Shown here in pieces: positions 1-64,000 of a stretch of 64,000 bases of DNA. The stretch spans positions 448,001-512,000 of the forward strand of contig OZ244999.1 in the NCBI GenBank assembly GCA_965223265.1. Reading direction: 5' to 3'. Both the position numbers and the translations under genes were made by a program. How positions within the stretch are numbered: position 1 is the first letter of the stretch; every line of letters starts with the position of its first letter. The notes below the pieces were generated by a model that was not told where the DNA came from, did not search any database, and saw only the letters and a program-made list of their open reading frames with translations. The stretch comes from Planctomycetota bacterium (GTDB lineage Bacteria > Planctomycetota > UBA8108 > SXIK01).

Positions 1-411
1 TGTCTCGAACAGCTCGGTGTCGCAGATTTGGCCGACCGGCAGATCAATCAGCTCTCCGGCGGCCAGCAGCAGCGTGTTTTTCTGGCGCGTGCGCTCGCGC
101 AGGACGCGCACCTCTACGTCATGGACGAGCCGTTCGCCGGCGTCGACGCGGCGACCGAGCAGGCAGTGCTCGAACTGCTCAAGAAGCTGCGCGACGACGG
201 TAAGACAGTCGTCGCCGTGCATCATGATTTGCAAACGGTCGCGGAGTACTTCGATTACGTTGTGCTACTGAACATGCGCCTGGTCGCCCACGGACCGGTC
301 GACGAAGCGTTCACGGCGAAAAACATTCAACAGACGTATGGCGGTCGACTCACCGTGCTTTCGAAGGCGGCGGAGACCCTATTGTCGAAGGGGTCCGTCG
401 ACAAGGAGTGA
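1..411 (+). CDS. Mn/Zn/Fe ABC transporter ATP-binding protein (5'-truncated by window)
   Basis: [15 protein letters not shown] signature, Walker B YVMDEP, VHHDL H-loop; directly upstream of two metal permeases. Confidence 0.92.
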
Positions 412-598
412 GCGCCGCTAGGGAGGGCGCCGAGGCTGGTGCGCTCATGGAGATTCGCCTTGAATCTTGTGCGGTGGCGACGGTTCCTGGCGGTGCGTGC
501 AACGATTCTTCGAAGACCACCCTCCATGATCGACCTGAGCGCTTGACCCGGGAGACTCGCCGCAGCCGGCACGATGTGGCGAGACGGAGCTTGAGTTT

Positions 599-1879
599 AT
601 GAATCTTTTGACAGACCCCTCGTTCATCACGGTGCTGGCAGGTACGACGGTGCTCGGCGTCGTCGGGGGAGTCGTCGGGTGCTTCACGCTCCTGCGGCGT
701 CAAAGCCTCCTTGGGGATGCGTTGGCCCACGCCGCGCTTCCAGGCGTGTGCGTAGCGTTCATCCTCACCGGTGAGAAACAGCAAGTGCCGCTTCTCGTCG
801 GCGCACTCCTCGCCGGGATCGTTGGCGCACTCTTCATTCTCGTTGTCGTGCGCGGTAGCCGCATCAAGGAGGACTCCGCCATCGGCATCGTTCTGAGCGT
901 GTTCTTCGGCGTGGGTATCGTCCTACTCACGTGGATTCAGAAGCGCGGCGGCGGAGACCAGAGTGGACTCGACTCCTTTCTGTTCGGCCAACCGGTGTTT
1001 CTTGTGCACCGCGATGTGATGGTTTTTGCCGTCACCGGTCTGGTCGTCCTTGGTTTGGTGGTGCTGTTTTACAAGGAGCTCAAGCTTCTCTGCTTTGATC
1101 GCGCGTTTGGCGCTACGCTTGGGTTTCCAATGTCGATTCTCGAGATCGGCCTCACGTGCCTGCTTGTCGTCGTCGTGGTGATCGGTCTGCAGACGGTTGG
1201 CGTTGTCTTGATGGTCGCGGCACTGATCACCCCTGCAGCCGCCGCTCGCCAGTGGACCGATCGTTTCGGCATCATGATGCTGCTCTCAGGTGGGATTGCT
1301 GCCTTCGCCAGTGCGGTCGGCGTCGTGTGGAGCGGCAGCGTCCAGCGGATACCGACTGGACCCGCGATTGTTGTCGTGGCCAGCTGCGTCCTCGTCGCAT
1401 CGATCCTCGCAGCGCCGCATCGTGGCATGTTGTGGGAGCGCCTGCGGAGCTCGCGCATGGCGCGCCGTATCCGCCGGGAGAATCTACTCAAAGACATGTA
1501 TCTTTGGGGCGAGCGACTCGGCTCGTGGGAGCGTCCAGTGTCGCTTGGGGCCCTCATGGGCGTGCGCGGCCAGAGCAATCACGAAGTGCGGCGAACGGCG
1601 CGGCGGCTGCGGGAAAGCGCCTTGATTGAGACGCTTGGCGATCAATTGCGATTGACGACGAGCGGGTTCGCTGCTGCGGAACGCATCGTCCGCAAGCACA
1701 GGCTTTGGGAGCTGTATCTGGCGAGACGACTCGAATTGCCACCAGATCATGTGCACCGAGATGCAGAAGCGATGGAGCATGCCCTCACTGACGAAGCAGT
1801 CGAGGAGTTCGAAAGTCTCTTGGGCTATCCAGTCGTCGATCCACACGGTCAGGCGATTCCGCCGCGGAGGAGCGAATGA
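599..1879 (+). CDS. Metal ABC transporter permease (ABC-3/TroC-like) fused to C-terminal DtxR-type metal-dependent repressor domain
   Basis: SLLGDALAHAALPG motif, ~9 TM segments; C-terminal RKHRLWELYL...HRDAEAMEH...DPHGQAIP DtxR motifs. Confidence 0.9.
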   Translation: MNLLTDPSFITVLAGTTVLGVVGGVVGCFTLLRRQSLLGDALAHAALPGVCVAFILTGEKQQVPLLVGALLAGIVGALFILVVVRGSRIKEDSAIGIVLSVFFGVGIVLLTWIQKRGGGDQSGLDSFLFGQPVFLVHRDVMVFAVTGLVVLGLVVLFYKELKLLCFDRAFGATLGFPMSILEIGLTCLLVVVVVIGLQTVGVVLMVAALITPAAAARQWTDRFGIMMLLSGGIAAFASAVGVVWSGSVQRIPTGPAIVVVASCVLVASILAAPHRGMLWERLRSSRMARRIRRENLLKDMYLWGERLGSWERPVSLGALMGVRGQSNHEVRRTARRLRESALIETLGDQLRLTTSGFAAAERIVRKHRLWELYLARRLELPPDHVHRDAEAMEHALTDEAVEEFESLLGYPVVDPHGQAIPPRRSE

Positions 1880-3021
1880 TCGCGGCTTGGCTTGAGGCGC
1901 TCGATAGCGACCGGATCGTGATCCTTCTCGTTGGCAGCTGTGTCGCGATTAGCTGCGCGTCGATAGGTTGCTTTCTGGTACTGCGCAAGGTGGCTATGCT
2001 CGGCGACGCGATCAGCCACGCCGTGCTGCCGGGGATCGCCATCGCGTTTCTCCTCACGGGTGATCAACAGCCGCTCCCCATGCTTCTCGGCGCGGGAGCG
2101 CTTGGGGTCGTGACCGTTTTCGCCGTCGGCGCCTTGAGTCGCAGTCGGCTTTTGCAGGAGGACGCTTCGATCGGCGTGGTTTTCCCGGCGCTTTTCTCTG
2201 TCGGCGTTATCCTGCTCAGCCGCTACGCGCGCGACGTGCACATCGACGAGCACTGCGTGCTCTACGGAGAGATCGCGTTGGCACCGCTCGATCAGCTCAT
2301 CGTTGCGGGCCGTGCCCTAGGGCCGCAGGCGCTGTGGATTACTGGCGCCCTGGTGGTCATCAATCTCACTATGGTGTTGTTTTTCTACAAGGAACTGAAG
2401 ATTACCAGCTTTGATCCACAGTTGGCAGCTACGCTTGGGTTCTCTCCAGTCCTCATGCATTACGTCCTTATGAGCTCTGTTTCGGTGACCGTTGTGGGGT
2501 GTTTTGAGTCCGTCGGTGCGATTCTCGTCGTCGCTATGCTCGTCGTACCGCCCGCAACCGCCTATCTTTTCACCGATCGCTTGGGGGTGATGCTCGTGCT
2601 GTCGATGCTTCTTGGTGTTGCTTCCGCAATCACGGGGTACGCGTTCGCCGCCTGGATCGACTGCTCTATCGCCGGTGCGATGGCCGCTGTTGCTGGAGGA
2701 CTCTTCGTCGTCGCACTCGTCCTGTCACCGCGGCACGGTGTTCTCTCGCGCTACATGTTCCACAAGGGACTTGCGAAACGCTTCGAGGAGCAAATGCTTC
2801 TCCTTCACTTGGAGAGCGGTGCGCGGGCAGTTCCGAAGACACTCGTCGCCAGCCGATTCAATTGGCGTCGCGACAAACTCGATCGCGTCTTGGCTCGCCT
2901 GGTCAGTGGTGGTGAGGTCGTCGAGACCTCGGCCGGGCTTGAGCTCACCGCTGCCGGCAGAGCCGCGATCGAGGCGGCTGGAACTGGCGCGCTCGCACAC
3001 GCTCTTGATCCTGACCCCTGA
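1876..3021 (+). CDS. Metal ABC transporter permease (ABC-3/TroD-like) with short C-terminal wHTH-like extension
   Basis: MLGDAISHAVLPG motif; ATGA overlap with upstream permease. Confidence 0.9.
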   Translation: MIAAWLEALDSDRIVILLVGSCVAISCASIGCFLVLRKVAMLGDAISHAVLPGIAIAFLLTGDQQPLPMLLGAGALGVVTVFAVGALSRSRLLQEDASIGVVFPALFSVGVILLSRYARDVHIDEHCVLYGEIALAPLDQLIVAGRALGPQALWITGALVVINLTMVLFFYKELKITSFDPQLAATLGFSPVLMHYVLMSSVSVTVVGCFESVGAILVVAMLVVPPATAYLFTDRLGVMLVLSMLLGVASAITGYAFAAWIDCSIAGAMAAVAGGLFVVALVLSPRHGVLSRYMFHKGLAKRFEEQMLLLHLESGARAVPKTLVASRFNWRRDKLDRVLARLVSGGEVVETSAGLELTAAGRAAIEAAGTGALAHALDPDP

Positions 3022-3180
3022 TTCGGCGCGCCGTTGGCTAGCGGCAAGGTTTTGCGATGCAGCCGCGAACGGACGGGTTTTATCTCCGCGCTCGGGGATC
3101 CATCTGCAAAACCTGCCCCAACTTGTATGGAAGCCGAGGGTGACCCGTTGAGGACCACGACCCGGACTCGGACGGAGAGT

Positions 3181-4770
3181 TTACCGCCTCGACTTTGCAG
3201 CCTCGTTGAAGACCGTTCGTAGAAGGCCGTCCTGTACGATCAGCTTGGCGCCGAGACGATTGCCGTTCGAGGTGACATCAAACTGAACGCGTTCAGCCGG
3301 CGACACTTTCCGCGCCATGGCGGCTATTGTGTCGTCGTCTTGACCGAACAGCTCGAGCCAAGGCTGCACGCGAGCCTCGAACAGGAGCGGCGAAAACTGT
3401 CGTCGTGACGACGAGACGCTTTTGGCTCCGGCCAAATTCTTCTTCAGTTTCTTGAGGCTGTCAGCGCCGTAGGCCACGAGCAATCCCGAGTCAGTCGCGG
3501 CGAAGTAGAGCTTCGGCCGCGTTCCAAAGAACTGCTCCTCTTCCGCGTCAATGTTCACAAACTGCACTTCGTGAATGGAGGCCCCTTGAAACTTAGCGAT
3601 GTTACCACGAAAACCGACACCACCTTCGTCGGCAGCCGTTTCGCCTAGCTCGATGAGAAACGCCTCGATCTCTTTTGCATTGACAGCTTGGACCCCGGCC
3701 GTGAGCGTCAGCGGCGATGGTGGAGTGCCTTGAAGCGAAACAAATAGTTCGACGTGTCCCGCTTCGATCGTTGGCCGCAGCAGGCTGAGAAACTCGTCCT
3801 CCAATGCATCTCCTCCTCCTGCGCCGGTAGCGTTGAACAGCGCGTCAGAACGCGCTGGCGGCGCGGGGAGAGAGGCGAGGATCTGCTGCTGAGCCTCTTG
3901 CGGCAAAGGAGTGTTGACGACGAAATTGACGAGCGCTGCCTTTTCAGCAAGCGCAGCAAAACGGCTCGGACGATGGCTCATTGACTTGACGACGTCCGAC
4001 AAACCGGAGCCGCTACGCGGCGACATGAAGAACTCGACGATCAGAGCTTGTCGCTGCGATGACAGTGTCATTCCGAATCCAGCCTCGTCGGCATCGTCGA
4101 GGAGAACCTCCGTGACCCGTCGTGCAGCGTCGGCGCCCATCTGCCGGGTGCGGAATTGTGCCTTCGATTCACCGGGGCGTCGCTGAGAGACGACGCGCTC
4201 CATGTTGGCAAGAGATTCCTTCTTGAGCTTCTCTGACAACGCATCGAAACTCGTCGTGATCGAGAGGACGTGACGCGAGCTCTCGGGGCGAAGAAGGCGA
4301 TCGAATGTCGGTAAGTCGGCTTTGTCTATCGCGGCAAGAGCGGGACCGAGTGCGAACCAAGAGTCGACGCGCTGTCCAGGGTGACCGCCCAGCAGGTGTT
4401 TCACCATCGGCGGCAGCGCTTTGATAGTGGCTCCGAATTCGGCTTCGTTGGTTACAGGTAGGAAGACCAAGGGGAGCGGTTGATCCGCGTCTGAGGCGAA
4501 GAGAGCCACCCCGAAGGGTTTCTTCGTGTCGACGCCGCTCAATCCGCGCCCGCCCGTGTACATCGCAATGATGCCATCGAGCGCCCCTGCCATTTGAGGT
4601 TGTCCTGCAAGATCTGCGACGTAGCTCCACGAATCCTTGAGCGCTTCGTAGCTCTTCACGGAAATTACGGTCGCGGGGCCTTGCGCTCGGGCCGACGACT
4701 GCGCGTTAAGGAGCTGAGGTAGAGCGATCGCCCAAGCTGCGACGAAAGCGGAGAACTTCAGTAGTTTCAC
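3181..4770 (-). CDS. Hypothetical exported protein
   Basis: 529-aa ORF, N-terminal signal peptide (MKLLKFSAFVAAWAIALP), AGGAAGGA RBS-like sequence upstream. Confidence 0.7.
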   Translation of the reverse strand: MKLLKFSAFVAAWAIALPQLLNAQSSARAQGPATVISVKSYEALKDSWSYVADLAGQPQMAGALDGIIAMYTGGRGLSGVDTKKPFGVALFASDADQPLPLVFLPVTNEAEFGATIKALPPMVKHLLGGHPGQRVDSWFALGPALAAIDKADLPTFDRLLRPESSRHVLSITTSFDALSEKLKKESLANMERVVSQRRPGESKAQFRTRQMGADAARRVTEVLLDDADEAGFGMTLSSQRQALIVEFFMSPRSGSGLSDVVKSMSHRPSRFAALAEKAALVNFVVNTPLPQEAQQQILASLPAPPARSDALFNATGAGGGDALEDEFLSLLRPTIEAGHVELFVSLQGTPPSPLTLTAGVQAVNAKEIEAFLIELGETAADEGGVGFRGNIAKFQGASIHEVQFVNIDAEEEQFFGTRPKLYFAATDSGLLVAYGADSLKKLKKNLAGAKSVSSSRRQFSPLLFEARVQPWLELFGQDDDTIAAMARKVSPAERVQFDVTSNGNRLGAKLIVQDGLLRTVFNEAAKSRR

Positions 4771-4997
4771 GGCCCATTCCTTCCTGCATGGGGTTCTGTC
4801 GTCACGATGCTGCCGCGCGACAAGCTTCTACTTGTGACGCTGAAGCATACCACCGCCGTGGCTGCGCGGCTGACCCCGGTGGTTATCACCGGTTGCGCCG
4901 CACCGTGCAGTCGAGATGAACCCTTGCTTCGATCTGATAACGCCTTGAATTGGTGAGCTCCGCAGGGACCAGGTAGACTTCGTCCGGAGTTTGAGAT

Positions 4998-6044
4998 ATG
5001 GCGCAGAAACTTATGACGCTTTCCCGCTACATTCGCGAGGAAGAGCGGCGTTACCGCGAAGCCACAGGGGTTTTCTCGGGGCTCCTCGAGCAAGTCTCGC
5101 TCGCGGCGAAACTGATTTCGCGCGAGGTGAATAAGGCTGGGTTGGCTGAGATACTTGGCCTTACCGGCGAGCAAAACATCCAGGGTGAGCAAGTGCGCAA
5201 GCTGGATGTGTTCGCTCACGAGACGATGGTCCGCATGCTTGACCACTCCGGCTATCTCGCGGCGATGGCCTCGGAGGAAGAGGAGGATTTTATTTCGATC
5301 GCTCCTCATCGGGCGCGCGGCAAATACGTTCTGCTTTTCGATCCTTTGGACGGATCGTCGAACATCGATGCCAACGTCAGCATCGGCACGATCTTTAGTA
5401 TCTACCGCAAAACCTCGCCAGGCCTCGACGCTCACCTCGAGGATTTCTTGCAGCCTGGCTGCCAACAGGTCGCCGCAGGGTACGTCATTTACGGCTCGTC
5501 GACCATGCTCGTCTACACGGCGCAAGATGGCGTCCACGGGTTCACGCTCGACCCGAGTCTCGGCGAGTTTATCCTCTCACATCCTCACATCCGTACGCCG
5601 CGAAAGGGTTCGATCTTCAGCGTCAACGTGGGAAACTACAGCCGCTTCGACGATAGTATGCGTGCCTATGTTGACCACCTGGCATCGATTCAAGGTGGTT
5701 CGAGTTCGTCTCGCAGTTTGCGATACATCGGCTCACTCGTGGCAGACTTTCACCGCAATCTTCTCTACGGTGGCGTCTTTCTCTATCCGGCCGACGACAA
5801 GAACCCGCGTGGCAAGTTGAGGCTTATGTACGAGGCGAATCCACTGGCGATGATTGTCGAGCAGGCCGGTGGGCTCGCTTCGACCGGAACCGAGAGAATC
5901 CTCGACGTCACGCCAGAAGCGATCCATCAGCGCGTTCCGCTCGTCATTGGGAGCGCGGAAGATGTCTCTGCGGCCCAGGCTTTCGCGCAGCCATCGCGGG
6001 CCGAAGTGGCGGTTGGCGACGCGAACTCCGACGCGGGCGCTTGA
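4998..6044 (+). CDS. fbp: Fructose-1,6-bisphosphatase class 1
   Basis: FDPLDGSSNID, RYIGSLVADFHR and GKLRLMYEANP motifs. Confidence 0.96.
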   Translation: MAQKLMTLSRYIREEERRYREATGVFSGLLEQVSLAAKLISREVNKAGLAEILGLTGEQNIQGEQVRKLDVFAHETMVRMLDHSGYLAAMASEEEEDFISIAPHRARGKYVLLFDPLDGSSNIDANVSIGTIFSIYRKTSPGLDAHLEDFLQPGCQQVAAGYVIYGSSTMLVYTAQDGVHGFTLDPSLGEFILSHPHIRTPRKGSIFSVNVGNYSRFDDSMRAYVDHLASIQGGSSSSRSLRYIGSLVADFHRNLLYGGVFLYPADDKNPRGKLRLMYEANPLAMIVEQAGGLASTGTERILDVTPEAIHQRVPLVIGSAEDVSAAQAFAQPSRAEVAVGDANSDAGA

Positions 6045-6390
6045 TCTTCGAACGCGGTCGTTCGCGCGGCGCTTTCGGGACGAGCTCACCGGATCTGGAA
6101 GAGTTCCTAAGGACTCTCTCGTGGCCTTCCTGCGCCGATGTGCCTACTGCCTGACCGTAAACTCCGGCCGCGCTTGCATTGAGTGCGGCAAGACGAAAAA
6201 AGGCCGTTGATTCCTAAGCCGGGATCGAAGAAAACGCTCCTTCCACGAAAGCGTGAAGCTCAACCTCGAAACGCGAGGTGAGTGGTCGGTTGAGAGAGTG
6301 CTTCGAGCTGAAACCTGGGCATGAAGAGGCGGGTTTCTCAGCCGAATGATTTTTTCAGGCGGGCTGGTTGGGTTGGAAGACGGAAGGAGT

Positions 6391-7752
6391 ATGGCCCCTC
6401 AGAACCGCAAGAGCCTGGGTCAATGGTTGGATGCGCGCTTCGGTGTGGGCGCTGCGGGATCGACGCTGCGTGGCGAGTGTCTTGGCGGTGTGACGACCTT
6501 CCTGAGCATGGCGTACATCATGGTCGTCAACCCCCTCGTCTTGTCGGATGCCGGCATGCCGCGGGACGGAGCATTCCTTGCCACCGTCCTTGCGAGTGCT
6601 CTCGCATGTCTGCTCATGGGCTTGTTCGCGAATCTTCCAGTTGCGCTTGCGCCGGGTATGGGATTGAACGCGTTTTTTGCCTACACGATTTGTGCCGTAG
6701 CGACCTGGCAAGTCGGACTCGGGATGATCGTCTGGGTGTCGATAGTGTTTCTGATCCTGACGCTCGGGCGCGTGCGGGAGCTGCTCACGAGAGCTGTCCC
6801 GCCGTCGCTGCGTTTCGCTGCGGCCGTCGGCATTGGGTTTTTCATCGCGCTCATCGGCTTGAAGCAGAGCGGTTTGATTGTCGATAACCCGGTCACGCTC
6901 GTCGCCCTCGGCGACGTGTCGCGCCCTCATGTATTGCTAGCGGGGTTTGGCCTGGCCGTGACTTTCGGTTTGCTTGCCCGCGGCAACCGAACGGCCATCT
7001 TTTGGGGGCTTCTTGGTACCGCGGTGGTCGGCGCGGCTGTTGGCATGGTAGACCTTTCCGGGCAGTGGTTTCAGGTTCCCAAGGGGCGCCTACCGGGCGC
7101 GGAAATGGACGTCGTGGGAGCTTTCAAGATGCAGTACCTGCCGCTCGGGTTGACGCTTCTTTTCTTCGCGCTTTTTGATGCCATGGGGACGCTTTACGCC
7201 GTTGGCGCTGAAGCGAATCTCCTCGATGCGTCGGGTCGTTTCCCTCGGCTGGGGCGTGCCCTCATGGCGGATGCAACTGGCGCGCTTGGAGGCGGTTTGC
7301 TCGGGACTTCTTCGGTGACCTGCTATATCGAGAGCGCTACAGGCGTGAGCGTCGGCGCAAGGACTGGCCTGGCGAGCTGCGTGACTGCCGCTGCGTTCTT
7401 GGCTTCGCTGTTTGTGGCCCCGCTCGTCGCCACCGTCGGCGCTGGAGTGACGAATGATGGCGCGACGTTCTACCCCGTGACTGCACCGGCCTTGATCGCC
7501 GTTGGAGTGCTCATGTCTCGGAGCGTGACGCGCATTGACTGGGCCGACGTCACGGAGGCGGTTCCGGCTTTTTTGACGATCACACTCATGCCGTTTACGT
7601 TCAGCATCGCCCATGGACTTGCGATCGGATTTATCAGCTACGCGTTCATGAAGTTGATATCCGGCCGATTTCGTGAGGCGCATTGGCTGGTTTATCTACT
7701 CGCCGCGTTGTTCGGCGCACACTACTATTTTTTCCTCGGTGGGGTTCACTGA
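6391..7752 (+). CDS. NCS2 family permease (AzgA-like adenine/guanine/hypoxanthine transporter)
   Basis: TTFLSMAYIMVVNP, APGMGLNAFF, YIESATGV...ARTG motifs; AAGGAG RBS just before ATG 6391. Confidence 0.9.
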   Translation: MAPQNRKSLGQWLDARFGVGAAGSTLRGECLGGVTTFLSMAYIMVVNPLVLSDAGMPRDGAFLATVLASALACLLMGLFANLPVALAPGMGLNAFFAYTICAVATWQVGLGMIVWVSIVFLILTLGRVRELLTRAVPPSLRFAAAVGIGFFIALIGLKQSGLIVDNPVTLVALGDVSRPHVLLAGFGLAVTFGLLARGNRTAIFWGLLGTAVVGAAVGMVDLSGQWFQVPKGRLPGAEMDVVGAFKMQYLPLGLTLLFFALFDAMGTLYAVGAEANLLDASGRFPRLGRALMADATGALGGGLLGTSSVTCYIESATGVSVGARTGLASCVTAAAFLASLFVAPLVATVGAGVTNDGATFYPVTAPALIAVGVLMSRSVTRIDWADVTEAVPAFLTITLMPFTFSIAHGLAIGFISYAFMKLISGRFREAHWLVYLLAALFGAHYYFFLGGVH

Positions 7753-7874
7753 CACCGCTGGTTGCGAGCCATCGTGACGATGATCGCGATGGGCACTCCA
7801 CGGTGCCGCGGTTCGACGTCCCGCGCGCTGCCAGCCGCGCCGTGAGATGGCTCACTCGAAGTTGCGACCTTTTC

Positions 7875-10268
7875 ATGAAACTGAGTCGTTTTTTGTTCCC
7901 GCACCTGCTGGGTCGACGTCTGCCGATCGTTCGCGGTACGCTCGAGATCGGTGGCATCGAAGGCCCCATCAGGATTCGACGAGACACCTGGGGGATCCCT
8001 CACATCGCGGCGCAGTCGTCTAGCGACGCCTGGTTCGGACTTGGTTTTTGCCAAGGTCAAGATCGGGCGTTTCAGCTCGAAGTGCTGTCGCGTCTCGTGC
8101 GAGGAACGCTCGCTGCTCTGGTGGGGGAGAAGGCCCTCCCGCTTGATCGCACGTCGCGCCATCTCGGATTTCGTCGACACGCCGCTGCTCAGGTCGGCGT
8201 GCAGTCGGCCGCAACGGGCTCGATCGTGAAAGCTTTCGCTCGAGGCGTGGTAGCAGGAACGCGGCACGGACTGACTCGTCGCCCGCACGAGTTCGCTCTC
8301 CTCCGCGCCCATCCGTCGGCTTTCGAGCCGACGGATGTTATGGGGATTCTCGGCATCTTCTCGTTTGCGTTGGCTTCGAACTGGGACGCGGAACTGATGC
8401 GTCTTCGCATCGCCCACGGCGAGGGAGCAGAGGTGCTGCGCCGATTCGATCCCGCGCTCTGCGCGCCTCGGGCTGCGGCAGCGCAGCATGGCGAGCGGAC
8501 TGACGGTGGACGACGACCTGACGTGATCGACCTCCAGCGCCTTCAAGCTTTCGAGGCGGACCTCAGACGTTTTCAGGAAGCGACACGTCTCTCTGGGGCG
8601 TCGAACAATTGGGTGCTGGCGTCGCGAAAAACGCGTACCGGACGTGCACTCTTGGCCAACGACCCCCACCTAGCACCGGTGCTACCTCCGCACTGGTATT
8701 TGGCCCACCTCGCGACCCCAAGCTGGAGCTTGGCGGGTGCTGCTCTCGCGGGCACACCGGGAATCGCCGCTGGCCACAATGGCCATGTCGCCTGGGGGGT
8801 GACGGCCGGGCTCGCCGACAACACGGATCTCTTTCTCGAGCGACTGGATGCCTCCGGCACGGCAGCGCTGACGGCGGGCGAGTTTCAACCGTGCGACGTC
8901 TTCGACGAAGAGATCGAGGTGCGGCACTCCCAGTCGCGACGGGAGAGAGTCGTCGCGACTCCGCGCGGCCCGGTGGTGAGCGCGGTTCTCGATTCCGGTG
9001 GGACAGCAGTGTCGATGCGAGGTGTTTGGATGGAGCCGCGTCCGGTGAACGGTTTTTTGCAATTGGCTCGAGCTCGTAGTGGCGCGGACCTGCGTCGTGC
9101 GTTTGCCGCTTGGCCGTTCCTGAGCTTGAACGTGGTCCACGCAAGTTTGGACGGAGACATCGGCTGGGAGCTGGTTGGAGAACTGCCGCGTCGTTGCATG
9201 GGGAATGGCGTTTTCCCTCTTCCCGGCTGGGAGGTGGATGCGCCATGGGAAGAGTCAACAGTCGACGTCGACTCGATGCCGTCAATCGACAATCCCACGG
9301 AATCGTTCGTCGCGACCGCCAATGGAGCGCCGCCGGGAGATGACCTTCAGCGGGCGGCGCTTGGTGTCGATTGGCTCGACGAGTATCGCTCGCGTCGAAT
9401 TCGCGCGGCGCTGCGCGGACGCGACGACTGGGATGTTGCTGATTTGCTTGCCTTGCAGCTCGACACGGATTCGCTTCTCTGGCGTGAGCTGCGAGATCGA
9501 GTTCTGGCGCTGAAGGTGGAAACTCGTGATGAACGAGAGGCTTTGGCGGTGCTGGCATCATGGGACGGCGACGTGGCCGCTGATTCGATCGGCGCATCGG
9601 TCTTCGAGTTCTTCGTCAGCCATCTCTGCCGCGAGATCATGGCCGAACTCAGCGGCCGCAGTAGCGAAGCGCTTGTAGGCGCGAATCTTAGCCCGCTGCA
9701 GTCGTTCACGACGCTAGTGGCACGGCACGGCGAGTGTATCAGCCGGTTCGTTGCAGGCGACCACGACGTGTCGCACAATACAGTCGACGCTGCGCTGTGT
9801 CTGGCGTTGAGGCGAGCTTTCAGCGATCTCACGAGGCGATACGGGAGTGACACGAAACGCTGGCGCTGGGGGCAGGTTCGGCCGCTCGTCTTGCGTCATC
9901 CGCTTGGCGTCGGTCGACTGCTCGGTTCGATCTTCAATCGAGGACCGTTCCCGTGCGGCGGCGATGCAAACACCGTATCGCAAGCGGCGGTGAACCTTCT
10001 TGAGCCGAGCAGCGACGTTCTTTTCAACGCCTCTTTGCGTATGGTCGTCGATGTCGGCAGTTGGGACGCAAGCCGTTTCGTTCTTCCCGGTGGCCAATCG
10101 GGAAATCCATGTTCACCGCACTACGACGATCAACTCGAATTCTGGCTCAAGGGCGCGGCGGTCCCAATGGCGTTCAGCGAAGAAGCTGTCGCGAACGACT
10201 GTAGATCCGAGTTGGTCCTACGACCGACACAATACCTTGAGGATGTGGCTGATGACAAAGGAACGTGA
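7875..10268 (+). CDS. Penicillin acylase family (Ntn hydrolase, peptidase S45)
   Basis: RDTWGIPHI, ASNNWV nucleophile Ser, LANDPHL, PGGQSGNPCSPHYDDQ; start codon uncertain. Confidence 0.92.
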   Translation: MKLSRFLFPHLLGRRLPIVRGTLEIGGIEGPIRIRRDTWGIPHIAAQSSSDAWFGLGFCQGQDRAFQLEVLSRLVRGTLAALVGEKALPLDRTSRHLGFRRHAAAQVGVQSAATGSIVKAFARGVVAGTRHGLTRRPHEFALLRAHPSAFEPTDVMGILGIFSFALASNWDAELMRLRIAHGEGAEVLRRFDPALCAPRAAAAQHGERTDGGRRPDVIDLQRLQAFEADLRRFQEATRLSGASNNWVLASRKTRTGRALLANDPHLAPVLPPHWYLAHLATPSWSLAGAALAGTPGIAAGHNGHVAWGVTAGLADNTDLFLERLDASGTAALTAGEFQPCDVFDEEIEVRHSQSRRERVVATPRGPVVSAVLDSGGTAVSMRGVWMEPRPVNGFLQLARARSGADLRRAFAAWPFLSLNVVHASLDGDIGWELVGELPRRCMGNGVFPLPGWEVDAPWEESTVDVDSMPSIDNPTESFVATANGAPPGDDLQRAALGVDWLDEYRSRRIRAALRGRDDWDVADLLALQLDTDSLLWRELRDRVLALKVETRDEREALAVLASWDGDVAADSIGASVFEFFVSHLCREIMAELSGRSSEALVGANLSPLQSFTTLVARHGECISRFVAGDHDVSHNTVDAALCLALRRAFSDLTRRYGSDTKRWRWGQVRPLVLRHPLGVGRLLGSIFNRGPFPCGGDANTVSQAAVNLLEPSSDVLFNASLRMVVDVGSWDASRFVLPGGQSGNPCSPHYDDQLEFWLKGAAVPMAFSEEAVANDCRSELVLRPTQYLEDVADDKGT

Positions 10269-11478
10269 CGAAACCGGATCGGAGCCGGAGCAGCCGGAGC
10301 AGCAGGGGATGGCGACACGGGCCATTCACTCAGGTCGCGAGCTTCACGATGCGACGCCTTTGGTGCCGCCGATTTACCAGTCAACAACCTTTGCGCTCTC
10401 TTCGGCCGCCGAAGGCGCTGCCATGGCGGTTGCCACGAGACCGACGGATTTCTACACGCGCTGGGGAAATCCCACGATTCGCGCTGCTGAAAACGTGGCG
10501 GCGAGTCTGGAGGGCGTAGAGGCGGCGCTCGCAGTCTCGTCAGGGATGGCCGCCTTGACTCTCGTTGTCTTCTCTCACCTGGACGCAGGTGACCATCTCG
10601 TCATCGGCGAATCGATCTACTCCGGCGTGCAGGAGATAGCGACGTCGGTACTGCCGCGCTACGGCATCGAAGCGACGCGCGTCGATAGCCGCGACGTTCA
10701 CGCGATCGAGGCGGCGCTGCGGGCCGACACGCGTTTGATTCTTGTTGAGTCTCCGACTAATCCGACGCTCGACCTGTGCGATCTCCGCCGTCTTGCGGAT
10801 CTTGGGAAACGTCGAGGCATCGCTACAGCAGTCGACAATACGTTCGCCACCCCGGTGCTTCAGAGACCTCAGGAGCTCGGCATCGATACGGTTGTCCATT
10901 CGGCGACGAAGTATCTCGGCGGACACTCCGATGTCACCGGCGGCCTTGTGTGCAGTTCGAAGGAAAACATCGAACGCGCCTGGAAGCTCCTTAAGCTCTT
11001 CGGCAGTTGTCTGAGCCCGTTCGAAGCATGGTTGCTACAGCGTGGCATGAAGACTCTCACTCTACGTGTCGAACGACAGAGCCGTACTGCCCTCGAGCTT
11101 GCACGTTTCCTGGAGACACACCCGCGGGTTGAACGCGTCCACTATCCTGGGCTGGAGTCCCACCCGCAGCACGCTCTGGCGCGACTCCAGATGCAAGGCT
11201 TCGGCGGTATGCTCGCATTCGAAGTTGACGGCGGCTACGATGCCGGTAAGGCGGTCGCGGAGTCGCTCCAGGTGATTCAGCTTGCCGTCAGCCTTGGGGG
11301 CGTGGAATCGATCATTCAGCATCCGGCGTCCATGTCGCACGGAATGCTGGCGGAGGACGCGCGGCGGGCTGCACGCATCACTCCGGGGCTCTTGAGACTT
11401 TCAGTCGGCCTCGAAGCGGTAGAGGACCTACAACGCGACCTTGAACGCGCGCTTCTCGCCGTGGTGAATCGTTCGTGA
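10252..11478 (+). CDS. PLP-dependent trans-sulfuration enzyme (methionine gamma-lyase / cystathionine gamma-synthase family)
   Basis: PPIYQSTTF, YTRWGNPT, DNTFATP, HSATKYLGGHSD PLP lysine, RLSVGLE. Confidence 0.93.
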   Translation: MTKERDETGSEPEQPEQQGMATRAIHSGRELHDATPLVPPIYQSTTFALSSAAEGAAMAVATRPTDFYTRWGNPTIRAAENVAASLEGVEAALAVSSGMAALTLVVFSHLDAGDHLVIGESIYSGVQEIATSVLPRYGIEATRVDSRDVHAIEAALRADTRLILVESPTNPTLDLCDLRRLADLGKRRGIATAVDNTFATPVLQRPQELGIDTVVHSATKYLGGHSDVTGGLVCSSKENIERAWKLLKLFGSCLSPFEAWLLQRGMKTLTLRVERQSRTALELARFLETHPRVERVHYPGLESHPQHALARLQMQGFGGMLAFEVDGGYDAGKAVAESLQVIQLAVSLGGVESIIQHPASMSHGMLAEDARRAARITPGLLRLSVGLEAVEDLQRDLERALLAVVNRS

Positions 11479-11645
11479 CCTTGACGCCGACGTTCCTTCT
11501 TCCGTCTACTACGATGTCGGCTGATCGAGTCGCGTCCGCCGCGGTGCGGCAGCGCGCAGCGCCGCGCCGCGCCGCACCGCACGATGCGAGGTACCCTTCA
11601 TCCCGCCATGCACCAGGAGCCCTTCGGGACCTAGGAAAGATCGTC

Positions 11646-12068
11646 ATGGATAACTTTGTTGCCGACATGATTTTCGTGGACGCGCCAGCGGAGCGGGTGT
11701 ACCGCGCGCTGGTCGAGCCGGACGAGCTCCTCGAGTGGCTGAGCGTCGACGAGGCCGTCGTCGGTGCCTGGCCGGAAGGAGAGTATCGCGTTCGCTGGAG
11801 CGACGGCGCCGAGCTTCGGGGAGAGGTGCAAGCTCTTTTGCCGCAGACCGGAGTCACGCTGCGGGACGTCTACTGGACGGCAGAGGGTGAATCGCGCGGG
11901 CCGAGCCGCCTCAACTTCGTCTTGCGGGAAGAAGGGGGCGGCGTTTGGTTGACGGTTCGCCATGAAGACCTCGACCAGGGTCCGATGTGGGAGACTTTTG
12001 CGCAGCACATGCGCCGCTGTTGGGTCGACGCCACGGTGGCTCTGAAACGTCATGTGGAGCAGATCTGA
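11646..12068 (+). CDS. SRPBCC/AHSA1 domain protein
   Basis: IFVDAPAERVYRALVEPDELLEW pattern and C-terminal W...LK helix. Confidence 0.8.
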   Translation: MDNFVADMIFVDAPAERVYRALVEPDELLEWLSVDEAVVGAWPEGEYRVRWSDGAELRGEVQALLPQTGVTLRDVYWTAEGESRGPSRLNFVLREEGGGVWLTVRHEDLDQGPMWETFAQHMRRCWVDATVALKRHVEQI

Positions 12069-12179
12069 GCGGTGCATCATCGACGCTCGACGCATCGACG
12101 TGTCGGAGGCGGCCCTGTGACGACGACGCGCGTGGCGTGAAGCTGCTCCGGTCGCGAGCGAATCGCTGTTGAAAGACCT

Positions 12180-13562
12180 ATGAAGCGACAGTTTGAAGTA
12201 GAACCTCTGGTCGTTCAGGTTGCCGAGTCAATTCGTGACGCCGGCGGGACCGCTCTTCTCGTCGGAGGCTGGATTCGTGATCGCCTTCTCGATTTGCCGT
12301 CGAAGGACTACGATTTCGAGGTTTACGGACTGACACTCGAGCGACTGGAGAAGGAACTCGCTCGTTACGGAGAGGTGATCGCCGTTGGGCGAGCGTTCGG
12401 CGTCTTTCGCGTCAAGGGGCTGGACATTGATTTCTCGATTCCACGTCGCGATTCAAAGACCGGGAGGGGGCACCGTGGCTTTCTTGTCGAGCTCGACCCG
12501 TCGCTCGACCTCGCGACCGCGGCGCGTCGCCGAGATTTGACCATCAACAGCATCGCCTACGATCCTCTGACTGGTGACGTACTGGATCCCCATCGAGGAC
12601 TCGAGGACCTCGAAGCTGGTGTCCTGCGTGCAACGGATCCCAGTCGGTTTGCGGAGGATTCCCTGCGAGGGCTGCGTGTGGCTCAGTTCGTGGCGCGCTT
12701 TGAGATGCAACCCGACGCCGAGCTGCACCGGCTGTGCGGCGCGCTCGATCTTTCCGACCTTCCGGGCGAGCGTCTCTTCGCGGAACTACGGAAGCTACTT
12801 CTGAAAGGAACGCGGCCGTCGAGCGGGCTTGAATTCATGAGAACCACTGGGTTGCTGGCGATCTTCCCGGAGCTCGAAGCCATGATCGGAGTGCCGCAGG
12901 ATCCGCAGTGGCATCCAGAAGGGACGGTGTGGGAGCACACACTGTTGGTCGTCGACGAAGCCGCCTCGGCGCGTCGCGGGGACGAAGACGATTTGCCGCT
13001 GCTCCTGGGCGCGCTGTGCCACGACCTGGGGAAGCCACCGACGACTGTTTGCGTCGATGGGCGGGTCCGGTCTCCGGAGCACGACGAAGTCGGCGTGCCT
13101 CTGACCGAGTCGTTCTTAAACCGCCTCCGCGCACCACATGACCTCATCGCAAAAGTGTGCGCGTTGGTGCGACACCACTTGGCTCCTGCTAGCCTGGTCA
13201 AAGGTGGCGCCAAGGATCGCGGTTACCGCCGTTTGGCGCGGCGTCTTTCGAAAGCTGGTGTCGACTCCCAGCTTCTGTACCGCCTTGCTAGGTGTGATCA
13301 CTTCGGTCGCACGACGCCGGACGCATTGGCGCGGGAGTTTGAGTTTGGTGACGACTTTCTGCGGCGTATGGAGGATCTTTCGATCGCAGCGCATGCTGAC
13401 CCTGACGTCGTCCTCGGTCGACATCTGATCGAGCGTGGCTTCAAACCGGGTCCCTGGTTTGGGAACGTCCTGAAGGTTTGCCGCGAGATTCAAGACGACA
13501 CGGGTTGGAGGAACCACGACCGGATTCTCGACCGTGCGCTAGAGCAGATCGACGCACCTTGA
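12180..13562 (+). CDS. cca: CCA tRNA nucleotidyltransferase (class II) with HD domain
   Basis: LVGGWIRD, DYD, RRDLTIN, FAEDSLR, WHPEG..HT, LCHDLGK. Confidence 0.9.
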   Translation: MKRQFEVEPLVVQVAESIRDAGGTALLVGGWIRDRLLDLPSKDYDFEVYGLTLERLEKELARYGEVIAVGRAFGVFRVKGLDIDFSIPRRDSKTGRGHRGFLVELDPSLDLATAARRRDLTINSIAYDPLTGDVLDPHRGLEDLEAGVLRATDPSRFAEDSLRGLRVAQFVARFEMQPDAELHRLCGALDLSDLPGERLFAELRKLLLKGTRPSSGLEFMRTTGLLAIFPELEAMIGVPQDPQWHPEGTVWEHTLLVVDEAASARRGDEDDLPLLLGALCHDLGKPPTTVCVDGRVRSPEHDEVGVPLTESFLNRLRAPHDLIAKVCALVRHHLAPASLVKGGAKDRGYRRLARRLSKAGVDSQLLYRLARCDHFGRTTPDALAREFEFGDDFLRRMEDLSIAAHADPDVVLGRHLIERGFKPGPWFGNVLKVCREIQDDTGWRNHDRILDRALEQIDAP

Positions 13563-13596
13563 GAGACGTTGGGGCTGCGAGCAGGAACGCGGACGA

Positions 13597-14601
13597 TCAG
13601 TTGCGCGCCGCTCCGATGCCGCTGCCACTGCGTTTGGTGGGGAACCGCCGCGTCAGAGTCACTACGTAGCGTTCGCCTTGAAGTCGACGGGCCGCTGTAT
13701 GCAGTAGATCCTCGAGTACCTGCGCTGGCGTGGGTCCGCTTCCAGGGTCGGCACCGCGAAGGTCCGTCGGCGCGGATTTGACGAGATCGAGCAGCGTGAC
13801 GCGCTGATTTGGTGGCAACGGCGAGCGGCGGGCGCCGTTGACGGCAACGCGCCAGCCTACCACCCGGGCCGTGATTTCGAGGCATTCGAGAATCGAACGT
13901 CCGCGCACGCGATGCGTGAGCCTGAGGAGATCAGATCGACCCGCGTCGACCGCAAAATCTGCCCCGGCCAGATCGCAGAGCTCTTCAAGGATCTCTGTGA
14001 GCGTGCGAGATCGACCCTCGAAGTGATCCAGCTGGCGATTCAAAGGGTGTTCGATCTCGACATAGCTGAGCGTTTCGAAATCGAGCTCACTCAGGCGTCG
14101 CGGCTGCACTCGGTAGCGAACTGGACGGTCTTTTACGTGGACGAGTTGCAGATCGCTGGATCCCGTCTCGGCGCTGTCAGGGTCCTTGTCGCGCGCCGCC
14201 TCTTCTCGCAGCGTCCAGCGATCTTCGCCGCGTCTCACCTCGCTGGATCCGTCGGCTGCCAACACCTTCATGTACGACGCGGTGTGGATAGTGGCGTTCA
14301 GATTCCACTGCATTTCCCAGTCGGCCACAACCGCCGCGACGTCTTCAGGGCGAAGCGCAGTGGCGGCGCGAAACGATGGACTTGGACGGAGAACGTCCAA
14401 AAAGTCATCGACGGCCTTTTTGGGTGCAATGTGGAGCTCACTCGACTCGCTGGTTCGAGAGGCGGTGGACATACGTGGCCAACCCTCGTAGGTAGAGTTG
14501 CGTGCTCGCGTTCGTCGTTTGACGAATAGTTCCTTTTCCTGCGTTCGGCGTTTCGCCGTCTGCTGAAGATCTCTATACACGCGCGAAGCCATTCTGTCCA
14601 C
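13597..14601 (-). CDS. Hypothetical protein
   Basis: 334-aa ORF filling the gap between cca and the M20 gene; start uncertain. Confidence 0.5.
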   Translation of the reverse strand: MDRMASRVYRDLQQTAKRRTQEKELFVKRRTRARNSTYEGWPRMSTASRTSESSELHIAPKKAVDDFLDVLRPSPSFRAATALRPEDVAAVVADWEMQWNLNATIHTASYMKVLAADGSSEVRRGEDRWTLREEAARDKDPDSAETGSSDLQLVHVKDRPVRYRVQPRRLSELDFETLSYVEIEHPLNRQLDHFEGRSRTLTEILEELCDLAGADFAVDAGRSDLLRLTHRVRGRSILECLEITARVVGWRVAVNGARRSPLPPNQRVTLLDLVKSAPTDLRGADPGSGPTPAQVLEDLLHTAARRLQGERYVVTLTRRFPTKRSGSGIGAARN

Positions 14602-14674
14602 CGCGTGGCATCATTCTCGGAACTTGGCCGAATGCGGCTGGGCCCATGCTGTACACGAATCGACGGACAAGCTG

Positions 14675-15697
14675 CTAGCCTGAAGCGCTGCGGGCGAGAA
14701 GGCGTTCGACGATACTGACATACGCGTCGGTTGCCCGCAGCATCGCCGACTTCTCGATCTTTTCCGTCGCGGTGTGTGCGTCAAGAATCGAGCCCGGGCC
14801 AAAGAGGATCGGTTTTCCGACAGCGCTCAGCGATGGAACATCGGTGCCGAACGAAACGACCGTCTCCGGGAAACCGCTCAAGCGCTCCAGTCGATGCGGT
14901 GGCATGCGCAGCCAGAAATCGAGCTCGACGTGATCGTCAGCGGAGCCATCGGCGTTGCGAAAGCACGCTTCTACCCTCTGGATGACGTCCTCGACTCTGC
15001 CAACGATCCGAATCATCAGAGACGCCTCGGCCTGCGATGCGAGGACGTTGTGGATGACCCCACCACTTAGGGTGCCGATGTTGAGGGTTGCGTCACCCAA
15101 GACCGGGTCCGATCCGAGGTCGACTCGACGAAGTCTCTCAAGACCGGTGAGCAGGCGGTGGATCGCGCTGTCCCCTTGTTCCGGATAGGCGGAATGGCAT
15201 GCCGTTCCCTGCACTCTAATCGACACGGCCACCGCCCCTTTGTGGCCAACGGCGATCTTCTCCTCGGTGGGCTCGCCAACGATCAGATACTCACACCTGA
15301 CGTGCTCGTTGGCCACCCGCGCGCCCGCGTTGTCGACCTCTTCACCAACGACGAAAAGATAGCCGAAATCAGAAACTCCACGGGCGAGGAGCCGGCGGCC
15401 AGCCTCCAGCATACAGGCCGCAATTCCCTTCGTATCACAGGCGCCGCGCCCATAGAGGAAGGTGTCATCTTCGCCGAGGGGCACGTGGGGCGGCACGGTA
15501 TCGGTGTGCGTGCAGAAGAGAACACGGGCGTTCTGTGGTCCGGCGAGCAGATTTCGGCGTCCCGGTTCAACCTGTTGCGAGGAGACCGGCAGCCCCATCT
15601 CGACGAGCGCCGACTCAAGGTATCGAGTGACGGGTTCCTCGTTGCCGGTACAAGATTCAATGCCGATCAGGTCGCGGGCTTGTTGGAAGATCTGCAT
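14675..15697 (-). CDS. M20 family metallopeptidase (acetylornithine deacetylase-like)
   Basis: THTDTVP, GRGACDTKG, VGEE, GEPT, AHTATE motifs. Confidence 0.9.
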   Translation of the reverse strand: MQIFQQARDLIGIESCTGNEEPVTRYLESALVEMGLPVSSQQVEPGRRNLLAGPQNARVLFCTHTDTVPPHVPLGEDDTFLYGRGACDTKGIAACMLEAGRRLLARGVSDFGYLFVVGEEVDNAGARVANEHVRCEYLIVGEPTEEKIAVGHKGAVAVSIRVQGTACHSAYPEQGDSAIHRLLTGLERLRRVDLGSDPVLGDATLNIGTLSGGVIHNVLASQAEASLMIRIVGRVEDVIQRVEACFRNADGSADDHVELDFWLRMPPHRLERLSGFPETVVSFGTDVPSLSAVGKPILFGPGSILDAHTATEKIEKSAMLRATDAYVSIVERLLARSASG

Positions 15698-15770
15698 GTG
15701 GCGGTCGTCGCTCGAGCGCGACTGGTGCGATGGTGCCCGAAAGGCTGTCGACACGGGCTGGCGTGGCCGT

Positions 15771-16244
15771 CTACAGGTCGTCTGCGGTCACGCGGCGGTC
15801 GACCTCGTCGAGGTAAAGGTATTCAATGACTTGCTCTGACTCAGCCGACGCCAATGGTACGTAGAGCCCCGTCGATGTTGCGAAGACCCTGCCGTCGTGA
15901 TCGGTCACCTGCCCTTTCGTGCGTGTGGCTCGACTCCGGACTTCCGTCACCTCGGCGTCGACGCGCAGTTCTTTTCCTGCCGCAACCGGGAGGCGGTATT
16001 TGATCTGCAGGTCGATCGAGTAACACAGGCGGCCGTAGTGCGAGGCTGGTGCCCACGCCATGGCTTCGTCGAGGATTGAGGCGATCACGCCACCGTGGAT
16101 TCGATCGCGGTAGCCGCAGTGCTTGGCGTGCGGCGTCCAGGCGCAGGTGACACGAACGCCATCACGATAGAACTGCATGCTGAGACCGGCGGAGTTGGCG
16201 TCGCCGCAAACGAAGCACTCTTTGTAACGCGGTAACTTGACCAT
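15771..16244 (-). CDS. PaaI family hotdog-fold thioesterase
   Basis: CFVCG..N..GL and HGGVIASILDEAM motifs. Confidence 0.88.
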   Translation of the reverse strand: MVKLPRYKECFVCGDANSAGLSMQFYRDGVRVTCAWTPHAKHCGYRDRIHGGVIASILDEAMAWAPASHYGRLCYSIDLQIKYRLPVAAGKELRVDAEVTEVRSRATRTKGQVTDHDGRVFATSTGLYVPLASAESEQVIEYLYLDEVDRRVTADDL

Positions 16245-16351
16245 TTCGTCGTTCTTAACGGTTCAGCTTGACTCAAACGATTGGCTCTCTACAATACGAG
16301 CCGTCGTCGTGGCGATGCCAAAGAAAACCTTTGAGCTGGAGGGCCGAAGAG

Positions 16352-16870
16352 ATGTTCGTTCTCTCCTTCATTCGCGGCCTCTACCGAGCGTTCGGTGTCG
16401 ACGCCTCTCCCACCGCGATCGCCCTCGGTATCGCCTTCGGTTGTGTGGCCGGAAGTGTACCCCTGACATCGCGCGCGGGGATCCTTTTCGTCCTTTTGAT
16501 TGCGGTCGTACGTGTCCAAGCGCGTGCCGCGATCTTGGCGTGGGGCCTTATGCGATTGGCTTCACTTGCGGGGTTCAGCGCGCTTTTCAATGCTGTCGGC
16601 CATTCGGTTCTTTACGCTGAGGGGCTGCGCGGCTTTTGGGTCTGGTTCCTTAATCTGCCAGTCGTCGCATGGCTGGAGCTCGAACGCGAGGCCATCTTGG
16701 GAGGAATCCTCTTGGGGGGCGCTGTCGGTGCACTGCTTTTCGTGCCGATTCGCTATAGCGTCATTGCCTACCGGCGCTGGGCGGAGGACCGATTGAAGCA
16801 GAGCAAGTTCTTCAAGTGGCTGGTCAATTTCTGGGTGATCCGCATCCTCCGGTTCGTTTTTGTTGGTTGA
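16352..16870 (+). CDS. Membrane protein, TIGR03546/DUF2062-like
   Basis: SPTAIALGIAFG and NLPVVAW pattern; precedes an AsmA-like gene. Confidence 0.7.
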   Translation: MFVLSFIRGLYRAFGVDASPTAIALGIAFGCVAGSVPLTSRAGILFVLLIAVVRVQARAAILAWGLMRLASLAGFSALFNAVGHSVLYAEGLRGFWVWFLNLPVVAWLELEREAILGGILLGGAVGALLFVPIRYSVIAYRRWAEDRLKQSKFFKWLVNFWVIRILRFVFVG

Positions 16871-16878
16871 GTGACGCC

Positions 16879-18384
16879 ATGAATCCGATTCGCTGGATCC
16901 GATGGAAAGTTGTTTTCGTGTTGGCCGCGCTCTTTCTGGTGGTGTGGTTCATCGGCGTGGATCAGTTCCTGTTGAAGGCCGTCAACAGCTCGGGGCGCGA
17001 TTCCAAGGCGGCTCGTTGGAGCGTTGCGGACCTCGCCCTCGGTCTGCTCGGTGGCGACGTGAAGCTGCAGCAGCTGTTGGTCGCGACGCCGCAGCAGGTC
17101 GCTTCAGATGCGTCAACGGACGGCGCGGCAACTGTGGCAGCCGCCGAGGCTCAAGGCGCCGAGACTGATCAGGAGCGCGTCTTCGCCGCGGAGCGACTCG
17201 AGGTCAATACATCGATGGTTGAGCTTCTTCGAGGGCGTTACGTGCTCGACGAAGTGATCGTCCACGTGCCGAGACTGACGATCGAGCGGCGGCCGGATGG
17301 CTCGACGAACGTTGGCGATCTCGGCGAGGCGGAAGCGCCAGAGGAGGTCGAACCGCCCAAGGAGTCGACGGATTGGCTTGAGGTCGTCAAAAAGTGGCAC
17401 GAGCGCCTTGAGAAGTGGAAAAAGCGTCTCCCCAAAGGTGACGGCGAGGACGAAGAGGCTGAGGAGGAGGCTGGTGGCGAGACGGAAACGGACAGAAGTG
17501 GTGGGTTCGCGGATTACTCGAAACGGGCGAAGTTTCCCTTCGCGCAGCGAGCCGGAGTGGTGGCTCGCACCGTCGAGTTGAAGGGGCTTCAGATTGACTT
17601 TGCCGACGACGACTCGGGTAAGAAGTTGCCTCCTCTCGTCGATGCCGAGGCGACGATCACCGGCCTTTCGAGTCGCCCAAGTGTCCACGACAGCCCGACG
17701 CAGATTCGGCTACGTGGCAAGATCGCAGGCGCAGAGATCCGGCTCGACACCGACGTCGATCTTCGCGGCGCGGCGAACCTCTTTAAGTTTTCGTTCGACG
17801 CCGAAGGGTTGCCGGCAGCGCTTGTCGAGGCGTTTGTGGGTGAGTCGCTGCCCGTGTCGCTGCGCGAAGGATTGGTGTCGCTGCGCGCCGATATCAAGAT
17901 CGAAGGTGACTCAGTGCTCGAAGTGACGCCGCGCCTAGCGCTCAAAGGAGTGCAGGTCGCTACCAAAGATGGGCACGACAGGGTTGCAGGTTTTCCGGCA
18001 GAGAAATTCGTCGGCACGCTCAACGACGCGTCGTCGGAGCTTGATGAACTGGTCATCGACGATCTCAGGATCACAGGCTCACTGCGCGCGCCGCGCTTCG
18101 AGTGGGGGCAGACGCTGCAGGATCTAATCGTGATGGGAGGGCAGGCCTTCGCGCGTAAGCAGATCGCCGCCGGCGTAGCGCGCGGGCAGGAGCTCCTCGG
18201 ACGTGAGGGTGAAAAGATCCGCGAGCAGCTCGAAAAGTCCGGGCTCCCCAAGGGGCTCAAGGATGGGCTCAAAGAGATCGGGGAGGAGCTTCCCGAGGCT
18301 GGGGAGTCGCTCGAGAAGGCTGCAGGAGGCCTTCTCAAGCGGGGCCTTTTCGGCGACCGTGAGGACGACAGCGAGAAGAAGTAG
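16879..18384 (+). CDS. AsmA/DUF748-like membrane-anchored protein
   Basis: N-terminal TM anchor (IRWKVVFVL), beta-rich body, PRLTIERRPDGSTN motif. Confidence 0.65.
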   Translation: MNPIRWIRWKVVFVLAALFLVVWFIGVDQFLLKAVNSSGRDSKAARWSVADLALGLLGGDVKLQQLLVATPQQVASDASTDGAATVAAAEAQGAETDQERVFAAERLEVNTSMVELLRGRYVLDEVIVHVPRLTIERRPDGSTNVGDLGEAEAPEEVEPPKESTDWLEVVKKWHERLEKWKKRLPKGDGEDEEAEEEAGGETETDRSGGFADYSKRAKFPFAQRAGVVARTVELKGLQIDFADDDSGKKLPPLVDAEATITGLSSRPSVHDSPTQIRLRGKIAGAEIRLDTDVDLRGAANLFKFSFDAEGLPAALVEAFVGESLPVSLREGLVSLRADIKIEGDSVLEVTPRLALKGVQVATKDGHDRVAGFPAEKFVGTLNDASSELDELVIDDLRITGSLRAPRFEWGQTLQDLIVMGGQAFARKQIAAGVARGQELLGREGEKIREQLEKSGLPKGLKDGLKEIGEELPEAGESLEKAAGGLLKRGLFGDREDDSEKK

Positions 18385-18658
18385 ACGAGGAACGGGCGTC
18401 ACCCTCATGGCGGCGCGAGGCGTGCGAGCCCGACCGTACCCACTCGCCGACCATACCCATTCGCGGGCCTTATTCGTTTCGCGTTGCTGCACGGCTTCCG
18501 TCGACGGTCGAAGTGGAGACGACGATCGTGCACACCTGGGTGGGGGCGTTTGTTGTCCGTCGCCGCGTGGGGATGACTGATTCCGACCCGTCGTCACTGG
18601 CGCCCTCAAGGATGTGCTACAATCACGGCGTAAGTTGGTCCCTCAACCGCAGGAGAGC

Positions 18659-19162
18659 ATGCAATTCCTTGTCGCAGGCCTTGCGGGAGTGGTTGTCGGC
18701 GGTGTGGCCACCGCGGTTCTGCTCCTCTTCTTATTCCAGAAACGCCTCGATCGCGATCTTGTCGAGCGGCAGCTGCGCGTCTGTCTCGAGTACCAGGAAG
18801 CCGTTGCGGCCCTCGTCCGCGTCCTCGAAGCGCCAGGCCAGCCTGGCGATGTCGATCAGGCGCGCTGGACGTGGGAGCAATTTCGCCGCGAGTTTCGCCT
18901 GACGAGTTGGGTGCTGCGGCCGCAGCTGCAGCAACAAATGGAGAGAGTCATCGTCGACCTCCAGAGTGAGTTCGATCGCCTCGGCGATCACGCCAAGCCG
19001 CGCTTGGCTCAGACTGTTTGCGAACGCCAACGTCATCTTGCACGCCTCGTCGACCGTGAGCGCGATGCACTCGTGAGCGCCTTTCGACGGGCGCGCTACC
19101 TTCCCATCTCATCCGTGTCCGAGCCTGAGCATGCCGCCGGGGCGAAGGTCCATGACGCCTGA
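18659..19162 (+). CDS. Hypothetical protein with N-terminal TM helix
   Basis: AGGAG RBS, hydrophobic N-terminus, helical body. Confidence 0.65.
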   Translation: MQFLVAGLAGVVVGGVATAVLLLFLFQKRLDRDLVERQLRVCLEYQEAVAALVRVLEAPGQPGDVDQARWTWEQFRREFRLTSWVLRPQLQQQMERVIVDLQSEFDRLGDHAKPRLAQTVCERQRHLARLVDRERDALVSAFRRARYLPISSVSEPEHAAGAKVHDA

Positions 19163-21866
19163 GACACGCCTGCGGATTCAAGGCCGCCACTCTGCGTTTC
19201 CAGAGGGGTTGCTGTATCGCTGTCTGCGTCGGAGTCGCTTTCTCGTTGTTGTCTGCACTTGCGTCGCCAGCGCCTTCGCGACGTCACCGCGGAACGTTGA
19301 CGCGGATTCGGCGAGCCGCGATCCGTCGGACAAAGAACCCGGCTCACCGCGGCAACTCACCCCAGAGGAAATCGAGAAGCGGCGGCAAGCTCTCTCGCGT
19401 TGGGTGTTCGAGCCCGTGGCCCTCGATGGGGACAGCTTCCGGCTTCTGATCGATCGACGCGACAGCAGCTTTGTGCTGCAAGACCTGCGAACTCAGGCGA
19501 AGTGGTACTCGTCTTGGGGACGACGTGGGTTCGCAAGTGTTCAGCTGGCAGGCGGGGGGGAGCGGGCGGCGGAGTCGGAGACAGAGACGGAGTCGGAGAC
19601 AGAGACAGAGACGGAGGCGGAGGCAGAGACGGAGACAGAGACAGAGACGGAGGCGGAGACAGAGACGGAGGCGGAGACAGAGACGGAGGCGGAGACAGAG
19701 ACGGAGGCGGAGACAGAGACGGAGGCGGAGACAGAGACGGAGGCGGAGACAGAGACGGAAGCAAAGTTAGAGACGGACAGGGAGTTCGAGGCCGATACGC
19801 CCACGCCCACGCCCACGCAAACGCCCACGCAAACGCAAACGCAAACGCAAACGCAAACGCAAACGCAAACGCAAACGGCTTCCAACTCGGCCGGCGATCC
19901 TCAGGCGCGATCGTCCACCGTCTCCGCCTCCGAGTGGCTCGCTCTCGACGAGGTCCTTGAGGTGCGGCCGCGGGGTTCGGTCGTTTCGCTGTTGCTTGCT
20001 CCTCGTGGCCGCGCTGATGTTTTCAAGCTGCGCTGCGAGTTTGAGGTGCTGCCATCGCGGCGCGGGTTTGTGCTGCGCTACGCGGTCGACGCGTCGAGTT
20101 CGCCTGCAAGGCGCTTGCGGCTTCTCGATGCGTCGCTGTGGCTCTCCGATGCGGACGATGGGGCGGCGGCGTACTTGCCGCGCGGTGCTGGCGAGCGGGT
20201 GCGCCCCGGCGCGTCCACGATGTTTCGCCGTCGCTTGTCGGGGAGCCGCGTGGGGATGTCCCATGCTGCGATCGGCGCGGAGGCCGCGGCGATGCCGTTC
20301 GTCGGGGTTCGTAAGGACACGTCGTCGGTGCTGGTGCGTTGGAGCGATCCAGCGTTGGAGATGATCGTGGAGGGGCGAACGACGTCGGACGCGCGTTTTC
20401 CAGGTTCGGATGGGCTTTTCGTGTCGCTCGAGTCTTCCGCTTCTCGCGGTGAGGTGGACATCCTCTGTAGCGGCGGCGGGGAGCTCGATTGGATGGAGCT
20501 CGTGCGCCTCCACCGGGAGACGCAACCTCGGAGAAAGTCGCTACGCTTCAAGACTGGTGCGCAGCGTTCTCATCGCGCTTTGATTGGTGCTGCGATATTT
20601 CGACCGCGCGTCAGTGAATCGCACAGTTTCGATGCGATCGCGCAGCGGGCTGTGGAGCTGCATGAAAAAATCGAGATCGACCGCGCGCTGGTGGTGTTTG
20701 ACGATTGGGGTACTTGTGAGCAAGGGATTCTTCGACCTCGCGCCGATGCCGGTGGGGTTTCGGCGCTGCGCAGAAGTCTTGAGCACCTGCGCGAGATAGG
20801 CTACCTCGTTGGACTGAGCGTTGACACGCGGCGGCTTGCGCCCTGCGCGGCCGGTCGTCTAGGCGCCGAGCCGCAGGGCGCTGCGTCGCCCGAGAATCCG
20901 TGGCCATCGCGGCTCGAAGCCGTGCAAGATTTCGAAGTCTTGGCGTCGGCTGCGGAGCTTGGGCCGGATTTGCTTCTCACTTTGGAGAAGCCATCGCCTC
21001 GATATCCAGCCGCTCTACTGCCTGCGGTGCTCCGTTCTCGCCAGCTCTTTTACGACGAGCTGGGGCGCCGATTCGATCTCCTGGGGCTCGAGGTTGGAAG
21101 CAGTGCCGATCTCGATTCCGCTGTCTACTTCGGGGGGCTTTTGGACACTCGAAGCGCCGTGTCCGAGGATGGGTTGTCCCCGGCCACGTCGGTCCCGCTC
21201 TTCAGCGCAGTGCACGGTCGCCACGTGCGCATTGGGGCTCGCGACAGCCGCTGCGCCCAAGCGGATGACCCTGTCGCCGTCCTCTCTCATCTCATCGCTG
21301 GTGAAGTGCCCCTTTACTCGCTTGTATCGCTTCCTGAAGGATCGGCACGGGCGGTTGAGGATTCCTCGAACGCAACAGATCCTCGGTGGACGTTCGCTCG
21401 GGAGGACGGATGGTGCGCTGGGCGCGACCTGACGCCAGATGAAATCTTCATCAAGAACACCTACGAAGTCCTCTCGTACGTCGCGCGACATCGCGCGCGG
21501 TCGCCCATGTTTTATCATCGCCGTGTGCCGTGCGAGGGGGCCGAGGTGTATGAATCTTTCTTCGGCCATGACCTTAGAGTGCTCGTTAACTATGGTCCTG
21601 GGGTTTTCGAGGATGCAGACGACGAGGTGGTTCTACCGCCGCTGGGGTTTTTCGTTCGCCATCCCTTCTTTCTTGCTTTTCACGCCCGAGCGGTGTTCGG
21701 TGCGGCTTATCGCCAGCCAAGTTTGTTCGTCATCCGATCGCTCGAGGGTAAGATGATTTATCGAGCCGAACGCGTCTATATGTACCGCGGCTTCGGCGAT
21801 CGGCAGCTACGACTCGGCGGCAAGCGGTTCACGGTAGAGCGTGAACTGGTAACGAGGATTCGCTGA
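19152..21866 (+). CDS. Large hypothetical exported protein (distant glycoside hydrolase/DUF5696-like) carrying an in-frame simple-repeat insertion
   Basis: ~900-aa ORF with E/T/A and PT/QT low-complexity insert; PLFSAVH and FIKNTYEVLS motifs; family call is weak. Confidence 0.6.
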   Translation: MTPETRLRIQGRHSAFPEGLLYRCLRRSRFLVVVCTCVASAFATSPRNVDADSASRDPSDKEPGSPRQLTPEEIEKRRQALSRWVFEPVALDGDSFRLLIDRRDSSFVLQDLRTQAKWYSSWGRRGFASVQLAGGGERAAESETETESETETETEAEAETETETETEAETETEAETETEAETETEAETETEAETETEAETETEAKLETDREFEADTPTPTPTQTPTQTQTQTQTQTQTQTQTASNSAGDPQARSSTVSASEWLALDEVLEVRPRGSVVSLLLAPRGRADVFKLRCEFEVLPSRRGFVLRYAVDASSSPARRLRLLDASLWLSDADDGAAAYLPRGAGERVRPGASTMFRRRLSGSRVGMSHAAIGAEAAAMPFVGVRKDTSSVLVRWSDPALEMIVEGRTTSDARFPGSDGLFVSLESSASRGEVDILCSGGGELDWMELVRLHRETQPRRKSLRFKTGAQRSHRALIGAAIFRPRVSESHSFDAIAQRAVELHEKIEIDRALVVFDDWGTCEQGILRPRADAGGVSALRRSLEHLREIGYLVGLSVDTRRLAPCAAGRLGAEPQGAASPENPWPSRLEAVQDFEVLASAAELGPDLLLTLEKPSPRYPAALLPAVLRSRQLFYDELGRRFDLLGLEVGSSADLDSAVYFGGLLDTRSAVSEDGLSPATSVPLFSAVHGRHVRIGARDSRCAQADDPVAVLSHLIAGEVPLYSLVSLPEGSARAVEDSSNATDPRWTFAREDGWCAGRDLTPDEIFIKNTYEVLSYVARHRARSPMFYHRRVPCEGAEVYESFFGHDLRVLVNYGPGVFEDADDEVVLPPLGFFVRHPFFLAFHARAVFGAAYRQPSLFVIRSLEGKMIYRAERVYMYRGFGDRQLRLGGKRFTVERELVTRIR
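19569..19878 (+). repeat. Compound hexamer microsatellite: (GAGACA GAGACG GAGGCG)n followed by (CCCACG)n/(CAAACG)n
   Basis: Directly visible tandem 6/18-mer units, in frame within the ORF. Confidence 0.95.
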
Positions 21867-21932
21867 CGAGCAAAAGATCGGGAATGCAAGACATCGCCGT
21901 GACGAGAACGTAGATATCCGCGCGAGGACCTG

Positions 21933-22325
21933 TTGAAGAAGATTACGGCTCTCCTACTTTTGGGTGTTTTGGGGGTGTCCGGGGTCGTCTCCGGCTGCGG
22001 CGTGAGCGAGCGCCGAATAGCACCGGCCGATTCGTCGCCAGACGAGACGTCGGAGCCGCGCACTGCGGCCGCCCGACCGATCAGCGACACGCATCCGATG
22101 GGCATCAACGATTACCTGATTTATCCCGTGAAGTGGGGGCGTGCAGAGGACGTCGCGCAGACGATCGAGCCACTGCTGCGTTCGCGTTACGGTCCTGACG
22201 TCCGAGTGATTCCTCACGTGCCGACGAACAAGCTGCTGATCTACTTGCCGCCGGAGCACCTTCGCCAGCGATCGCAGCGGCCCAACTTGCCCGGCGGCTC
22301 GACCGTCCCCTCAGGTCGCCGCTGA
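21933..22325 (+). CDS. Small lipoprotein with secretin N-terminal (NolW-like) domain
   Basis: Lipobox VSGC; IYPVKWGRAEDVAQTI...PHVPTNKLLI resembles the Secretin_N repeat. Confidence 0.65.
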   Translation: MKKITALLLLGVLGVSGVVSGCGVSERRIAPADSSPDETSEPRTAAARPISDTHPMGINDYLIYPVKWGRAEDVAQTIEPLLRSRYGPDVRVIPHVPTNKLLIYLPPEHLRQRSQRPNLPGGSTVPSGRR

Positions 22326-22358
22326 GTATTTGACATCAACGCATACCGATCGTCGTGG

Positions 22359-23333
22359 CTAGCCTTGACTCCTGAAGCGTTTGATGAATTCCTCCACAAA
22401 GAGGTCGATGTAAGTCGGCGACATCGCGGAGGAGTGCGGCATGAGTAGCGTGTTGGGGCAGCCACGGATGGCCGCGTCTTCCGGCAGAGGTTCCGTCTCA
22501 AAGACGTCGAGGCAAGCGCCGGCTAGACGTCCTTCGCGTAGCATGGCTGCGAGAGCTGTTTCGTCAATCGCGTTGCCGCGCCCGACGTTGTAGATGCACG
22601 CGGTCGTGGGCAGCAGGCTGAGTCGTTTGGCGTCCATCATGTGGGTCGTCGACTCGCCCCCGGGTAGGCTCAGGACGAGGTGATCGGCGCTTGGTAGGAT
22701 CGCGTCGAGCTCCGCCATGGAGACGATTCTGTCGTCGTCGCCCAAAAACGACGGCGTGCGTCCCACGGTGCGACGAACTCCTGATATACGGACTCCAAAG
22801 GGCTTCGCCAAGCGGGCGATCCACTCGCCGATGTGTCCGAATCCCAGGATCACGACGTGACTGCCACGCAGCGGCCGCATCGCCCGATCCATGTCTGCGC
22901 GCGGCCATGGATCATTGGCCTGCAGCTGGCTCGCAAGAAGGATGCCGCGAGTTTGAGCTAGCATCATACCCAGCACGGTCTCCCCCATCAGCTCGCCGTG
23001 GTACGACCCGTAGTCAACTCGCAGGTTCGATGTGGGTCGAATACGGAGGTGCTCTCGGCCGGCAGCGGGCGTTGCGAGCCATGAAAGACGTGGCGCCAAC
23101 TCCAGCCACTCTTCGTTAAAGCTCCAAACAAGTGCGACATTGACCCTCTCAAGGACGCCGAGGAATTCGCCTTCTTCAACGCACCAGATGACTTCTGCGT
23201 GCGGGAGAGCATCTCGCAAGCGAATGAAGTGCTTCTCGGTGAACGCCCACGACTGGTATGCACGATGATGCAAATAGGCTGCGATCACCGTTCGGCGTGA
23301 TGCGGCGATTTCTTCAGAGGCTGGAGGCGTCAT
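22359..23333 (-). CDS. D-2-hydroxyacid dehydrogenase family
   Basis: GFGHIG Rossmann motif, NVGRG, LDVFETEPL, PH motif. Confidence 0.9.
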   Translation of the reverse strand: MTPPASEEIAASRRTVIAAYLHHRAYQSWAFTEKHFIRLRDALPHAEVIWCVEEGEFLGVLERVNVALVWSFNEEWLELAPRLSWLATPAAGREHLRIRPTSNLRVDYGSYHGELMGETVLGMMLAQTRGILLASQLQANDPWPRADMDRAMRPLRGSHVVILGFGHIGEWIARLAKPFGVRISGVRRTVGRTPSFLGDDDRIVSMAELDAILPSADHLVLSLPGGESTTHMMDAKRLSLLPTTACIYNVGRGNAIDETALAAMLREGRLAGACLDVFETEPLPEDAAIRGCPNTLLMPHSSAMSPTYIDLFVEEFIKRFRSQG

Positions 23334-25204
23334 TTAGCATCCTTCCGGGCCTCGTACCAATCTCGAATCGCCGCGATCTGAGCGCGTCGTACACTGGGTT
23401 TCTCGGTGGCGTCGAATCGCGGCGGGAAATCCAGAAAGAACGCCTTGAAGTTGCTGTACGCCGCCTGGCGAACGACAACGTTTTTGTGGTCAAGGTCATC
23501 GAGAAAGTATGGGATCGCTTCTCGGGCTTTGAGGCGCATGAGTGCCCACATGACGGTCACCCGCATGCGCACGCTTCGCTTTGCCCTGCGGTAGTATTCG
23601 AGAAGTTTCGGAACGCCGCTCGCCTCACCAGCTTCCTCGAGTCTATGAACGTGCAACCAGCGGTCGTACCACTCCTTGTACTCGCGGTTGTCTCGGAATC
23701 GCTCGCCAGTGATATGGACGAGGTGCGACTCAAACCGGCGACGTGGTCCTCGGCGTTTCGCTTTGCGATGGGCGAGGATCAGCTCGGGCAAGAGCTCACC
23801 CTTTTTGTGGTCTGGGTGGTGCTCAACCGCTTCCTCGAGAAGGTCGAACATGCCAGTGGACGGGCGCAGGCGCGTGGAAAGGACGAGCGTGGGAAAATGA
23901 ACTCTTCCGTCGAGCCGTGGGACGTAGACCCACTGCTTCCCGTCCTCGCCTTTGTCACGGGTGGATCGGCCAGAGACGACGACGCGTCGAAGCGGTTCGA
24001 GTGTCATGAGTGTGGTGGCGCGATTTAGGATCAGCAGCGCGAAAGCTGTCGGGATTTCCGGCGACTCCGGCTCGTGGGGACCCTTGCCAGACCAACTGCC
24101 GTCGTCGTTTTGGGACGAAATGAGATGCCTCTCGAGCTCAGCGTGCCAATCGTGCGTGTCAAACTTACGCACCCCACCCAGGTCTCCCACTTTCTCTAGG
24201 CTGTACATGTTGTAGAGGCGGTCCCCAGGAGGTTGCCAGTGCTCCATAAGCCATCCGTAACCGTCATCGATCGACCGGTTCAGTGCTCGCAGCTCTCGTG
24301 CTTTCTTCGGATCTCGACTTGGTTCGGGAGCGGAGCCACCGAAGAGATTTTGACGCACGAGAATCAACGAAGAGAGGCCCGCGCATGTCATCTGAAACGA
24401 TGCGTTAGAGTCTCGTCGATATTTCCAGCCGCGCGCTCGTCTACGTCGAGGCTTTGAGCGCTTCTTGCGACCCTCTGAGGATTTCACCCGAATGCCTCCC
24501 CAGTCTCGCGTGTATTCCTCGAAGAGTGGCTTCTTCTTCGTACGAGGGCCTTTCTGCTCCTGCTCCACGATAAAGTGCTCAGAGATGCTGCGCCACACGT
24601 CACGTGGGATCTCGACTCCTCTCTTGGCGCCGACGCCGAGCGCCAGTACGGCAAACTGTGTGTTGGAGTTGTCGGTCTGATCGCCACTATCGTAGTGCCA
24701 CCCACCGCTCTTGTGCTGTCGTTCTACGAGTGCCGTCACCGCCTCCTCGAGTCGATCAGTGATGTGTCTTGCAACACGCCAACGCCGTTCGCGTTTGCCC
24801 GTGGCAAGAAGGTGCCGATCTGTTTCGATCTGAGTCAGGACAGCGTCGAGCGCGAAAACATAGCACGACGTCACATATGTCGCATGCGTGCCGGAGAACT
24901 CAAGAGCGTTGAGTTCTGTCAGCGCACGACGAATCGTGGGCGACTCGACCGACACTCCGGCGACTGTGAGCGCGTACACGCTGAGGACGAACGCACCAGT
25001 TTCAGCTGTGGGAGACAGCGAAGACGACCGTTCCAGCTGCTTTCGAATCGTCGCCAGCTTTTCAGCGGTGCGCGGCAGAAGATAATCGACACCGCGTTCG
25101 ACCGCGCGCGTGGGTGGATGATCCGCAGCGGCCGTCGCTGTCAGCGAAAGCGTCACTGCGAAAGCGAAGAGGCGAATGCGAAGCGTCGGTCCGGTCAAGC
25201 ACAT
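23330..25204 (-). CDS. Exported prenyltransferase/squalene-cyclase-repeat and HEAT-repeat protein
   Basis: Signal peptide; QHKSGGWHY, DNSNTQFAVLAL, QNDDGSW repeats; C-terminal HEAT-like helices. Confidence 0.75.
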   Translation of the reverse strand: MCLTGPTLRIRLFAFAVTLSLTATAAADHPPTRAVERGVDYLLPRTAEKLATIRKQLERSSSLSPTAETGAFVLSVYALTVAGVSVESPTIRRALTELNALEFSGTHATYVTSCYVFALDAVLTQIETDRHLLATGKRERRWRVARHITDRLEEAVTALVERQHKSGGWHYDSGDQTDNSNTQFAVLALGVGAKRGVEIPRDVWRSISEHFIVEQEQKGPRTKKKPLFEEYTRDWGGIRVKSSEGRKKRSKPRRRRARGWKYRRDSNASFQMTCAGLSSLILVRQNLFGGSAPEPSRDPKKARELRALNRSIDDGYGWLMEHWQPPGDRLYNMYSLEKVGDLGGVRKFDTHDWHAELERHLISSQNDDGSWSGKGPHEPESPEIPTAFALLILNRATTLMTLEPLRRVVVSGRSTRDKGEDGKQWVYVPRLDGRVHFPTLVLSTRLRPSTGMFDLLEEAVEHHPDHKKGELLPELILAHRKAKRRGPRRRFESHLVHITGERFRDNREYKEWYDRWLHVHRLEEAGEASGVPKLLEYYRRAKRSVRMRVTVMWALMRLKAREAIPYFLDDLDHKNVVVRQAAYSNFKAFFLDFPPRFDATEKPSVRRAQIAAIRDWYEARKDAK

Positions 25205-25598
25205 CTCTCATGTTGGGGGGGATCTGAGCCATTCTACGGCGCGGCGAAGTCTCTTGTCCACTTTCGCATTGCTTCGTGAGACTCTGTCCCACTGTCTGAA
25301 AAGAATGAACGTAGGAAACGCCGTCGGCGCGGCGATTGCCCGCATGCGCAGTGCTTACGGAGCTGAAGTGCGCTCCGCGTGCCGCCCTGTCTCGGAACGT
25401 GCTCATGATGCACTCGTCACCGTTCTCCCTTGCCGATTCTCTGCAGACCCTGAGGTTCGAGATCGAACGAAAAACAGTTTGGGAGTCTCGAATCCTGCGA
25501 CTGTTTGAGTTAAGCTGCCCGACCGGTTACGACGAGCTTCGTGCAGATTGTTTGGAGGCCTGCGGGCGTGTGCGGGGCGAATTGACTCGGAGGATCGC

Positions 25599-26663
25599 AT
25601 GAGCGAGCAACAAAGGCATTCGACGGTGGCGTTTAGCTTCTTCGTTCAAAGCATGATTGGCGCGGTTCTGGCGGTCACATTCGGGCTGCTGATCAGCGCG
25701 TGTGGGCAGTCAGCGTCTGAAGATGACGGTGACCTGCGGATTGTCGTGATCCCGAAGGGGACGACGCACGTCTTCTGGAAGTCTGTTCACGCCGGCGCCA
25801 TCAAGGCGGAGCGCGAAATCAACGGAAAAGAAGAAGAGTCGAGAAAAGTCCGAGTGATTTGGAAAGGCCCCCAGAAGGAAGACGACCGCGAGCAGCAGAT
25901 CCAAGTGGTGGAGAATTTCGTCTCGTCCGGGGTTCACGGGATCGTCCTCGCGCCGCTTGACGACACAGCGCTTCTTCGGCCGGTGCAAGCTGCCGCGAGC
26001 GCCGACATCCCGGTCGTCATTATGGACAGTGGGCTCAAGGGCGATGTCGGTAAGGACTATCTCTCGTACGTTGCCACGGACAACTACCAGGGGGGAGTGC
26101 TGGGCGCTCAGAGGCTGGCCGAGCTACTTGGTGGAGAGGGCGAAATCATCTTACTTCGTTATCAGGAAGGTTCGGACAGTACGACACAGCGAGAGAATGG
26201 CTTCCTTGACACCATGAAGAAGGAGTTCCCTCGCATAGTAATTCTGAGCGACAACCTCTACGCCGGAGCCACTTCCGAGAGCGCGCAGCAGAAGTCTGAA
26301 AACTTGCTGACACGCTTCCGGGATCAAGTCGACGGCATCTTTTGTCCCAATGAATCATCGACGGCCGGCATGCTGAGCGCGCTGCAGGCGTTTGGACTCG
26401 CTGGCAAGGTGAAATTCGTCGGCTTCGATTCGAGTGAAGACTTGATCGCGGCGCTCAAAGGCGGGGAGCTGCACGGGTTGGTGCTGCAAAACCCGATCAA
26501 CATGAGCTACCTGGGGGTGAAGGTGCTCCACGCTCACTTCACAGGTGAGACGTACGAAGAGCGTATTGACACCGGTGTCACGGTTGTCACTCCGGAGAAC
26601 GTCGACCAGCCAGAGATGCGTCTCTTGCACTCTCCCGATCTGTCCGAATGGCTCGACGAGTGA
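25599..26663 (+). CDS. Sugar ABC transporter substrate-binding protein (RbsB-like)
   Basis: Lipobox ISAC, IPKGTTHVFWK, ATDNYQGG, VGFDS, LQNP. Confidence 0.92.
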   Translation: MSEQQRHSTVAFSFFVQSMIGAVLAVTFGLLISACGQSASEDDGDLRIVVIPKGTTHVFWKSVHAGAIKAEREINGKEEESRKVRVIWKGPQKEDDREQQIQVVENFVSSGVHGIVLAPLDDTALLRPVQAAASADIPVVIMDSGLKGDVGKDYLSYVATDNYQGGVLGAQRLAELLGGEGEIILLRYQEGSDSTTQRENGFLDTMKKEFPRIVILSDNLYAGATSESAQQKSENLLTRFRDQVDGIFCPNESSTAGMLSALQAFGLAGKVKFVGFDSSEDLIAALKGGELHGLVLQNPINMSYLGVKVLHAHFTGETYEERIDTGVTVVTPENVDQPEMRLLHSPDLSEWLDE

Positions 26664-26691
26664 AACATTCGAGGCGCTAGCGGGCTCCAGC

Positions 26692-28194
26692 ATGGCTTCT
26701 TCTTCCGTCGTACTGAGTATGCGTGGAATTCGTAAGAGCTTCGGGCCGACGCATGCATTAAGAGGTGTCGATCTGGAAGTTATGGAAGGGGAAGTTCACG
26801 CGTTGGTCGGTGAGAACGGGGCGGGGAAGAGCACGCTCATGAAAGTGCTCTCGGGCGCTGTCGGGGCCGACTCTGGTGACATTTGGCTTGGCGGTGCACC
26901 ATACACACCAAGTGGGCCGAGTGCGGCGCGCGAGCGCGGCGTCAGCATGATCTATCAGGAACTGAATCTCGCTCCTGATCTGAGCGTGGAAGAGAACATC
27001 TTTCTCGGCATGGAGCGGGCGACGTGTGGTTTCGTGAAGCAGCGCCGGCAGCGGCGCGCAGCCCGCGAGGCGTTGGACCTACTCGGTCACCTCGATATCG
27101 AGCCTAGCACGATCGTAGAAACGTTGAGCCTGGCGAATCAGCAGATCGTGGAGATTGCACGCGCTCTCGTGGCACGCGCGCGCCTGATCGTGCTCGACGA
27201 GCCGACGAGTTCGCTCACCTTGGTCGATACCGAGCGTCTGTTTGGCGTCATCGAAAGATTGAGCGCGCAGGGGGTGAGTTTCGTTTACATCAGTCACTTC
27301 TTGGAAGAAGTCAAGCGGGTCGCTTCTCGCTTCACGGTTCTGCGTGAAGGAGAGACCGTTGGCTCTGGTTCTGTCGCCAAGACCGAGATCGATGCCATCA
27401 TCTCGCTGATGATTGGGCGACCGCTCGAGCAGTTTTATCCTGACGTACCCCACATGCCCGGCGAGCCGATTCTCTCAGTCGAGAGACTCGTCGGTGATCG
27501 CGAGCCTCGGGGAGTCGACTTCGAACTTCGTCGTGGAGAGATTCTTGGCATTGCTGGGCTCGTCGGCGCTGGGCGAACCGAGACTCTGCGCGCGATCTAT
27601 GGCCTCGATCCGGTCCGGAGTGGTGCCGTCAAGATCGCCTCATTCAGTAGCGGCAGCGCTCGCCCGTCCGTTCGAGTCCGCCAAGGAGTCGCCTTCGTGA
27701 GCGAGAATCGAAAGGAAGAAGGACTGGCGGTCGAACTTTCGATTGCTGACAACATCACACTTTCATACTTCGAACCGGTCTCGATGTGCGGTTGGATTCC
27801 GCCGGCCCGTCAGCGTGACGCGGCGCAGCGCTGTATCAAGACCCTTGGCGTTAAGTGCGAGAGTCCACTCTCGCCTGTGAGCTCGCTTTCGGGTGGCAAT
27901 CAGCAGAAGGTAGCGTTAGCTCGCGTCCTGCACCAGGAGGCGGAGATCATCCTTCTCGACGAACCTACGCGTGGCATCGACGTGGGCAGCAAAATTGAGG
28001 TGTACCGTCTCATGGGGGAGCTCGCAGCGAGCGACAAAGCCGTGCTCTTCGTCAGCTCTTATTTCCCCGAGCTCCTTGGTGTCGCCGACCGCGTCGCTGT
28101 GATGCACCGCGGACGACTGAGCCCGATTCGCGCTGCTGGCGAGTGGAGTGAACAATCGATGATGGCCTATGCAACCAAAGGGTCTTTGAGTTGA
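26692..28194 (+). CDS. Sugar ABC transporter ATP-binding protein (RbsA-like)
   Basis: GENGAGKSTL, two DEPT motifs, LSGGNQQK. Confidence 0.94.
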   Translation: MASSSVVLSMRGIRKSFGPTHALRGVDLEVMEGEVHALVGENGAGKSTLMKVLSGAVGADSGDIWLGGAPYTPSGPSAARERGVSMIYQELNLAPDLSVEENIFLGMERATCGFVKQRRQRRAAREALDLLGHLDIEPSTIVETLSLANQQIVEIARALVARARLIVLDEPTSSLTLVDTERLFGVIERLSAQGVSFVYISHFLEEVKRVASRFTVLREGETVGSGSVAKTEIDAIISLMIGRPLEQFYPDVPHMPGEPILSVERLVGDREPRGVDFELRRGEILGIAGLVGAGRTETLRAIYGLDPVRSGAVKIASFSSGSARPSVRVRQGVAFVSENRKEEGLAVELSIADNITLSYFEPVSMCGWIPPARQRDAAQRCIKTLGVKCESPLSPVSSLSGGNQQKVALARVLHQEAEIILLDEPTRGIDVGSKIEVYRLMGELAASDKAVLFVSSYFPELLGVADRVAVMHRGRLSPIRAAGEWSEQSMMAYATKGSLS

Positions 28195-29222
28195 ATCGCT
28201 CGGATACGCCAGCATTGAGTGAGGGGAATGCGGCCGATCGTCCGCGCCCCGGCGTTGTCCGGTCTCTTTTCTCACTCGTCGCACCGTTCTTGGGGCTCAT
28301 CGTCATCTGGCTTTTCTTTTTCGTCTACGGCCTGCTTGACGGCGACCCCGAGACGAGTCTTAGCGCACTCCTGCGTGTCGGTAATCTGAAACTTGTGGCG
28401 CTGCAAACGACGATTGTGGCAGTGGCTGCGCTCGGCATGACACTCATCATCATCAGCGGTGGAATCGACCTCAGTCCTGGCTCGACGATCGCCCTGAGTA
28501 CCGTTGTGGTGGCCGTCACGCTTCGAGCAGAGATGTCGCCATTTGTTGCGCTCGTGACTGGCATCGGGGCGGCAACGATCGTCGGTCTTGTCAACGGTGT
28601 TGTGATCACGGCGTTTAGGATTGTCCCCTTCATCGTGACGCTGGGGATGATGGGAGTGGCGCGCGGTGTGGCTAAGTTTTTCGCTGCCGAGCAGCGAGTG
28701 ACGGCACCGGTAACCTGGTTGAACGACGTTTTGGCGCTGCCGAACCCTCGAGCTCCGGTGTGGGTCTTGCCGAGCGGCGTCTGGATCCTGATCGCTCTTT
28801 CGATCTTGCTCTACTTTCTATTGAGATTCACCGTGTTCGGTCGCCATGTCTTCGCGATCGGCTCGAGCGAGCCCACCGCTCGCCTTTGCGGGATCAACGT
28901 CTCGAGGAGCAAGGTGCTGATCTATACGCTCTCCGGCCTCCTGACAGGAATTGCCGGTGTCCTACAGTTTAGTCGCATCTCCGTCGGCGACCCGACCGCG
29001 GCGATTGGACTCGAGCTTTACATTATCGCCAGTGTCGTCATCGGTGGGGGAAGTCTGAACGGTGGCAAGGGAAGCATTTTGGGTACGATTCTTGGTGCGC
29101 TCGTCATGGGCGTGTTGAAGAACGGTTGCGATCTTTACCTCATTCCAAACTACGTCCAAGAGACGTTCATCGGTGTGATCATCATTGCCGCGGTTGGCGT
29201 CGATCAGGTCCGGCGGCGATGA
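28191..29222 (+). CDS. Sugar ABC transporter permease (RbsC-like)
   Basis: GGIDLS, PFIVTLG, IASVVIGG motifs. Confidence 0.92.
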   Translation: MNRSDTPALSEGNAADRPRPGVVRSLFSLVAPFLGLIVIWLFFFVYGLLDGDPETSLSALLRVGNLKLVALQTTIVAVAALGMTLIIISGGIDLSPGSTIALSTVVVAVTLRAEMSPFVALVTGIGAATIVGLVNGVVITAFRIVPFIVTLGMMGVARGVAKFFAAEQRVTAPVTWLNDVLALPNPRAPVWVLPSGVWILIALSILLYFLLRFTVFGRHVFAIGSSEPTARLCGINVSRSKVLIYTLSGLLTGIAGVLQFSRISVGDPTAAIGLELYIIASVVIGGGSLNGGKGSILGTILGALVMGVLKNGCDLYLIPNYVQETFIGVIIIAAVGVDQVRRR

Positions 29223-29457
29223 ATCGACGATCCGTGAGCGAGTCTCGGGATCGGACGATCATCCATGAGGTGTCGGGGTCGAACCGGACGTATCGCGGGC
29301 AGAGCGTAGAGCGCCGCGCCTGCCTCAACTGAGGGAGGAGATGGGGTTCGAGCGAGGAATCAAGCGTTCGGTGAACGGTTCAGGCGCACGGTTGCTTTCG
29401 GCGTACCAAGCACGTTAGAATGCCGAATTCGAAACGATACCCAAGGAGTTCTCCTCG

Positions 29458-29538
29458 ATGCGAAAGAAGCACCGCGGCCGCCGTAAGATGGGCCAGAAGA
29501 AGCGGAAAGCGCGGAAGAAGCGCCGGATGAAGAAATAA
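29458..29538 (+). CDS. 26-aa highly basic small protein MRKKHRGRRKMGQKKRKARKKRRMKK
   Basis: AAGGAG RBS at 29443-29448, ATG...TAA, clean intergenic position; below ORF-track size cutoff. Confidence 0.7.
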   Translation: MRKKHRGRRKMGQKKRKARKKRRMKK

Positions 29539-29586
29539 CGCCGTCTGCTGAACGCAGCGCTCTTCGTGGTTGTTGTTGCCGCGGTG

Positions 29587-30411
29587 TCAGTCGCTCGCGT
29601 TCATCGCCTGCTGCAGGGTCGTGAGCGCCGTGCGTGCCACCGTCTCGGGATCCGGACTATAGTCGAACGGCTCCGATGACACCCAGCCCCTGTAGCCGCT
29701 CGCTTTCAGCGCGGACAGGACCGGCGTGAAATCCATCTCGCCCATGCCGGGGCCGACGCCGCTCGGCTCGTTGGCGTGAAAATAGCCGGTGCCAGCGCCA
29801 TGTTTGTCGATCGTGCCGATGATTCCGTCCGGCATTCCGGACATGGCTTTGCAGTCGAGCATGTAGCCAACGTTCGGGTGGTGGACGTCACGACCGATCG
29901 ACAAGGCGTCCTCGATCGTCTGAATGAAGTTCGTTTCGTTCGGATGGAGAGCTTCGACGAGAAGATGCACACCGCGTGCTGCGAGCGTATCGCCGAGCTG
30001 GCGGAGCGAATCGACCGCTCGTGCCCGCACGCCGACTGGATCGCCGCCTTCGGGAATGTTGCGCTGCGCCGGCGAGCCTAAGATCATGACGCGGCCGCCA
30101 AGGTCGGCGCAAAAATCCGTGAGCGAACGGAGGTAATCGACCGTGCGGCTGCGTACTGCGTCATCGTCTGTCGTCAGGTGAAGTCCCTTGGGTGAGACGA
30201 GCAGCCAATGGAGGCCGACGATGTCGATGCCACAGTCTGCGGCGCAGCCGCGGATTGCTTTCCGTTCCTCGGCCGAGACGTCGTCCACTGATTCTGCGAC
30301 CGTGAACGGCGCGATCTCAATGCCATCGAACCCGAGTTCAGCGACCGTCTGGATTGTGTCGACGATCGGCGTCTTGAAGACTTCGCTGCAGAGTGCCAAC
30401 TTGAAGCTCAC
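29587..30411 (-). CDS. Sugar phosphate isomerase/epimerase (TIM barrel, D-psicose/tagatose 3-epimerase-like)
   Basis: GFDGIEIAPF, GLHWLL, GSP..R, EAL...ETNF, HAN, SEPF. Confidence 0.88.
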   Translation of the reverse strand: MSFKLALCSEVFKTPIVDTIQTVAELGFDGIEIAPFTVAESVDDVSAEERKAIRGCAADCGIDIVGLHWLLVSPKGLHLTTDDDAVRSRTVDYLRSLTDFCADLGGRVMILGSPAQRNIPEGGDPVGVRARAVDSLRQLGDTLAARGVHLLVEALHPNETNFIQTIEDALSIGRDVHHPNVGYMLDCKAMSGMPDGIIGTIDKHGAGTGYFHANEPSGVGPGMGEMDFTPVLSALKASGYRGWVSSEPFDYSPDPETVARTALTTLQQAMNASD

Positions 30412-30642
30412 GTGTGCCTCTCCCGTTCGGTAAATAGAAGACAACGATCTTATCCTCTCCCTCTCCTGCGATCAAATGTCGCAATCTCTTGCGCTTGATC
30501 CGCAGGGAGCAGCGGGGGAGTCGGTTCAGAATTGGCGATACCTTCCGTCGAGCGCTAAACTTCCCATTTCGCGTCCCGCGGCTCCAATTCGAGCTGCGCG
30601 CAGGGGCGCACTTCGCTCACAACTGACAACGCGCGTAGCCCC

Positions 30643-31824
30643 GTGAACCTGACCGAACCCGTCTCCCCCATCCCGGATGAACACGACTGGGGGCAAACCT
30701 CTCTTCTGAGCTACCACGGCCCAGACGGCAAGCCGTTGACGCCGGTAGTCCCGGACGCGGAAATTCAGCAACTCAGCTGGAATGCGCGCTATGAGGTGCG
30801 TCGCCGATTGGGTCAGGGTGCGCAGGGCGTCGTGTACTTAGCCAGGCGCAGCGGCGCAGATGGTTACTTCACGAACGTCGCGCTCAAGGTCTTCTTTCGC
30901 CACCCGAGATTGAGCGCGGAAGCGTATACCGAGGAAATGCGCCGGATCGCGACACAGTCGCAGCGCGTGAGCCAGATTCAGCACGACAATATCATCTCGA
31001 TTCGCGATTTCGTGTCTCTCGATGACACGCGTGTCATGGTCGTCGAGTGGGTCGATGGACTCGACCTGGCGCGGCTCTTGGATCTGAGGCGACTGAAACA
31101 GCTGCAGCGGCGATTGCCTGAGAAGATGGGTCGACATCTCACCGACGTACTGGTCGAGCCGGGTGAAGATCACTGCCGCGTCAAGCCGGGCATCGCGGTC
31201 GATATCTTGCGCGGCTGTTTGGCGGGGCTGTCATCTCTCCACCACGCGGGCATCGCGCACTGCGACTTGAAACCGTCGAACGTCATGGTGAAGCGCACCG
31301 GAACGAAGAAGCTGATCGATCTGGACAGCTCCCTCTTGATCACTGAGTCGCAAGGGAAGCTTCGTGGCACACCGTACTACATGGCGCCTGAGCAGCTTCT
31401 TGGCAAACCCCTTCGATTGCGTTCTGACGTTGCCAGTTTGGGTTATATGTTGATCGAGATGTTGACGGGGAAGTACCTCTTTAGAAAGGCGGAGTCGATC
31501 AGTCAGCTTCTGCTTGCGAAGCAGAATCTGCCGAAACAGCTGCACACGGTGCTCCCACGTGAGATCCGCCGCGACGAGTTGTTGTACGGGCTGATCAGCA
31601 AGATGATCGCCGTCGATCCGCAAGATCGTTTCCCGGATGCTGACGCCGCGGAGCTCGACAAGGTCGGCGCCGTCAGCTTCCATCGCCATTTGGTCAAGAC
31701 CGATCTGGACACCGAATACGAGCGTGAGCTTGCGTGGTGGCTCGAGCTCCTTCACGCGCACGATTTGTACCGCGGGAACGAGGGGATCGAGGGTCCCGCT
31801 GCGCCGCGCGACTCGACAGTTTGA
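30643..31824 (+). CDS. Ser/Thr protein kinase (soluble)
   Basis: LGQGAQGVVY, VALK, HCDLKPSN, GTPYYMAPEQ. Confidence 0.9.
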   Translation: MNLTEPVSPIPDEHDWGQTSLLSYHGPDGKPLTPVVPDAEIQQLSWNARYEVRRRLGQGAQGVVYLARRSGADGYFTNVALKVFFRHPRLSAEAYTEEMRRIATQSQRVSQIQHDNIISIRDFVSLDDTRVMVVEWVDGLDLARLLDLRRLKQLQRRLPEKMGRHLTDVLVEPGEDHCRVKPGIAVDILRGCLAGLSSLHHAGIAHCDLKPSNVMVKRTGTKKLIDLDSSLLITESQGKLRGTPYYMAPEQLLGKPLRLRSDVASLGYMLIEMLTGKYLFRKAESISQLLLAKQNLPKQLHTVLPREIRRDELLYGLISKMIAVDPQDRFPDADAAELDKVGAVSFHRHLVKTDLDTEYERELAWWLELLHAHDLYRGNEGIEGPAAPRDSTV

Positions 31825-31829
31825 GGAAG

Positions 31830-32867
31830 TCAGTAACGTCCGTCGCGCGTCTCAAAATGAGTCGGCTTGTCGAAGGTCTTCCCTCCTGCGCGCACCCATG
31901 CCGCGACCCACGTGATCATCTGGTCGACGCTGACGGACTGCTCGCCCAGCAGCGATCGCGCCTTCGAGTCGTCGCTTAAGAATGCGTTAGGTCCCTCAGA
32001 GCCTTCCAGTTTCGCCTTCCGACCGAGGAGCTCTGACAGTCTCAGCGCTATGGAGCGCACGCTCACGACGTCGTTTCCTGCGACGTTGACGATCGCCGGC
32101 GGCGACGCGGCCAGCTTGAATGCGCTCAGGCACATCGCGTTGGCGTCACCTTGCCAGATCAAGTTCACGTGCCCGGTTTCCAAGCGAATTGGCTCGCCGT
32201 TCCAAACGCGTCGCGCGATGTCGAGCACGACTCCATAGCGCAGCTCGACCGCGTAGTTGAGACGAATCGTGGCGACGCGGGTAGAGTGAGCGCGGCTGAA
32301 GTGCTCGAAAATCCTCTCGCGTCCGAGGCAGCTCATCGAGTACTCCCCGATCGGCTGCGGTGGGTCTTCCTCACGTGCGCCGCCGCTGCCGACGCTGCGG
32401 AGACCGTAGACGTTTCCGGTCGAAAAGACGACCAGTCGGCTGTCTCGGTAGCGCTCTGCAATGAGCGCCGGGACATGTGTGTTCATCGCCCACGTAAGAG
32501 ACTCGTTGCCACTCGAGCCAAATTTGCGCCCCGCCATGAAAACGACGTTCGGTGCTTCGTCGAGTCGACTGAGAGCGGTGCGATCAAGAAGATCGCACGT
32601 GCGTGTCTCAACTCCACTTCGTTCGCACGACTCTCGCGCCGCCGCGTCAGAGAACCGCGACACCGCGATGACGCGACGAGGGCAGCCAGCAAGCGCGCTG
32701 GCACGGACGGCCATTTGCGCTAACGTCGGCCCCATCTTGCCGCCGGCGCCGAGAACGAGGACGTCGCCCTCGAGCTCTTTGAACTGACTCACCAGCCCGC
32801 TGCTCGGCCGACTCAGCAGTTCGTCGAGCGCTGATTCTGATTCGACGTGATCAGGTAGTTCACCCAT
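31830..32867 (-). CDS. NAD-dependent epimerase/dehydratase
   Basis: GAGGKMG, MAGRKFG, STGNVY, RLNYAVELRYG. Confidence 0.88.
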   Translation of the reverse strand: MGELPDHVESESALDELLSRPSSGLVSQFKELEGDVLVLGAGGKMGPTLAQMAVRASALAGCPRRVIAVSRFSDAAARESCERSGVETRTCDLLDRTALSRLDEAPNVVFMAGRKFGSSGNESLTWAMNTHVPALIAERYRDSRLVVFSTGNVYGLRSVGSGGAREEDPPQPIGEYSMSCLGRERIFEHFSRAHSTRVATIRLNYAVELRYGVVLDIARRVWNGEPIRLETGHVNLIWQGDANAMCLSAFKLAASPPAIVNVAGNDVVSVRSIALRLSELLGRKAKLEGSEGPNAFLSDDSKARSLLGEQSVSVDQMITWVAAWVRAGGKTFDKPTHFETRDGRY

Positions 32868-33825
32868 TGTTCTGTTCTCGGTCAGGTTGCGCACTCCTCT
32901 CGCGGTCGCGTGCGCGTCGGTCTACAGGCCGTCGTAGTCTGCCCGCCAGACCGAGGCGGACGAGAAGAGCCGTCAGTATGAAGGCCGCACCGGCGATCGT
33001 CCACGGTGCAGGCGTTTCGGTGGCTACCGCGAATGCCCATAGGGGCACAAGGAGCGGCTCGAGGAGCGCGATCAACGCTGCGTCCTGGCTCGGCAGGATG
33101 CGTAGTCCACGGGCGAAGAGAACGTAGGGTAGCCCCATCTGAAAAAAGCCGAAAGCGATGAGTAATGCTAGCTGAGTCGAGGTTGGCCAAATACCAATCC
33201 AGATCAATGGAGGGAGTAGGCAAACCGCAGCCACGAGATGATTGAGAGCGACCAACCATGCTGCGTCGTGGGCGCGCAGCGTGCGCAGAAAAATGATCAC
33301 GGCGCCGTAGGTGACGCCTGAAGCCAGACCGCAGAGAATGCCGATCCGTCCTTGTCCGCCAAGTTCGAAATAGAGAATGACGCCGATTCCAATCAGTGCG
33401 ATGCCCACCGGGATGAGGTTGCGACGGTGCGCGGACTCGCCGAGAAGAAAGAGCGAACATAGAGCGACCCAGAGCGGCGCTGTGCTCTGCAGCCAGATCG
33501 CGTTCGCCGCGGTCGTTAGAGACATCGCGGTCAGAAAACTCGCGTTCATCAAGGCGAACGAAATGGTCATCGGAGCAATGCCGAGACTCCAACTCGGACG
33601 TCGCACCAGCGGCAAGACGATCAGCCCCGCAAAGAGCACACGCCAAAAGGCGAGGATCAGTCCGCGTTCGGATGCCGGCCAGGTAGCAAAGATCGATGCC
33701 TTCGCAAACAGACCGCTCGTGCTCCAAAGGGTTGCTGCGGCGAGGACGAGGACAACTCCACGCCTTCTGCTCGTCGTCGGCACGTTCTGTTGACCGCCGG
33801 TCGGAGGCGAATTGAGAGGCGTCAT
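32860..33825 (-). CDS. EamA/DMT family transporter
   Basis: 10 TM segments, LWSTSG, LLEP. Confidence 0.88.
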   Translation of the reverse strand: MTPLNSPPTGGQQNVPTTSRRRGVVLVLAAATLWSTSGLFAKASIFATWPASERGLILAFWRVLFAGLIVLPLVRRPSWSLGIAPMTISFALMNASFLTAMSLTTAANAIWLQSTAPLWVALCSLFLLGESAHRRNLIPVGIALIGIGVILYFELGGQGRIGILCGLASGVTYGAVIIFLRTLRAHDAAWLVALNHLVAAVCLLPPLIWIGIWPTSTQLALLIAFGFFQMGLPYVLFARGLRILPSQDAALIALLEPLLVPLWAFAVATETPAPWTIAGAAFILTALLVRLGLAGRLRRPVDRRARDRERSAQPDREQNNG

Positions 33826-34117
33826 TTTTGATCGGTTGGTTTCTCGAGCGGCGTGCTGCTTGATCTCGGGAGTCGAATCTCGTGCGGTGCCATCGTCAGG
33901 TTGACGAGCCGCTACGGGCGCTGTGCTGGCTGTGAGTGACCTTCGTATCTACCCATTCTTCGGCACTTGCCGTCAATCTTGCGTTCAGAACTTTACAAGC
34001 GAACCGGGCGAGGCTAAATTCCGATCTGACCAAATTGAGGTCGAGCGCTGGACGCTTATATCCACGCCTCGTAGGATTGCCGCCGCGGAGCGGACCAAGA
34101 AGCTGAAGGAGAAAGAG

Positions 34118-35017
34118 ATGCGCCACGGTGATCTCACGCGCGTCGTCGAGGTGAGCTGTGTGGTTGTCATGACCTGGGCGGTCGCCACTGGCTGCGCGTC
34201 GTCGAACTCGATTGACGTCACGGCGACTGACTCGACCGCCGGCGCCGAGTCAACCGAGGCGACGGTTCATGGCAGCAGGGGCGAAGGATGGGTGCAGATT
34301 GACGATACAGCCGATAGCCCTGGCGCGAACGACGACATCGGTCCGACACCATCGACTTTGCAGCACGAGGGCACCCAGAATCGGGAGCCGAGTGAAGAGT
34401 CGCAGACGCGTTTCGAATCGAGCGACGACACCCATAGCGCTGAACTCCTACGGCCTGATCGCCTGCAGCAGCAAGCTCCAGAGCGATTTCGCGTCAAGGT
34501 CGTGACAACGAAAGGAGACTTCCTGATCGACGTCCACCGCGAGTGGGCGCCGATCGGCGTGACGCGATTCTGGGGACTTGTGGATGCTGGATTCTACGAT
34601 GGGGTGGCGTTTTTCCGGGTGCTCGAAGACTACATCGTGCAGTTCGGGATCCATGGAGCGCCGGATGTGAGCCGCGTGTGGCGCAGTGCCCCCATATCAG
34701 ACGACCCGGTTTCCAGGTCGAATCGACGCGGAGTAATCTCCTTTGCGCACGGCGGCACTCCCGATTCGCGGTCGACCCAGCTATTCATCAATTTGGCGGA
34801 CCGTAATTCAGAGTTCCTGGACGAACGTCGCTATGTGCCAATCGGTCAAGTCATCGAAGGAATGGAGGTGGTCGAAAGTTTGTATGGCGGCTACGGCGAC
34901 AGTCCGCCCGATGGCCAGGGGCCGCGTCAAGATGTGCTCCAGCGTCAGGGGAATCCGTATCTGGCCGATTATTTTCCGAAGCTAGACTACATCAAAAGCG
35001 CGAAGATTCTCGATTAG
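34118..35017 (+). CDS. Cyclophilin-type peptidyl-prolyl isomerase, probable lipoprotein
   Basis: WAPIG, FYDGVAFFRV, QFG, RSTQLFINL; lipobox-like ATGC. Confidence 0.9.
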   Translation: MRHGDLTRVVEVSCVVVMTWAVATGCASSNSIDVTATDSTAGAESTEATVHGSRGEGWVQIDDTADSPGANDDIGPTPSTLQHEGTQNREPSEESQTRFESSDDTHSAELLRPDRLQQQAPERFRVKVVTTKGDFLIDVHREWAPIGVTRFWGLVDAGFYDGVAFFRVLEDYIVQFGIHGAPDVSRVWRSAPISDDPVSRSNRRGVISFAHGGTPDSRSTQLFINLADRNSEFLDERRYVPIGQVIEGMEVVESLYGGYGDSPPDGQGPRQDVLQRQGNPYLADYFPKLDYIKSAKILD

Positions 35018-35024
35018 TGCGAAG

Positions 35025-35441
35025 ATGTCTCGACTTCACCGTGAACTCATTTCGATTCGGGCTCCGCGCCGTGGGCTTCATGAGGTCACCGCGAGCTTAG
35101 AGACGATCGTTTCTTCCAGTGGCATTGACGACGGCATGTGTAATGTCTTCGTCCAGCACACGTCGGCGAGCCTTGTCATCAATGAGAACGCCGACCCGAC
35201 CGCGCGCGCCGACCTCGAGGCATTTCTCGATCGATTGGTGCCGGAGAACGAACCCTACTTTCGTCACACGATGGAAGGACCGGATGACATGCCGTCGCAC
35301 ATCAAGTCCATTCTGACGCATGTCAGCTTGACGATTCCGGTCGCCTCATCTCGTCTTGCCCTCGGAACGTGGCAGGGCGTCTATCTCTGGGAGCACCGAG
35401 ACCGGCCGCCGTCACGTACCCTCGTCGTTTCGGTTTACTGA
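35025..35441 (+). CDS. yjbQ: YjbQ/UPF0047 secondary thiamine-phosphate synthase family
   Basis: HTSASLVINENADP, EGPDDMPSHIK, LGTWQGVYLWEHR. Confidence 0.92.
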   Translation: MSRLHRELISIRAPRRGLHEVTASLETIVSSSGIDDGMCNVFVQHTSASLVINENADPTARADLEAFLDRLVPENEPYFRHTMEGPDDMPSHIKSILTHVSLTIPVASSRLALGTWQGVYLWEHRDRPPSRTLVVSVY

Positions 35442-35788
35442 TATACTGGCCGGCTAGCTCGAGTTTGGCCATTTCGCGTCGAGCCTGCCAGCGCCAGGAG
35501 CGTCGAGGCCAAGGAGCGACTCGGGCGCGATCCTGCTCGGGTCGTGGCGGAGGACGGGCGCGGGCATCGGCGCTCCTGGCGTTCCCCGAAGGGCCGGACA
35601 GGAGTTTTTGAACTTTCACAAGGGTTCTCAGGGTACAAAAAAGTTGAAAGGGCCTTTGAATCCCCGCGAAACTCGTCCGGCCAGGCCGGCGCGAAATCGC
35701 CAAACTCGAGGCTAGACCTTCGGCCGCGGCCGTACTCGCGGTGCCTTCATCATTGACCGTCCCCGTGGGTCCACGCCATGGAGAAACT

Positions 35789-38700
35789 GTGAGCCAGCGC
35801 TCAACGCGACGAGAAGAATGGGACATCGACGCAGCCCTGCGGATCCTGCAGGCTTCCATCGATCCTTACATTTGGGATCAAGGGCAGGAGCTGTACCGGC
35901 GCGGCGCCGTCAAGGATTTCGCCATGTCGCAGGACGGCAACATTCGCGTGATCGTCCTTGATCCTCGCGATGCGCGGAACTTTTTCGTTAGCGTTCGACG
36001 CGAGCACGATGGCCGGATCGTCTCACATTGCGCGTGTCCGTATCGCTTGAACGGCCGATGTAGACATCAAGTTGTCGCACTCGAGTATTTGCGCGCGATA
36101 GCCGGTGGGGAGGCTCAACCAACCAGTGCCGCCGCCGCTGATGCTGCCGTCGAGTCGCCGCGCGTCAGTGGAGGCGACGTCAGTGATGCGGCGGGGAAAG
36201 CAGGGCCGGTACTCTACCGCCTATTTGACCCTCCATGCGACGTGGTGACAGCGGAGGACGGTTCGCTGCTGCGCCTTGTACTGCTATCGCTCGGCTCGGC
36301 CACGACGGCGCACCGTGTGGCGCTTCAGCTTTTCACCACGACTGGCTGGGGAGAAGTACGGACGCCGGAACTCGATCGCTGGATCGGCCGCGGAGATGTT
36401 GGGCCGCACCCGCGTGATTTGGCGCTTCGATCGACGCTTGCCGGGGATGGAGGCATTCGAAATGACGTCGATTCCGAGACGTTTGGGTATCTTCTGACTG
36501 TCGTCGCCGAGAGTTCCGCGCTGGTTGACCGATCGGGAAATGTGCTTGCTGTCTCACGCGATCCTTGGCGTCTGCGCACCGATGTGGAACGTTCAGGTGA
36601 GACTTCAATCCGCGTGCGTTTCTCGTGCGTCTTCCCAGGGCGCGAGTCGCGTCGATTCGAAGAGGTGGCGCTCGTCCCTTCGACCAGCGCGTGGATCCAA
36701 CTCGACAGTGGCGCGTTCCATCCCCTGATCGCAGCCGTACCGGGGCCGCTACTCGCTGAGGTGCAGGTCGAAGAGCTGAGTGAGATCGCGCCGCCCGAAT
36801 TGGACCAGTTCTTGATCAGCGGCGTGCATCAGCTCGAACGTTTGACTCCCGGCATGTTCTTCATAGAGCCCGGTCTGATTCGAGAGGTGGAAGGTGTAGA
36901 TAGCGCGCGCGTCCGGTTGAGCGCCATTGGCGACGAGTCTAGTGGAGGCTTTGCCGGTCAGCTTGAATTCCTCTACGGCGACGAATGGGTCGAGGCGCCG
37001 AGCGATCCAACGCCTTGGACGATCGATCAAGGCGGCAAGATCCACCGCTACCCTGCGGCGGGGCAGTCCCTCGCAAAGGCGCGACGTGAGCTCGAGAATG
37101 TCGGCTTCCGCCACGCAGATGGCGAATGGCGGCTCGAAGGGGAAGACGCGCTCGAGCGCGTGTTATCACAAGCGCCAGATTCGTTCGTCTCATTCGATCT
37201 GCCGCAGGAAGCAGCCGCGCGTGATTTTGTGAGTCGCGCACCACGCGTCCGTGTTGCGGTAGAGACGACGGACGAGAACGCAGATGGGACCCCGCAGTTG
37301 CGGCTTTCTCTTGAGCTGTTCGATGGCGATCGGCGACTCAGTTTTTCCACCGCTGAATTTGCTGAGCTCACTCCGGCCGGACGTCGAGGCTTCTTTCGCC
37401 TAGAAGACGAATCGATTGTGGATCCACGCCATCCAGGAGTGCGCGATCTCATCGAGCTGCTCGCCGCCGCCCACCGTTCAGGATCTGAACCGAGCCTCGA
37501 GGATGGGCGGCTCTGCCTTTCTGCGCCCGCGAGTGCAGTCGCGCTCATAGCCGACGCCAGCGATGAAGTGGATTTGGAACTTTCGCCGCGGGTCGCCCGT
37601 CTGTGTGAGAGGTTGAGCGGGCATCGGCTGGACGGGTCGGAAGAGATCGACGCATCTGGTTTTCAGGACAGCGTCGTGAAAACGCTGCGTGAGTATCAAC
37701 TCGCAGCCGTTGCATGGTTCGGGGCGCTCGCCGAGTGGGGGCTCGCCGGAGTGCTTGCTGACGAGATGGGACTCGGAAAGACTTTGATGACTCTTGCGCA
37801 CTTCTTCGGGCGCACGACAGCCGGCGCGCGCTCAGGAGAAGCGGCAGAGCCGGGCCATGCGGCGCTACCGGTGTTGGTCGTCTGCCCGACGAGCCTGGTC
37901 TTCAATTGGCTTGACGAGACGCAGCGATTTTTTCCAGAGGTGCGGACGACGTCGCTGCAGGGACTGCCGCGAGAGAAGCGCGAGGCGCTCCTCGGTTCTG
38001 ATACTGATATGATCGTGACCTCCTACGCGCTGATGAGACGCGACCGGGAGGCGTTGGAAGCGCTGCAGTTTCGTGCTGTAGTCCTCGACGAGGCCCAGCA
38101 TGTCAAGAACGCGGCGAGCCAGACGGCGAAGGCCGCGTTTGCGCTCCGGGCGCAGCAGCGCTGGGCGCTCACCGGCACGCCGATGGAAAACCATCTTGGC
38201 GAGATCTGGTCGATCTTCCGTTTTCTGTTGCCGGGATTCCTCGGTACGCAAGACGAGTTCGTCAAGGAATACCGAGAGCCCGCGGAGCGAGGCGACGACA
38301 CGGCTGTGACGCAGTTGCGACGGCGAGTGCGTCCCTTCATCTTGCGCCGCACCAAGACGGAGGTTTTGACGGATCTCCCTGAGCTGATCGAGCAGACGCG
38401 ACGGGTGCCGCTGTCGCCGCTGCAGCGTCAACTCTACGACGCGGAGTTGGCGGCTGCGCGCGAAGTCGTAGAGGGAGCTGAGGGGCCACAGGCGCGCATC
38501 AAGGTTCTCGCTGCGCTGACTCGCCTGCGGCAGATCTGCTGCGATCCGGGATTGATTCTTGACGACGAAGACCTCGCAACACTGCGAACGACTGAGGAGA
38601 CCGTCGTCAGCAGCAAGATGGAGCTACTCCTCGAGTTGCTTGAGGAGTGTATCGATGAACAGCATCGCGTCCTTCTTTTCAGTCAATTCACCAGCATGCT

Positions 38701-39115
38701 TGATCTCATCGAGTTGCGCCTCGACGAACGTAGCGTCGATCGCTGTCGACTCGATGGCGCAACACGCGATCGCGAGGCTCAGGTGCGGCGTTTTCAGGGC
38801 GATGGCGCAGTGCCAATCTTTCTCATCAGTCTCAAGGCTGGCGGCTACGGTCTCAATCTGACCGCGGCCGACATCGTGATTCTTTTCGATCCATGGTGGA
38901 ACCCGGCGACGGAAGCCCAGGCCGTGGCGAGAGCTCATCGCATGGGGCAGATGATGCCCGTGCATGTTCATAAGCTGGTGGCCGCAGACACCGTCGAGGA
39001 AAGAATCCAGGAGCTTCAGGAGACGAAACGAGACCTGGCCTCCCGTCTTCTCGAAACGGGTGAAGATCCGTTCGCGCAGCTGAATCTCGATACCTTGCGC
39101 GAGCTTTTCGCGTAA
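35789..39115 (+). CDS. SWIM-domain SNF2/DEAD-like helicase
   Basis: CACP...CRH SWIM motif; LADEMGLGKT, DEAQ, TGTPMEN, SLKAGGYGLNL, DPWWNP. Confidence 0.93.
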   Translation: MSQRSTRREEWDIDAALRILQASIDPYIWDQGQELYRRGAVKDFAMSQDGNIRVIVLDPRDARNFFVSVRREHDGRIVSHCACPYRLNGRCRHQVVALEYLRAIAGGEAQPTSAAAADAAVESPRVSGGDVSDAAGKAGPVLYRLFDPPCDVVTAEDGSLLRLVLLSLGSATTAHRVALQLFTTTGWGEVRTPELDRWIGRGDVGPHPRDLALRSTLAGDGGIRNDVDSETFGYLLTVVAESSALVDRSGNVLAVSRDPWRLRTDVERSGETSIRVRFSCVFPGRESRRFEEVALVPSTSAWIQLDSGAFHPLIAAVPGPLLAEVQVEELSEIAPPELDQFLISGVHQLERLTPGMFFIEPGLIREVEGVDSARVRLSAIGDESSGGFAGQLEFLYGDEWVEAPSDPTPWTIDQGGKIHRYPAAGQSLAKARRELENVGFRHADGEWRLEGEDALERVLSQAPDSFVSFDLPQEAAARDFVSRAPRVRVAVETTDENADGTPQLRLSLELFDGDRRLSFSTAEFAELTPAGRRGFFRLEDESIVDPRHPGVRDLIELLAAAHRSGSEPSLEDGRLCLSAPASAVALIADASDEVDLELSPRVARLCERLSGHRLDGSEEIDASGFQDSVVKTLREYQLAAVAWFGALAEWGLAGVLADEMGLGKTLMTLAHFFGRTTAGARSGEAAEPGHAALPVLVVCPTSLVFNWLDETQRFFPEVRTTSLQGLPREKREALLGSDTDMIVTSYALMRRDREALEALQFRAVVLDEAQHVKNAASQTAKAAFALRAQQRWALTGTPMENHLGEIWSIFRFLLPGFLGTQDEFVKEYREPAERGDDTAVTQLRRRVRPFILRRTKTEVLTDLPELIEQTRRVPLSPLQRQLYDAELAAAREVVEGAEGPQARIKVLAALTRLRQICCDPGLILDDEDLATLRTTEETVVSSKMELLLELLEECIDEQHRVLLFSQFTSMLDLIELRLDERSVDRCRLDGATRDREAQVRRFQGDGAVPIFLISLKAGGYGLNLTAADIVILFDPWWNPATEAQAVARAHRMGQMMPVHVHKLVAADTVEERIQELQETKRDLASRLLETGEDPFAQLNLDTLRELFA

Positions 39116-39129
39116 CCCTGCGGTCGAGC

Positions 39130-39256
39130 GCGGAGGCAGAGGCAGAGGCAGAGGCGGAGGCAGAGGCGGAAGCAGAGGCGGAGGCAGAGGCAGAGGCGGA
39201 AGCAGAGGCGGAGGCAGAGGCAGAGGCAGAGGCAGAGGCAGGCAGAGGCAGAGGCA
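39130..39256 (+). repeat. (GAGGCA/GAGGCG)n hexamer microsatellite, left flank of IS array
   Basis: About 21 tandem units visible, with GAAGCA variants and one 2-nt slip near 39241. Confidence 0.97.
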
Positions 39257-39820
39257 CCTATGGTCCGACTGTTGTCAACGGGGGAGCTTTCTTTTCTTGA
39301 TTGTCTTCAATCCGACGTGGGGCAGTTGGGTTGCCTGGGGGTCCGGGGGGCGGCGGGTAGAGCGCCCCCGGGCTCTGTGCAGCCCGGAAGGTACCGCACG
39401 CGGGAGAGATCATTCTGGGTTGCCTGGGGGTCCGGGGGGCGGCGGGTAGAGCGCCCCCGGGCTCTGTGCAGCCCGGAAGGTACCGCACGCGGGAGAGATC
39501 ATTTTCGTAGTAGTGCTGTGTTGTCTTTGGGCTGGCGGTAAAGAAGCCAAGTGTTCGGTTCGCTCTGAGCGCCGGGGCGGCAAAGCGCCTCGCGGCCAAC
39601 TCCTATGCGTGTCCGCTCTCTGGCGGATCACCTGATACTGCGTTCGCATCGCGGCAGGCGAACCGACAAGGACGGTTCCTTCTGAGAAGCACGGCGGCTT
39701 GGAAAGCCAGCCCAGCCTCTGCTCGAACGCGTCCTACAGTCGGCCAAGAATCCGAGTCAGCCCTGCAGGTCCCTCCGTTTGAGTTGGGTTGGTGTGTTGA
39801 GCCTGTTGCTGGTCATCGAA
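39257..39820 (-). ncRNA. 3' non-coding end of the element, predicted to encode a bridge/seek RNA (equivalents at 41036-41510, 42744-43307, 44559-45033, 46267-46830)
   Basis: Long, stem-rich non-coding region downstream of the recombinase as in IS1111-type elements; short matches to target and junction; RNA ends unknown. Confidence 0.65.
39327..39503 (+). repeat. 89-bp tandem duplication within the element (copies 1, 3 and 5 only)
   Basis: TGGGTTGCCTGGGGGTCC...GAGAGATCATT occurs twice; accounts for 1743 vs 1654 bp. Confidence 0.95.
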
Positions 39821-40948
39821 TTAGGAACTGAGCCGTGCCAAGGGAGGTGGTACGTCAGTGCTGAGGAATCGCCAGAGCGAAATGAGCAGCTTTCTGGCTA
39901 AGGCGACGATTCCCGCCTTGCGCGAGCGCTTGGTGCCTGGCCCATAGCGCTGGCAGAACCATTGAGATAGCTGGCTCTGTGGCTGAAAGCGCAGCCAGTT
40001 CCAGGCAGCCTGAACCATGAGTGTGCGTACACGCCCGTTGCCAGCTTTGCTGATTCCTTGCTCGCGTTTGATGTTGTCACTGCGCCAGGGAACGCTCACC
40101 ATTCCTGCCAGGGCTCCGATTTCACGGCGATTGTTGAACTTACGCCAGAAGAACTCGTAGTAGAGCGTTGCGGCAGTGTACATGCCGATGCCGCGCAGGC
40201 TGTTGAGCTTGCCGACTTTCTTGCAGGCCTCCGGCGAGTTGGTGAGCGTTTCGAGAGTCTCGGCCTCAATCTCAGCGATTTGCTCTTCGACAAGCTGCAG
40301 CCGAGCGTGCTCGCGTAGCATGCCTGCCTTGGCATGCGGGGGGATCGCAGATCCATCGGGGCCGCGTAACGTGTCGATGATTTCAGGCAGCTTCTTGAGG
40401 CGGGCGCGGATGCCGAACTTGATCAACATGTCCTTGAGGCGATTGATGTGCCGAGTGCGATCCTTGACAAGGCGCTGACGCTCTCTTGGCAGGCGGCGCT
40501 CGTCCTCGATCTGCACGCTCGGCACATTGACAACGCGCAGTGGGCTGCGCGACGAGCCGTGGTGACGGATCAAAAGATCGAGCATCTTCTCTCCGTCGAG
40601 GCGATCGGTCTTTTGACGCTTGGCGCGCTGATCGACCTCGCAGCTAGCCGGGTCAATGACGGCGTTGTGGATCCCACTGTCTACGAGCCAGCGGTGCAGC
40701 CAGAATCCATCGCGGCCAGCTTCGTAGCAGCTCACCACCTCAGCTTGCGGCGAAAGGCGCAAGCGCGCCTTGGCTTTCGAGAGCTCTTCCTGAAACTCCG
40801 CAAGGTTTCCCGCCTCGACCGTCCTGCAGCGCGGCCGGCTCCCCGCAACACCGCTGACGAGCTTCCACGTTGTGTTGCCAACGTCAATTGCCACGTGAAG
40901 AACTTCGCTCATGTCGGTAAGCTGTCCCTGGGTCGTTCTTGTTGCCAT
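39821..40948 (-). CDS. IS110 family DEDD transposase/recombinase (375 aa), copy 1
   Basis: AID...CYEAG...KTDRLD DEDD tetrad; C-terminal RGIG, PWRSD serine, GISKAGN, VALARKL; AGGAG RBS. Confidence 0.96.
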   Translation of the reverse strand: MATRTTQGQLTDMSEVLHVAIDVGNTTWKLVSGVAGSRPRCRTVEAGNLAEFQEELSKAKARLRLSPQAEVVSCYEAGRDGFWLHRWLVDSGIHNAVIDPASCEVDQRAKRQKTDRLDGEKMLDLLIRHHGSSRSPLRVVNVPSVQIEDERRLPRERQRLVKDRTRHINRLKDMLIKFGIRARLKKLPEIIDTLRGPDGSAIPPHAKAGMLREHARLQLVEEQIAEIEAETLETLTNSPEACKKVGKLNSLRGIGMYTAATLYYEFFWRKFNNRREIGALAGMVSVPWRSDNIKREQGISKAGNGRVRTLMVQAAWNWLRFQPQSQLSQWFCQRYGPGTKRSRKAGIVALARKLLISLWRFLSTDVPPPLARLSS

Positions 40949-40999
40949 CTCTTCACTCCTAAAAAAGACTATGGTACACGAGGACGGCCCATAGTTTCT

Positions 41000-41035
41000 G
41001 AGGCGGAGGCAGAGGCAGAGGCAGAGGCAGAGGCA
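41000..41035 (+). repeat. Inter-element spacer: 6 GAGGCR units
   Basis: Counted directly. Confidence 0.95.
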
Positions 41036-42689
41036 CCTATGGTCCGACTGTTGTCAACGGGGGAGCTTTCTTTTCTTGATTGTCTTCAATCCGACGTGGG
41101 GCAGTTGGGTTGCCTGGGGGTCCGGGGGGCGGCGGGTAGAGCGCCCCCGGGCTCTGTGCAGCCCGGAAGGTACCGCACGCGGGAGAGATCATTTTCGTAG
41201 TAGTGCTGTGTTGTCTTTGGGCTGGCGGTAAAGAAGCCAAGTGTTCGGTTCGCTCTGAGCGCCGGGGCGGCAAAGCGCCTCGCGGCCAACTCCTATGCGT
41301 GTCCGCTCTCTGGCGGATCACCTGATACTGCGTTCGCATCGCGGCAGGCGAACCGACAAGGACGGTTCCTTCTGAGAAGCACGGCGGCTTGGAAAGCCAG
41401 CCCAGCCTCTGCTCGAACGCGTCCTACAGTCGGCCAAGAATCCGAGTCAGCCCTGCAGGTCCCTCCGTTTGAGTTGGGTTGGTGTGTTGAGCCTGTTGCT
41501 GGTCATCGAATTAGGAACTGAGCCGTGCCAACGGAGGTGGTACGTCAGTGCTGAGGAATCGCCAGAGCGAAATGAGCAGCTTTCTGGCTAAGGCGACGAT
41601 TCCCGCCTTGCGCGAGCGCTTGGTGCCTGGCCCATAGCGCTGGCAGAACCATTGAGATAGCTGGCTCTGTGGCTGAAAGCGCAGCCAGTTCCAGGCAGCC
41701 TGAACCATGAGTGTGCGTACACGCCCGTTGCCAGCTTTGCTGATTCCTTGCTCGCGTTTGATGTTGTCACTGCGCCAGGGAACGCTCACCATTCCTGCCA
41801 GGGCTCCGATTTCACGGCGATTGTTGAACTTACGCCAGAAGAACTCGTAGTAGAGCGTTGCGGCAGTGTACATGCCGATGCCGCGCAGGCTGTTGAGCTT
41901 GCCGACTTTCTTGCAGGCCTCCGGCGAGTTGGTGAGCGTTTCGAGAGTCTCGGCCTCAATCTCAGCGATTTGCTCTTCGACAAGCTGCAGCCGAGCGTGC
42001 TCGCGTAGCATGCCTGCCTTGGCATGCGGGGGGATCGCAGATCCATCGGGGCCGCGTAACGTGTCGATGATTTCAGGCAGCTTCTTGAGGCGGGCGCGGA
42101 TGCCGAACTTGATCAACATGTCCTTGAGGCGATTGATGTGCCGAGTGCGATCCTTGACAAGGCGCTGACGCTCTCTTGGCAGGCGGCGCTCGTCCTCGAT
42201 CTGCACGCTCGGCACGTTGACAACGCGCAGTGGGCTGCGCGACGAGCCGTGGTGACGGATCAAAAGATCGAGCATCTTCTCTCCGTCGAGGCGATCGGTC
42301 TTTTGACGCTTGGCGCGCTGATCGACCTCGCAGCTAGCCGGGTCAATGACGGCGTTGTGGATCCCACTGTCTACGAGCCAACGGTGCAGCCAGAATCCAT
42401 CGCGGCCAGCTTCGTAGCAGCTCACCACCTCAGCTTGCGGCGAAAGGCGCAAGCGCGCCTTGGCTTTCGAGAGCTCTTCCTGAAACTCCGCAAGGTTTCC
42501 CGCCTCGACCGTCCTGCAGCGCGGCCGGCTCCCCGCAACACCGCTGACGAGCTTCCACGTTGTGTTGCCAACGTCAATTGCCACGTGAAGAACTTCGCTC
42601 ATGTCGGTAAGCTGTCCCTGGGTCGTTCTTGTTGCCATCTCTTCACTCCTAAAAAAGACTATGGTACACGAGGACGGCCCATAGTTTCT
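41036..42689 (-). mobile_element. IS110/IS1111-type element, copy 2, short allele, 1654 bp
   Basis: Near-identical to copy 1; lacks the 89-bp duplication; 3 synonymous SNPs seen. Confidence 0.95.
41511..42638 (-). CDS. IS110 family transposase, copy 2
   Basis: Protein identical to copy 1. Confidence 0.96.
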   Translation of the reverse strand: MATRTTQGQLTDMSEVLHVAIDVGNTTWKLVSGVAGSRPRCRTVEAGNLAEFQEELSKAKARLRLSPQAEVVSCYEAGRDGFWLHRWLVDSGIHNAVIDPASCEVDQRAKRQKTDRLDGEKMLDLLIRHHGSSRSPLRVVNVPSVQIEDERRLPRERQRLVKDRTRHINRLKDMLIKFGIRARLKKLPEIIDTLRGPDGSAIPPHAKAGMLREHARLQLVEEQIAEIEAETLETLTNSPEACKKVGKLNSLRGIGMYTAATLYYEFFWRKFNNRREIGALAGMVSVPWRSDNIKREQGISKAGNGRVRTLMVQAAWNWLRFQPQSQLSQWFCQRYGPGTKRSRKAGIVALARKLLISLWRFLSTDVPPPLARLSS

Positions 42690-42743
42690 GAGGCGGAGGC
42701 AGAGGCAGAGGCAGAGGCAGAGGCGGAGGCAGAGGCAGAGGCA
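42690..42743 (+). repeat. Inter-element spacer: 9 GAGGCR units
   Basis: Counted directly. Confidence 0.95.
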
Positions 42744-44486
42744 CCTATGGTCCGACTGTTGTCAACGGGGGAGCTTTCTTTTCTTGATTGTCTTCAATCC
42801 GACGTGGGGCAGTTGGGTTGCCTGGGGGTCCGGGGGGCGGCGGGTAGAGCGCCCCCGGGCTCTGTGCAGCCCGGAAGGTACCGCACGCGGGAGAGATCAT
42901 TCTGGGTTGCCTGGGGGTCCGGGGGGCGGCGGGTAGAGCGCCCCCGGGCTCTGTGCAGCCCGGAAGGTACCGCACGCGGGAGAGATCATTTTCGTAGTAG
43001 TGCTGTGTTGTCTTTGGGCTGGCGGTAAAGAAGCCAAGTGTTCGGTTCGCTCTGAGCGCCGGGGCGGCAAAGCGCCTCGCGGCCAACTCCTATGCGTGTC
43101 CGCTCTCTGGCGGATCACCTGATACTGCGTTCGCATCGCGGCAGGCGAACCGACAAGGACGGTTCCTTCTGAGAAGCACGGCGGCTTGGAAAGCCAGCCC
43201 AGCCTCTGCTCGAACGCGTCCTACAGTCGGCCAAGAATCCGAGTCAGCCCTGCAGGTCCCTCCGTTTGAGTTGGGTTGGTGTGTTGAGCCTGTTGCTGGT
43301 CATCGAATTAGGAACTGAGCCGTGCCAAGGGAGGTGGTACGTCAGTGCTGAGGAATCGCCAGAGCGAAATGAGCAGCTTTCTGGCTAAGGCGACGATTCC
43401 CGCCTTGCGCGAGCGCTTGGTGCCTGGCCCATAGCGCTGGCAGAACCATTGAGATAGCTGGCTCTGTGGCTGAAAGCGCAGCCAGTTCCAGGCAGCCTGA
43501 ACCATGAGTGTGCGTACACGCCCGTTGCCAGCTTTGCTGATTCCTTGCTCGCGTTTGATGTTGTCACTGCGCCAGGGAACGCTCACCATTCCTGCCAGGG
43601 CTCCGATTTCACGGCGATTGTTGAACTTACGCCAGAAGAACTCGTAGTAGAGCGTTGCGGCAGTGTACATGCCGATGCCGCGCAGGCTGTTGAGCTTGCC
43701 GACTTTCTTGCAGGCCTCCGGCGAGTTGGTGAGCGTTTCGAGAGTCTCGGCCTCAATCTCAGCGATTTGCTCTTCGACAAGCTGCAGCCGAGCGTGCTCG
43801 CGTAGCATGCCTGCCTTGGCATGCGGGGGGATCGCAGATCCATCGGGGCCGCGTAACGTGTCGATGATTTCAGGCAGCTTCTTGAGGCGGGCGCGGATGC
43901 CGAACTTGATCAACATGTCCTTGAGGCGATTGATGTGCCGAGTGCGATCCTTGACAAGGCGCTGACGCTCTCTTGGCAGGCGGCGCTCGTCCTCGATCTG
44001 CACGCTCGGCACATTGACAACGCGCAGTGGGCTGCGCGACGAGCCGTGGTGACGGATCAAAAGATCGAGCATCTTCTCTCCGTCGAGGCGATCGGTCTTT
44101 TGACGCTTGGCGCGCTGATCGACCTCGCAGCTAGCCGGGTCAATGACGGCGTTGTGGATCCCACTGTCTACGAGCCAGCGGTGCAGCCAGAATCCATCGC
44201 GGCCAGCTTCGTAGCAGCTCACCACCTCAGCTTGCGGCGAAAGGCGCAAGCGCGCCTTGGCTTTCGAGAGCTCTTCCTGAAACTCCGCAAGGTTTCCCGC
44301 CTCGACCGTCCTGCAGCGCGGCCGGCTCCCCGCAACACCGCTGACGAGCTTCCACGTTGTGTTGCCAACGTCAATTGCCACGTGAAGAACTTCGCTCATG
44401 TCGGTAAGCTGTCCCTGGGTCGTTCTTGTTGCCATCTCTTCACTCCTAAAAAAGACTATGGTACACGAGGACGGCCCATAGTTTCT
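42744..44486 (-). mobile_element. IS110/IS1111-type element, copy 3, long allele, 1743 bp
   Basis: Same allele as copy 1. Confidence 0.95.
43308..44435 (-). CDS. IS110 family transposase, copy 3
   Basis: Protein identical to copy 1. Confidence 0.96.
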   Translation of the reverse strand: MATRTTQGQLTDMSEVLHVAIDVGNTTWKLVSGVAGSRPRCRTVEAGNLAEFQEELSKAKARLRLSPQAEVVSCYEAGRDGFWLHRWLVDSGIHNAVIDPASCEVDQRAKRQKTDRLDGEKMLDLLIRHHGSSRSPLRVVNVPSVQIEDERRLPRERQRLVKDRTRHINRLKDMLIKFGIRARLKKLPEIIDTLRGPDGSAIPPHAKAGMLREHARLQLVEEQIAEIEAETLETLTNSPEACKKVGKLNSLRGIGMYTAATLYYEFFWRKFNNRREIGALAGMVSVPWRSDNIKREQGISKAGNGRVRTLMVQAAWNWLRFQPQSQLSQWFCQRYGPGTKRSRKAGIVALARKLLISLWRFLSTDVPPPLARLSS

Positions 44487-44558
44487 GAGGCAGAGGCAGA
44501 GGCAGAGGCAGAGGCGGAGGCAGAGGCAGAGGCAGAGGCAGAGGCGGAGGCAGAGGCA
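44487..44558 (+). repeat. Inter-element spacer: 12 GAGGCR units
   Basis: Counted directly. Confidence 0.95.
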
Positions 44559-46212
44559 CCTATGGTCCGACTGTTGTCAACGGGGGAGCTTTCTTTTCTT
44601 GATTGTCTTCAATCCGACGTGGGGCAGTTGGGTTGCCTGGGGGTCCGGGGGGCGGCGGGTAGAGCGCCCCCGGGCTCTGTGCAGCCCGGAAGGTACCGCA
44701 CGCGGGAGAGATCATTTTCGTAGTAGTGCTGTGTTGTCTTTGGGCTGGCGGTAAAGAAGCCAAGTGTTCGGTTCGCTCTGAGCGCCGGGGCGGCAAAGCG
44801 CCTCGCGGCCAACTCCTATGCGTGTCCGCTCTCTGGCGGATCACCTGATACTGCGTTCGCATCGCGGCAGGCGAACCGACAAGGACGGTTCCTTCTGAGA
44901 AGCACGGCGGCTTGGAAAGCCAGCCCAGCCTCTGCTCGAACGCGTCCTACAGTCGGCCAAGAATCCGAGTCAGCCCTGCAGGTCCCTCCGTTTGAGTTGG
45001 GTTGGTGTGTTGAGCCTGTTGCTGGTCATCGAATTAGGAACTGAGCCGTGCCAAGGGAGGTGGTACGTCAGTGCTGAGGAATCGCCAGAGCGAAATGAGC
45101 AGCTTTCTGGCTAAGGCGACGATTCCCGCCTTGCGCGAGCGCTTGGTGCCTGGCCCATAGCGCTGGCAGAACCATTGAGATAGCTGGCTCTGTGGCTGAA
45201 AGCGCAGCCAGTTCCAGGCAGCCTGAACCATGAGTGTGCGTACACGCCCGTTGCCAGCTTTGCTGATTCCTTGCTCGCGTTTGATGTTGTCACTGCGCCA
45301 GGGAACGCTCACCATTCCTGCCAGGGCTCCGATTTCACGGCGATTGTTGAACTTACGCCAGAAGAACTCGTAGTAGAGCGTTGCGGCAGTGTACATGCCG
45401 ATGCCGCGCAGGCTGTTGAGCTTGCCGACTTTCTTGCAGGCCTCCGGCGAGTTGGTGAGCGTTTCGAGAGTCTCGGCCTCAATCTCAGCGATTTGCTCTT
45501 CGACAAGCTGCAGCCGAGCGTGCTCGCGTAGCATGCCTGCCTTGGCATGCGGGGGGATCGCAGATCCATCGGGGCCGCGTAACGTGTCGATGATTTCAGG
45601 CAGCTTCTTGAGGCGGGCGCGGATGCCGAACTTGATCAACATGTCCTTGAGGCGATTGATGTGCCGAGTGCGATCCTTGACAAGGCGCTGACGCTCTCTT
45701 GGCAGGCGGCGCTCGTCCTCGATCTGCACGCTCGGCACGTTGACAACGCGCAGTGGGCTGCGCGACGAGCCGTGGTGACGGATCAAAAGATCGAGCATCT
45801 TCTCTCCGTCGAGGCGATCGGTCTTTTGACGCTTGGCGCGCTGATCGACCTCGCAGCTAGCCGGGTCAATGACGGCGTTGTGGATCCCACTGTCTACGAG
45901 CCAACGGTGCAGCCAGAATCCATCGCGGCCAGCTTCGTAGCAGCTCACCACCTCAGCTTGCGGCGAAAGGCGCAAGCGCGCCTTGGCTTTCGAGAGCTCT
46001 TCCTGAAACTCCGCAAGGTTTCCCGCCTCGACCGTCCTGCAGCGCGGCCGGCTCCCCGCAACACCGCTGACGAGCTTCCACGTTGTGTTGCCAACGTCAA
46101 TTGCCACGTGAAGAACTTCGCTCATGTCGGTAAGCTGTCCCTGGGTCGTTCTTGTTGCCATCTCTTCACTCCTAAAAAAGACTATGGTACACGAGGACGG
46201 CCCATAGTTTCT
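44559..46212 (-). mobile_element. IS110/IS1111-type element, copy 4, short allele, 1654 bp
   Basis: Short allele sharing two SNPs with copy 2. Confidence 0.95.
45034..46161 (-). CDS. IS110 family transposase, copy 4
   Basis: Protein identical to copy 1. Confidence 0.96.
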   Translation of the reverse strand: MATRTTQGQLTDMSEVLHVAIDVGNTTWKLVSGVAGSRPRCRTVEAGNLAEFQEELSKAKARLRLSPQAEVVSCYEAGRDGFWLHRWLVDSGIHNAVIDPASCEVDQRAKRQKTDRLDGEKMLDLLIRHHGSSRSPLRVVNVPSVQIEDERRLPRERQRLVKDRTRHINRLKDMLIKFGIRARLKKLPEIIDTLRGPDGSAIPPHAKAGMLREHARLQLVEEQIAEIEAETLETLTNSPEACKKVGKLNSLRGIGMYTAATLYYEFFWRKFNNRREIGALAGMVSVPWRSDNIKREQGISKAGNGRVRTLMVQAAWNWLRFQPQSQLSQWFCQRYGPGTKRSRKAGIVALARKLLISLWRFLSTDVPPPLARLSS

Positions 46213-46266
46213 GAGGCGGAGGCAGAGGCAGAGGCAGAGGCAGAGGCGGAGGCAGAGGCAGAGGCA
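46213..46266 (+). repeat. Inter-element spacer: 9 GAGGCR units (same sequence as 42690-42743)
   Basis: Counted directly. Confidence 0.95.
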
Positions 46267-48009
46267 CCTATGGTCCGACTGTTGTCAACGGGGGAGCTTT
46301 CTTTTCTTGATTGTCTTCAATCCGACGTGGGGCAGTTGGGTTGCCTGGGGGTCCGGGGGGCGGCGGGTAGAGCGCCCCCGGGCTCTGTGCAGCCCGGAAG
46401 GTACCGCACGCGGGAGAGATCATTCTGGGTTGCCTGGGGGTCCGGGGGGCGGCGGGTAGAGCGCCCCCGGGCTCTGTGCAGCCCGGAAGGTACCGCACGC
46501 GGGAGAGATCATTTTCGTAGTAGTGCTGTGTTGTCTTTGGGCTGGCGGTAAAGAAGCCAAGTGTTCGGTTCGCTCTGAGCGCCGGGGCGGCAAAGCGCCT
46601 CGCGGCCAACTCCTATGCGTGTCCGCTCTCTGGCGGATCACCTGATACTGCGTTCGCATCGCGGCAGGCGAACCGACAAGGACGGTTCCTTCTGAGAAGC
46701 ACGGCGGCTTGGAAAGCCAGCCCAGCCTCTGCTCGAACGCGTCCTACAGTCGGCCAAGAATCCGAGTCAGCCCTGCAGGTCCCTCCGTTTGAGTTGGGTT
46801 GGTGTGTTGAGCCTGTTGCTGGTCATCGAATTAGGAACTGAGCCGTGCCAAGGGAGGTGGTACGTCAGTGCTGAGGAATCGCCAGAGCGAAATGAGCAGC
46901 TTTCTGGCTAAGGCGACGATTCCCGCCTTGCGCGAGCGCTTGGTGCCTGGCCCATAGCGCTGGCAGAACCATTGAGATAGCTGGCTCTGTGGCTGAAAGC
47001 GCAGCCAGTTCCAGGCAGCCTGAACCATGAGTGTGCGTACACGCCCGTTGCCAGCTTTGCTGATTCCTTGCTCGCGTTTGATGTTGTCACTGCGCCAGGG
47101 AACGCTCACCATTCCTGCCAGGGCTCCGATTTCACGGCGATTGTTGAACTTACGCCAGAAGAACTCGTAGTAGAGCGTTGCGGCAGTGTACATGCCGATG
47201 CCGCGCAGGCTGTTGAGCTTGCCGACTTTCTTGCAGGCCTCCGGCGAGTTGGTGAGCGTTTCGAGAGTCTCGGCCTCAATCTCAGCGATTTGCTCTTCGA
47301 CAAGCTGCAGCCGAGCGTGCTCGCGTAGCATGCCTGCCTTGGCATGCGGGGGGATCGCAGATCCATCGGGGCCGCGTAACGTGTCGATGATTTCAGGCAG
47401 CTTCTTGAGGCGGGCGCGGATGCCGAACTTGATCAACATGTCCTTGAGGCGATTGATGTGCCGAGTGCGATCCTTGACAAGGCGCTGACGCTCTCTTGGC
47501 AGGCGGCGCTCGTCCTCGATCTGCACGCTCGGCACATTGACAACGCGCAGTGGGCTGCGCGACGAGCCGTGGTGACGGATCAAAAGATCGAGCATCTTCT
47601 CTCCGTCGAGGCGATCGGTCTTTTGACGCTTGGCGCGCTGATCGACCTCGCAGCTAGCCGGGTCAATGACGGCGTTGTGGATCCCACTGTCTACGAGCCA
47701 GCGGTGCAGCCAGAATCCATCGCGGCCAGCTTCGTAGCAGCTCACCACCTCAGCTTGCGGCGAAAGGCGCAAGCGCGCCTTGGCTTTCGAGAGCTCTTCC
47801 TGAAACTCCGCAAGGTTTCCCGCCTCGACCGTCCTGCAGCGCGGCCGGCTCCCCGCAACACCGCTGACGAGCTTCCACGTTGTGTTGCCAACGTCAATTG
47901 CCACGTGAAGAACTTCGCTCATGTCGGTAAGCTGTCCCTGGGTCGTTCTTGTTGCCATCTCTTCACTCCTAAAAAAGACTATGGTACACGAGGACGGCCC
48001 ATAGTTTCT
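46267..48009 (-). mobile_element. IS110/IS1111-type element, copy 5, long allele, 1743 bp
   Basis: Same allele as copies 1 and 3. Confidence 0.95.
46831..47958 (-). CDS. IS110 family transposase, copy 5
   Basis: Same 375-aa protein; true start at 47958 by identity with the other copies. Confidence 0.96.
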   Translation of the reverse strand: MATRTTQGQLTDMSEVLHVAIDVGNTTWKLVSGVAGSRPRCRTVEAGNLAEFQEELSKAKARLRLSPQAEVVSCYEAGRDGFWLHRWLVDSGIHNAVIDPASCEVDQRAKRQKTDRLDGEKMLDLLIRHHGSSRSPLRVVNVPSVQIEDERRLPRERQRLVKDRTRHINRLKDMLIKFGIRARLKKLPEIIDTLRGPDGSAIPPHAKAGMLREHARLQLVEEQIAEIEAETLETLTNSPEACKKVGKLNSLRGIGMYTAATLYYEFFWRKFNNRREIGALAGMVSVPWRSDNIKREQGISKAGNGRVRTLMVQAAWNWLRFQPQSQLSQWFCQRYGPGTKRSRKAGIVALARKLLISLWRFLSTDVPPPLARLSS

Positions 48010-48066
48010 GAGGCAGAGGCGGAGGCAGAGGCAGAGGCAGAGGCAGAAACAGCGGCAGAGGCAGAA
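48010..48066 (+). repeat. (GAGGCR)n microsatellite, right flank, degenerating
   Basis: 6 perfect units followed by GAAACA GCGGCA GAGGCA. Confidence 0.95.
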
Positions 48067-48264
48067 AAGAGGCGGGTTGTTAGGGCGTGCGCGCGGCGGC
48101 GGCATTGTCGATGGTAACCGAAGCACAGCCGGCCTCAAGGGTGCCCTCGCTGCGCTCGGCGCTTCGCGCGCTTGACCCCGTCTGTGCTTCGGTTGGCGGC
48201 AGTGAAACGCCGCCGCGTCGGGCGTGCGGCGAGAGTTCACGGGGCCGTTGACCGGAGTCTTCTC

Positions 48265-48588
48265 ATGAGCTTTCTCGCTTTGGATCACTCTGTTGGCATC
48301 GTTCGTCAGCTGCGTCCGCTTGTAGCGTCTGTGCGTCGTCACGACTCGAGGCTCGCTGCGCAGCTGCGCGACGCAGGCTCTTCGGTGGCGCTCAACCTCG
48401 GCGAGGGCAATCGGCGTCAGGGTCGTGACCGCGGACACCTTTGGCGCATTGCTTCAGGCAGCGCTGAAGAGGTTCGCACGGCGCTGCGTGTTGCCGAAGC
48501 GTGGGGCTACGTCGATGCAGCGGAGACAACTGCGGTGCTTGCGGACATCGATCGGCTGCAGGCAATGCTCTGGAAACTGACGCGCTGA
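48265..48588 (+). CDS. Four helix bundle protein (23S rRNA-IVP / Avd-like fold family)
   Basis: QLRDAGSSVALNLGEG..R and IASGSAEEV...WGY motifs; GGAG RBS; 107 aa. Confidence 0.88.
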   Translation: MSFLALDHSVGIVRQLRPLVASVRRHDSRLAAQLRDAGSSVALNLGEGNRRQGRDRGHLWRIASGSAEEVRTALRVAEAWGYVDAAETTAVLADIDRLQAMLWKLTR

Positions 48589-48642
48589 CGCAGAAACCTT
48601 GGCCCGCCGTGCAGTACTTCGCGCGGCGGGTTTGACGACGAG

Positions 48643-48886
48643 GGAGAGGCGGAGACAGAACCAGATACAGAGTCAGAAACAGAGGCGGAGACAGAATACA
48701 GAACCAGATACAGAGTCAGAAGCAGAAACAGAAACGGATACAGAAACGGATACGGAGGCAGAAGCGATTACCGGCACGCCCACGCCCACGCCCACGCCCA
48801 CGCCCACGCCCACGCCCACGCCCACGCACTCACAAACGCCCACGCACTCACAAACGCCCACGCAAACGCCCTCGCCCTCGCCCACC
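48643..48886 (+). repeat. Compound hexamer microsatellite: degenerate GA(G/A/T)(A/G)C(A/G) units followed by (ACGCCC)n and CACTCACAAACGCCC units
   Basis: Directly visible in the intergenic region. Confidence 0.92.
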
Positions 48887-48954
48887 GAGCTAGGCTGGGC
48901 TCGCGACGCGGCGGCCGAGTCACGACTCGATGTGCGGAACAAACGACTCGAGCT

Positions 48955-49572
48955 TCACCCGGCCGACCCCTCCGACGCACCGTCGGCGATGTCGGGCTCC
49001 TTGACTCCGATGGCTGAAAACGTGAAGAACTCGAGGTGCGTCGGGGCGCGCCAGGCGTCCGGCTGTAGGCCCATCTTTTGCCGGCAGCATTCCCCTAAGA
49101 GCGTCGGTACGTCCCACTGTTGCTCGACCGCTACTTCGGGCAGAAAGCAGCCGCGCTTGTTGGCCCTGCGGTCGACGATGTAGATCCCCTCGCTCCCGCG
49201 TCGAAGGTGCAGGGGGTCATCGATTGCTGTCAGGCTTGAAAGAATCCGCACCGAGAGGACGAGATTGTCGAGCTCCTCCGCCGTCACGGGGTTGCGCTGA
49301 AAGCGGGAGTCGCGCGTCGCTGAACCAGCCATCTCGAAGATCGTTGCGCCCAGCGGTTCGGAACTCTCGAACGTTCCGACGCATCCGCGGAGTTCCCCGC
49401 GTCGATTCCTCAAGGTCACGAAACATCCGCGCCGCTGCGCTAGCACCCCGCCGGACGCGAGAGGGCGCGCTTGAGGCACCGCCGCGACGAAAGCAGCGCG
49501 AAGACCTGCCCGCGCGCACTCGAGGACCTCGCGCTTCGCTGCGGGTGAAAGCTCGGTTCTTTCTTGGGTCAT
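48955..49572 (-). CDS. AmmeMemoRadiSam system protein A (AMMECR1 family)
   Basis: GCFVTL...LRGCVG, DSRF..V...EL, FLPEVA.EQ.W. Confidence 0.9.
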   Translation of the reverse strand: MTQERTELSPAAKREVLECARAGLRAAFVAAVPQARPLASGGVLAQRRGCFVTLRNRRGELRGCVGTFESSEPLGATIFEMAGSATRDSRFQRNPVTAEELDNLVLSVRILSSLTAIDDPLHLRRGSEGIYIVDRRANKRGCFLPEVAVEQQWDVPTLLGECCRQKMGLQPDAWRAPTHLEFFTFSAIGVKEPDIADGASEGSAG

Positions 49573-49809
49573 CCGGTGCCGTCGACTCTTGAGCCGAGAT
49601 TCGAGTCAGTTTGACGCGTTGGTTGCTGCTTGCTTCTTCACTGGGCGTCGACGAGAATGCTCCGCCACCGATCTTGCCGGGCGATTCATCGGCTGAGGGC
49701 GAACGTCTAAGACCTTCGCATGATCATTTTCTCTGTCGCGCGGCGCAAGGGAAATCGACGTCGACTTGCGCGAACATCTCAACTTGTAAGGGACTCTGCC
49801 GCAACGCTG

Positions 49810-50991
49810 ATGGACCGCCTGCTCGACGCTTCATTGATTCCACGCGTCCGAGAATTGATCTCATCGCGTAGCGCTTCGTTGGTGGACGACTATCGGCATC
49901 TTCATGCTCAGCCTGAGCTGAGCTGGGACGAACACGCCACCGCGAACTACGTCGAGTCTCGATTGCGCGACCTTGGGCTCGAGCCTCGGAGGGTGGCAAC
50001 GACCGGGGTGGTTGCGGACTTTGGTCGTAGCGATCAGCCGAAGAGGATGCTCCGGGCCGACATCGACGCCGTGCCTGTTCACGAGGAATCAGGCCTCGAC
50101 TTTACGTCGAACAATCCCGGTGTGATGCACGCTTGCGGCCACGATGCTCATACCGCGATCTTACTCTGCGCCGCGTCCGTGCTTGTCAAGTTGGCGCCCA
50201 CGCGAGCGTTGCGATTCATGTTCCAGCCGGCCGAGGAGGTCCCCACGAGCGGTGCTGCACGATGTGTTGCCGAGGGTGCGCTGGACGGCGTCGCCGAGGT
50301 CGTCGCGCTGCACGTCTGGCCGGCACTGGAGACCGGTGTCTTGGGGCTGCGCGATGGTGCATTTACCGCCGCGGCGGACGTGTGGGAATGCGTATTGCGC
50401 GGCCCCGGCGGGCATAGCGCACGGCCACGCGATACGATCGATCTCGTCGACCTTGCCGCGCGCATCGTTGTCGAGTTGAATGCGATCCCTCAGCGCGTCT
50501 TGAATTCTGAGCGGGAAACGGCGGTCGTTACCGCAACGATGATTCACGGCGGTGATGCACCCAATGTGATACCGCAGGAGCTGCGGCTCGCAGGGACCGT
50601 CCGTACACTGGATATGTCGAGGCGAGATCGACTCCGCGCGACTCTCGAGTCCTGTGTCCGGAGACACGTCGCCAACGCCGGCGCCGGCGTTGAGTGGAAC
50701 TGCGCTCCCGGACCGCCAGCGCACGTTAATGACGAGTCGTTGACACAGGCGGCGCGGGAGCTTCTGACGGCGGCGTTCGGCAGCGACGGAGTCGTCGAGT
50801 TGGACGCACCCAGCCTTGGCAGTGAGGACTTTGCCTATCTGAGTCAGGACCGTCCTGCCCTCATGCTCCGCCTTGGCTGCCGCGCTCCGGGCGCCCCTTT
50901 CCATTCGCTGCACAGTCCGCGTTTCTGCGTCAGCGAGGACGCGCTCGTTCCCGGGGCGGTCGCTATGACGTTGCTCGGACTACTGACGTGA
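49810..50991 (+). CDS. M20D amidohydrolase (hippurate hydrolase-like)
   Basis: HAQPELS, LRADIDA, MHACGHDAH, FQPAEE, SEDF, LHSP; start uncertain. Confidence 0.92.
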   Translation: MDRLLDASLIPRVRELISSRSASLVDDYRHLHAQPELSWDEHATANYVESRLRDLGLEPRRVATTGVVADFGRSDQPKRMLRADIDAVPVHEESGLDFTSNNPGVMHACGHDAHTAILLCAASVLVKLAPTRALRFMFQPAEEVPTSGAARCVAEGALDGVAEVVALHVWPALETGVLGLRDGAFTAAADVWECVLRGPGGHSARPRDTIDLVDLAARIVVELNAIPQRVLNSERETAVVTATMIHGGDAPNVIPQELRLAGTVRTLDMSRRDRLRATLESCVRRHVANAGAGVEWNCAPGPPAHVNDESLTQAARELLTAAFGSDGVVELDAPSLGSEDFAYLSQDRPALMLRLGCRAPGAPFHSLHSPRFCVSEDALVPGAVAMTLLGLLT

Positions 50992-51066
50992 ACATAGCAT
51001 GAGAGTCCGCTGGTGCCGTCAAAGAGACTTTGACGGGGGCCGCGACCATCCCGATGGCTTCGACGC

Positions 51067-51579
51067 TCAGACGAAGCAGGCGACCGCGGCAGTCACCCAT
51101 ATGATCCCACCAGCGGCGAGTTTGGCGAGCACGCCGACGAAGCGACCGAGAGCAGCGCCCTGTCCGGAGGAGACGCTTTGATCGATCGGTTCGCCACGAA
51201 GAACTTCGACTGCGCACGCGCCGCAGAATGCGCCGAGGCAAACTCCGACAACCGAGCCGACGATGGGGATCGGGATCAGTAGGGTCCCCGCAATCGCTCC
51301 GGCGAACGCGCCAAGCATCGCACCTGCCGCGGCCCAGCGAGACGCTCCAGCCCTCTTTGCGCCGACCGCCGATGAGGCAAACTCGATCACTTCTGCGATG
51401 AGTGCGACGACCGTCATCGCGGCAAGTGTCCAGTTGCTCGCCAGCTCGAGCTCTGGTTTCCACCAGCTGAGCGCAGCGGTTGTCAAGATCATGAGCCAGG
51501 TGCCCGGAAGCCCGAGCAGAACCAGTCCGAGCCAGAGCGCGTTGAGAATCAAGAGTGGGGCGATGTAGAGAAAGCTCAT
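51067..51579 (-). CDS. DUF456 family membrane protein
   Basis: LPGTWL, GAKRAGAS and Gly-rich TM segments. Confidence 0.85.
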   Translation of the reverse strand: MSFLYIAPLLILNALWLGLVLLGLPGTWLMILTTAALSWWKPELELASNWTLAAMTVVALIAEVIEFASSAVGAKRAGASRWAAAGAMLGAFAGAIAGTLLIPIPIVGSVVGVCLGAFCGACAVEVLRGEPIDQSVSSGQGAALGRFVGVLAKLAAGGIIWVTAAVACFV

Positions 51580-51613
51580 GTTCGCCCTTTCGGTCGCTCT
51601 TCTGTCGTGGCCT

Positions 51614-52576
51614 TCACAACTGCCGCAGCGCCCTGAGGTCTACGTTGCCGCCGGAAAGGATGATGCCGACTCGTCGGCCGCCAAACTCCGCTCGCACCGC
51701 GCGACTGAGGAATGCGCCGAGCGGCACGGCCGCTGACGGTTCGACGACGATCTTTGCACGCTCTAAGAGTAGCCACGTGGCGCGGAGTATGTCGTCTTCC
51801 GAGACCAGGGCAATCTCATCGACCCAGCGATGGATGATCGGAAACGTTCGGTCGCCTAGTGCGGTGCGGAGTCCGTCCGCGACCGTGTCGGTGCGCTCGA
51901 CCGGCTGAATCGAACCGCTGTGCCACGAACGAAACGCGTCGTCCGCGATCTCGGGCTCGCATCCGATGACGATTTTCTCGGGGTGTTGGTGTTTCACGGC
52001 CAGTATCGTGCCGCTCAGAAGTCCACCGCCGCCCACCGGCGCAGCGACGATCTCAAGGTCGTCCACCTGCTGGAGTAGCTCTGCGGCGCACGTCGCTTGG
52101 CCGCAGATGATGCGGTCGTCGTTGTAGGGGTGAATGAACTCAGCCCCTGTGTCCTCAACAACGCGTTGAGCGGTTGACTCCCGAGCCTCGAGCGTGGGCC
52201 GGCACAACTCGACACGCCCGCCATACCCCTCGACTGCGGCGCGTTTCACGGCCGGCGCGTTCTCGGGCATAACGATCGTCGCCGGGATGTTGCGGAGACT
52301 TGCTGCGTACGCCAGAGACGCGCCGTGGTTTCCTGACGAATGAGTGACGACCCCACGCTTTGCCTGCTGCGGCTGCAGAGAGAACGCCGCGTTGGTGGCG
52401 CCGCGCAGCTTGAAGGCGCCGGTGCGTTGAAAGTTTTCGCACTTGAAGAAGAGCTTGGCACCGACGAGCCGGTCGATCGTGCTGCAGGTGATGACAGGGG
52501 TGCGGTGGACGTACGGCGCAACGCGTTCTCGCGCTTCTCGAACGTCCTCGAGTCCAGGCGCTCGATCGTCGACCAC
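51614..52576 (-). CDS. PLP-dependent threonine/serine dehydratase or serine racemase
   Basis: KCENFQRTGAFKLRGA, SSGNHG, PVGGGGL, SGGNVD. Confidence 0.92.
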   Translation of the reverse strand: MVDDRAPGLEDVREARERVAPYVHRTPVITCSTIDRLVGAKLFFKCENFQRTGAFKLRGATNAAFSLQPQQAKRGVVTHSSGNHGASLAYAASLRNIPATIVMPENAPAVKRAAVEGYGGRVELCRPTLEARESTAQRVVEDTGAEFIHPYNDDRIICGQATCAAELLQQVDDLEIVAAPVGGGGLLSGTILAVKHQHPEKIVIGCEPEIADDAFRSWHSGSIQPVERTDTVADGLRTALGDRTFPIIHRWVDEIALVSEDDILRATWLLLERAKIVVEPSAAVPLGAFLSRAVRAEFGGRRVGIILSGGNVDLRALRQL

Positions 52577-52579
52577 GTG

Positions 52580-52993
52580 TTATATCTCGCCCACGTCTTC
52601 CGGCAGCTCGTCAGGCACCTCGGCGCGAGGCTCGCGCAGGATGACGAGAATCGCGTGTTGCGGCACGACGAGATAAGCATCCCTGCCAATCGAGATTTCG
52701 ATGGCGGCCTTACGGAAAAACGTCGCGTGGTCCCCGACCTTGATCTCCATCGGCATATACCGTGCCCCTTGCTTCGGCTCCTGCCACTCTTCTGAAAGCT
52801 CTTCGGTCGGTGGCGGGAGCGGGGTGCCGGGGCCGATCGCACGCACGATGCCCGATTGAACCGCATCCTTTGCGACGGCGTTTGCGGGCAGAATGAGACC
52901 GACTTCCGTGGTTTGCTCTCCGGTCTCGGGTTCGATCAAGACGCGATCGCCGACGACGTGAAGCTCTTTCTTACCGACGCTGAGACGTTTCAT
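52580..52993 (-). CDS. GroES/Cpn10-like co-chaperonin (stand-alone, extended)
   Basis: GDRVLIEP, GLILP, GIVRAIGPG, IKVGD. Confidence 0.85.
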   Translation of the reverse strand: MKRLSVGKKELHVVGDRVLIEPETGEQTTEVGLILPANAVAKDAVQSGIVRAIGPGTPLPPPTEELSEEWQEPKQGARYMPMEIKVGDHATFFRKAAIEISIGRDAYLVVPQHAILVILREPRAEVPDELPEDVGEI

Positions 52994-53100
52994 GCGCGTA
53001 TCTTAGCACTCGCGACCGCGCGGAGCAATCCGCTGCGCCGGTCTCTGCAGCTGTCGCGTCGCGGTGGTGAGCCGTGGAGTGTGCATCGACCCTTGGCTCG

Positions 53101-54603
53101 CTAGGCGAGCACGTCCTCGACGACATGCCCGGAGACGTCCGTCAGTCGAAAGCGGCGGCCATTGTACAGATACGTGAGGCGCTCGTGGTCTAGGCCAAGG
53201 AGGTGCAGGATCGTGGCGTGGAGATCGTTGACGCTGACACGGTTGACGACAGCTTTGTGCCCGTACTCGTCGGTCTCTCCATAGTGAACTCCGCCTTTCA
53301 CACCGCCGCCGGCGAGCCACGTCGTGAAAGCGTGTGGGTTGTGATCCCGTCCTGGTTTTTGTCCCGTCTGTGCCACGGGCAGCCGTCCGAACTCGCCAGC
53401 ACAGAGGACAAGCGTTGCATCGAGAAGGCCACGCTCCTTGAGGTCGCTGAGCAGAGCGGCGATCGGTTGATCCGTCTCGCCGGCGAATTGGCGGTGGTTG
53501 TTCTCGATATCGCTATGACCGTCCCAGCTCTTTTGATTCTCTTCGCCGCCGCTGTAGATTTGAATGAAACGAACTCCGCGTTCGACCATTCGGCGCGCGA
53601 TGAGGCATTGCCGTGCGAAGTGGCCACAGTGCTTCTCGTCGAGCCCGTAGAGTTTTTTGATCGAGGCCGGTTCGCTGTCAACATCAATCGCCTCCGGCGC
53701 CGCAACTTGCATGCGGTAGGCGAGTTCGAAGCTCTCGATGCGAGCGTCAAGCTCGGCGCTGGCGCCGACTTCGCTCTGATGGCGGCGGTTCAAGCGCGCC
53801 AGCAAATCGAGCTGACGTCGCTGCGATGTCGGCGTCACGCCGGGCAGTCGATCGAGATTGTCGATCGGTGCACCCTGAGCGTTGAGCGCGGTGCCTTGAA
53901 AGACACCGGGAAGAAAACCGGTTCCCCAATTCTGCGCGTACCCTTTGGGAAGCCCGCGCCCGAGGGTGTCGTACATGACGACGAACGCCGGTAAGTTCTG
54001 GTTTTCAGTGCCGAGACCGTAGGTCACCCAGGAGCCGACGCAGGGAAATCCCATCCGACTCATGCCGGTGTTGATCTGGAAGAGGGCTGGTGAATGGTTG
54101 TTTGTCTCGGTGTGGCAGGAGTGAATGAACGCCATGTCGTCGACGTGACGTGACAGGTGCGGGAAGATCTCCGGCACCCACGTGCCCGAGTCGCCGTAGC
54201 GACGAAACTCGAACGGCGAGCGCATGAGAGCGCCGACGGCGTTGGGAAAGAACCCAGTGGCCTTGTCGAAGCCATCGAGCGCTCGTCCGTGATGCTCGGC
54301 CAGCAGGGGCTTGTAGTCCCACGTGTCGACTTGGCTCTGGCCGCCGTTCATGAACAGCCAGATGACCGATTTCGCAGGCCCGTCGAAATGAGGCGAATGA
54401 GGTGCTAGAGGCGCCGCCCTGACGCCGGCCGCTCGCCCGCCGGGCGTCGCCGTCGCCGTCGCCGTCGCCGCCGTCGGCTCGGAGGTCCAGCCGCTCTCTG
54501 CCAGCAGGCTAGCGAGAGCAAGCGCCCCGAAGCCGTTTCCCGTGCAGCGCAGAAACTCGCGGCGCGGGAGCGAGGTCAAAGCCGGCTCGTGAATCGGACG
54601 CAT
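53101..54603 (-). CDS. DUF1501 domain protein (Tat-type signal)
   Basis: RREFL twin-arginine, FMNGGQSQVDTWDYKP, GEFGR.P, GRDHN. Confidence 0.92.
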   Translation of the reverse strand: MRPIHEPALTSLPRREFLRCTGNGFGALALASLLAESGWTSEPTAATATATATPGGRAAGVRAAPLAPHSPHFDGPAKSVIWLFMNGGQSQVDTWDYKPLLAEHHGRALDGFDKATGFFPNAVGALMRSPFEFRRYGDSGTWVPEIFPHLSRHVDDMAFIHSCHTETNNHSPALFQINTGMSRMGFPCVGSWVTYGLGTENQNLPAFVVMYDTLGRGLPKGYAQNWGTGFLPGVFQGTALNAQGAPIDNLDRLPGVTPTSQRRQLDLLARLNRRHQSEVGASAELDARIESFELAYRMQVAAPEAIDVDSEPASIKKLYGLDEKHCGHFARQCLIARRMVERGVRFIQIYSGGEENQKSWDGHSDIENNHRQFAGETDQPIAALLSDLKERGLLDATLVLCAGEFGRLPVAQTGQKPGRDHNPHAFTTWLAGGGVKGGVHYGETDEYGHKAVVNRVSVNDLHATILHLLGLDHERLTYLYNGRRFRLTDVSGHVVEDVLA

Positions 54604-54619
54604 GGAAACACCTATGTTG

Positions 54620-57600
54620 TCAATGGAGATACGCGAACTCGTTCAGTCCGAGGAGGACTTGGCAAAAGTCCGCCATGGCGCGCTCTCGCACTGTTCGCCG
54701 CTGTGCCTCTGCTTCGCGGGCGTCAACTCCTGTGTCCGCAGCGGCGTTCTTGGTTGTATACGCTTGTGTCTGTTGTTCGACGAACTCTATGGCATCGCTC
54801 AACTCCATTGGCGTCGGGCGGCGTGCCAAGGCGAGTTCGTAGGCCAGAGTGATTCCGTCGGCATCCGAGCGTGCTACCGCTGCCTCCAAGCGCGCGGAAA
54901 AACTTTCTGCGCAGCGCCGCACAACGGGGTGGTTCATGAGAAGAAGCGCCTGCGGTGCGACCGTCGTGACTGGTCGTGTAGCGACGCTTCCGAGGGTGTC
55001 GGGGGCGTCGAAGAGCATCATCCACGGGATCAGTTTGCTGCGCTTAACGAAAAAGTAGATGCTGCGCCGACGGTGTGCTTCATCGAGACTGCCGGGTCCG
55101 TACATCAGGGGATCGAGGCGGCCGCTGACGGCGAGCATTGCATCGCGAAGAGCTTCCGCTTCGAGTCGTCGCGGGTTCCAGCGCCACAGGAGACGATTCT
55201 GTGGGTCTTCGGTGGCGCCGGGCTGGAGCTGCGACGACTGTCTGTAGACGCTGCTCAAAACGATGAGGCGGTGTAGAGGCTTGAGCCTCCAGCCGCCGTG
55301 GATCAGTTCCGATGCCAACCAGTCAAGAAGCTCCGGGTGCGTCGGCCTTTCTCCTTGCGAGCCAAAGTCGCTCGGGGTGCCGACGATGCCGCGGCCGAGG
55401 TGATGCTGCCAGAGACGGTTGACGATAACGCGTGCTAGGAGATGCCCGGCGCCGTTATCAACATCGGTCAACCATTCGGCCAACGCTCGCCGGCGGAACG
55501 ACGTCTTGCTGCCGGGTGGGGGTTCTTCTTTCCAGTGCCGCTCGCCATTGGGAGAGCGCATGAGCACCTGAAGGAATCCTTGCGTTGCGACTTCACCCTT
55601 CTGCCGTGGGTCGCCGCGGTTGAGGAAATACGTTACGTCGAAGTAGTCGTCTCCCTGTGTGTTGAGGCGAATCGGGCGAAGGCCTTCGCTCGAGACGAGT
55701 GCGCGGGTCGTGGCCGGCTCGGGCTTGGTGGCTGCGTGTGCCGCTACCGCGGCGCTCAATTGTTGCCAGCGCTCGTCGTGCTGCCGCCACCACGTGAAGA
55801 GCGCGTCTCGTTCTGCCGGTAGAAGCCGCTGAACGTCGGCGACGGTTTGAACCTTGGTGAGCGCTATGCGTGCACGCTGCGAGATCGACGTCGCGCTGAG
55901 CTGCGGCTCTCTAGCCGTTGTGAGAGCCAGTCGCGGTCTGCCGATCGTGTGGCGGCGATTGGTATTGAACGCAAGCGTGAAGGTCAGAGTCGTGCCTGAC
56001 TCGTAGCCGATCGGTTCGCCGAAGGTGAAAACGGCACTATGATCCTTACCGTACTCGGGGGCGACAGCCCAACGCGAGCGGGGATCGTCGTCGATCGCTT
56101 TGGCGACGCCGCGCTCGGCGCTCGACTCGAACGTCGACGCCGCACTCACCAGTGGGACGGGCACGGGATCTCCACCCCCGGTGGGGGCCGCGGTGACGCG
56201 GAAATCGCTCAGGCCGATGTTGCCGTTGTCGGCCCGACCTGGGCCACGCCGCACAAGAGAGTCATCGGCGAGCGCATCAAGGCGCACCGCTGTGATGCCC
56301 TGTGCTTCGGTGTTCGCTACGAACGTAAATGTGTCGTAGGCGGCAAACTTACCACGGCTGAGGAGGGAACCATCTGATTGCTTCTCGAACTCCGTGCCAC
56401 CGGTTGAGCTCCACTCGATGATGTCGACGATGGTCCAAGGCGGCACGCTGAGAGCGCCGAACGTTTCATCGCTCGGAGCGTCGACGGGAACGTCCTCCCT
56501 GTTGCTATCGTTGCCACCGTTGCCGTCATTGTCGCGCCGCGCCGCGCTGGATCGTGCTTGCCCGATCGAACCGAGCCAGGTTTCGAAGGCGCCTCTGAGC
56601 TCGCCGCGTTCGTAAGCGCTGAGAGCCTCGACGAGGGGTGTTCGCTTGCGCTCATACTCCCGCAGCGCCAGGGCGTGTCCCTTCGGATCGATCGGGACCA
56701 GATGGTCGGAGCGAATCGTCGTCGTGAACGTGGACAACAGACGATAATAGTCACTCGTTGGGATCGGGTCGAACTTGTGGTCATGGCAGCGTGCACAGCC
56801 GACGGCCAGTCCTAGGAAGGCAGTTCCGACTGTGTTGGCCATGTCGTCGAGCTCGTCGTAGCGTTCCTTTTCGACTTGGTTTTTGGTGATCTGCGTGGCG
56901 TGTGTGCCGGCGGCCAGAAAACCTGTCGCCATCATGGCGAGAGGTTCCTCCGGCTTGTACTCATCACCGGCAATCTGCCATTTGACGAACGTTGTGTAGG
57001 GGAGGTCGTCGTTCAGTGCCTTGATGAGAAAATCGCGGTAGTGATAGGCGTGTTCGCGATCCGTATCGTGCTCGAAGCCGTGGCTTTCGGCGAAGCGAGC
57101 GAGATCGAGCCAGTGTCGCGCCCAGCGCTCTCCGAAGTGTGGGCTGTCGAGAAAATGATCGACCACGCGCTCGAACGCATCCGCCGACTTGTCACGAACG
57201 AAACGCTCGACTTCGTCCGGAGTTGGCGGTAGCCCAGTCAGAGTGAAGGCGACGCGACGAATCAGGCGGCGGCGATCGACGTCCGGATTGGGTGCGACTT
57301 CGAGTGCTTCGAGTCGGTGCAAGACGAAACGATCGATGGGCGTACGACACCACGAGGTGTCTTTGACTGCCGGCGGCTCCGGACGCTTGAGTGGTCGAAA
57401 CGACCAAAACTGTCGGTCCTCAATCGTGACGTCGCCGCTGGCGCGCGGCTGGGTGCTCTCCTGGGTTACTGCTTCCAGAACGCCTTTGCTGGCGACGCGG
57501 GGAATAGAACCACCGTCCCCGCCAACCAGCTGTGCTGGCGAGAGTGACTCGACACTGAGTACAGCGAAGAGCGCGGCGAGCGCAGCGCGTCGACGCGGCA

Positions 57601-57664
57601 TTGAGCTGGCGGTGAAGCTCTGGCGGCGGTGCGGTAGCCTCTCTTTTCGTGCCGGTTGACGCAT
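54620..57664 (-). CDS. DUF1549/DUF1553 (PSD1/planctomycete cytochrome c-like) protein
   Basis: FWSFRP, LTGLPPT, GERWARHWLD, CARCHDHKFDP, NRLWQHH, PTHPELLDWLA; start uncertain. Confidence 0.92.
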   Translation of the reverse strand: MRQPARKERLPHRRQSFTASSMPRRRAALAALFAVLSVESLSPAQLVGGDGGSIPRVASKGVLEAVTQESTQPRASGDVTIEDRQFWSFRPLKRPEPPAVKDTSWCRTPIDRFVLHRLEALEVAPNPDVDRRRLIRRVAFTLTGLPPTPDEVERFVRDKSADAFERVVDHFLDSPHFGERWARHWLDLARFAESHGFEHDTDREHAYHYRDFLIKALNDDLPYTTFVKWQIAGDEYKPEEPLAMMATGFLAAGTHATQITKNQVEKERYDELDDMANTVGTAFLGLAVGCARCHDHKFDPIPTSDYYRLLSTFTTTIRSDHLVPIDPKGHALALREYERKRTPLVEALSAYERGELRGAFETWLGSIGQARSSAARRDNDGNGGNDSNREDVPVDAPSDETFGALSVPPWTIVDIIEWSSTGGTEFEKQSDGSLLSRGKFAAYDTFTFVANTEAQGITAVRLDALADDSLVRRGPGRADNGNIGLSDFRVTAAPTGGGDPVPVPLVSAASTFESSAERGVAKAIDDDPRSRWAVAPEYGKDHSAVFTFGEPIGYESGTTLTFTLAFNTNRRHTIGRPRLALTTAREPQLSATSISQRARIALTKVQTVADVQRLLPAERDALFTWWRQHDERWQQLSAAVAAHAATKPEPATTRALVSSEGLRPIRLNTQGDDYFDVTYFLNRGDPRQKGEVATQGFLQVLMRSPNGERHWKEEPPPGSKTSFRRRALAEWLTDVDNGAGHLLARVIVNRLWQHHLGRGIVGTPSDFGSQGERPTHPELLDWLASELIHGGWRLKPLHRLIVLSSVYRQSSQLQPGATEDPQNRLLWRWNPRRLEAEALRDAMLAVSGRLDPLMYGPGSLDEAHRRRSIYFFVKRSKLIPWMMLFDAPDTLGSVATRPVTTVAPQALLLMNHPVVRRCAESFSARLEAAVARSDADGITLAYELALARRPTPMELSDAIEFVEQQTQAYTTKNAAADTGVDAREAEAQRRTVRERAMADFCQVLLGLNEFAYLH

Positions 57665-57773
57665 GAACTCAGAATAGCACAGGCGCGTCGGCGGGGAAAT
57701 GACTCCGATCGCATCCGTACTGCGGGCCGTGTGCGCCACCAAGCCACTGCACACGGCTGAGGTGGTGGCAGCT

Positions 57774-60700
57774 CTACACGCGTTTGCCGCGACGCAAGTA
57801 GATCCCAATCAGTAGCACGAAGCTGAGCGGCACGGCGACGAGAGCCGCCAAGCGGGCTGTGCTTCCCTCACGTCGCTGGACGATTTCCAGTTCGGCATCG
57901 CCTCCCGAACGGTGGAACGTGAGCATGAGCCCACCGCCCGACTCGGGTTTCACCTCGAGGCCTGGCAGCGAACCGAGTCCGGCGGCAGCGTCAAGCCCCG
58001 GCAGGCCGCCGCGCGCCTTCAGCTCTGACTCGGCCGCTTTCGATACGTTCGAGCTGACGAGCGCATCGACGCTCAGACGGCGCAGCCCATAGAAGCGTGA
58101 ACCCTCGGTGAAGTCTCTATAGGAGCGCTGCGCAGCGGGGCGCTGTTGGTCGTTTCTGGACGTCTTCCTCGCGCCTTTCGTCTCGCGCCAGTAGCGTCGC
58201 TTAAGAAAGTTCGTCGTGTCTTCGAACGACTGTTCCACTTGACTGCGATCCGCTGAATCGTCGACTTGATCCGCCTGGTTGTTGAGTGTGCGGAGGTCCT
58301 TCTGGGCTCTCTGCGCGTCCTCAATGAGGCGCCCTTGGGAAAGGCGTTGCTGGCGAAACTTCGTCTCCCCGTCCGCTTCAGGGGCGCGGAGATTGGCTTC
58401 GAGACCGTAGTTGCTCTGTAGTTCAGCGAGGTTGTCGCCCAGTTCACGTTCGAGACGGCTGAGCTCCCCAAGCGCTTGCTGTCGCAATCGCTTCGAGTCG
58501 GATTCGAGAGCTACCTTGGTGATTTTTTCTTGTTGCTCCAGGAGGTTCTCGACCTTCTTTGCGTACTGTACACTCGCTGAAACTTCGCGAACGTTGCCGC
58601 CGCGGTGTCGCGCCACCACGCCGGAAGGAAACTCTATTTTCCACAAGGTCTCGATGACCTTGACGCCCTTCACTTTCGGCGCGATCAATTGCGTAACGCC
58701 TCGGAACTCTGCCAGATCGAGCTTCGGTTCCTCGTAGCGCAGCGCGACCTGTAAGTCGAGATGGGCAGCGCCCACGTATTCGATCGGGATCTCGATCGTG
58801 CGACCGCCGCCGCTCTGGGGCGCTGCACTTTGACCGACAGACACGGCTCGGCCGTCCAACGTCACACCCCACAGCTCAGCACCGGGAGGCAGCTCGACGA
58901 CGAGGAATTGAAGACTGCGGTTGTGGAGCGTGAACACCACTTCGGTTCGAGTCGTGCCGTCGCTGCCAATGATGGTCGAGAGCTCCGCCAGCTTGACGAG
59001 TGCAACGAGTCCGCTTGCTTGTTCGATCTCCTGGGTCTCAAGTGTCAAACGCCAGTCGAGCGCAGTAGCTCGATATGCCGGCTTGAGGTTTTTTCGTGCC
59101 ACCCCTTCCGGGACGAAAGGAAAGTCGTCGGCGCTCGCTGGAGAGAGACCGCGGCGGTCGCTTTCGGCGAGCAGCACGGCGGGAGTCTGGAGCACGCCGA
59201 GGTACGCATCGACCGCATCGAGGACTTCACCTGCGTCGTACAGTGCCAGCGGCGCGAACGTCGGGGCTTCGCCGGCCGTCCTTGGCACGCGAAACGCAAC
59301 GTCGACTGTCTGCGTCCCGGTGCGGGGTGACTGCAGGACGACCTCCACCTCTGTGCCACGAATATGGCGCGTGCGTTGGTTGTCAGTGTCGACGCTTAAG
59401 AGCTGCGCACCCTGCGGCAGTTGAAGCCGAAAACGGTCACGCGGGGCGAAGCGAATTTGGTACGCGATGCGAGTATTGTAGTAGAGATAGTCGTCGGCGA
59501 TGCGCGCGAAGCTGACCGTTGTGGCGGCAAGGCGACTGGGACGCCGCCGCGCCGCAACGACCAGCGGGTTCGTCGGTCGTCGCGCCCGGTATCCGAAGCG
59601 GACGGACTCACCTGACCCAAGATGAAGCCACGACGGCGCGCGTTCTACTTTGATCGACTCCCAGCGTTCCGTGACAACCGGTGTGAGATCGAGGGCGTCG
59701 TTGGCGGCGAGGGTCCATTCGATCGTTTCGTTCACGCGAGCACCGTCGGGAGAAATAGCACGGACGTTCGGCAGCGTCAGGTCGTCTGCGACGTTGTCGA
59801 GTCGCAGCTCTGCCGCCCACGTGACCTCAGTGCCGATCTCGGAGCGGCCGCTGAAGTGAACGATGACGCGCTCCCCGGCAGCAGTCGACACCACTTCCCA
59901 GAATCGCATATTCTCGGACTCGACAGTGTGCACCCACCAGCCTGCAGGTAGATCAATGACGTGCCGCAGCGCGCCAGGCCGCGACTGCGTGTAGCGTGAC
60001 TTTGCGACGAATGCGAGACGCTCCGGGTGGAGAATCGAGACGACGTTGGTTTCGATGGCTGCGTCAATGGTGATGGGGCCGACGCCCAGAATCTCACCGC
60101 CACCGTGTCCATGGATGTGGTGGAGACGATCCGGTGCCGCAGATCGCGCCTGAGGAAAGAGCCGAACGACCTCCGCCTGCGAGACGCGTTGAACGTTCGC
60201 CAAACTATCGCCGTCGAAGCGCTCGGCAGGTGAATGCCGCAGACCGACGTACGTCTCCTGGCGGGCGGCGTCGATGAGTTCGAGCGTCGGGAGATCGAAT
60301 CGATCGCTACTGGAGGCTAATCCGGTGATGGCAACGGTCGCCTGGTCGAACGGCTCGGAAAAGAAGAGTTCGAGCACTCGAGCGGCATCGCGAGCGCCTG
60401 GTTCGCTGTCTTCGGTGTCTGCTTCTGCGAGTGCGACGACGTTCCACTCGCTCAGGCGCGGAGCGTCGACACCGGTGATGTTCCAGTCGCCGTGAACTCG
60501 GAAACGCAGGGTATCGATATGGCGGCCGGTCGCGCGGACGGCGTCGAGACGTCTGACAATCACCCCGGCGGTGTGAAGCTCGAGAAGAGTGTAAGACTGA
60601 TCTTCCCAGTGCGCACCGAGGTCTCGCTCCTGACGTGGAAACGACCACTCGATCGTGAGCCGATTCGCCGCGCCGACGTCTGCGACTAGGCGTGTGGCAG

Positions 60701-63700
60701 TATCGTCCTTTTCGATAACTCCCGGGCTCTCAGTGCCAATGATCTTCACTTCTGCTGTCGCGGGAAAGAGCGCCTGCAGTGTTCCGGCTGCGGCTATACC
60801 GAGAGAGCATGCGACGCGGTAAGTGCCGAATTGATGATTGACGTTCGCGGCGAGCTCGAGCAGTAGCTCCCGTTCGCCTCGGCCATGGAGGACCAGCGTC
60901 GGTACGCCATCGCGGGTGCGCAGGCCTGCCGCAGAACCGTCGAGCTGCGCTGAAACCACTTTGAGGCCTTCGAGTGACAGTGGAAGTTCCGTCCAGCGCT
61001 CCGTCAGGACGCGCACGGGGACGCGAGCACGGATGGTCGCTTGACTGCCGCTCACCTCCATTTCATACCGCGCGCTGCCCAGAAGAAACGGAGCTGGCAG
61101 CGTCTCTGCGGTTGGCGCCGGAGGCGGGTTGGCAAGCTGCCACAACTCGCCAAAGCGTTCCTCGGGGACGTAGACTTTTGGAGTTTCGTCGCCACCAGAT
61201 CCTACTCCGTTGTCGTCACCTGTGCCGTAGGGAATGAGGACACCGTCCCACTCACGCGTCAAAGTCGTGTGGTCGGTCGCCGCGACAACTTTTTGTGTCG
61301 CCGGAGTTTCGTTGGCTGCCGCGCCCGCGGTGAGGATCACGCCGGCGATGGTCACCATCCAAAGCGACGTGGTCCCGCGCCAAGCGAAGGTCCTACGTCC
61401 TAGACGCTTTCTAACGGAACGCGACAGCGCCGCGACGGTGCGATAGACCAGCGTGCCAACTGCGAGGAACAGTAGACCTTCGCACAGAGGCACCATGAGA
61501 AGCGGCGACTTCCAGTCGAGCGCGACTGGCAGAGCGGCACACACGAACATGATGTAAGTCCACACGAAAACGCGGCTGCGCCAAGTGCGAAACCGGCGCA
61601 AGAAAAGGGCCCCGAGTGCAATCGCCAGCAAGCCAACGACACGGGCCGAAGCGCGCTCCCAGCGATACGTCCAGTATCCGAGTTCGATCCGCGGATCGCC
61701 GCCGAGCTTGTCGATTTCGATCAGACCACCCGCAGGCGTGAACGTCACAAGCGGACGCCCGCCGCTTGGTTCGCCTTGCTTCACACTTAGCCGCTGTGCG
61801 ACGCCAGAGACTTCTCCTCCTTGGCTGACTGCACCGGCCGCCTCGAACACCGCGCCATCGAGTTGTGGCACTTCGATGGATCTAAGTGTGGGCGTTTCGA
61901 ATAGAGCCCAGCGCGTCTTCCTACCGCGCAGAATTGGCACCAGGAAGCTCTCGAGAAAGTTGGTCGGTGGCGAGCGCCAGGTCGCCTGGCGCCGAACGAT
62001 CGCGTTCGTCTCGAGAGGGGTGAATCGATAGTTCCACGGGTGATAGATGCGCCACGTCGTTTTGGCGACAGGCGTATTGAGGAGGCGTGGGCCATCTTCC
62101 GCCCAGCGATGCGACCCCCAAGTCGGCGCGCCATCTTCGCCGCGCTGTCTCGCCTCACCGCCAGAAGGGCGTTCATACGTGAACAGGACGCGCGAGTACG
62201 ACCGCGAAGGCAGCGGGATCGACACGATCGTCGGGTCGGAATCTCCCGCCGGACGCACAGCTCGGATTGGCTCGCCGTTAACTGCTGCGGCCACTATGCG
62301 GGCGTCGCGCGGTAACTGCACGTCTAGATATTGCGTCTGAGGAGAGCCGAGGAGCAGCTCGGCGCGCGTCCGTGACACGCCTTCGTCGCCGATGAGTGTC
62401 GTCAGCGTCATCTCCTGCACGAGGCGCTGCAAGACGGGGGCACGTTCGTGGACGACGGTCGCGAGCGTTCCGAGATCTCCCTGCACGCGGTAGCGAAAGG
62501 CGCTCAGGAGTCGCCCGTTCTTCCACGGCTCGGCGAACTCTGGTACGTCCTCCATGGCGATGGTCTCGACACCGTCGCCCGGGGCTGCTTTAACCTCGAC
62601 GGCTCCGCGACTCTGGAGCACGACGAAGCGTTCGCGACCGAACACGTCGGAGAGCTCGATCGACGGCAGCGGCCGTGGTGCTGTGACAGTGTGTGCGACC
62701 TCGTACTCGATGCGCAGTAATCTCGTGCCGAGCCAGGGTCTCAGGAAGTGGACCGTGTAGGCTCCTTCGGCGCTCCCCGGAAGCACTTCGCGAATCTCTT
62801 CTCCGAGGATAACCGGCTCGCCGTTTGGAACAGGGAGAAACTGTAGTTCGAGCGTTTCAATGGGGCGATCGACAACTGCGAGACGCACGTCGCCGCGGAG
62901 GCGGAGTGTGGACTCGAGTGCCAGGACATGGGTGACCGCTTGGTATTCGCCGCGTGTGGGTCGGCGAATGAGGCGCACCGTCGCACCTGGCTGTGCCACT
63001 TCTGTCGTCAACGTTGCGACCAAGTCGCGTTCGTGGAGGAAACCGTCAGGGAAGTGGCGGCGATCGAGACCGACTTGTTCGAGCTCGCGCTGCGTCAGGG
63101 AGCGCCAGCCGGGAAGGTCCGCAGTGAGCGTATCGAGTGATGACGGCAGAACCATCCCGAGATCGGTTTGCTGGCGTGCAGCATCACGTAGCCCTGGCAG
63201 TGTGAATGCCAAGTCACGTTCTTCCCACGGCGCGTCGGTGGCGAATGTACGGTGTTCGAGCTGTACACGAAACTCGGCCGAACTGTCGCGCATCAAACCT
63301 TGCTGCAACCGAACGACAACAGCTCTCGCGTCTCCTTCGCCAATTTCCTCGTATTCCACTGCACCTGGAAAGTCCGCCCCAGTCGCGTCCTGGGCGCGGA
63401 TGCCGTGGGCATCACGTATGGCAGCGGCGGCGCCACTGTTCGGCAACGCATTGACGATTGGTGCGAAGTCTTTGAGAACCCAGGGCTCCGGCAAGTTGAG
63501 GGTGAAGGTGAACAGCTTGCCGCGGCGCACGCCGACGCGCAGGACACCGTCGAGTCGCGCGGTTTCTTCTGACACTTGTAGCAAGTACGTTGCGTGGAAC
63601 TCGCTGCGCGGCGCGAGCTCAGCGTCGCGTACGCTCAGGCGCGCCGCGGGTGAGGCGAAGGAGAAGAGGTGGCGCGGCACCGCGTCGATGGCACTCGATG

Positions 63701-64000
63701 AGAGCGGCACGGCCTCATGACGAAGTGACGGCACAGATTCGGCATTGGCTGACAGTTCGAGCATCTGTGACACACCCTCGACCGTCGTTTCGTGGCCGAG
63801 TTGTGAGAACACGGCGACGTAACCGAAGTTGCTCATGGCATTCTCAAGTGCCGGCGGGGCTACGTCGAAGACCTCGCTGCTAGGGTTCAGAGCGGCCGTG
63901 ACCATGACGTCGACCCCACCGAGCCGCGGCTCCTTGAGTGTCAGGTGAAGGTGGGAGTCGGCGGTGCGCCACGAGTCGATCAGTGGCCCGGCGACATCGA
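57774..64000 (-). CDS. Very large (>2070 aa) hypothetical membrane-anchored protein, 5'-truncated by window
   Basis: Frame stays open to the window end; internal TM cluster, late coiled coil and C-terminal TM helix. Confidence 0.8.
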   Translation of the reverse strand, partial: DVAGPLIDSWRTADSHLHLTLKEPRLGGVDVMVTAALNPSSEVFDVAPPALENAMSNFGYVAVFSQLGHETTVEGVSQMLELSANAESVPSLRHEAVPLSSSAIDAVPRHLFSFASPAARLSVRDAELAPRSEFHATYLLQVSEETARLDGVLRVGVRRGKLFTFTLNLPEPWVLKDFAPIVNALPNSGAAAAIRDAHGIRAQDATGADFPGAVEYEEIGEGDARAVVVRLQQGLMRDSSAEFRVQLEHRTFATDAPWEERDLAFTLPGLRDAARQQTDLGMVLPSSLDTLTADLPGWRSLTQRELEQVGLDRRHFPDGFLHERDLVATLTTEVAQPGATVRLIRRPTRGEYQAVTHVLALESTLRLRGDVRLAVVDRPIETLELQFLPVPNGEPVILGEEIREVLPGSAEGAYTVHFLRPWLGTRLLRIEYEVAHTVTAPRPLPSIELSDVFGRERFVVLQSRGAVEVKAAPGDGVETIAMEDVPEFAEPWKNGRLLSAFRYRVQGDLGTLATVVHERAPVLQRLVQEMTLTTLIGDEGVSRTRAELLLGSPQTQYLDVQLPRDARIVAAAVNGEPIRAVRPAGDSDPTIVSIPLPSRSYSRVLFTYERPSGGEARQRGEDGAPTWGSHRWAEDGPRLLNTPVAKTTWRIYHPWNYRFTPLETNAIVRRQATWRSPPTNFLESFLVPILRGRKTRWALFETPTLRSIEVPQLDGAVFEAAGAVSQGGEVSGVAQRLSVKQGEPSGGRPLVTFTPAGGLIEIDKLGGDPRIELGYWTYRWERASARVVGLLAIALGALFLRRFRTWRSRVFVWTYIMFVCAALPVALDWKSPLLMVPLCEGLLFLAVGTLVYRTVAALSRSVRKRLGRRTFAWRGTTSLWMVTIAGVILTAGAAANETPATQKVVAATDHTTLTREWDGVLIPYGTGDDNGVGSGGDETPKVYVPEERFGELWQLANPPPAPTAETLPAPFLLGSARYEMEVSGSQATIRARVPVRVLTERWTELPLSLEGLKVVSAQLDGSAAGLRTRDGVPTLVLHGRGERELLLELAANVNHQFGTYRVACSLGIAAAGTLQALFPATAEVKIIGTESPGVIEKDDTATRLVADVGAANRLTIEWSFPRQERDLGAHWEDQSYTLLELHTAGVIVRRLDAVRATGRHIDTLRFRVHGDWNITGVDAPRLSEWNVVALAEADTEDSEPGARDAARVLELFFSEPFDQATVAITGLASSSDRFDLPTLELIDAARQETYVGLRHSPAERFDGDSLANVQRVSQAEVVRLFPQARSAAPDRLHHIHGHGGGEILGVGPITIDAAIETNVVSILHPERLAFVAKSRYTQSRPGALRHVIDLPAGWWVHTVESENMRFWEVVSTAAGERVIVHFSGRSEIGTEVTWAAELRLDNVADDLTLPNVRAISPDGARVNETIEWTLAANDALDLTPVVTERWESIKVERAPSWLHLGSGESVRFGYRARRPTNPLVVAARRRPSRLAATTVSFARIADDYLYYNTRIAYQIRFAPRDRFRLQLPQGAQLLSVDTDNQRTRHIRGTEVEVVLQSPRTGTQTVDVAFRVPRTAGEAPTFAPLALYDAGEVLDAVDAYLGVLQTPAVLLAESDRRGLSPASADDFPFVPEGVARKNLKPAYRATALDWRLTLETQEIEQASGLVALVKLAELSTIIGSDGTTRTEVVFTLHNRSLQFLVVELPPGAELWGVTLDGRAVSVGQSAAPQSGGGRTIEIPIEYVGAAHLDLQVALRYEEPKLDLAEFRGVTQLIAPKVKGVKVIETLWKIEFPSGVVARHRGGNVREVSASVQYAKKVENLLEQQEKITKVALESDSKRLRQQALGELSRLERELGDNLAELQSNYGLEANLRAPEADGETKFRQQRLSQGRLIEDAQRAQKDLRTLNNQADQVDDSADRSQVEQSFEDTTNFLKRRYWRETKGARKTSRNDQQRPAAQRSYRDFTEGSRFYGLRRLSVDALVSSNVSKAAESELKARGGLPGLDAAAGLGSLPGLEVKPESGGGLMLTFHRSGGDAELEIVQRREGSTARLAALVAVPLSFVLLIGIYLRRGKRV

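What the first reader, a model, noticed from the sequence alone, without database searches (positions are those of the whole stretch)
39130..48066. Five IS110/IS1111-type elements stacked inside one (GAGGCA)n microsatellite: a recombinase that targets a simple repeat
Seen: every junction reads GAGGCA|CCTATGG...CATAGTTTCT|GAGGCR, so all five copies share orientation and hexamer register. They are separated only by 6, 9, 12 and 9 repeat units. Removing them restores a continuous ~370-400 bp repeat tract. Known: IS110-superfamily recombinases are RNA-guided and often target repeats such as REPs, attC sites and transposon IRs. Inference: this element is programmed against a microsatellite. Because such a target recurs every 6 bp and survives insertion, one tract becomes a reusable landing pad that builds a tandem array. 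I do not know of a described case of this architecture.
Basis: partly seen in the sequence, partly recalled or inferred. Interest (0 to 1): 0.92.

Follow-up and report, generated by a model that had tools for sequence, protein, structure and literature searches.

The report
Insertion sequence that targets a microsatellite
A jumping gene of the RNA-guided IS1111 type carries guide segments that match a six-base simple repeat, so it lands only in such repeat tracts and has piled up five copies in the purest one.

Summary
Five same-orientation copies of one IS (1743/1654/1743/1654/1743 bp) sit in one register of a GAGGCR tract, separated by 36, 54, 72 and 54 bp of pure hexamers. The complete 9.18-Mb genome holds three more copies at three other loci, all in GAGRCR tracts, in the same register and orientation.

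The element is an IS1111-type IS. It has a DEDD transposase, subterminal inverted repeats with 7- and 3-nt extensions, and a 475-nt non-coding region downstream of the transposase gene. A covariance model built only from relatives 41-49% identical finds a conserved RNA scaffold in every copy (E 3.9e-11). In relatives, one loop of this scaffold is complementary to each element's own right flank. In this element that loop is complementary to the hexamer repeat.

RNA-guided targeting of a microsatellite is therefore well supported.

How the array grew is not settled. A 3,451-bp two-copy module is repeated with one mismatch. That points to duplication or transposition of a two-IS module, not five separate hops.

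A second, unrelated IS1111-type element in this genome also lies in these tracts.

Four literature searches found no described case. Verdict: new variant of a known kind; interest about 0.6.

The parts
39133..39256 (+). Left part of the (GAGGCR)n tract. It starts 17 nt after the stop codon of the SNF2 helicase gene (35741-39115).
   Evidence: TRF gives period 6 and 21 copies. There is one 4-nt unit near the right end.
39257..40999 (-). IS copy A1, long form (1743 bp). Transposase ORF 39821-40948 (-).
   Evidence: Identical to A3 and A5.
39602..39739 (-). Predicted seekRNA/bridge-RNA scaffold of A1. The same scaffold lies at 41292-41429, 43089-43226, 44815-44952 and 46612-46749. Specific segments in A1: right-target guide GCAGAGGC at 39715-39722; left-flank/left-end segment CTC+AGAA at 39680-39686; circle-junction segment CATAGG+AG at 39600-39607.
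   Evidence: A covariance model built from 25 relatives only gives 52.8 bits, E 3.9e-11, full length, in all 5 copies.
39327..39503 (.). Exact 89-bp tandem duplication that defines the long form. It is also at 42814-42990 and 46337-46513. It lies between the RNA scaffold and the right end, outside the guides.
41000..41035 (+). Spacer 1, 6 hexamers.
41036..42689 (-). IS copy A2, short form (1654 bp). Transposase ORF 41511-42638 (-). Identical to the copies at C1:743506 and C1:904588.
42690..42743 (+). Spacer 2, 9 hexamers. Identical to spacer 4.
42744..44486 (-). IS copy A3, long form. Transposase ORF 43308-44435 (-).
44487..44558 (+). Spacer 3, 12 hexamers.
44559..46212 (-). IS copy A4, short form. 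It carries one long-form base at position 497 of the + strand copy. Transposase ORF 45034-46161 (-).
46213..46266 (+). Spacer 4, 9 hexamers.
46267..48009 (-). IS copy A5, long form. Transposase ORF 46831-47958 (-). The longer ORF listed is only an upstream extension with no stop codon.
48010..48066 (+). Right part of the tract. The first 6 units are pure, then it degenerates. It is followed by a PF05635 four-helix-bundle gene (48172-48588).

Best explanation
This is an IS1111-type insertion sequence, here called IS-1. It encodes an IS110-family DEDD recombinase and, downstream of it, a structured non-coding RNA of the seekRNA/bridge-RNA kind.

The RNA has an internal loop closed by two conserved helices. 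The 5' side of the loop (GCAGAGGC) is complementary to the top strand of the right flank, T|GCCTCTGC. The 3' side (CUC+AGAA) is identical to the last 3 nt of the left flank plus the first 4 nt of the element's left end. Together they read about 12 nt, CTC|TGCCTCTGC, which is two units of the hexamer repeat written (TGCCTC)n in element orientation.

Every unit boundary of a pure tract is therefore a target, in one register and one orientation. Insertion adds no bases, so the tract on either side remains a target.

The genome's purest GAGGCA tract therefore collected several copies. At least two forms entered it or arose in it. At least one further step copied a two-IS module. That step was either unequal crossing-over between tracts or copies, or transposition of a composite bounded by the left end of one copy and the right end of the next.

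Shown here: the anatomy, the copy map, the conserved RNA scaffold, and the guide-flank correspondence. Inferred: that the RNA is made and guides recombination, the circular intermediate and its junction promoter, and the order of events in the array.
For: **Family.** Pfam PF01548 and PF02371 match. NCBIfam NF033542 'IS110 family RNA-guided transposase' scores 194 bits against a cut-off of 140. There is a weak match to the IS621 recombinase structure 8wt6, with the KTDxxD and Ser positions aligned.

**Ends.** The subterminal inverted repeat is ATGGGCCGTC / ATGGTCCGAC (8 of 10). It is preceded by 7 nt (AGAAACT) on the left and followed by 3 nt (AGG) on the right. That is the rule given for IS1111 elements in the introduction of Siddiquee et al. 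2024. A 475-nt non-coding region lies downstream of the transposase gene.

**Relatives.** They are 41-49% identical in protein. They share the ends AGAT[AG]CT-ATG... and ...TTGAC-N-CATAGA.

**RNA scaffold.**
- In an alignment of 26 sequences, 31 pairs are 93.6% paired, against 35-41% when the partners are slid. 19 pairs show changes on both sides. 0 of 500 shuffles reach this.
- A model built without IS-1 hits all 5 window copies full length at E 3.9e-11.

**Guides** (both ends could be found in 48 of 84 elements, and 36 were dropped for a missing end motif or a contig edge).
- The loop is complementary to the element's own right flank over 7 or more contiguous nt in 36 of 48 elements. In cross-pairings this holds for 33 of 2,174.
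- IS-1 scores 8 nt at the same flank offset (+2).
- The second segment matches 3 or more nt of the own left flank in 12 of 47 elements, against 43 of 2,119 in cross-pairings. IS-1 scores 3.
- Two positions co-vary between RNA and termini. The left end AGAA (relatives AGAT) goes with RNA AGAAGG (relatives AGAUGG). The right end ...AGG (relatives ...AGA) goes with RNA CAUAGGAG (relatives GAUAGAAG).
- The order, top-strand complement 5' of bottom-strand match, is the one reported for IS1111 seekRNAs.

**Sites.** All 8 copies fit the guide. Seven fit perfectly. One (flank TGTCTC) fits with a G-T wobble, by my reading of the flanks.

**Landing pad.** The perfect 12-mer occurs 60 times in 21 loci, against about 2 expected from base composition. 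26 of the 60 are in this tract.

**Recent activity.** The 8 copies differ by at most 4 substitutions plus the 89-bp duplication, and all ORFs are intact.
Against: - There is no expression or activity data. No RNA run is listed for this organism, and no circle junction could be sought.
- The left-flank guide is short (3 nt, or 4 with a U-G wobble). In relatives it is also weak (mean 2.0 nt). The left half of the target is therefore poorly defined.
- In IS-1 the two guide segments are complementary to each other, because the target is a tandem repeat. In the minimum-free-energy fold they pair and close the loop. That could hinder target binding.
- Next to the presumed catalytic Ser, IS-1 has Asp (WRSD). 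Many relatives read SG in a regex scan of the 56 relatives, and the literature gives SG/TG.
- In relatives the right flank starts with AG (or AA), like the element's left end, which looks like a shared core. In IS-1 the flank starts with TG, so only G is shared.
- The array's alternation and its repeated 3,451-bp module do not fit five independent hops.
- No empty allele was found. The nearest genomes (57% and 54% protein identity for the SNF2 gene) have no synteny downstream of it.
Confidence: 0.8

Rival explanations
1. Targeting of the repeat is real, but the five-copy array is mainly a product of homologous recombination. One or two insertions were amplified by unequal crossing-over between the tracts or between the IS copies. 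The long form arose in place.
For: The copies alternate strictly long-short-long-short-long. Spacers 2 and 4 are identical. A2-spacer2-A3 equals A4-spacer4-A5 except for 1 base in 3,451, and the identity runs on for 12 and 11 bp beyond. The long form occurs only in this array. A4 carries one long-form base, as gene conversion between neighbours would give.
Against: Spacer 3 is 12 units (AAAAGAAAAGAA in A/G shorthand). It is neither a copy of spacer 1 nor a simple join of the present right tract and spacer 1. Plain unequal exchange therefore needs extra slippage (my reading). Long and short forms differ by 3 substitutions plus the duplication while copies within each form are identical. That fits two source lineages at least as well.
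Confidence: 0.3
2. The recombinase, not an RNA, recognises the tract, for example through an unusual DNA structure of the purine-rich repeat. The guide-like matches would then be coincidental.
For: The left guide is only 3 nt. No RNA has been observed. The tract is strongly purine/pyrimidine asymmetric.
Against: The loop that matches the hexamer is the positional homologue of the loop that matches the individual right flank in 35 of 47 relatives, against 1.5% of cross-pairings. The register and orientation are exact at 8 of 8 copies. Experiments published for the family show that the RNA is essential and reprogrammable.
Confidence: 0.04
3. The hexamers are made by the element, either as 6-bp target duplications or as footprints left by cycles of insertion and excision. 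The tract would then be a consequence and not a target.
For: In a hexamer tract, 'no duplication' and 'a 6-bp duplication' look alike. Three of 8 copies have identical hexamers on both sides.
Against: Five of 8 nearly identical copies have different hexamers on the two sides. The 14-nt flanks of relatives show no evident duplication on inspection, and the family is described as making none. About 70 tract loci are empty. Tract-bearing genomes G007 and G017 have no IS110-family match, though both are drafts.
Confidence: 0.03
4. The array is an assembly artefact: over-expansion of a repeat by a long-read assembler.
For: No spanning reads could be examined. Only k-mer contigs were available, and they break at the tracts.
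Against: K-mer depth ratios of about 8 for the IS body and about 3.2-3.7 for the long-form joint fit the assembled 8 copies with 3 long ones, in 3 runs from 2 samples. The spacers differ in length and in their A/G pattern, which a collapsed or stuttered repeat would not give.
Confidence: 0.05

Closest known systems
IS1111-family elements with seekRNA (ISEc11, ISKpn4/ISPst6, ISPa11; Siddiquee et al. 2024, PMC11187229; sections 4, 6, 7, 9, 10 and 13 read)
   Same: DEDD transposase. Subterminal inverted repeats with 7- and 3-nt extensions. Long non-coding region downstream of the transposase gene. Two short RNA segments that match the top and the bottom strand of the target, in that order. One orientation. 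No added bases. Target changed by natural reprogramming of the loop.
   Different: The target is a tandem hexanucleotide repeat. The known targets are a unique 12-mer, an attC end or a REP. The site therefore recurs every 6 bp, and the two guide segments are complementary to each other. The transposase is 375 aa as called, against 330-350 reported, and has SD where the family has SG/TG. The protein is only 41-49% identical to the nearest relatives found here.
IS621 / IS110-group bridge RNA (Durrant et al. 2024, PMC11208160, passages on IS1111 read; structure 8wt6)
   Same: RNA-guided recombination in which an internal loop reads both strands of the target. The paper predicts a bridge RNA in the right end of 93% of IS1111 elements.
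   Different: In IS621 the RNA is in the left end and has separate target and donor loops and a CT core. Here the RNA is downstream of the gene. A separate donor loop was not identified, only a single-stranded segment that matches the circle junction. The protein match to IS621 is weak (E 0.0027).
REP-targeting IS110-family elements such as ISPpu9 (PMC12288879, passages read) and ISPa11
   Same: They use an abundant intergenic repeat family as a safe landing site. ISPpu9 forms circles with alternative ends ('modular transposition') and recombines at an AG shared by target and IS. The relatives of IS-1 also show AG at both places.
   Different: A REP offers one site per repeat and is interrupted by the insertion. 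A microsatellite offers many overlapping sites and stays usable, which allows stacking.
Microsatellite-specific non-LTR retrotransposons of animals, for example those specific for (TAA)n or (TC)n. This is recalled, not from a call.
   Same: A mobile element specialised on a simple repeat as a harmless, recurring target.
   Different: Eukaryotic, with target-primed reverse transcription by an endonuclease. No guide RNA or DEDD recombinase is involved.

Membership tests
IS110 superfamily (DEDD, RNA-guided transposases) | Transposase with an N-terminal DEDD/RuvC-like domain and the C-terminal PF02371 domain | tested here: met
   PF01548 E 4.1e-10 and PF02371 E 3.6e-14. NF033542 scores 194.4 bits against a cut-off of 140, covering residues 19-365.
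IS110 superfamily | Catalytic D, E, D, D residues | tested here: inconclusive
   The motifs VAIDVG, CYEAG and KTDRLD are present in the protein. KTDRLD aligns with KTDTVD of IS621. The residue assignment is by eye and recall, not from a structural alignment.
IS1111 family | Conserved S(T)G in the G..P....S(t)G motif | tested here: not met
   IS-1 reads AGMVSVPWRSD. The Ser aligns with the Ser of YESGSS in IS621 but is followed by Asp. Many relatives read ...P.P...SG (about 26 of 56 in a regex scan that also returned off-target strings). All 8 copies share SD and appear recently active, so the deviation is probably tolerated.
IS1111 family | Subterminal inverted repeats with asymmetric terminal extensions (7 nt left, 3 nt right) | tested here: met
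   AGAAACT + ATGGGCCGTC ... GTCGGACCAT + AGG. The inverted repeat matches in 8 of 10 positions, which is shorter and less perfect than the usual 11-13 bp. Relatives read AGATACT + ATGAAGGGC ... GCCCTCAT + AGA.
IS1111 family | Long non-coding region downstream of the transposase gene that encodes the seekRNA | tested here: met
   The region is 475 nt, or 564 nt in the long form. It holds a conserved structured RNA.
IS1111 family | seekRNA segments complementary to the top and to the bottom strand of the target, top-strand complement first | tested here: met
   GCAGAGGC (complement of the top strand of the right flank) lies 5' of CUC-AGAA (identical to the top strand of the left junction). This rests on sequence only. 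The RNA itself was not observed.
IS1111 family | Site- and orientation-specific insertion without target duplication | tested here: met
   8 of 8 copies are in the same register and orientation. The flanking hexamers differ in 5 of 8 copies.
IS1111 family | Circular intermediate with a promoter assembled at the abutted ends | not testable with these tools
   Read from the sequence only. TTGACA ends 16 nt before the right terminus, and GAAACT occupies positions 2-7 of the left end. Abutting the ends would give a 17-nt spacing. No reads were available to look for the junction.

The most novel reading that the evidence does not exclude
Two unrelated IS1111-type lineages in one genome (27% identical transposases) have each been reprogrammed to the same family of GAGRCR hexanucleotide microsatellites. 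They read opposite strands and different registers. The tracts would then act as a genome-wide, self-renewing safe harbour on which RNA-guided elements stack in tandem and can move as multi-copy modules. This would be the first natural case of a bridge/seek-RNA recombinase aimed at a simple sequence repeat, with guides that are necessarily complementary to each other.
Probability: 0.45. Interest if true: 0.72.

Novelty: new variant of a known kind. Interest (0 to 1): 0.6.

Why it matters
Each IS110/IS1111 element is known to carry an RNA that sets its own target, and many pick repeated intergenic sequences. A microsatellite target changes the outcome.

- The site recurs every 6 bp and is neutral.
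- Tract length, which is itself mutable, sets the number of landing sites.

This gives a natural test case for three questions. How few guide-target base pairs are enough? How does such a recombinase cope with overlapping, identical sites and with guides that pair with each other? Can tandem copies move as composite units? For those who engineer bridge/seek-RNA recombinases, it is a natural example of multi-copy insertion into one programmable pad.

For bacterial genome biology, it links two sources of instability, simple repeats and insertion sequences, at the same loci.

Tried and rejected
- **Rfam.** A scan of 38500-49500 at E up to 1 found nothing. The library apparently has no model that matches this RNA.
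- **First end-finding scripts for relatives**. They picked internal palindromes or chance repeats and were dropped. The ends were then found by the conserved motifs.
- **A 14-nt stretch of the non-coding region complementary to both subterminal regions** (CCGACTGT-AGGACG). I first read it as a donor guide. The fold puts it in stems of the RNA itself, so I do not claim it.
- **Empty allele.** The SNF2 orthologues in G001 (57% identity) and G003 (54%) are followed by unrelated genes and no tract. No closer genome is held; the window's genome is alone in its genus among those searched.
- **Closer relatives of the element.** None above about 49% protein identity in genome contigs or metagenome contigs. 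None turned up in 40 relatives.
- **The second element (IS-2).** It was not found at E up to 1e-30 in 19 of 20 other genomes of the order. One genome has a partial hit.
- **Link between tracts and PF05635 genes.** Only 8 of 69 tract loci have such a gene within 1 kb. This was not pursued.
- **A third IS110-type gene** at C1:2060365-2061405. It is single-copy, its right end was not found, and it is flanked by a 9-mer repeated twice. This was not pursued.
- **Expression.** No RNA holder is listed among the sequencing runs. Nothing can be said about expression.
- **Read laying.** It gave only k-mer contigs that stop at the tracts. No joints, no circle junction and no empty site were seen. This is not evidence of absence.
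- **Supplements of the papers** were not opened. The target logos for more than 300 ISfinder elements in Siddiquee et al. may include a repeat target that I could not see.
- **Literature searches** for a bacterial IS that targets a microsatellite and for IS1111 with 'hexanucleotide' returned only unrelated papers. The listings were seen, and none was read for this point.

Full report
**1. The observation**

The window holds five copies of one element. All are in one orientation:
- 39257-40999 (1743 bp)
- 41036-42689 (1654 bp)
- 42744-44486 (1743 bp)
- 44559-46212 (1654 bp)
- 46267-48009 (1743 bp)

Each junction reads GAGGCA|CCTATGG ... CATAGTTTCT|GAGGCR. The spacers are 36, 54, 72 and 54 bp of pure GAGGCA/GAGGCG. 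Without the elements the hexamer tract would be 376 bp. It lies between the stop codon of an SNF2-family helicase gene (35741-39115) and a PF05635 four-helix-bundle gene (48172-48588).

The long form differs from the short one by an exact 89-bp tandem duplication in the non-coding part and by 3 substitutions plus the base at the duplication joint. The three long copies are identical to each other.

**2. Copies elsewhere**

The genome is one contig of 9,179,496 bp with 60.8% G+C. The window is C1:448001-512000. BLAST of the element finds three more full copies, all of the short form:
- C1:743506-745159 (-)
- C1:904588-906241 (+)
- C1:5868346-5869999 (-)

It also finds two fragments of the right end, at C1:5827856-5827927 and C1:6414623-6414687.

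Turned to the orientation of the array, the flanks read as follows:
- ...GCAGAGGCAGAGGCA|IS|GAGGCGGAGACAGAAACGG...
- ...GGAAGGCAGAGACA|IS|GAGACGGAGACGGAAGG...
- ...GACAGAGGCAGAGGCA|IS|GAGGCAGAGACAGAGACA...

So all four independent loci are hexamer tracts, and the register and orientation are the same in all of them.

One site has GAGACA/GAGACG next to the element. In 5 of 8 copies the hexamers on the two sides differ. The repeat is therefore neither carried by the element nor a fresh target duplication.

GAGRCR tracts of 3 or more units make up 112 stretches in 75 loci, 4,830 bp in all, or 0.05% of the genome.

**3. What the element is**

The 375-aa ORF on the minus strand matches PF01548 and PF02371. 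It also matches NCBIfam NF033542, 'IS110 family RNA-guided transposase', at 194 bits against a cut-off of 140. There is a weak match to the IS621 recombinase structure.

In element orientation, the left end is AGAAACT followed by ATGGGCCGTC. The right end is GTCGGACCAT followed by AGG. This is a subterminal inverted repeat (8 of 10 positions) with a 7-nt left and a 3-nt right extension. A 475-nt non-coding region lies after the gene. The introduction and results of Siddiquee et al. 2024 give exactly these features for the IS1111 family.

TTGACA ends 16 nt before the right terminus, and GAAACT occupies positions 2-7 of the left end. Abutted ends would therefore give a promoter-like pair with a 17-nt spacing. 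The family is reported to form such a junction promoter. This point is read from the sequence and was not tested.

One departure from the family: the presumed catalytic Ser is followed by Asp (WRSD). Many relatives have SG in a regex scan of 56 relatives, and the literature gives SG/TG.

**4. Relatives and the RNA**

Scans of genome contigs and metagenome contigs found only relatives with 41-49% protein identity. In the genome-contig scan, whose records name organisms, most are Burkholderiales, with some Gemmatimonadota, Pirellulales and Acidobacteriota assemblies.

The relatives share the termini AGAT[AG]CT-ATG... and ...TTGAC-N-CATAGA. Their non-coding regions align with that of IS-1.

RNAalifold gives a structure of 31 pairs in 6 helices. 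On 26 sequences, 93.6% of cells are paired, against 35-41% when the 3' partners are slid by 1-3 columns. 19 pairs show changes on both sides, and 0 of 500 shuffles reach the observed values.

A covariance model built from the 25 relatives alone matches all five window copies over its full length at 52.8 bits, E 3.9e-11. The matches are at 39602-39739, 41292-41429, 43089-43226, 44815-44952 and 46612-46749, all on the minus strand.

**5. The guides**

Helices 2 and 3 of the structure enclose an internal loop.

Its 5' side, about 12 nt, varies among relatives. It is the reverse complement of each element's own right flank, starting at flank position 2 or 3.

Model hits in 81 sources gave 84 distinct elements. 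Both ends could be located in 48 of them. The other 36 were dropped because an end motif was missing or a contig edge intervened.
- The loop matches the element's own right flank over 7 or more contiguous nt in 36 of 48 elements. In cross-pairings with other elements' flanks this holds in 33 of 2,174.
- IS-1 has GCAGAGGC at this position. That is the complement of GCCTCTGC at positions 2-9 of its right flank TGCCTCTGCCTC.

The 3' side of the loop ends in AGAU-GGG in relatives. It is preceded by a few nt identical to the left flank: 3 or more nt in 12 of 47 elements, against 43 of 2,119 in cross-pairings. IS-1 has CUC-AGAA-GG, which equals the left flank ...CTC plus the first four bases of its own left end.

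Two positions co-vary between RNA and termini:
- The fourth base of the left end is A in IS-1 and T in relatives. The RNA reads AGAA in IS-1 and AGAU in relatives.
- The last base of the right end is G in IS-1 and A in relatives. A conserved single-stranded segment reads CAUAGGAG in IS-1 and GAUAGAAG in relatives. That segment equals the abutted right-end/left-end junction.

The order, top-strand complement first and bottom-strand match second, is the order reported for IS1111 seekRNAs. The way the loop differs between relatives with different flanks corresponds to the 'natural reprogramming' described for ISEc11 and ISXne4.

On inspection of the 14-nt flanks printed, none of the 47 relatives lies in a tandem hexamer.

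**6. Consequences of a repeat target**

The two segments together read CTC|TGCCTCTGC, 12 nt or two repeat units. All 8 sites fit. Seven fit perfectly and one fits with a G-T wobble, by my reading of the flanks.

The perfect 12-mer occurs 60 times in 21 loci, against about 2 expected from base composition. 26 of the 60 are in the array's own tract. That tract is thus by far the largest cluster of perfect sites, because most other tracts are mixtures rich in GAGACA (listing). This explains why copies gathered here.

Because the left and right flanks are the same repeat, the two guide segments are complementary to each other. In the minimum-free-energy fold of the IS-1 RNA they pair (AGAGGC with GCUUCU) and close the loop. 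Whether this matters is unknown.

**7. How the array grew**

Five independent hops are not the simplest history.
- The copies alternate long-short-long-short-long.
- Spacers 2 and 4 are identical.
- A2-spacer2-A3 equals A4-spacer4-A5 but for 1 base in 3,451 bp. The identity continues for 12 and 11 bp on either side.
- The one difference is a long-form base in the short copy A4, as gene conversion would give.

Plain unequal exchange between copies would also repeat spacer 1. Spacer 3 is different and longer.

Two mechanisms fit better. One is unequal exchange within the tracts followed by slippage. The other is transposition of a composite bounded by the left end of one copy and the right end of its neighbour, both of which have proper target flanks. 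ISPpu9, an IS110-family element, is reported to form circles with alternative ends (passages read).

I cannot decide between these. At least two forms are present. The long form occurs only in this array.

**8. Is the array real?**

Only k-mer contigs of four runs (two samples, one study, possibly the source of the assembly) could be laid on 38700-41100. They break at the tracts, so they do not show the order of copies.

Depth of the IS body against the unique flank is 30.3/3.4, 83/10.7 and 28.8/3.7 in X2-X4. The 61-nt contig across the duplication joint has 12.4, 34.2 and 13.6. These ratios, about 8 and about 3.2-3.7, fit 8 copies with 3 long ones. The tool warns that such depth is not a copy number.

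**9. Are the tracts independent of the element?**

Tracts of five GAGRCR units occur in three other genomes of the same order: G007, G016 and G017, with 92 matches in G017. None has a match to the IS-1 transposase. G007 and G017 have no IS110-family match at all, and G016 has only fragments. These are draft assemblies, 80-89% complete, so absence is not proven.

**10. A second element**

A different IS1111-type element, here IS-2, has a transposase 27% identical to that of IS-1, with four intact genes. It also lies in these tracts:
- C1:402104-404165
- C1:5606523-5608188
- a neighbour ending at C1:5606460, only 62 bp of tract away
- C1:5870053-5871723, which is 53 bp from IS-1 copy D

In its own orientation the junctions read GAG[AT]C[AG]G|AGATGGG-ATGAGAAGGCC ... 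GGCCTTCTCAT-GGA|AGGC[AG]GAGAC. All six intact or solo terminal right-end junctions follow this pattern; the two internal repeats of the right end at C1:403769 and 403967 continue into IS-2 sequence instead. It therefore reads the other strand of the repeat and another register.

Candidate guide segments are present in its non-coding region: CUCUGC, GACAG-AG, and AUGGA-AG for the junction. They were not tested against relatives.

**11. Comparison and novelty**

In mechanism and anatomy, IS-1 is an IS1111-type element with a reprogrammed guide loop. That part is known biology.

What I did not find described is the kind of target and what follows from it. Four full-text searches returned nothing relevant, and a fifth, for IS1111 with 'hexanucleotide', returned only unrelated papers, mostly Coxiella genotyping. 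The supplementary target logos of Siddiquee et al. could not be opened.

I rate the finding as a new variant of a known kind. It is of moderate to good interest for those who work on IS110/IS1111 elements and bridge recombinases.

Confidence that the element is RNA-guided to the hexamer repeat is about 0.8. This rests on sequence comparison only.

Noticed in passing
Genome C1:402104-404165, 5604924-5608188 and 5870053-5871723; solo right ends at C1:1962323 and C1:4355574: A second IS1111-type element (transposase 27% identical to the first) also sits in GAGRCR tracts. It lies on the opposite repeat strand and in another register (GAGNCRG|...|AGGCRGAGAC). Two copies are in tandem 62 bp apart. 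One copy is 53 bp from a copy of the first element. One copy has its right end repeated three times at a spacing of about 198 bp.
   Followed up: partly
Window 41292-41429 (-) and the four other copies: Because the target is a tandem repeat, the two guide segments of the predicted RNA are complementary to each other. They pair in the minimum-free-energy fold and close the loop that should read the target.
   Followed up: no
Whole genome G000: The strand of the GAGRCR tracts follows the genome halves only roughly. Purine-rich tracts on the + strand lie mostly at 7.48-9.17 and 0-2.09 Mb, and on the - strand mostly at 1.74-7.69 Mb. Cumulative GC skew has its minimum at 7.95 Mb and its maximum at 3.52 Mb. 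Since both elements are orientation-specific, their direction is tied to that of the tracts.
   Followed up: partly
Window 48172-48588 and 48650-48885; genome-wide: The PF05635 (23S rRNA intervening-sequence protein-like) gene next to the array is followed by an (ACAGAA)-like tract and a (CACGCC)n tract. 42 tblastn matches to this protein exist in the genome, and 10 lie within 600 bp of a GAGRCR tract. 8 of 69 tract loci have one within 1 kb, against roughly 0.6 expected by my estimate.
   Followed up: partly
Genome C1:5827856-5827927 and C1:6414623-6414687: Two decayed fragments of the right end of the first element (87% and 94% identity). One abuts a TGTCTC-CGCCTC tract. The other follows a degenerate hexamer and lies near (CACGCC)-like and 24-nt repeat tracts. 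They are probably remnants of older insertions.
   Followed up: no
Genome C1:2060365-2061405 (-): A third, single-copy IS110-family gene, 44% identical to that of the second element. It has the same inverted-repeat core at its left end and is flanked there by a 9-mer (GCAAACGAA) repeated twice. Its right end was not found.
   Followed up: partly
Loci L067, L068, L070, L057, L069, L075, L095 and others: Many Burkholderiaceae relatives of the element share the right flank AGTCTTACTGTGTC and a matching guide loop (GACAGTAAGA). Others share AGCNGCCGTTC. These look like host repeat families used as targets.
   Followed up: no

Follow-up and report, generated by a model that had tools for sequence, protein, structure and literature searches.

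A predicted IS1111-type bridge/seek RNA with a candidate guide to a hexanucleotide microsatellite in a Planctomycetota insertion sequence

Introduction

The seekRNA of IS1111 elements is encoded in the non-coding region downstream of the transposase gene, and its match to the top strand of the target lies 5′ of its match to the bottom strand (PMC11187229). For the related IS621/IS110 group, two reports (Durrant et al. 2024, PMC11208160; Hiraizumi et al. 2024, PMC11208158) describe an RNA with a target and a donor loop, each of which pairs its two sides with opposite DNA strands around a shared dinucleotide. In IS621, this RNA is located in the left end, a CT core is present in both DNA partners, and the handshake guides lie within the RTG and RDG (PMC11208158). 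In the former report, 93.0% of the IS1111 elements of ISfinder are also predicted to carry a bridge RNA in their right end (PMC11208160, Fig. 6), and a preprint describes tandem duplication of IS110 modules and adjacent non-coding repeats (bioRxiv 10.64898/2026.08.14.744561).

Here, an IS110/IS1111-type insertion sequence (IS) of 1,654 bp, or 1,743 bp with an 89-bp internal duplication, is described from a Planctomycetota genome that consists of one contig of 9.18 Mb with 61% G+C. The whole stretch of DNA that was analyzed, 64,000 nt of this contig and hereafter called the window, contains five tandem copies of the element with (CTGCCT)n tracts between them. The element shares its gene-RNA layout, subterminal inverted repeats, and guide order with IS1111 elements that encode a seekRNA (ISEc11, ISPa11, and ISKpn4; Siddiquee et al. 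2024, PMC11187229). As in those elements, the insertion point is where the two target matches adjoin, the target is not duplicated, and the right end carries a −35-like hexamer that could give rise to a junction promoter in a circle. In contrast, the published elements have a transposase of 330–350 aa with an S(T)-G motif and insert at REP, attC, or a unique site (PMC11187229), whereas the element described here, known from sequence alone, has a 375-aa protein with S-D and is found in a hexanucleotide microsatellite.

Compared with IS621, the target and donor loops and the pairing of their sides with opposite strands around a dinucleotide are shared, and extra bases adjoining the guides match the partner DNA in a manner that resembles the handshake guides (PMC11208158). 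The differences are that the RNA is encoded in the right end, as predicted for most ISfinder IS1111 elements, that the guide order is reversed in each loop, that AG is found on the IS side and the target dinucleotide may differ from it (TG), and that it is the left-type guides after which the possible handshake-like bases are found. Both the array of five copies and the 89-bp duplication match the tandem IS110 loci of the preprint. Unlike at those loci, the target here is periodic, and intact targets therefore remain on both sides of every copy. The terms "microsatellite" and "simple repeat" are absent from that preprint, and a limited literature search found no published report of IS110 elements in microsatellites. 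Judged by its sequence, the element belongs to a known kind of system as a new and distant member, with a closest relative at most 48% identical. It is likely that a predicted IS1111-type bridge/seek RNA of ~200 nt reads the microsatellite target through two guides, GCAGAGGC and CUC-AG-AA.

Results

Organization of the element and its recombinase

The boundaries of the IS were fixed by homology to the ends of its relatives, which are conserved (left, AG-AT(A/G/C/T)CTATG; right, TTGAC...CATAGAAG and TTGAC...CATAGA-AG). The five copies in the window are arranged head-to-tail (Table 1), and copies 1, 3, and 5 carry the 89-bp duplication. Outside the window, the genome contains three full copies (L006, L007, and L008) and one diverged solo right end (L009). 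All eight full copies are 100% identical over at least 1,585 nt and have intact ORFs. The layout is of the IS1111 type: a long non-coding region of 475 nt (564 nt with the duplication) follows the transposase gene, and the left end upstream of the gene is short (~51 nt). Also as expected of IS1111 elements (7–17 bp), subterminal inverted repeats are found 5 nt inside the left boundary and 1 nt inside the right boundary, where CTATGG-G-CCG (left) and CGG-A-CCATAG (right) correspond at 9 of 10 positions. The segment on which the original prediction was made (39640–39730, minus strand) lies 91–181 nt 3′ of the stop codon of the 375-aa ORF; these 91 nt are fully identical in all five window copies, in which they start at 39640, 41330, 43127, 44853, and 46650.

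The recombinase has the domain composition of the IS110 family, an N-terminal DEDD/RuvC-like domain (PF01548, E = 4.1e-10) together with a C-terminal Tnp domain (PF02371, E = 3.6e-14), and matches the NCBIfam model NF033542, "IS110 family RNA-guided transposase", with 194.4 bits against a cut-off of 140. Its serine motif reads GMVSVPWRSD. Relative to the expected G..P....S(T)G with its serine nucleophile, the serine is kept and S-D replaces the S-G of the family. Across 81 metagenome and phylum loci (described below), SG is found in 55 and SD in one, and the regular expression gave no match in the other 25; among the genome loci, S-D is seen only in L086 and L090.

Table 1 Positions, in the window, of the insertion sequence, its microsatellite flanks, and the parts of the predicted RNA.
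Feature	Position	Strand	Basis or detail
Recombinase gene (DEDD transposase/recombinase, 375 aa)	39821–40948	−	ORF, Pfam, and NCBIfam
IS copy 1	39257–40999	−	1,743 bp with the 89-bp duplication; left end AG-AAACTATGG..., right end ...GGACCATAGG
Other IS copies	41036–42689, 42744–44486, 44559–46212, 46267–48009		head-to-tail with copy 1
Left end	40985–40999	−	AG-AAA, then subterminal inverted repeat CTATGGGCCG
Right end	39258–39278	−	−35-like TTGACA (39273–39278); subterminal inverted repeat CGGACCATAG (39258–39267)
Microsatellite (GAGGCA)n = (CTGCCT)n, right flank of copy 1	39133–39256	.	Tandem Repeats Finder and regular-expression scan
Similar tracts	41000–41035, 42690–42743, 44487–44558, 46213–46266, 48010–48065		Tandem Repeats Finder and regular-expression scan
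Predicted bridge/seek RNA (target-binding and donor-binding loops)	39542–39745	−	model R2, 46.6 bits
Closing helix of loop 1, 5′ strand, GGACGCGUUC	39725–39734	−	R2 alignment; free and guides-unpaired folds
Predicted right-target guide, GCAGAGGC	39715–39722	−	guide columns of the family model; complementarity to own flank across the family
Inner hairpin of the target-binding loop, GGC-U-GGCUU/AAGCC-GCC	39693–39713	−	family helix 3; minimum-energy fold
Predicted left-target guide, CUC-AG-AA	39680–39686	−	models align GUGCUUCUCAGAAGG with family GU....UAGAUGG
Closing helix of loop 1, 3′ strand, GAACCGUCC	39670–39678	−	R2 alignment; folds
Linker between the loops	39640–39665	−	aligned to family ..uuCCAGCGcUu..gCGC, nearly invariant
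Predicted right-donor guide, GUAUC	39634–39638	−	aligned to family GGUAUG
Predicted left-donor guide, CAUAGG-AG	39600–39607	−	aligned to nearly invariant family CACGGAUAGAAG (= family right end CATAGA-AG)

A two-loop RNA is predicted downstream of the recombinase gene

In a scan of genome contigs, 80 loci were recovered whose transposases are 41–47% identical to that of the window element, mostly from Burkholderiales, with a few from Pirellulales, Planctomycetota, Gemmatimonadota, Acidobacteriota, and Reyranella. A further set of 81 loci consisted of 80 metagenome loci and a single locus in another genome of the phylum, and the transposase ORFs of the relatives were located from tblastn coordinates. 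The family amounts to ~130 related loci. The best identity was 47% in genome contigs and 48% in metagenome contigs, and nothing closer than 48% was found; a search for closer relatives gave none in the three other genomes of the same taxonomic family and one, at 47%, among 400 other sampled genomes of the phylum. Since a blastn comparison (word size 7) of the non-coding region with the 80 genome loci detected no similarity, homology at the level of the RNA rests on covariance models.

When the 3′ regions of the relatives were compared side by side, an obvious two-loop RNA was seen to be common to them. For 51 dereplicated loop-1 segments, RNAalifold returned an outer helix and an inner hairpin with compensatory changes in 10 of 12 pairs. 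Two covariance models were used, R2 for both loops (210 positions, built from 51 distant relatives) and R1 for loop 1 alone, and the window sequence is absent from both. A cmsearch of both strands of the 64-kb window with R2 matched only the five IS copies (copy 1 at 39542–39745 on the minus strand, 46.6 bits, E = 4.3e-12). The same search with R1 found only the same five copies, with a score that is weak on its own (14.1 bits, E = 0.076). Of the 81 further loci, 74 are matched by R2 at E ≤ 0.001. In an alignment of 70 distinct rows, 95.2% of the cells pair, a value somewhat inflated by the fitting of the alignment to the model, and two-sided changes are found in 22 of 27 pairs; none of 500 shuffles reaches this level, and slid controls show pairing of 31–39%.

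Because R2 recovers the five copies and nothing else, at E = 4e-12, a two-loop bridge/seek RNA is predicted to be encoded at 39542–39745. This result agrees with the original prediction, which had assigned the segment 3′ of the recombinase gene to the target-binding loop of such an RNA. A cmscan of 39100–41100 against Rfam, with E values up to 10, gave three weak, unrelated matches, none of them within 39542–39745, and the single-sequence fold of 261 nt is no stabler than its shuffles (z = −0.02).

The 5′ side of loop 1 tracks the right flank of the element

The 8-mer GCAGAGGC is complementary to G+CCTCTGC of the top strand, that is, to the second base of the junction dinucleotide and 7 nt of the right flank. 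With U39714 included, the pairing would reach 9 nt were the dinucleotide AG. By itself, the match carries little weight: when the 475-nt non-coding region was dinucleotide-shuffled 2,000 times, 12% of the shuffles contained at least one 8-mer identical to some phase or strand of (CTGCCT)n, and for the whole IS this share was 44%. The original prediction had cautioned that its matches are short; for its 5-mer, CUGCC, a match is trivial. The 8-mer gains significance solely from the homologous place that it takes in the family RNA.

This position was evaluated in two sets of relatives. For the genome loci, the loop-1 region was searched for its longest exact complement to the junction dinucleotide and the adjoining 13 nt of right flank of the same element; the sample comprised the 57 loci with a readable right junction and was not dereplicated, so that several copies of the same IS are included. 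The complement is at least 8 nt long in 37 of these 57 loci, with a median of 9 (10 nt in 2 loci, 9 nt in 27, 8 nt in 8, 7 nt in 7, 6 nt in 9, 5 nt in 2, and 4 nt in 2). Most of these complements share one RNA position, −106 to −117 relative to the left-donor guide, and nearly all begin at the G of the dinucleotide or no more than a few bases away. When, as a control, guides were paired with the flanks of elements that have other targets, 2.0% of 2,426 pairs reached 8 nt or more. For the independent metagenome set, only the guide columns defined by the model were considered, and 19 of the 74 matched loci, which have no readable right junction, were left out. Complements of at least 8 nt were found in 31, and of at least 7 nt in 33, of 50 unique guide/flank pairs, against 0.28% and 0.33%, respectively, of 2,132 control pairs; most of the 17 pairs that fall short are near-matches with one interruption each. 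More than 15 clearly different targets are tracked in this way, for example GCCGCCGTT, GCGCCCACC, GCCGGATAC, TCTTACTGT, GGCTGGGGA, and GTGTGTTGC.

The window 8-mer occupies the same columns and register as the guides of the relatives and lies 111 nt 5′ of the left-donor guide, compared with 106–117 nt in those relatives that have their best match in the guide columns. The RNA is thus homologous to a covarying family, its guides stand at corresponding positions, and complementarity between guide and flank is observed both across the family and in this element. Since the guide columns track their own right flanks far more closely than mismatched pairs do, GCAGAGGC is, on these comparative grounds, the predicted right-target guide. 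The original prediction had called the 8-mer a target guide and had proposed a covariance model of homologues, together with covariation against their targets, as a check; both parts of that check support its central idea.

Architecture of loop 1 and its 3′ side

On the 3′ side of loop 1, CUC-AG-AA corresponds to CTC of the top-strand left flank, the dinucleotide AG, and AA, the two bases that follow in the IS left end. The window segment reads GUGCUUCUC-AG-AA-GG, and the equivalent side in the family reads (left flank)-AG-AU-GG. The flank match of 3 nt (CUC) in the window is short, as is usual for this RNA family. Across 55 unique family pairs, contiguous identity to the element's own left flank, adjoining the dinucleotide, averages 2.07 nt, compared with 0.38 nt in controls. 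Eight of the 55 pairs have 4–5 nt, and a metagenome locus (L129) has as many as 8 nt. The A of the left guide faces a T in the microsatellite. Beyond the dinucleotide, the agreement of the second base with the IS left end is inconsistent in the family, with a full match in 11 of 18 unique combinations.

A different arrangement of this region had been proposed in the original prediction: a 7-bp stem, GCGUUCG (39730–39724) with CGAACGC (39646–39640), would close the loop around two guides, GCAGAGGC (39722–39715) and CUGCC (39657–39653), with the hairpins GGCUU/AAGCC and GAACCG/CGGUUC between them. Each of these motifs is present at these positions, CUGCC is the top strand of the repeat, and the proposed fold is stable in its own right (−23.6 kcal/mol). 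Moreover, GUUCG, GAACCG, CGGUUCG, and CGAAC can pair in two ways, so the arrangement could represent an alternative state. However, both R1 and R2 close the loop with GGACGCGUUC/GAACCGUCC, and the same helix is used in folds of 106 nt both at minimum energy (−44.3 kcal/mol) and with the guides held unpaired (−34.6 kcal/mol). The seven pairs of the proposed stem form in 42/68, 52/66, 59/67, 0/68, 1/68, 67/67, and 66/66 of 68–69 distinct family rows and thus do not constitute a feature of the family. One of the two hairpins holds, in that GGCUU/AAGCC is part of the inner hairpin that corresponds to family helix 3. The other, GAACCG/CGGUUC, competes with the closing helix, and its pairs are found in 21/67, 23/64, 12/64, 45/48, 28/68, and 40/68 rows, again with no sign of a family feature.

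The assignment of CUGCC as a second guide fares no better. Both models place it in the linker, where it aligns with ...CCAGCGC..., and this linker is nearly invariant among homologues with different targets, which the original prediction had itself listed as evidence against a guide; a 5-mer match to a 6-bp repeat is, furthermore, expected by chance. Two attempts to read a left-flank match at this site were discarded: in strict register, ..CCUGCCG-CG-AUG shows no contiguous identity, and for a 1-nt shift (CUGCCGC against CTGCCTC, 6 of 7), the models place no guide there. Within the linker, a hairpin GGUUCG...CGAAC is possible, whose loop contains CUGCC and whose 3′ strand belongs to CGAACGC at 39640–39646. 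Taken as a whole, the original arrangement is considered quite improbable.

The architecture adopted here is therefore that of the family models, in which GGACGCGUUC/GAACCGUCC closes the loop and the guides are GCAGAGGC and CUC-AG-AA. The original prediction had also warned that its two guide segments might simply pair with each other. That concern holds, but for the corrected guides: AGAGGC and GCUUCU from the two guide sides pair in the minimum-energy fold. This pairing could compete with DNA binding.

A second loop matches the ends of the element

In loop 2, the predicted right-donor guide GUAUC can pair at four of five positions, with one mismatch, with G+AAAC in the left end of the IS. 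Among the relatives, changes in this guide are accompanied by changes in the left end (GUAU/ATAC, GCAU/ATGC, GGAU/ATCC, GAAU/ATTC, and GUCU/AGAC). The predicted left-donor guide CAUAGG-AG corresponds to the right end CCATAGG followed by AG; the right junction itself reads TG. The two features by which bridge RNAs and seekRNAs are recognized, an internal loop that matches both target strands and a second loop that matches the donor ends, are thus both found in the sequence.

The copies lie in a microsatellite, probably in phase with its repeat

All eight full copies lie inside CTGYCT-type tracts, with the recombinase strand on the CTGCCT strand. All have the same left junction, ...CTC-AG-AAACTATGG..., and the same right junction, ...CCATAGG-TG-YCTCTGCC..., so that each of the eight carries AG as its left and TG as its right junction dinucleotide. 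In the relatives, AG is constant on the left and the right dinucleotide varies, even within one IS (AG in L061 and AA in L062), and is AA or GG in other relatives. This pattern is most simply explained if AG is part of the IS and the right dinucleotide is part of the target, which would place the element in phase, exactly between two repeat units (CTGCCTC^TGCCTC). The genome contains 60 exact occurrences of the 12-mer CTCTGCCTCTGC and a single one of its AG variant. The site that the RNA would read is approximately (T/C)CTC-NG-CCTCTGC, repeated each 6 bp along (CTGCCT)n. Such a periodic site would account for the presence of all eight copies in these tracts in a single orientation. Among the relatives, three loci (L108, L130, and L150; right flank GTCTCCTCCTCT) were considered as further cases of microsatellite targeting and rejected, as their flanks are a conserved unique site with no repeat.

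The same distribution was weighed against the possibility that the guide match is a coincidence or a relic, in which case the element would have no working guide RNA and would have spread solely by tandem duplication and by homologous recombination between microsatellite tracts. Array spacers 2/3 and 4/5 are identical over 90 nt, and part of the array therefore did arise by duplication; that the 8-mer alone is not significant and that S-D stands in place of S-G in the recombinase would also fit this explanation. It is, however, difficult to reconcile with copies at four separate genomic sites that all lie in CTGYCT tracts, in the orientation predicted by the guide and with the same junction structure, or with eight copies that are fully identical with intact ORFs. 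In addition, the guide stands in the homologous register, and S-D is common to three relatives, of which the two that can be scored, L086 and L090, have guide/flank matches of 8 nt. A relic or coincidence is therefore held to be highly improbable.

A last possibility, to which we assign the smallest probability of those discussed, is a real but short seekRNA that reads the resident flanks mainly for excision while the target is set largely by the protein or by repeat DNA structure; the left guide does fit the integrated junction CTC-AG-AA better than the empty site CTC-TG-CC, and target-derived flanks are needed for circle formation (PMC11187229), but 8–9 nt of complementarity between the 5′ guide and very different right flanks is hard to explain without RNA-based reading of the target, and published reprogramming of these segments changed targets (PMC11187229).

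Discussion

The preferred reading is that of an RNA guiding insertion into the microsatellite. By analogy with the published mechanism, the RNA would be produced, would bind the recombinase, and would present two internal loops for strand exchange. Loop 1, closed by GGACGCGUUC/GAACCGUCC with one inner hairpin inside, would read the target: its 5′ side would pair with the right half of the top strand (G+CCTCTGC), and its 3′ side, which carries the left-half sequence, the dinucleotide, and the first IS bases, would pair with the bottom strand. Loop 2 would read the joined IS ends through GUAUC and CAUAGG-AG.

The microsatellite target of this element is unusual. A broader interpretation, in which an RNA-guided IS has specialized on a hexanucleotide microsatellite and seeds arrays in it, and in which the family departs from IS621 in two respects, is offered tentatively; as a combined proposal, its probability is placed somewhat below even. 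If it is true, a site of ~12–13 nt recurs every 6 bp, each insertion leaves intact sites on both sides, and the same tract can be hit again in the same orientation. Arrays of alternating IS and repeat would then be seeded by re-insertion and subsequently amplified by unequal recombination. The microsatellite target would thereby explain the odd five-copy tandem array, and a periodic target would be a possible way around the rule that an insertion destroys its own site.

The first of the two departures is that the dinucleotide of the right junction may come from the target and need not equal the donor AG, as is suggested by TG here and by AA and GG in relatives. The second is that the handshake-like bases may come after the left-type guides, a placement that points to strands being exchanged in another order than in IS621.

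The known principle is unchanged by these results, as bridge RNAs in the right ends of IS1111 elements have already been published, and the Burkholderiales relatives used here may be among those predictions. What the locus adds is a worked natural example of a predicted IS1111-type guide RNA, with both loops mapped to the base, from outside the Proteobacteria-centered published examples. With regard to engineering, the family offers a long right guide (8–9 nt) together with a very short left guide (1–5 nt), and it appears to tolerate a mismatch in the junction dinucleotide.

Origin of the five-copy array

The array of tandem IS110/IS1111-type elements probably grew by duplication of a two-copy block rather than by five independent insertions. 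This reading is drawn from three features of the array. First, an exact 89-bp internal tandem duplication alternates along it, being present in copies 1, 3, and 5 and absent from copies 2 and 4 (Table). Second, the four spacers between copies contain 5, 8, 11, and 8 repeat units. Third, the spacer between copies 2 and 3 is identical to that between copies 4 and 5 across the 90 nt compared. The 89-bp duplication is located in the non-coding region of the element, with the predicted bridge/seek RNA on one side and the right end on the other. Judging from their 1,585-nt alignment length, the three dispersed copies of the element appear to lack this duplication.

Table. Coordinates of features in and around the array (window positions unless a genome locus is given).
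Feature	Position	Strand	Remark
1,124-aa gene	35741–39115	+	Stop 15–18 bp ahead of the array-bearing microsatellite
Called ORFs (examples)	38853–39257; 39258–39599		
Five-copy array	39257–48009	−	
89-bp tandem duplication	39327–39503; 42814–42990; 46337–46513		Exact; three of five window copies
Recombinase gene, copy 1	39821–40948		Motif at residues about 283–292
Left junction AG, copy 1	40998–40999		
Right junction TG, copy 1	39255–39256		
Related-composition microsatellites	19572–19877; 48650–48885		
Solo right-end fragment L009	G000:C1:6414626–6414687		94% identity
Solo right-end fragment L010	G000:C1:5827833–5827925		81% identity

Junction dinucleotides and guides

In all eight copies of the element, the junction dinucleotides are AG on the left and TG on the right. 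Both left-type guides of the predicted RNA, the left-target guide (CUC-AG-AA) and the left-donor guide (CAUAGG-AG), have AG as their own sequence. Among relatives, the right junction dinucleotide differs between copies of a single IS. A mismatch at this position appears to be tolerated. Inspection by eye of the donor-binding loop in the family RNA alignment (columns 265–281) suggests that the base following the AG of the left-donor guide frequently corresponds, by a match or a wobble pair, to the base that opens the right flank, which is G, C, A, or T depending on the relative. A correspondence of this kind would amount to a second handshake-like contact.

The relatives closest to the window element by their ends are six metagenome loci (L111, L117, L125, L147, L149, and L158), which share its left end, AG-AAACTATG, yet have transposases that are only 43–45% identical. 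The left guide of this subgroup is CCGGUC-AG-AA. Five loci have CCGGTC as their left flank, so that the guide matches over 6 nt; in the sixth, L149, the flank is ACGGTC and five of six positions match.

Recombinase motif

The window recombinase contains the sequence GMVSVPWRSD in place of the family motif GL.P.PY.SG: the serine is retained and the neighboring glycine, described in the literature as conserved, is replaced by aspartate. Among the relatives, this substitution is common only to L086, L090, and L171.

Genomic surroundings

Microsatellites with hexanucleotide or 18-mer units abound in the genome and are compositionally related, the units being CYGYCT, ACAGAA, CACGCC, and GAGACGGAGGCGGAGACA. 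Regions with at least four CYGYCT units number 35 and are mostly unoccupied. The two solo fragments, which match the right end of the element over its last 60–100 nt only, look like remnants of older copies; L009 adjoins a different microsatellite, of the GTGAGA/GTGGGC type. By eye, the product of the 1,124-aa gene looks like a SNF2-family helicase with an N-terminal SWIM-like zinc finger. Finally, the ORFs called within the repeat and the non-coding region of the element look spurious.

Follow-up and report, generated by a model that had tools for sequence, protein, structure and literature searches.

A predicted bridge RNA with donor and target guides in an IS110/IS1111-family element arrayed in a planctomycete hexamer microsatellite

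An IS1111-like element beside IS621 and the seekRNA systems

The guide, core and handshake scheme of IS621, a member of the IS110 group, is set out in PMC11208158. As outlined there and in PMC11208160, one IS621 RNA carries both a target-binding and a donor-binding loop. Of the two guides in a loop, one is same-sense with the DNA to one side of the core and the other is complementary to the DNA across it. The target loop precedes the donor loop, and each presents a left guide and then a right guide, followed by the bases that pair with the CT core and by the handshake bases. For IS1111-group elements, PMC11208160 describes bridge RNAs predicted in the right end, with donor-binding bases that often lie in a multiloop, and the order of the guides is reported to be reversed between IS1111 and IS110 types. 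The IS1111 seekRNAs described in PMC11187229, those of ISEc11, ISPa11 and ISKpn4, are 82–96 nt long and are presented there together with their target matches.

The window, by which we mean the whole 64-kb stretch of planctomycete DNA analysed here, contains five tandem copies of an IS110-family element. Copy 1 (39257–40999, minus strand) was delimited using its end motifs, a one-copy BLAST search against the genome, its flanks and its repeats. Copies 2 to 5 follow it at 41036–42689, 42744–44486, 44559–46212 and 46267–48009. Copies 1, 3 and 5 are 1743 bp long and copies 2 and 4 are 1654 bp long. Three more copies lie elsewhere in the 9.18-Mb genome, giving eight in all, whereas a search of 40 related genomes gave no match at an E-value of 1e-60 or better. 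The original prediction had described the element ends from the window, and the same ends recur in all eight genomic copies: in the sense of the transposase gene, each copy begins AGAAACTATGGGCC and finishes GGACCATAGG, with ...YCTC flanking it on the left and TGYCTC... on the right.

Each element encodes a transposase of 375 aa (39821–40948, minus strand, in copy 1) with the Pfam domains PF01548 and PF02371. The protein also matches the NCBIfam model NF033542, 'IS110 family RNA-guided transposase', with 194 bits against a cut-off of 140. The DEDD residues are present in the translation as D22, E76, D115 and D118, and Ser290 lies in a G..P..S motif, all in invariant columns of our protein alignment (A1). 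The protein thus combines a DEDD (RuvC-like) domain and a Tnp domain with the conserved catalytic serine of these recombinases. It is somewhat longer than the 330–350 aa given for IS1111 transposases in PMC11187229. IS621 is its sole solved relative and is a remote match (E-value of 0.0027), so the recombinase is only distantly similar to that of the system with which the element is compared below.

The layout of the element is IS1111-like in its inverted repeats, its short left end and its long 3′ non-coding region. The right-end terminus (39257–39278, minus strand) carries the subterminal inverted repeat CGGACCATAG, whose partner CTATGGGCCG lies in the left end at 40985–40994. These repeats, CTATGGGCCG and CGGACCATAG, lie 5 nt and 1 nt from the respective element tips. 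They are about 10 bp long, unlike the arrangement in IS621, and fall within the 7–17 bp of subterminal inverted repeats in the IS1111 subgroup, which also has a long non-coding region downstream of the transposase gene. The left end comprises 51 nt and the right end about 475–565 nt. The right-end terminus also includes TTGACA (39273–39278), and in most relatives, as in the window element, this hexamer stands 10–12 nt before the terminal CATAG; in relatives it is part of CTTGACA. This hexamer may be the −35 box of a promoter that is completed across the junction of an excised circle. We consider the element very probably to be a new member, if not an unusual one, of the known family of RNA-guided IS110/IS1111 transposons.

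A conserved structured module downstream of the transposase gene

Comparative material came from a protein search that returned at least 8000 transposase homologues, from which 80 loci encoding transposases of 39–50% identity were fetched. Iterated nhmmer searches identified a conserved module in 63 of these 80 loci (64 matches). In the relatives the module lies 100–250 nt downstream of the transposase gene, and it was seen in Chloroflexota, Acidobacteriota, Gemmatimonadota, Pseudomonadota and other phyla. In the window element the predicted bridge (or seek) RNA module occupies 39529–39763 on the minus strand, which makes it about 235 nt long here and about 190 nt in relatives. An Rfam 15 search of 38900–45500 in E-value mode gave no match. 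A promoter and terminator scan of one element copy returned no promoter-like sites and one terminator-like site, which was on the wrong strand.

For the comparisons below, 56 unique modules from elements of 39–50% protein identity were aligned, and 53 elements were analysed. Element ends in the relatives were called with patterns of our own, of which the left-end pattern required AG and the right-end pattern a nearby TTGAC-like hexamer. An exact inverted-repeat search for these ends had returned mostly noise, and the end motifs were instead obtained by reading the raw flanks. In the relatives the left end reads flank, AG and then AT..CTATG, while the right end reads CTTGACA, 10–12 nt, CATAG[A/G], AG and then flank.

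A hairpin at 39609–39632 (minus strand) lies between the two predicted donor guides described below. Six of its eight pairs are changed on both sides among the relatives, 95.5% of its alignment cells are paired, and its 5′ strand is an invariant AGGTG. RNAalifold run on the MAFFT alignment of the modules (A2) also recovers this hairpin and recovered only this one. As the other helices were misaligned in A2, we compared cognate with non-cognate strands from anchor positions instead. The 5′ strand of the stem that closes the target loop lies at 39725–39734 (minus strand) and its 3′ strand at 39670–39678; cognate duplexes of this stem have an energy of −17.9 kcal/mol against −13.1 kcal/mol for non-cognate ones (n = 53, p = 4e-13, a value that, like the other p-values reported here, is inflated by relatedness among the loci). 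Its four core pairs are paired in 91% of cases, three of them with changes on both sides, and they read GTTC/GAAC in the window element where the consensus is GCCC/GGGC. Over the hairpin and the closing stem together, 94.2% of the alignment cells are paired, and none of 500 shuffles reached the observed covariation. By duplex energy, cognate strands paired better than non-cognate ones in three long-range helices, with p-values of 4e-13 (P1), 1e-4 (P3) and 5e-8 (P0).

The minimum free energy (MFE) of the 240-nt module region is −108.3 kcal/mol (z = −2.99), and one of 200 shuffles folded equally well. Folding the entire 480-nt non-coding region gave an MFE structure that told us little (z = −1.44). 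Because G-U cells outnumber A-C cells (27 versus 11), the transposase-sense strand is favoured as the one that would be transcribed. The distribution over 63 of the 80 loci, the covarying helices and the fold z-score together point to a conserved, structured non-coding RNA in one non-coding end of the element.

Four predicted guides and the joined element ends

The original prediction centred on an 8-mer, CATAGGAG, at 39600–39607 on the minus strand (CTCCTATG on the plus strand), which was proposed to be part of a donor guide spanning the junction formed by direct joining of the element ends. This match is real: the 8-mer consists of the right-end hexamer CATAGG followed by the AG that starts the left end. 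It is also absent from both integrated ends, as had been stated. The window contains the 8-mer five times where 0.57 occurrences would be expected, and none of 100 shuffles reached five. Each element copy has one occurrence, which lies in its 3′ non-coding region; since the copies derive from one sequence, these occurrences count as one observation. When the 544-nt non-coding region was shuffled 2000 times by mononucleotide, 4.35% of the shuffled sequences contained at least one of the seven junction-spanning 8-mers on either strand. Taken alone, the match is thus only weakly significant, and a second junction had been tried in the original prediction as well.

Comparison with relatives adds to this. 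The 8-mer aligns to a near-invariant motif, GGATAG[A/G]AG, located directly 3′ of the covarying hairpin. The most conserved motif of the whole module, CACGGATAG[A/G]AGGT, contains the aligned 8-mer, and in the window element an additional G-to-C change extends the match from seven to eight nucleotides. In the MFE fold of the 240-nt region, the 8-mer and its neighbours form a 12-nt unpaired stretch within a multiloop. Using a pattern blind to the guide, the right end could be called in 41 of the 53 elements. In 35 of these the variable guide base and the corresponding right-end base were both A (...ATAGA) and in six, including the window element, both were G (...ATAGG); there were no discordant cases, although this covariation rests on a single position because the motif is otherwise almost invariant (Fisher p = 2e-7, uncorrected for relatedness). 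The G state is found in five lineages of the transposase tree, of which at least two are forced by well-supported branches of what was a quick tree search. Outside the 41 called elements, one locus (L068) was found by eye to be discordant, its guide having T where the right end has A. In 34 of 39 elements the base following the guide AG is identical to the first right-flank base, and four of the five exceptions have T opposite C. This is a predicted handshake-type position, matching the right flank of the target.

The second predicted donor guide, AGTAT (39635–39639, minus strand), sits two bases before the conserved GGTG and corresponds, as reverse complement, to the five left-end bases that come directly after the core. 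In the window element it fits its own left end at four of five positions, as the left end reads AAACT where the guide would expect ATACT; the donor guides of this element thus match 8/8 bases at the right end and 4/5 at the left. Among 43 elements, the left-end guide was identical at all five positions in 23 and at four in 13. The mean match was 4.35 for cognate and 3.35 for non-cognate combinations (p = 3e-11). At position 3 the guide and the left end were T/T in 13 elements, C/C in 10, G/G in 10 and A/A in three. The two donor guides would read both element ends across the circle junction from a single donor-binding loop.

Two further segments of the module are predicted to read the target. 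The left-flank guide (39680–39688, minus strand) consists of TTCTC, the core bases AG and the handshake bases AA, which equal the first left-end bases, and it lies just 5′ of a conserved AGATGGGG (AGAAGGAAC in the window element). In relatives this guide is likewise followed by AG and one or two left-end bases. Counted from the core, it matches the cognate flank over 3.32 nt and non-cognate flanks over 0.57 nt (n = 41, p = 2e-25), and individual matches reach 8–10 nt in some elements. The right-flank guide, GCAGAGGCT (39714–39722, minus strand), is located upstream of a hairpin and is the reverse complement of AG plus CCTCTGC. It pairs with the actual TG-core target at eight of nine bases. Across relatives, its longest match was 5.97 with cognate and 4.05 with non-cognate flanks (n = 39, p = 1e-15). 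The candidate target-binding loop thus holds two guides directed to opposite strands of the target flanks. In the MFE fold of the window element the two target guides, at 39714–39722 and 39680–39688, are partly complementary and are paired with each other, a consequence of the target being a tandem repeat. Such self-pairing could mask the guides in the free RNA, if the modelled fold is adopted.

We consider it highly likely that the 8-mer is the 3′ donor guide of an IS110/IS1111 bridge RNA that reads the joined ends of the element. Directly observed are the sequence features and their conservation, the covariation, and the sites at which the element has inserted. The RNA itself would be made, bound by the recombinase and paired with DNA as follows. 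The 3′ non-coding region would encode a bridge (seek) RNA whose guides are divided between two loops. The first loop, closed by a stem of 9–10 bp, would contain a hairpin flanked by the target guides, and the second would be a multiloop in which the two donor guides flank another hairpin. CATAGG repeats the terminal six bases of the right end in the same sense and would pair with the opposite strand; the following AG would pair with the donor core, and the next base would make a one-base handshake with the right flank of the target. Excision would join the right end, AG and the left end, forming the direct junction that the two donor guides read. Exchange would take place 3′ of the core on the CT strand, with each core travelling with its left arm. 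If each core travels with its left arm, the observed junctions follow, and the circle junction is the direct joining of the ends as originally written. This junction would read CATAGG and then AG and AAACTATGG of the left end. Public Logan contigs from four runs containing the element stop at 40992 and 41042 and skip the hexamer tract; they list no joint across the element ends, and none of the runs listed is recorded as RNA.

The arrangement resembles that of IS621 as far as the latter is described in PMC11208160 and PMC11208158. A single RNA would carry the target loop and then the donor loop, each with a left guide followed by a right guide, core-pairing bases and handshake bases. Within each loop, one guide is same-sense to one side of the core and the other complementary to the opposite side. 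The 8-mer occupies the position of the IS621 donor guide (RDG) and its core-pairing bases, with the handshake base next to it, and the AG core of the window element is CT on the other strand. The junctions, too, are what an exchange 3′ of the core on the CT strand would leave. Unlike in IS621, the predicted RNA lies 3′ of the transposase gene, its donor guides are in a multiloop and not in a simple internal loop, and the CT-core frame falls on the other strand from RNA and gene. This last difference agrees with the guide-order reversal reported between IS1111 and IS110 types. Both the right-end location and the placement of donor bases in a multiloop are shared with the bridge RNAs predicted for ISCARN28, ISAzs32 and ISPa11, as these are described in PMC11208160. 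The RNA family of the window element may already be among the IS1111 bridge RNAs modelled there. The module differs from the IS1111 seekRNAs, as these are described in PMC11187229, in its length of about 190–235 nt and in having two predicted donor guides. The element would combine an IS1111-like layout with IS621 logic and a CT core, read on the opposite strand relative to the gene, and the two target guides, two donor guides, core and handshake bases would provide a fully readable guide code for a widespread, uncharacterised clade.

Other explanations for the 8-mer have to be weighed against the donor-guide reading. GGATAG[A/G]AG could be a conserved part of the RNA with a structural or protein-binding role, or else a site in the DNA. 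Its likeness to the right end would then reflect conservation of both within the lineage and involve no donor pairing. Its near-invariance across the 56 unique modules, where only one position varies usefully, would suit such an element, as would the discordant L068. Against this, the variable base agrees with the right end in all 41 called cases, an agreement that spans several lineages. The adjacent base agrees with the target flank in 34 of 39, something that a motif serving protein binding alone would leave unexplained. In IS621, moreover, the equivalent position is taken by the donor guide, core and handshake bases, and we therefore regard this explanation as improbable. We give still less credence to a chance match without function. 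The frequency of junction-spanning 8-mers in shuffled regions (4.35%) and the trial of more than one junction leave room for one, but the alignment to a conserved motif, the covariation of both the right-end and left-end guides, the covariation of the helices and the match of the handshake base all tell against it. The donor-binding segment originally placed at 39600–39607, matching the direct junction, is thus borne out by its lying in a conserved structured module, its A/G covariation with the right end and its IS621-equivalent position.

The second junction considered in the original prediction keeps one hexamer (TGCCTC) as a shared core, with CTCAGAA and AGGTG as donor guides. Both short matches exist, at 39680–39686 (ttctgag on the plus strand) and 39629–39633 (cacct), and within a hexamer tract the boundary of the element can be shifted by a whole repeat unit. 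Neither match behaves as a donor guide, however. CTCAGAA is target guide plus core, as the bases upstream of its AG covary with the left flank, and AGGTG is the invariant strand of the covarying hairpin. The relatives lie outside hexamer tracts and share only AG at both junctions. In addition, the copy at genome position 904588 has TGTCTC on its right, which shows that the hexamer bases on the right side come from the target. A hexamer core is accordingly very improbable, only marginally less so than a chance match, and the donor-guide reading of the 8-mer is the one followed below.

Core mismatch, hexamer tracts and the tandem array

In the relatives AG stands on both sides of the integrated element, which fits a core dinucleotide: it follows the right end in 39 of 41, the two others being the window element (TG) and L009 (GG). 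In the window element the putative donor core AG (CT on the plus strand) forms the left edge (40998–40999, minus strand), and every one of the eight genomic copies shows AG at the left junction and TG at the right. Donor and target thus share only G, and the same core dinucleotide is not found on both sides. The original prediction had remarked that direct joining would imply recombination between a donor and a target with no obvious common core. A donor core does exist, as the relatives show, but in this element it differs by one base from the TG of the target. The difference falls on the base equivalent to the T of CT that is near-invariant in IS621 as described. In L009, AG precedes the left end and GG follows the right end, about 400 nt downstream of the module; this too is a difference of one base, with the same asymmetry as in the window element.

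We rejected as a claim the idea that the AG-left/TG-right pattern of all eight copies is a sign of top-strand-only transposition, as proposed for IS621 in a 2026 preprint. The IS621 scheme, as published, gives the same pattern for any product that follows the top strand, and the five tandem copies may stem from events that were not independent.

All eight genomic copies are located inside (YGYCTC)n hexamer tracts. In the window, the target microsatellite, GAGGCA/GAGGCG on the plus strand, precedes copy 1 at 39133–39256, and further tracts separate the copies at 41000–41035, 42690–42743, 44487–44558 and 46213–46266. The genome contains 112 tracts of at least three YGYCTC hexamers, some of 45 units, and the element occupies only four loci. 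Another YGYCTC tract lies in the window at 19596–19757, and so abundant a hexamer microsatellite is unusual in a bacterial genome. Both target guides match the hexamer tract except for one core base, which is TG there and not AG. Searching the genome with 13-mer patterns gave 83 matches with a TG core and two with an AG core. The two AG-core sites are unoccupied, and one of them lies 58 nt from the copy at 743506; 11-mer patterns gave five matches, about the chance level. Given 83 TG-core sites against two AG-core sites, and 112 tracts, we tentatively suggest that the element naturally works on these near-cognate sites and that the abundant simple repeat serves as a landing pad for multiple copies, although we would put this somewhat short of an even chance. 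Among the papers listed in literature searches for IS110 elements targeting microsatellites, none was relevant. Beside the left end of one relative, L042, directly upstream, is a run of at least seven GAAACCT heptamers, so that this element too lies next to a simple repeat.

If the near-cognate reading is true, every junction would naturally record the arm that each core base had moved with. Natural insertion at core-mismatch sites and into a microsatellite would bear on the specificity and off-target activity of bridge recombinases in genome editing. Current understanding of these systems is not overturned by the element, which we consider moderately interesting for its microsatellite target, its tandem array and its natural core mismatch.

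Along the array at 39257–48009, long and short copies alternate and are separated by spacers of 6, 9, 12 and 9 hexamer units. Because each insertion leaves target repeats on both sides, tandem arrays of this kind would arise if the element entered one tract again and again. The alternating lengths could result from such successive insertions or from a duplication that copied two elements as one unit. Copies 1, 3 and 5 contain an 89-nt internal tandem duplication in their right end (about 39326–39503 in copy 1), positioned between the RNA module and the terminus, and the joint of this duplication is present in public contigs. Outside the window, at G000:C1:6414624-6414687, there is a 64-nt fragment of the right-end terminus that is 94% identical. 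It adjoins a different repeat array, with triple hexamers every 30 nt, and appears as loose ends in public contigs. Within the window, a plus-strand gene at 35741–39115 encodes an SNF2-family helicase of 1124 aa (PF00176 and PF00271) and ends 18 nt before the first hexamer tract of the array.
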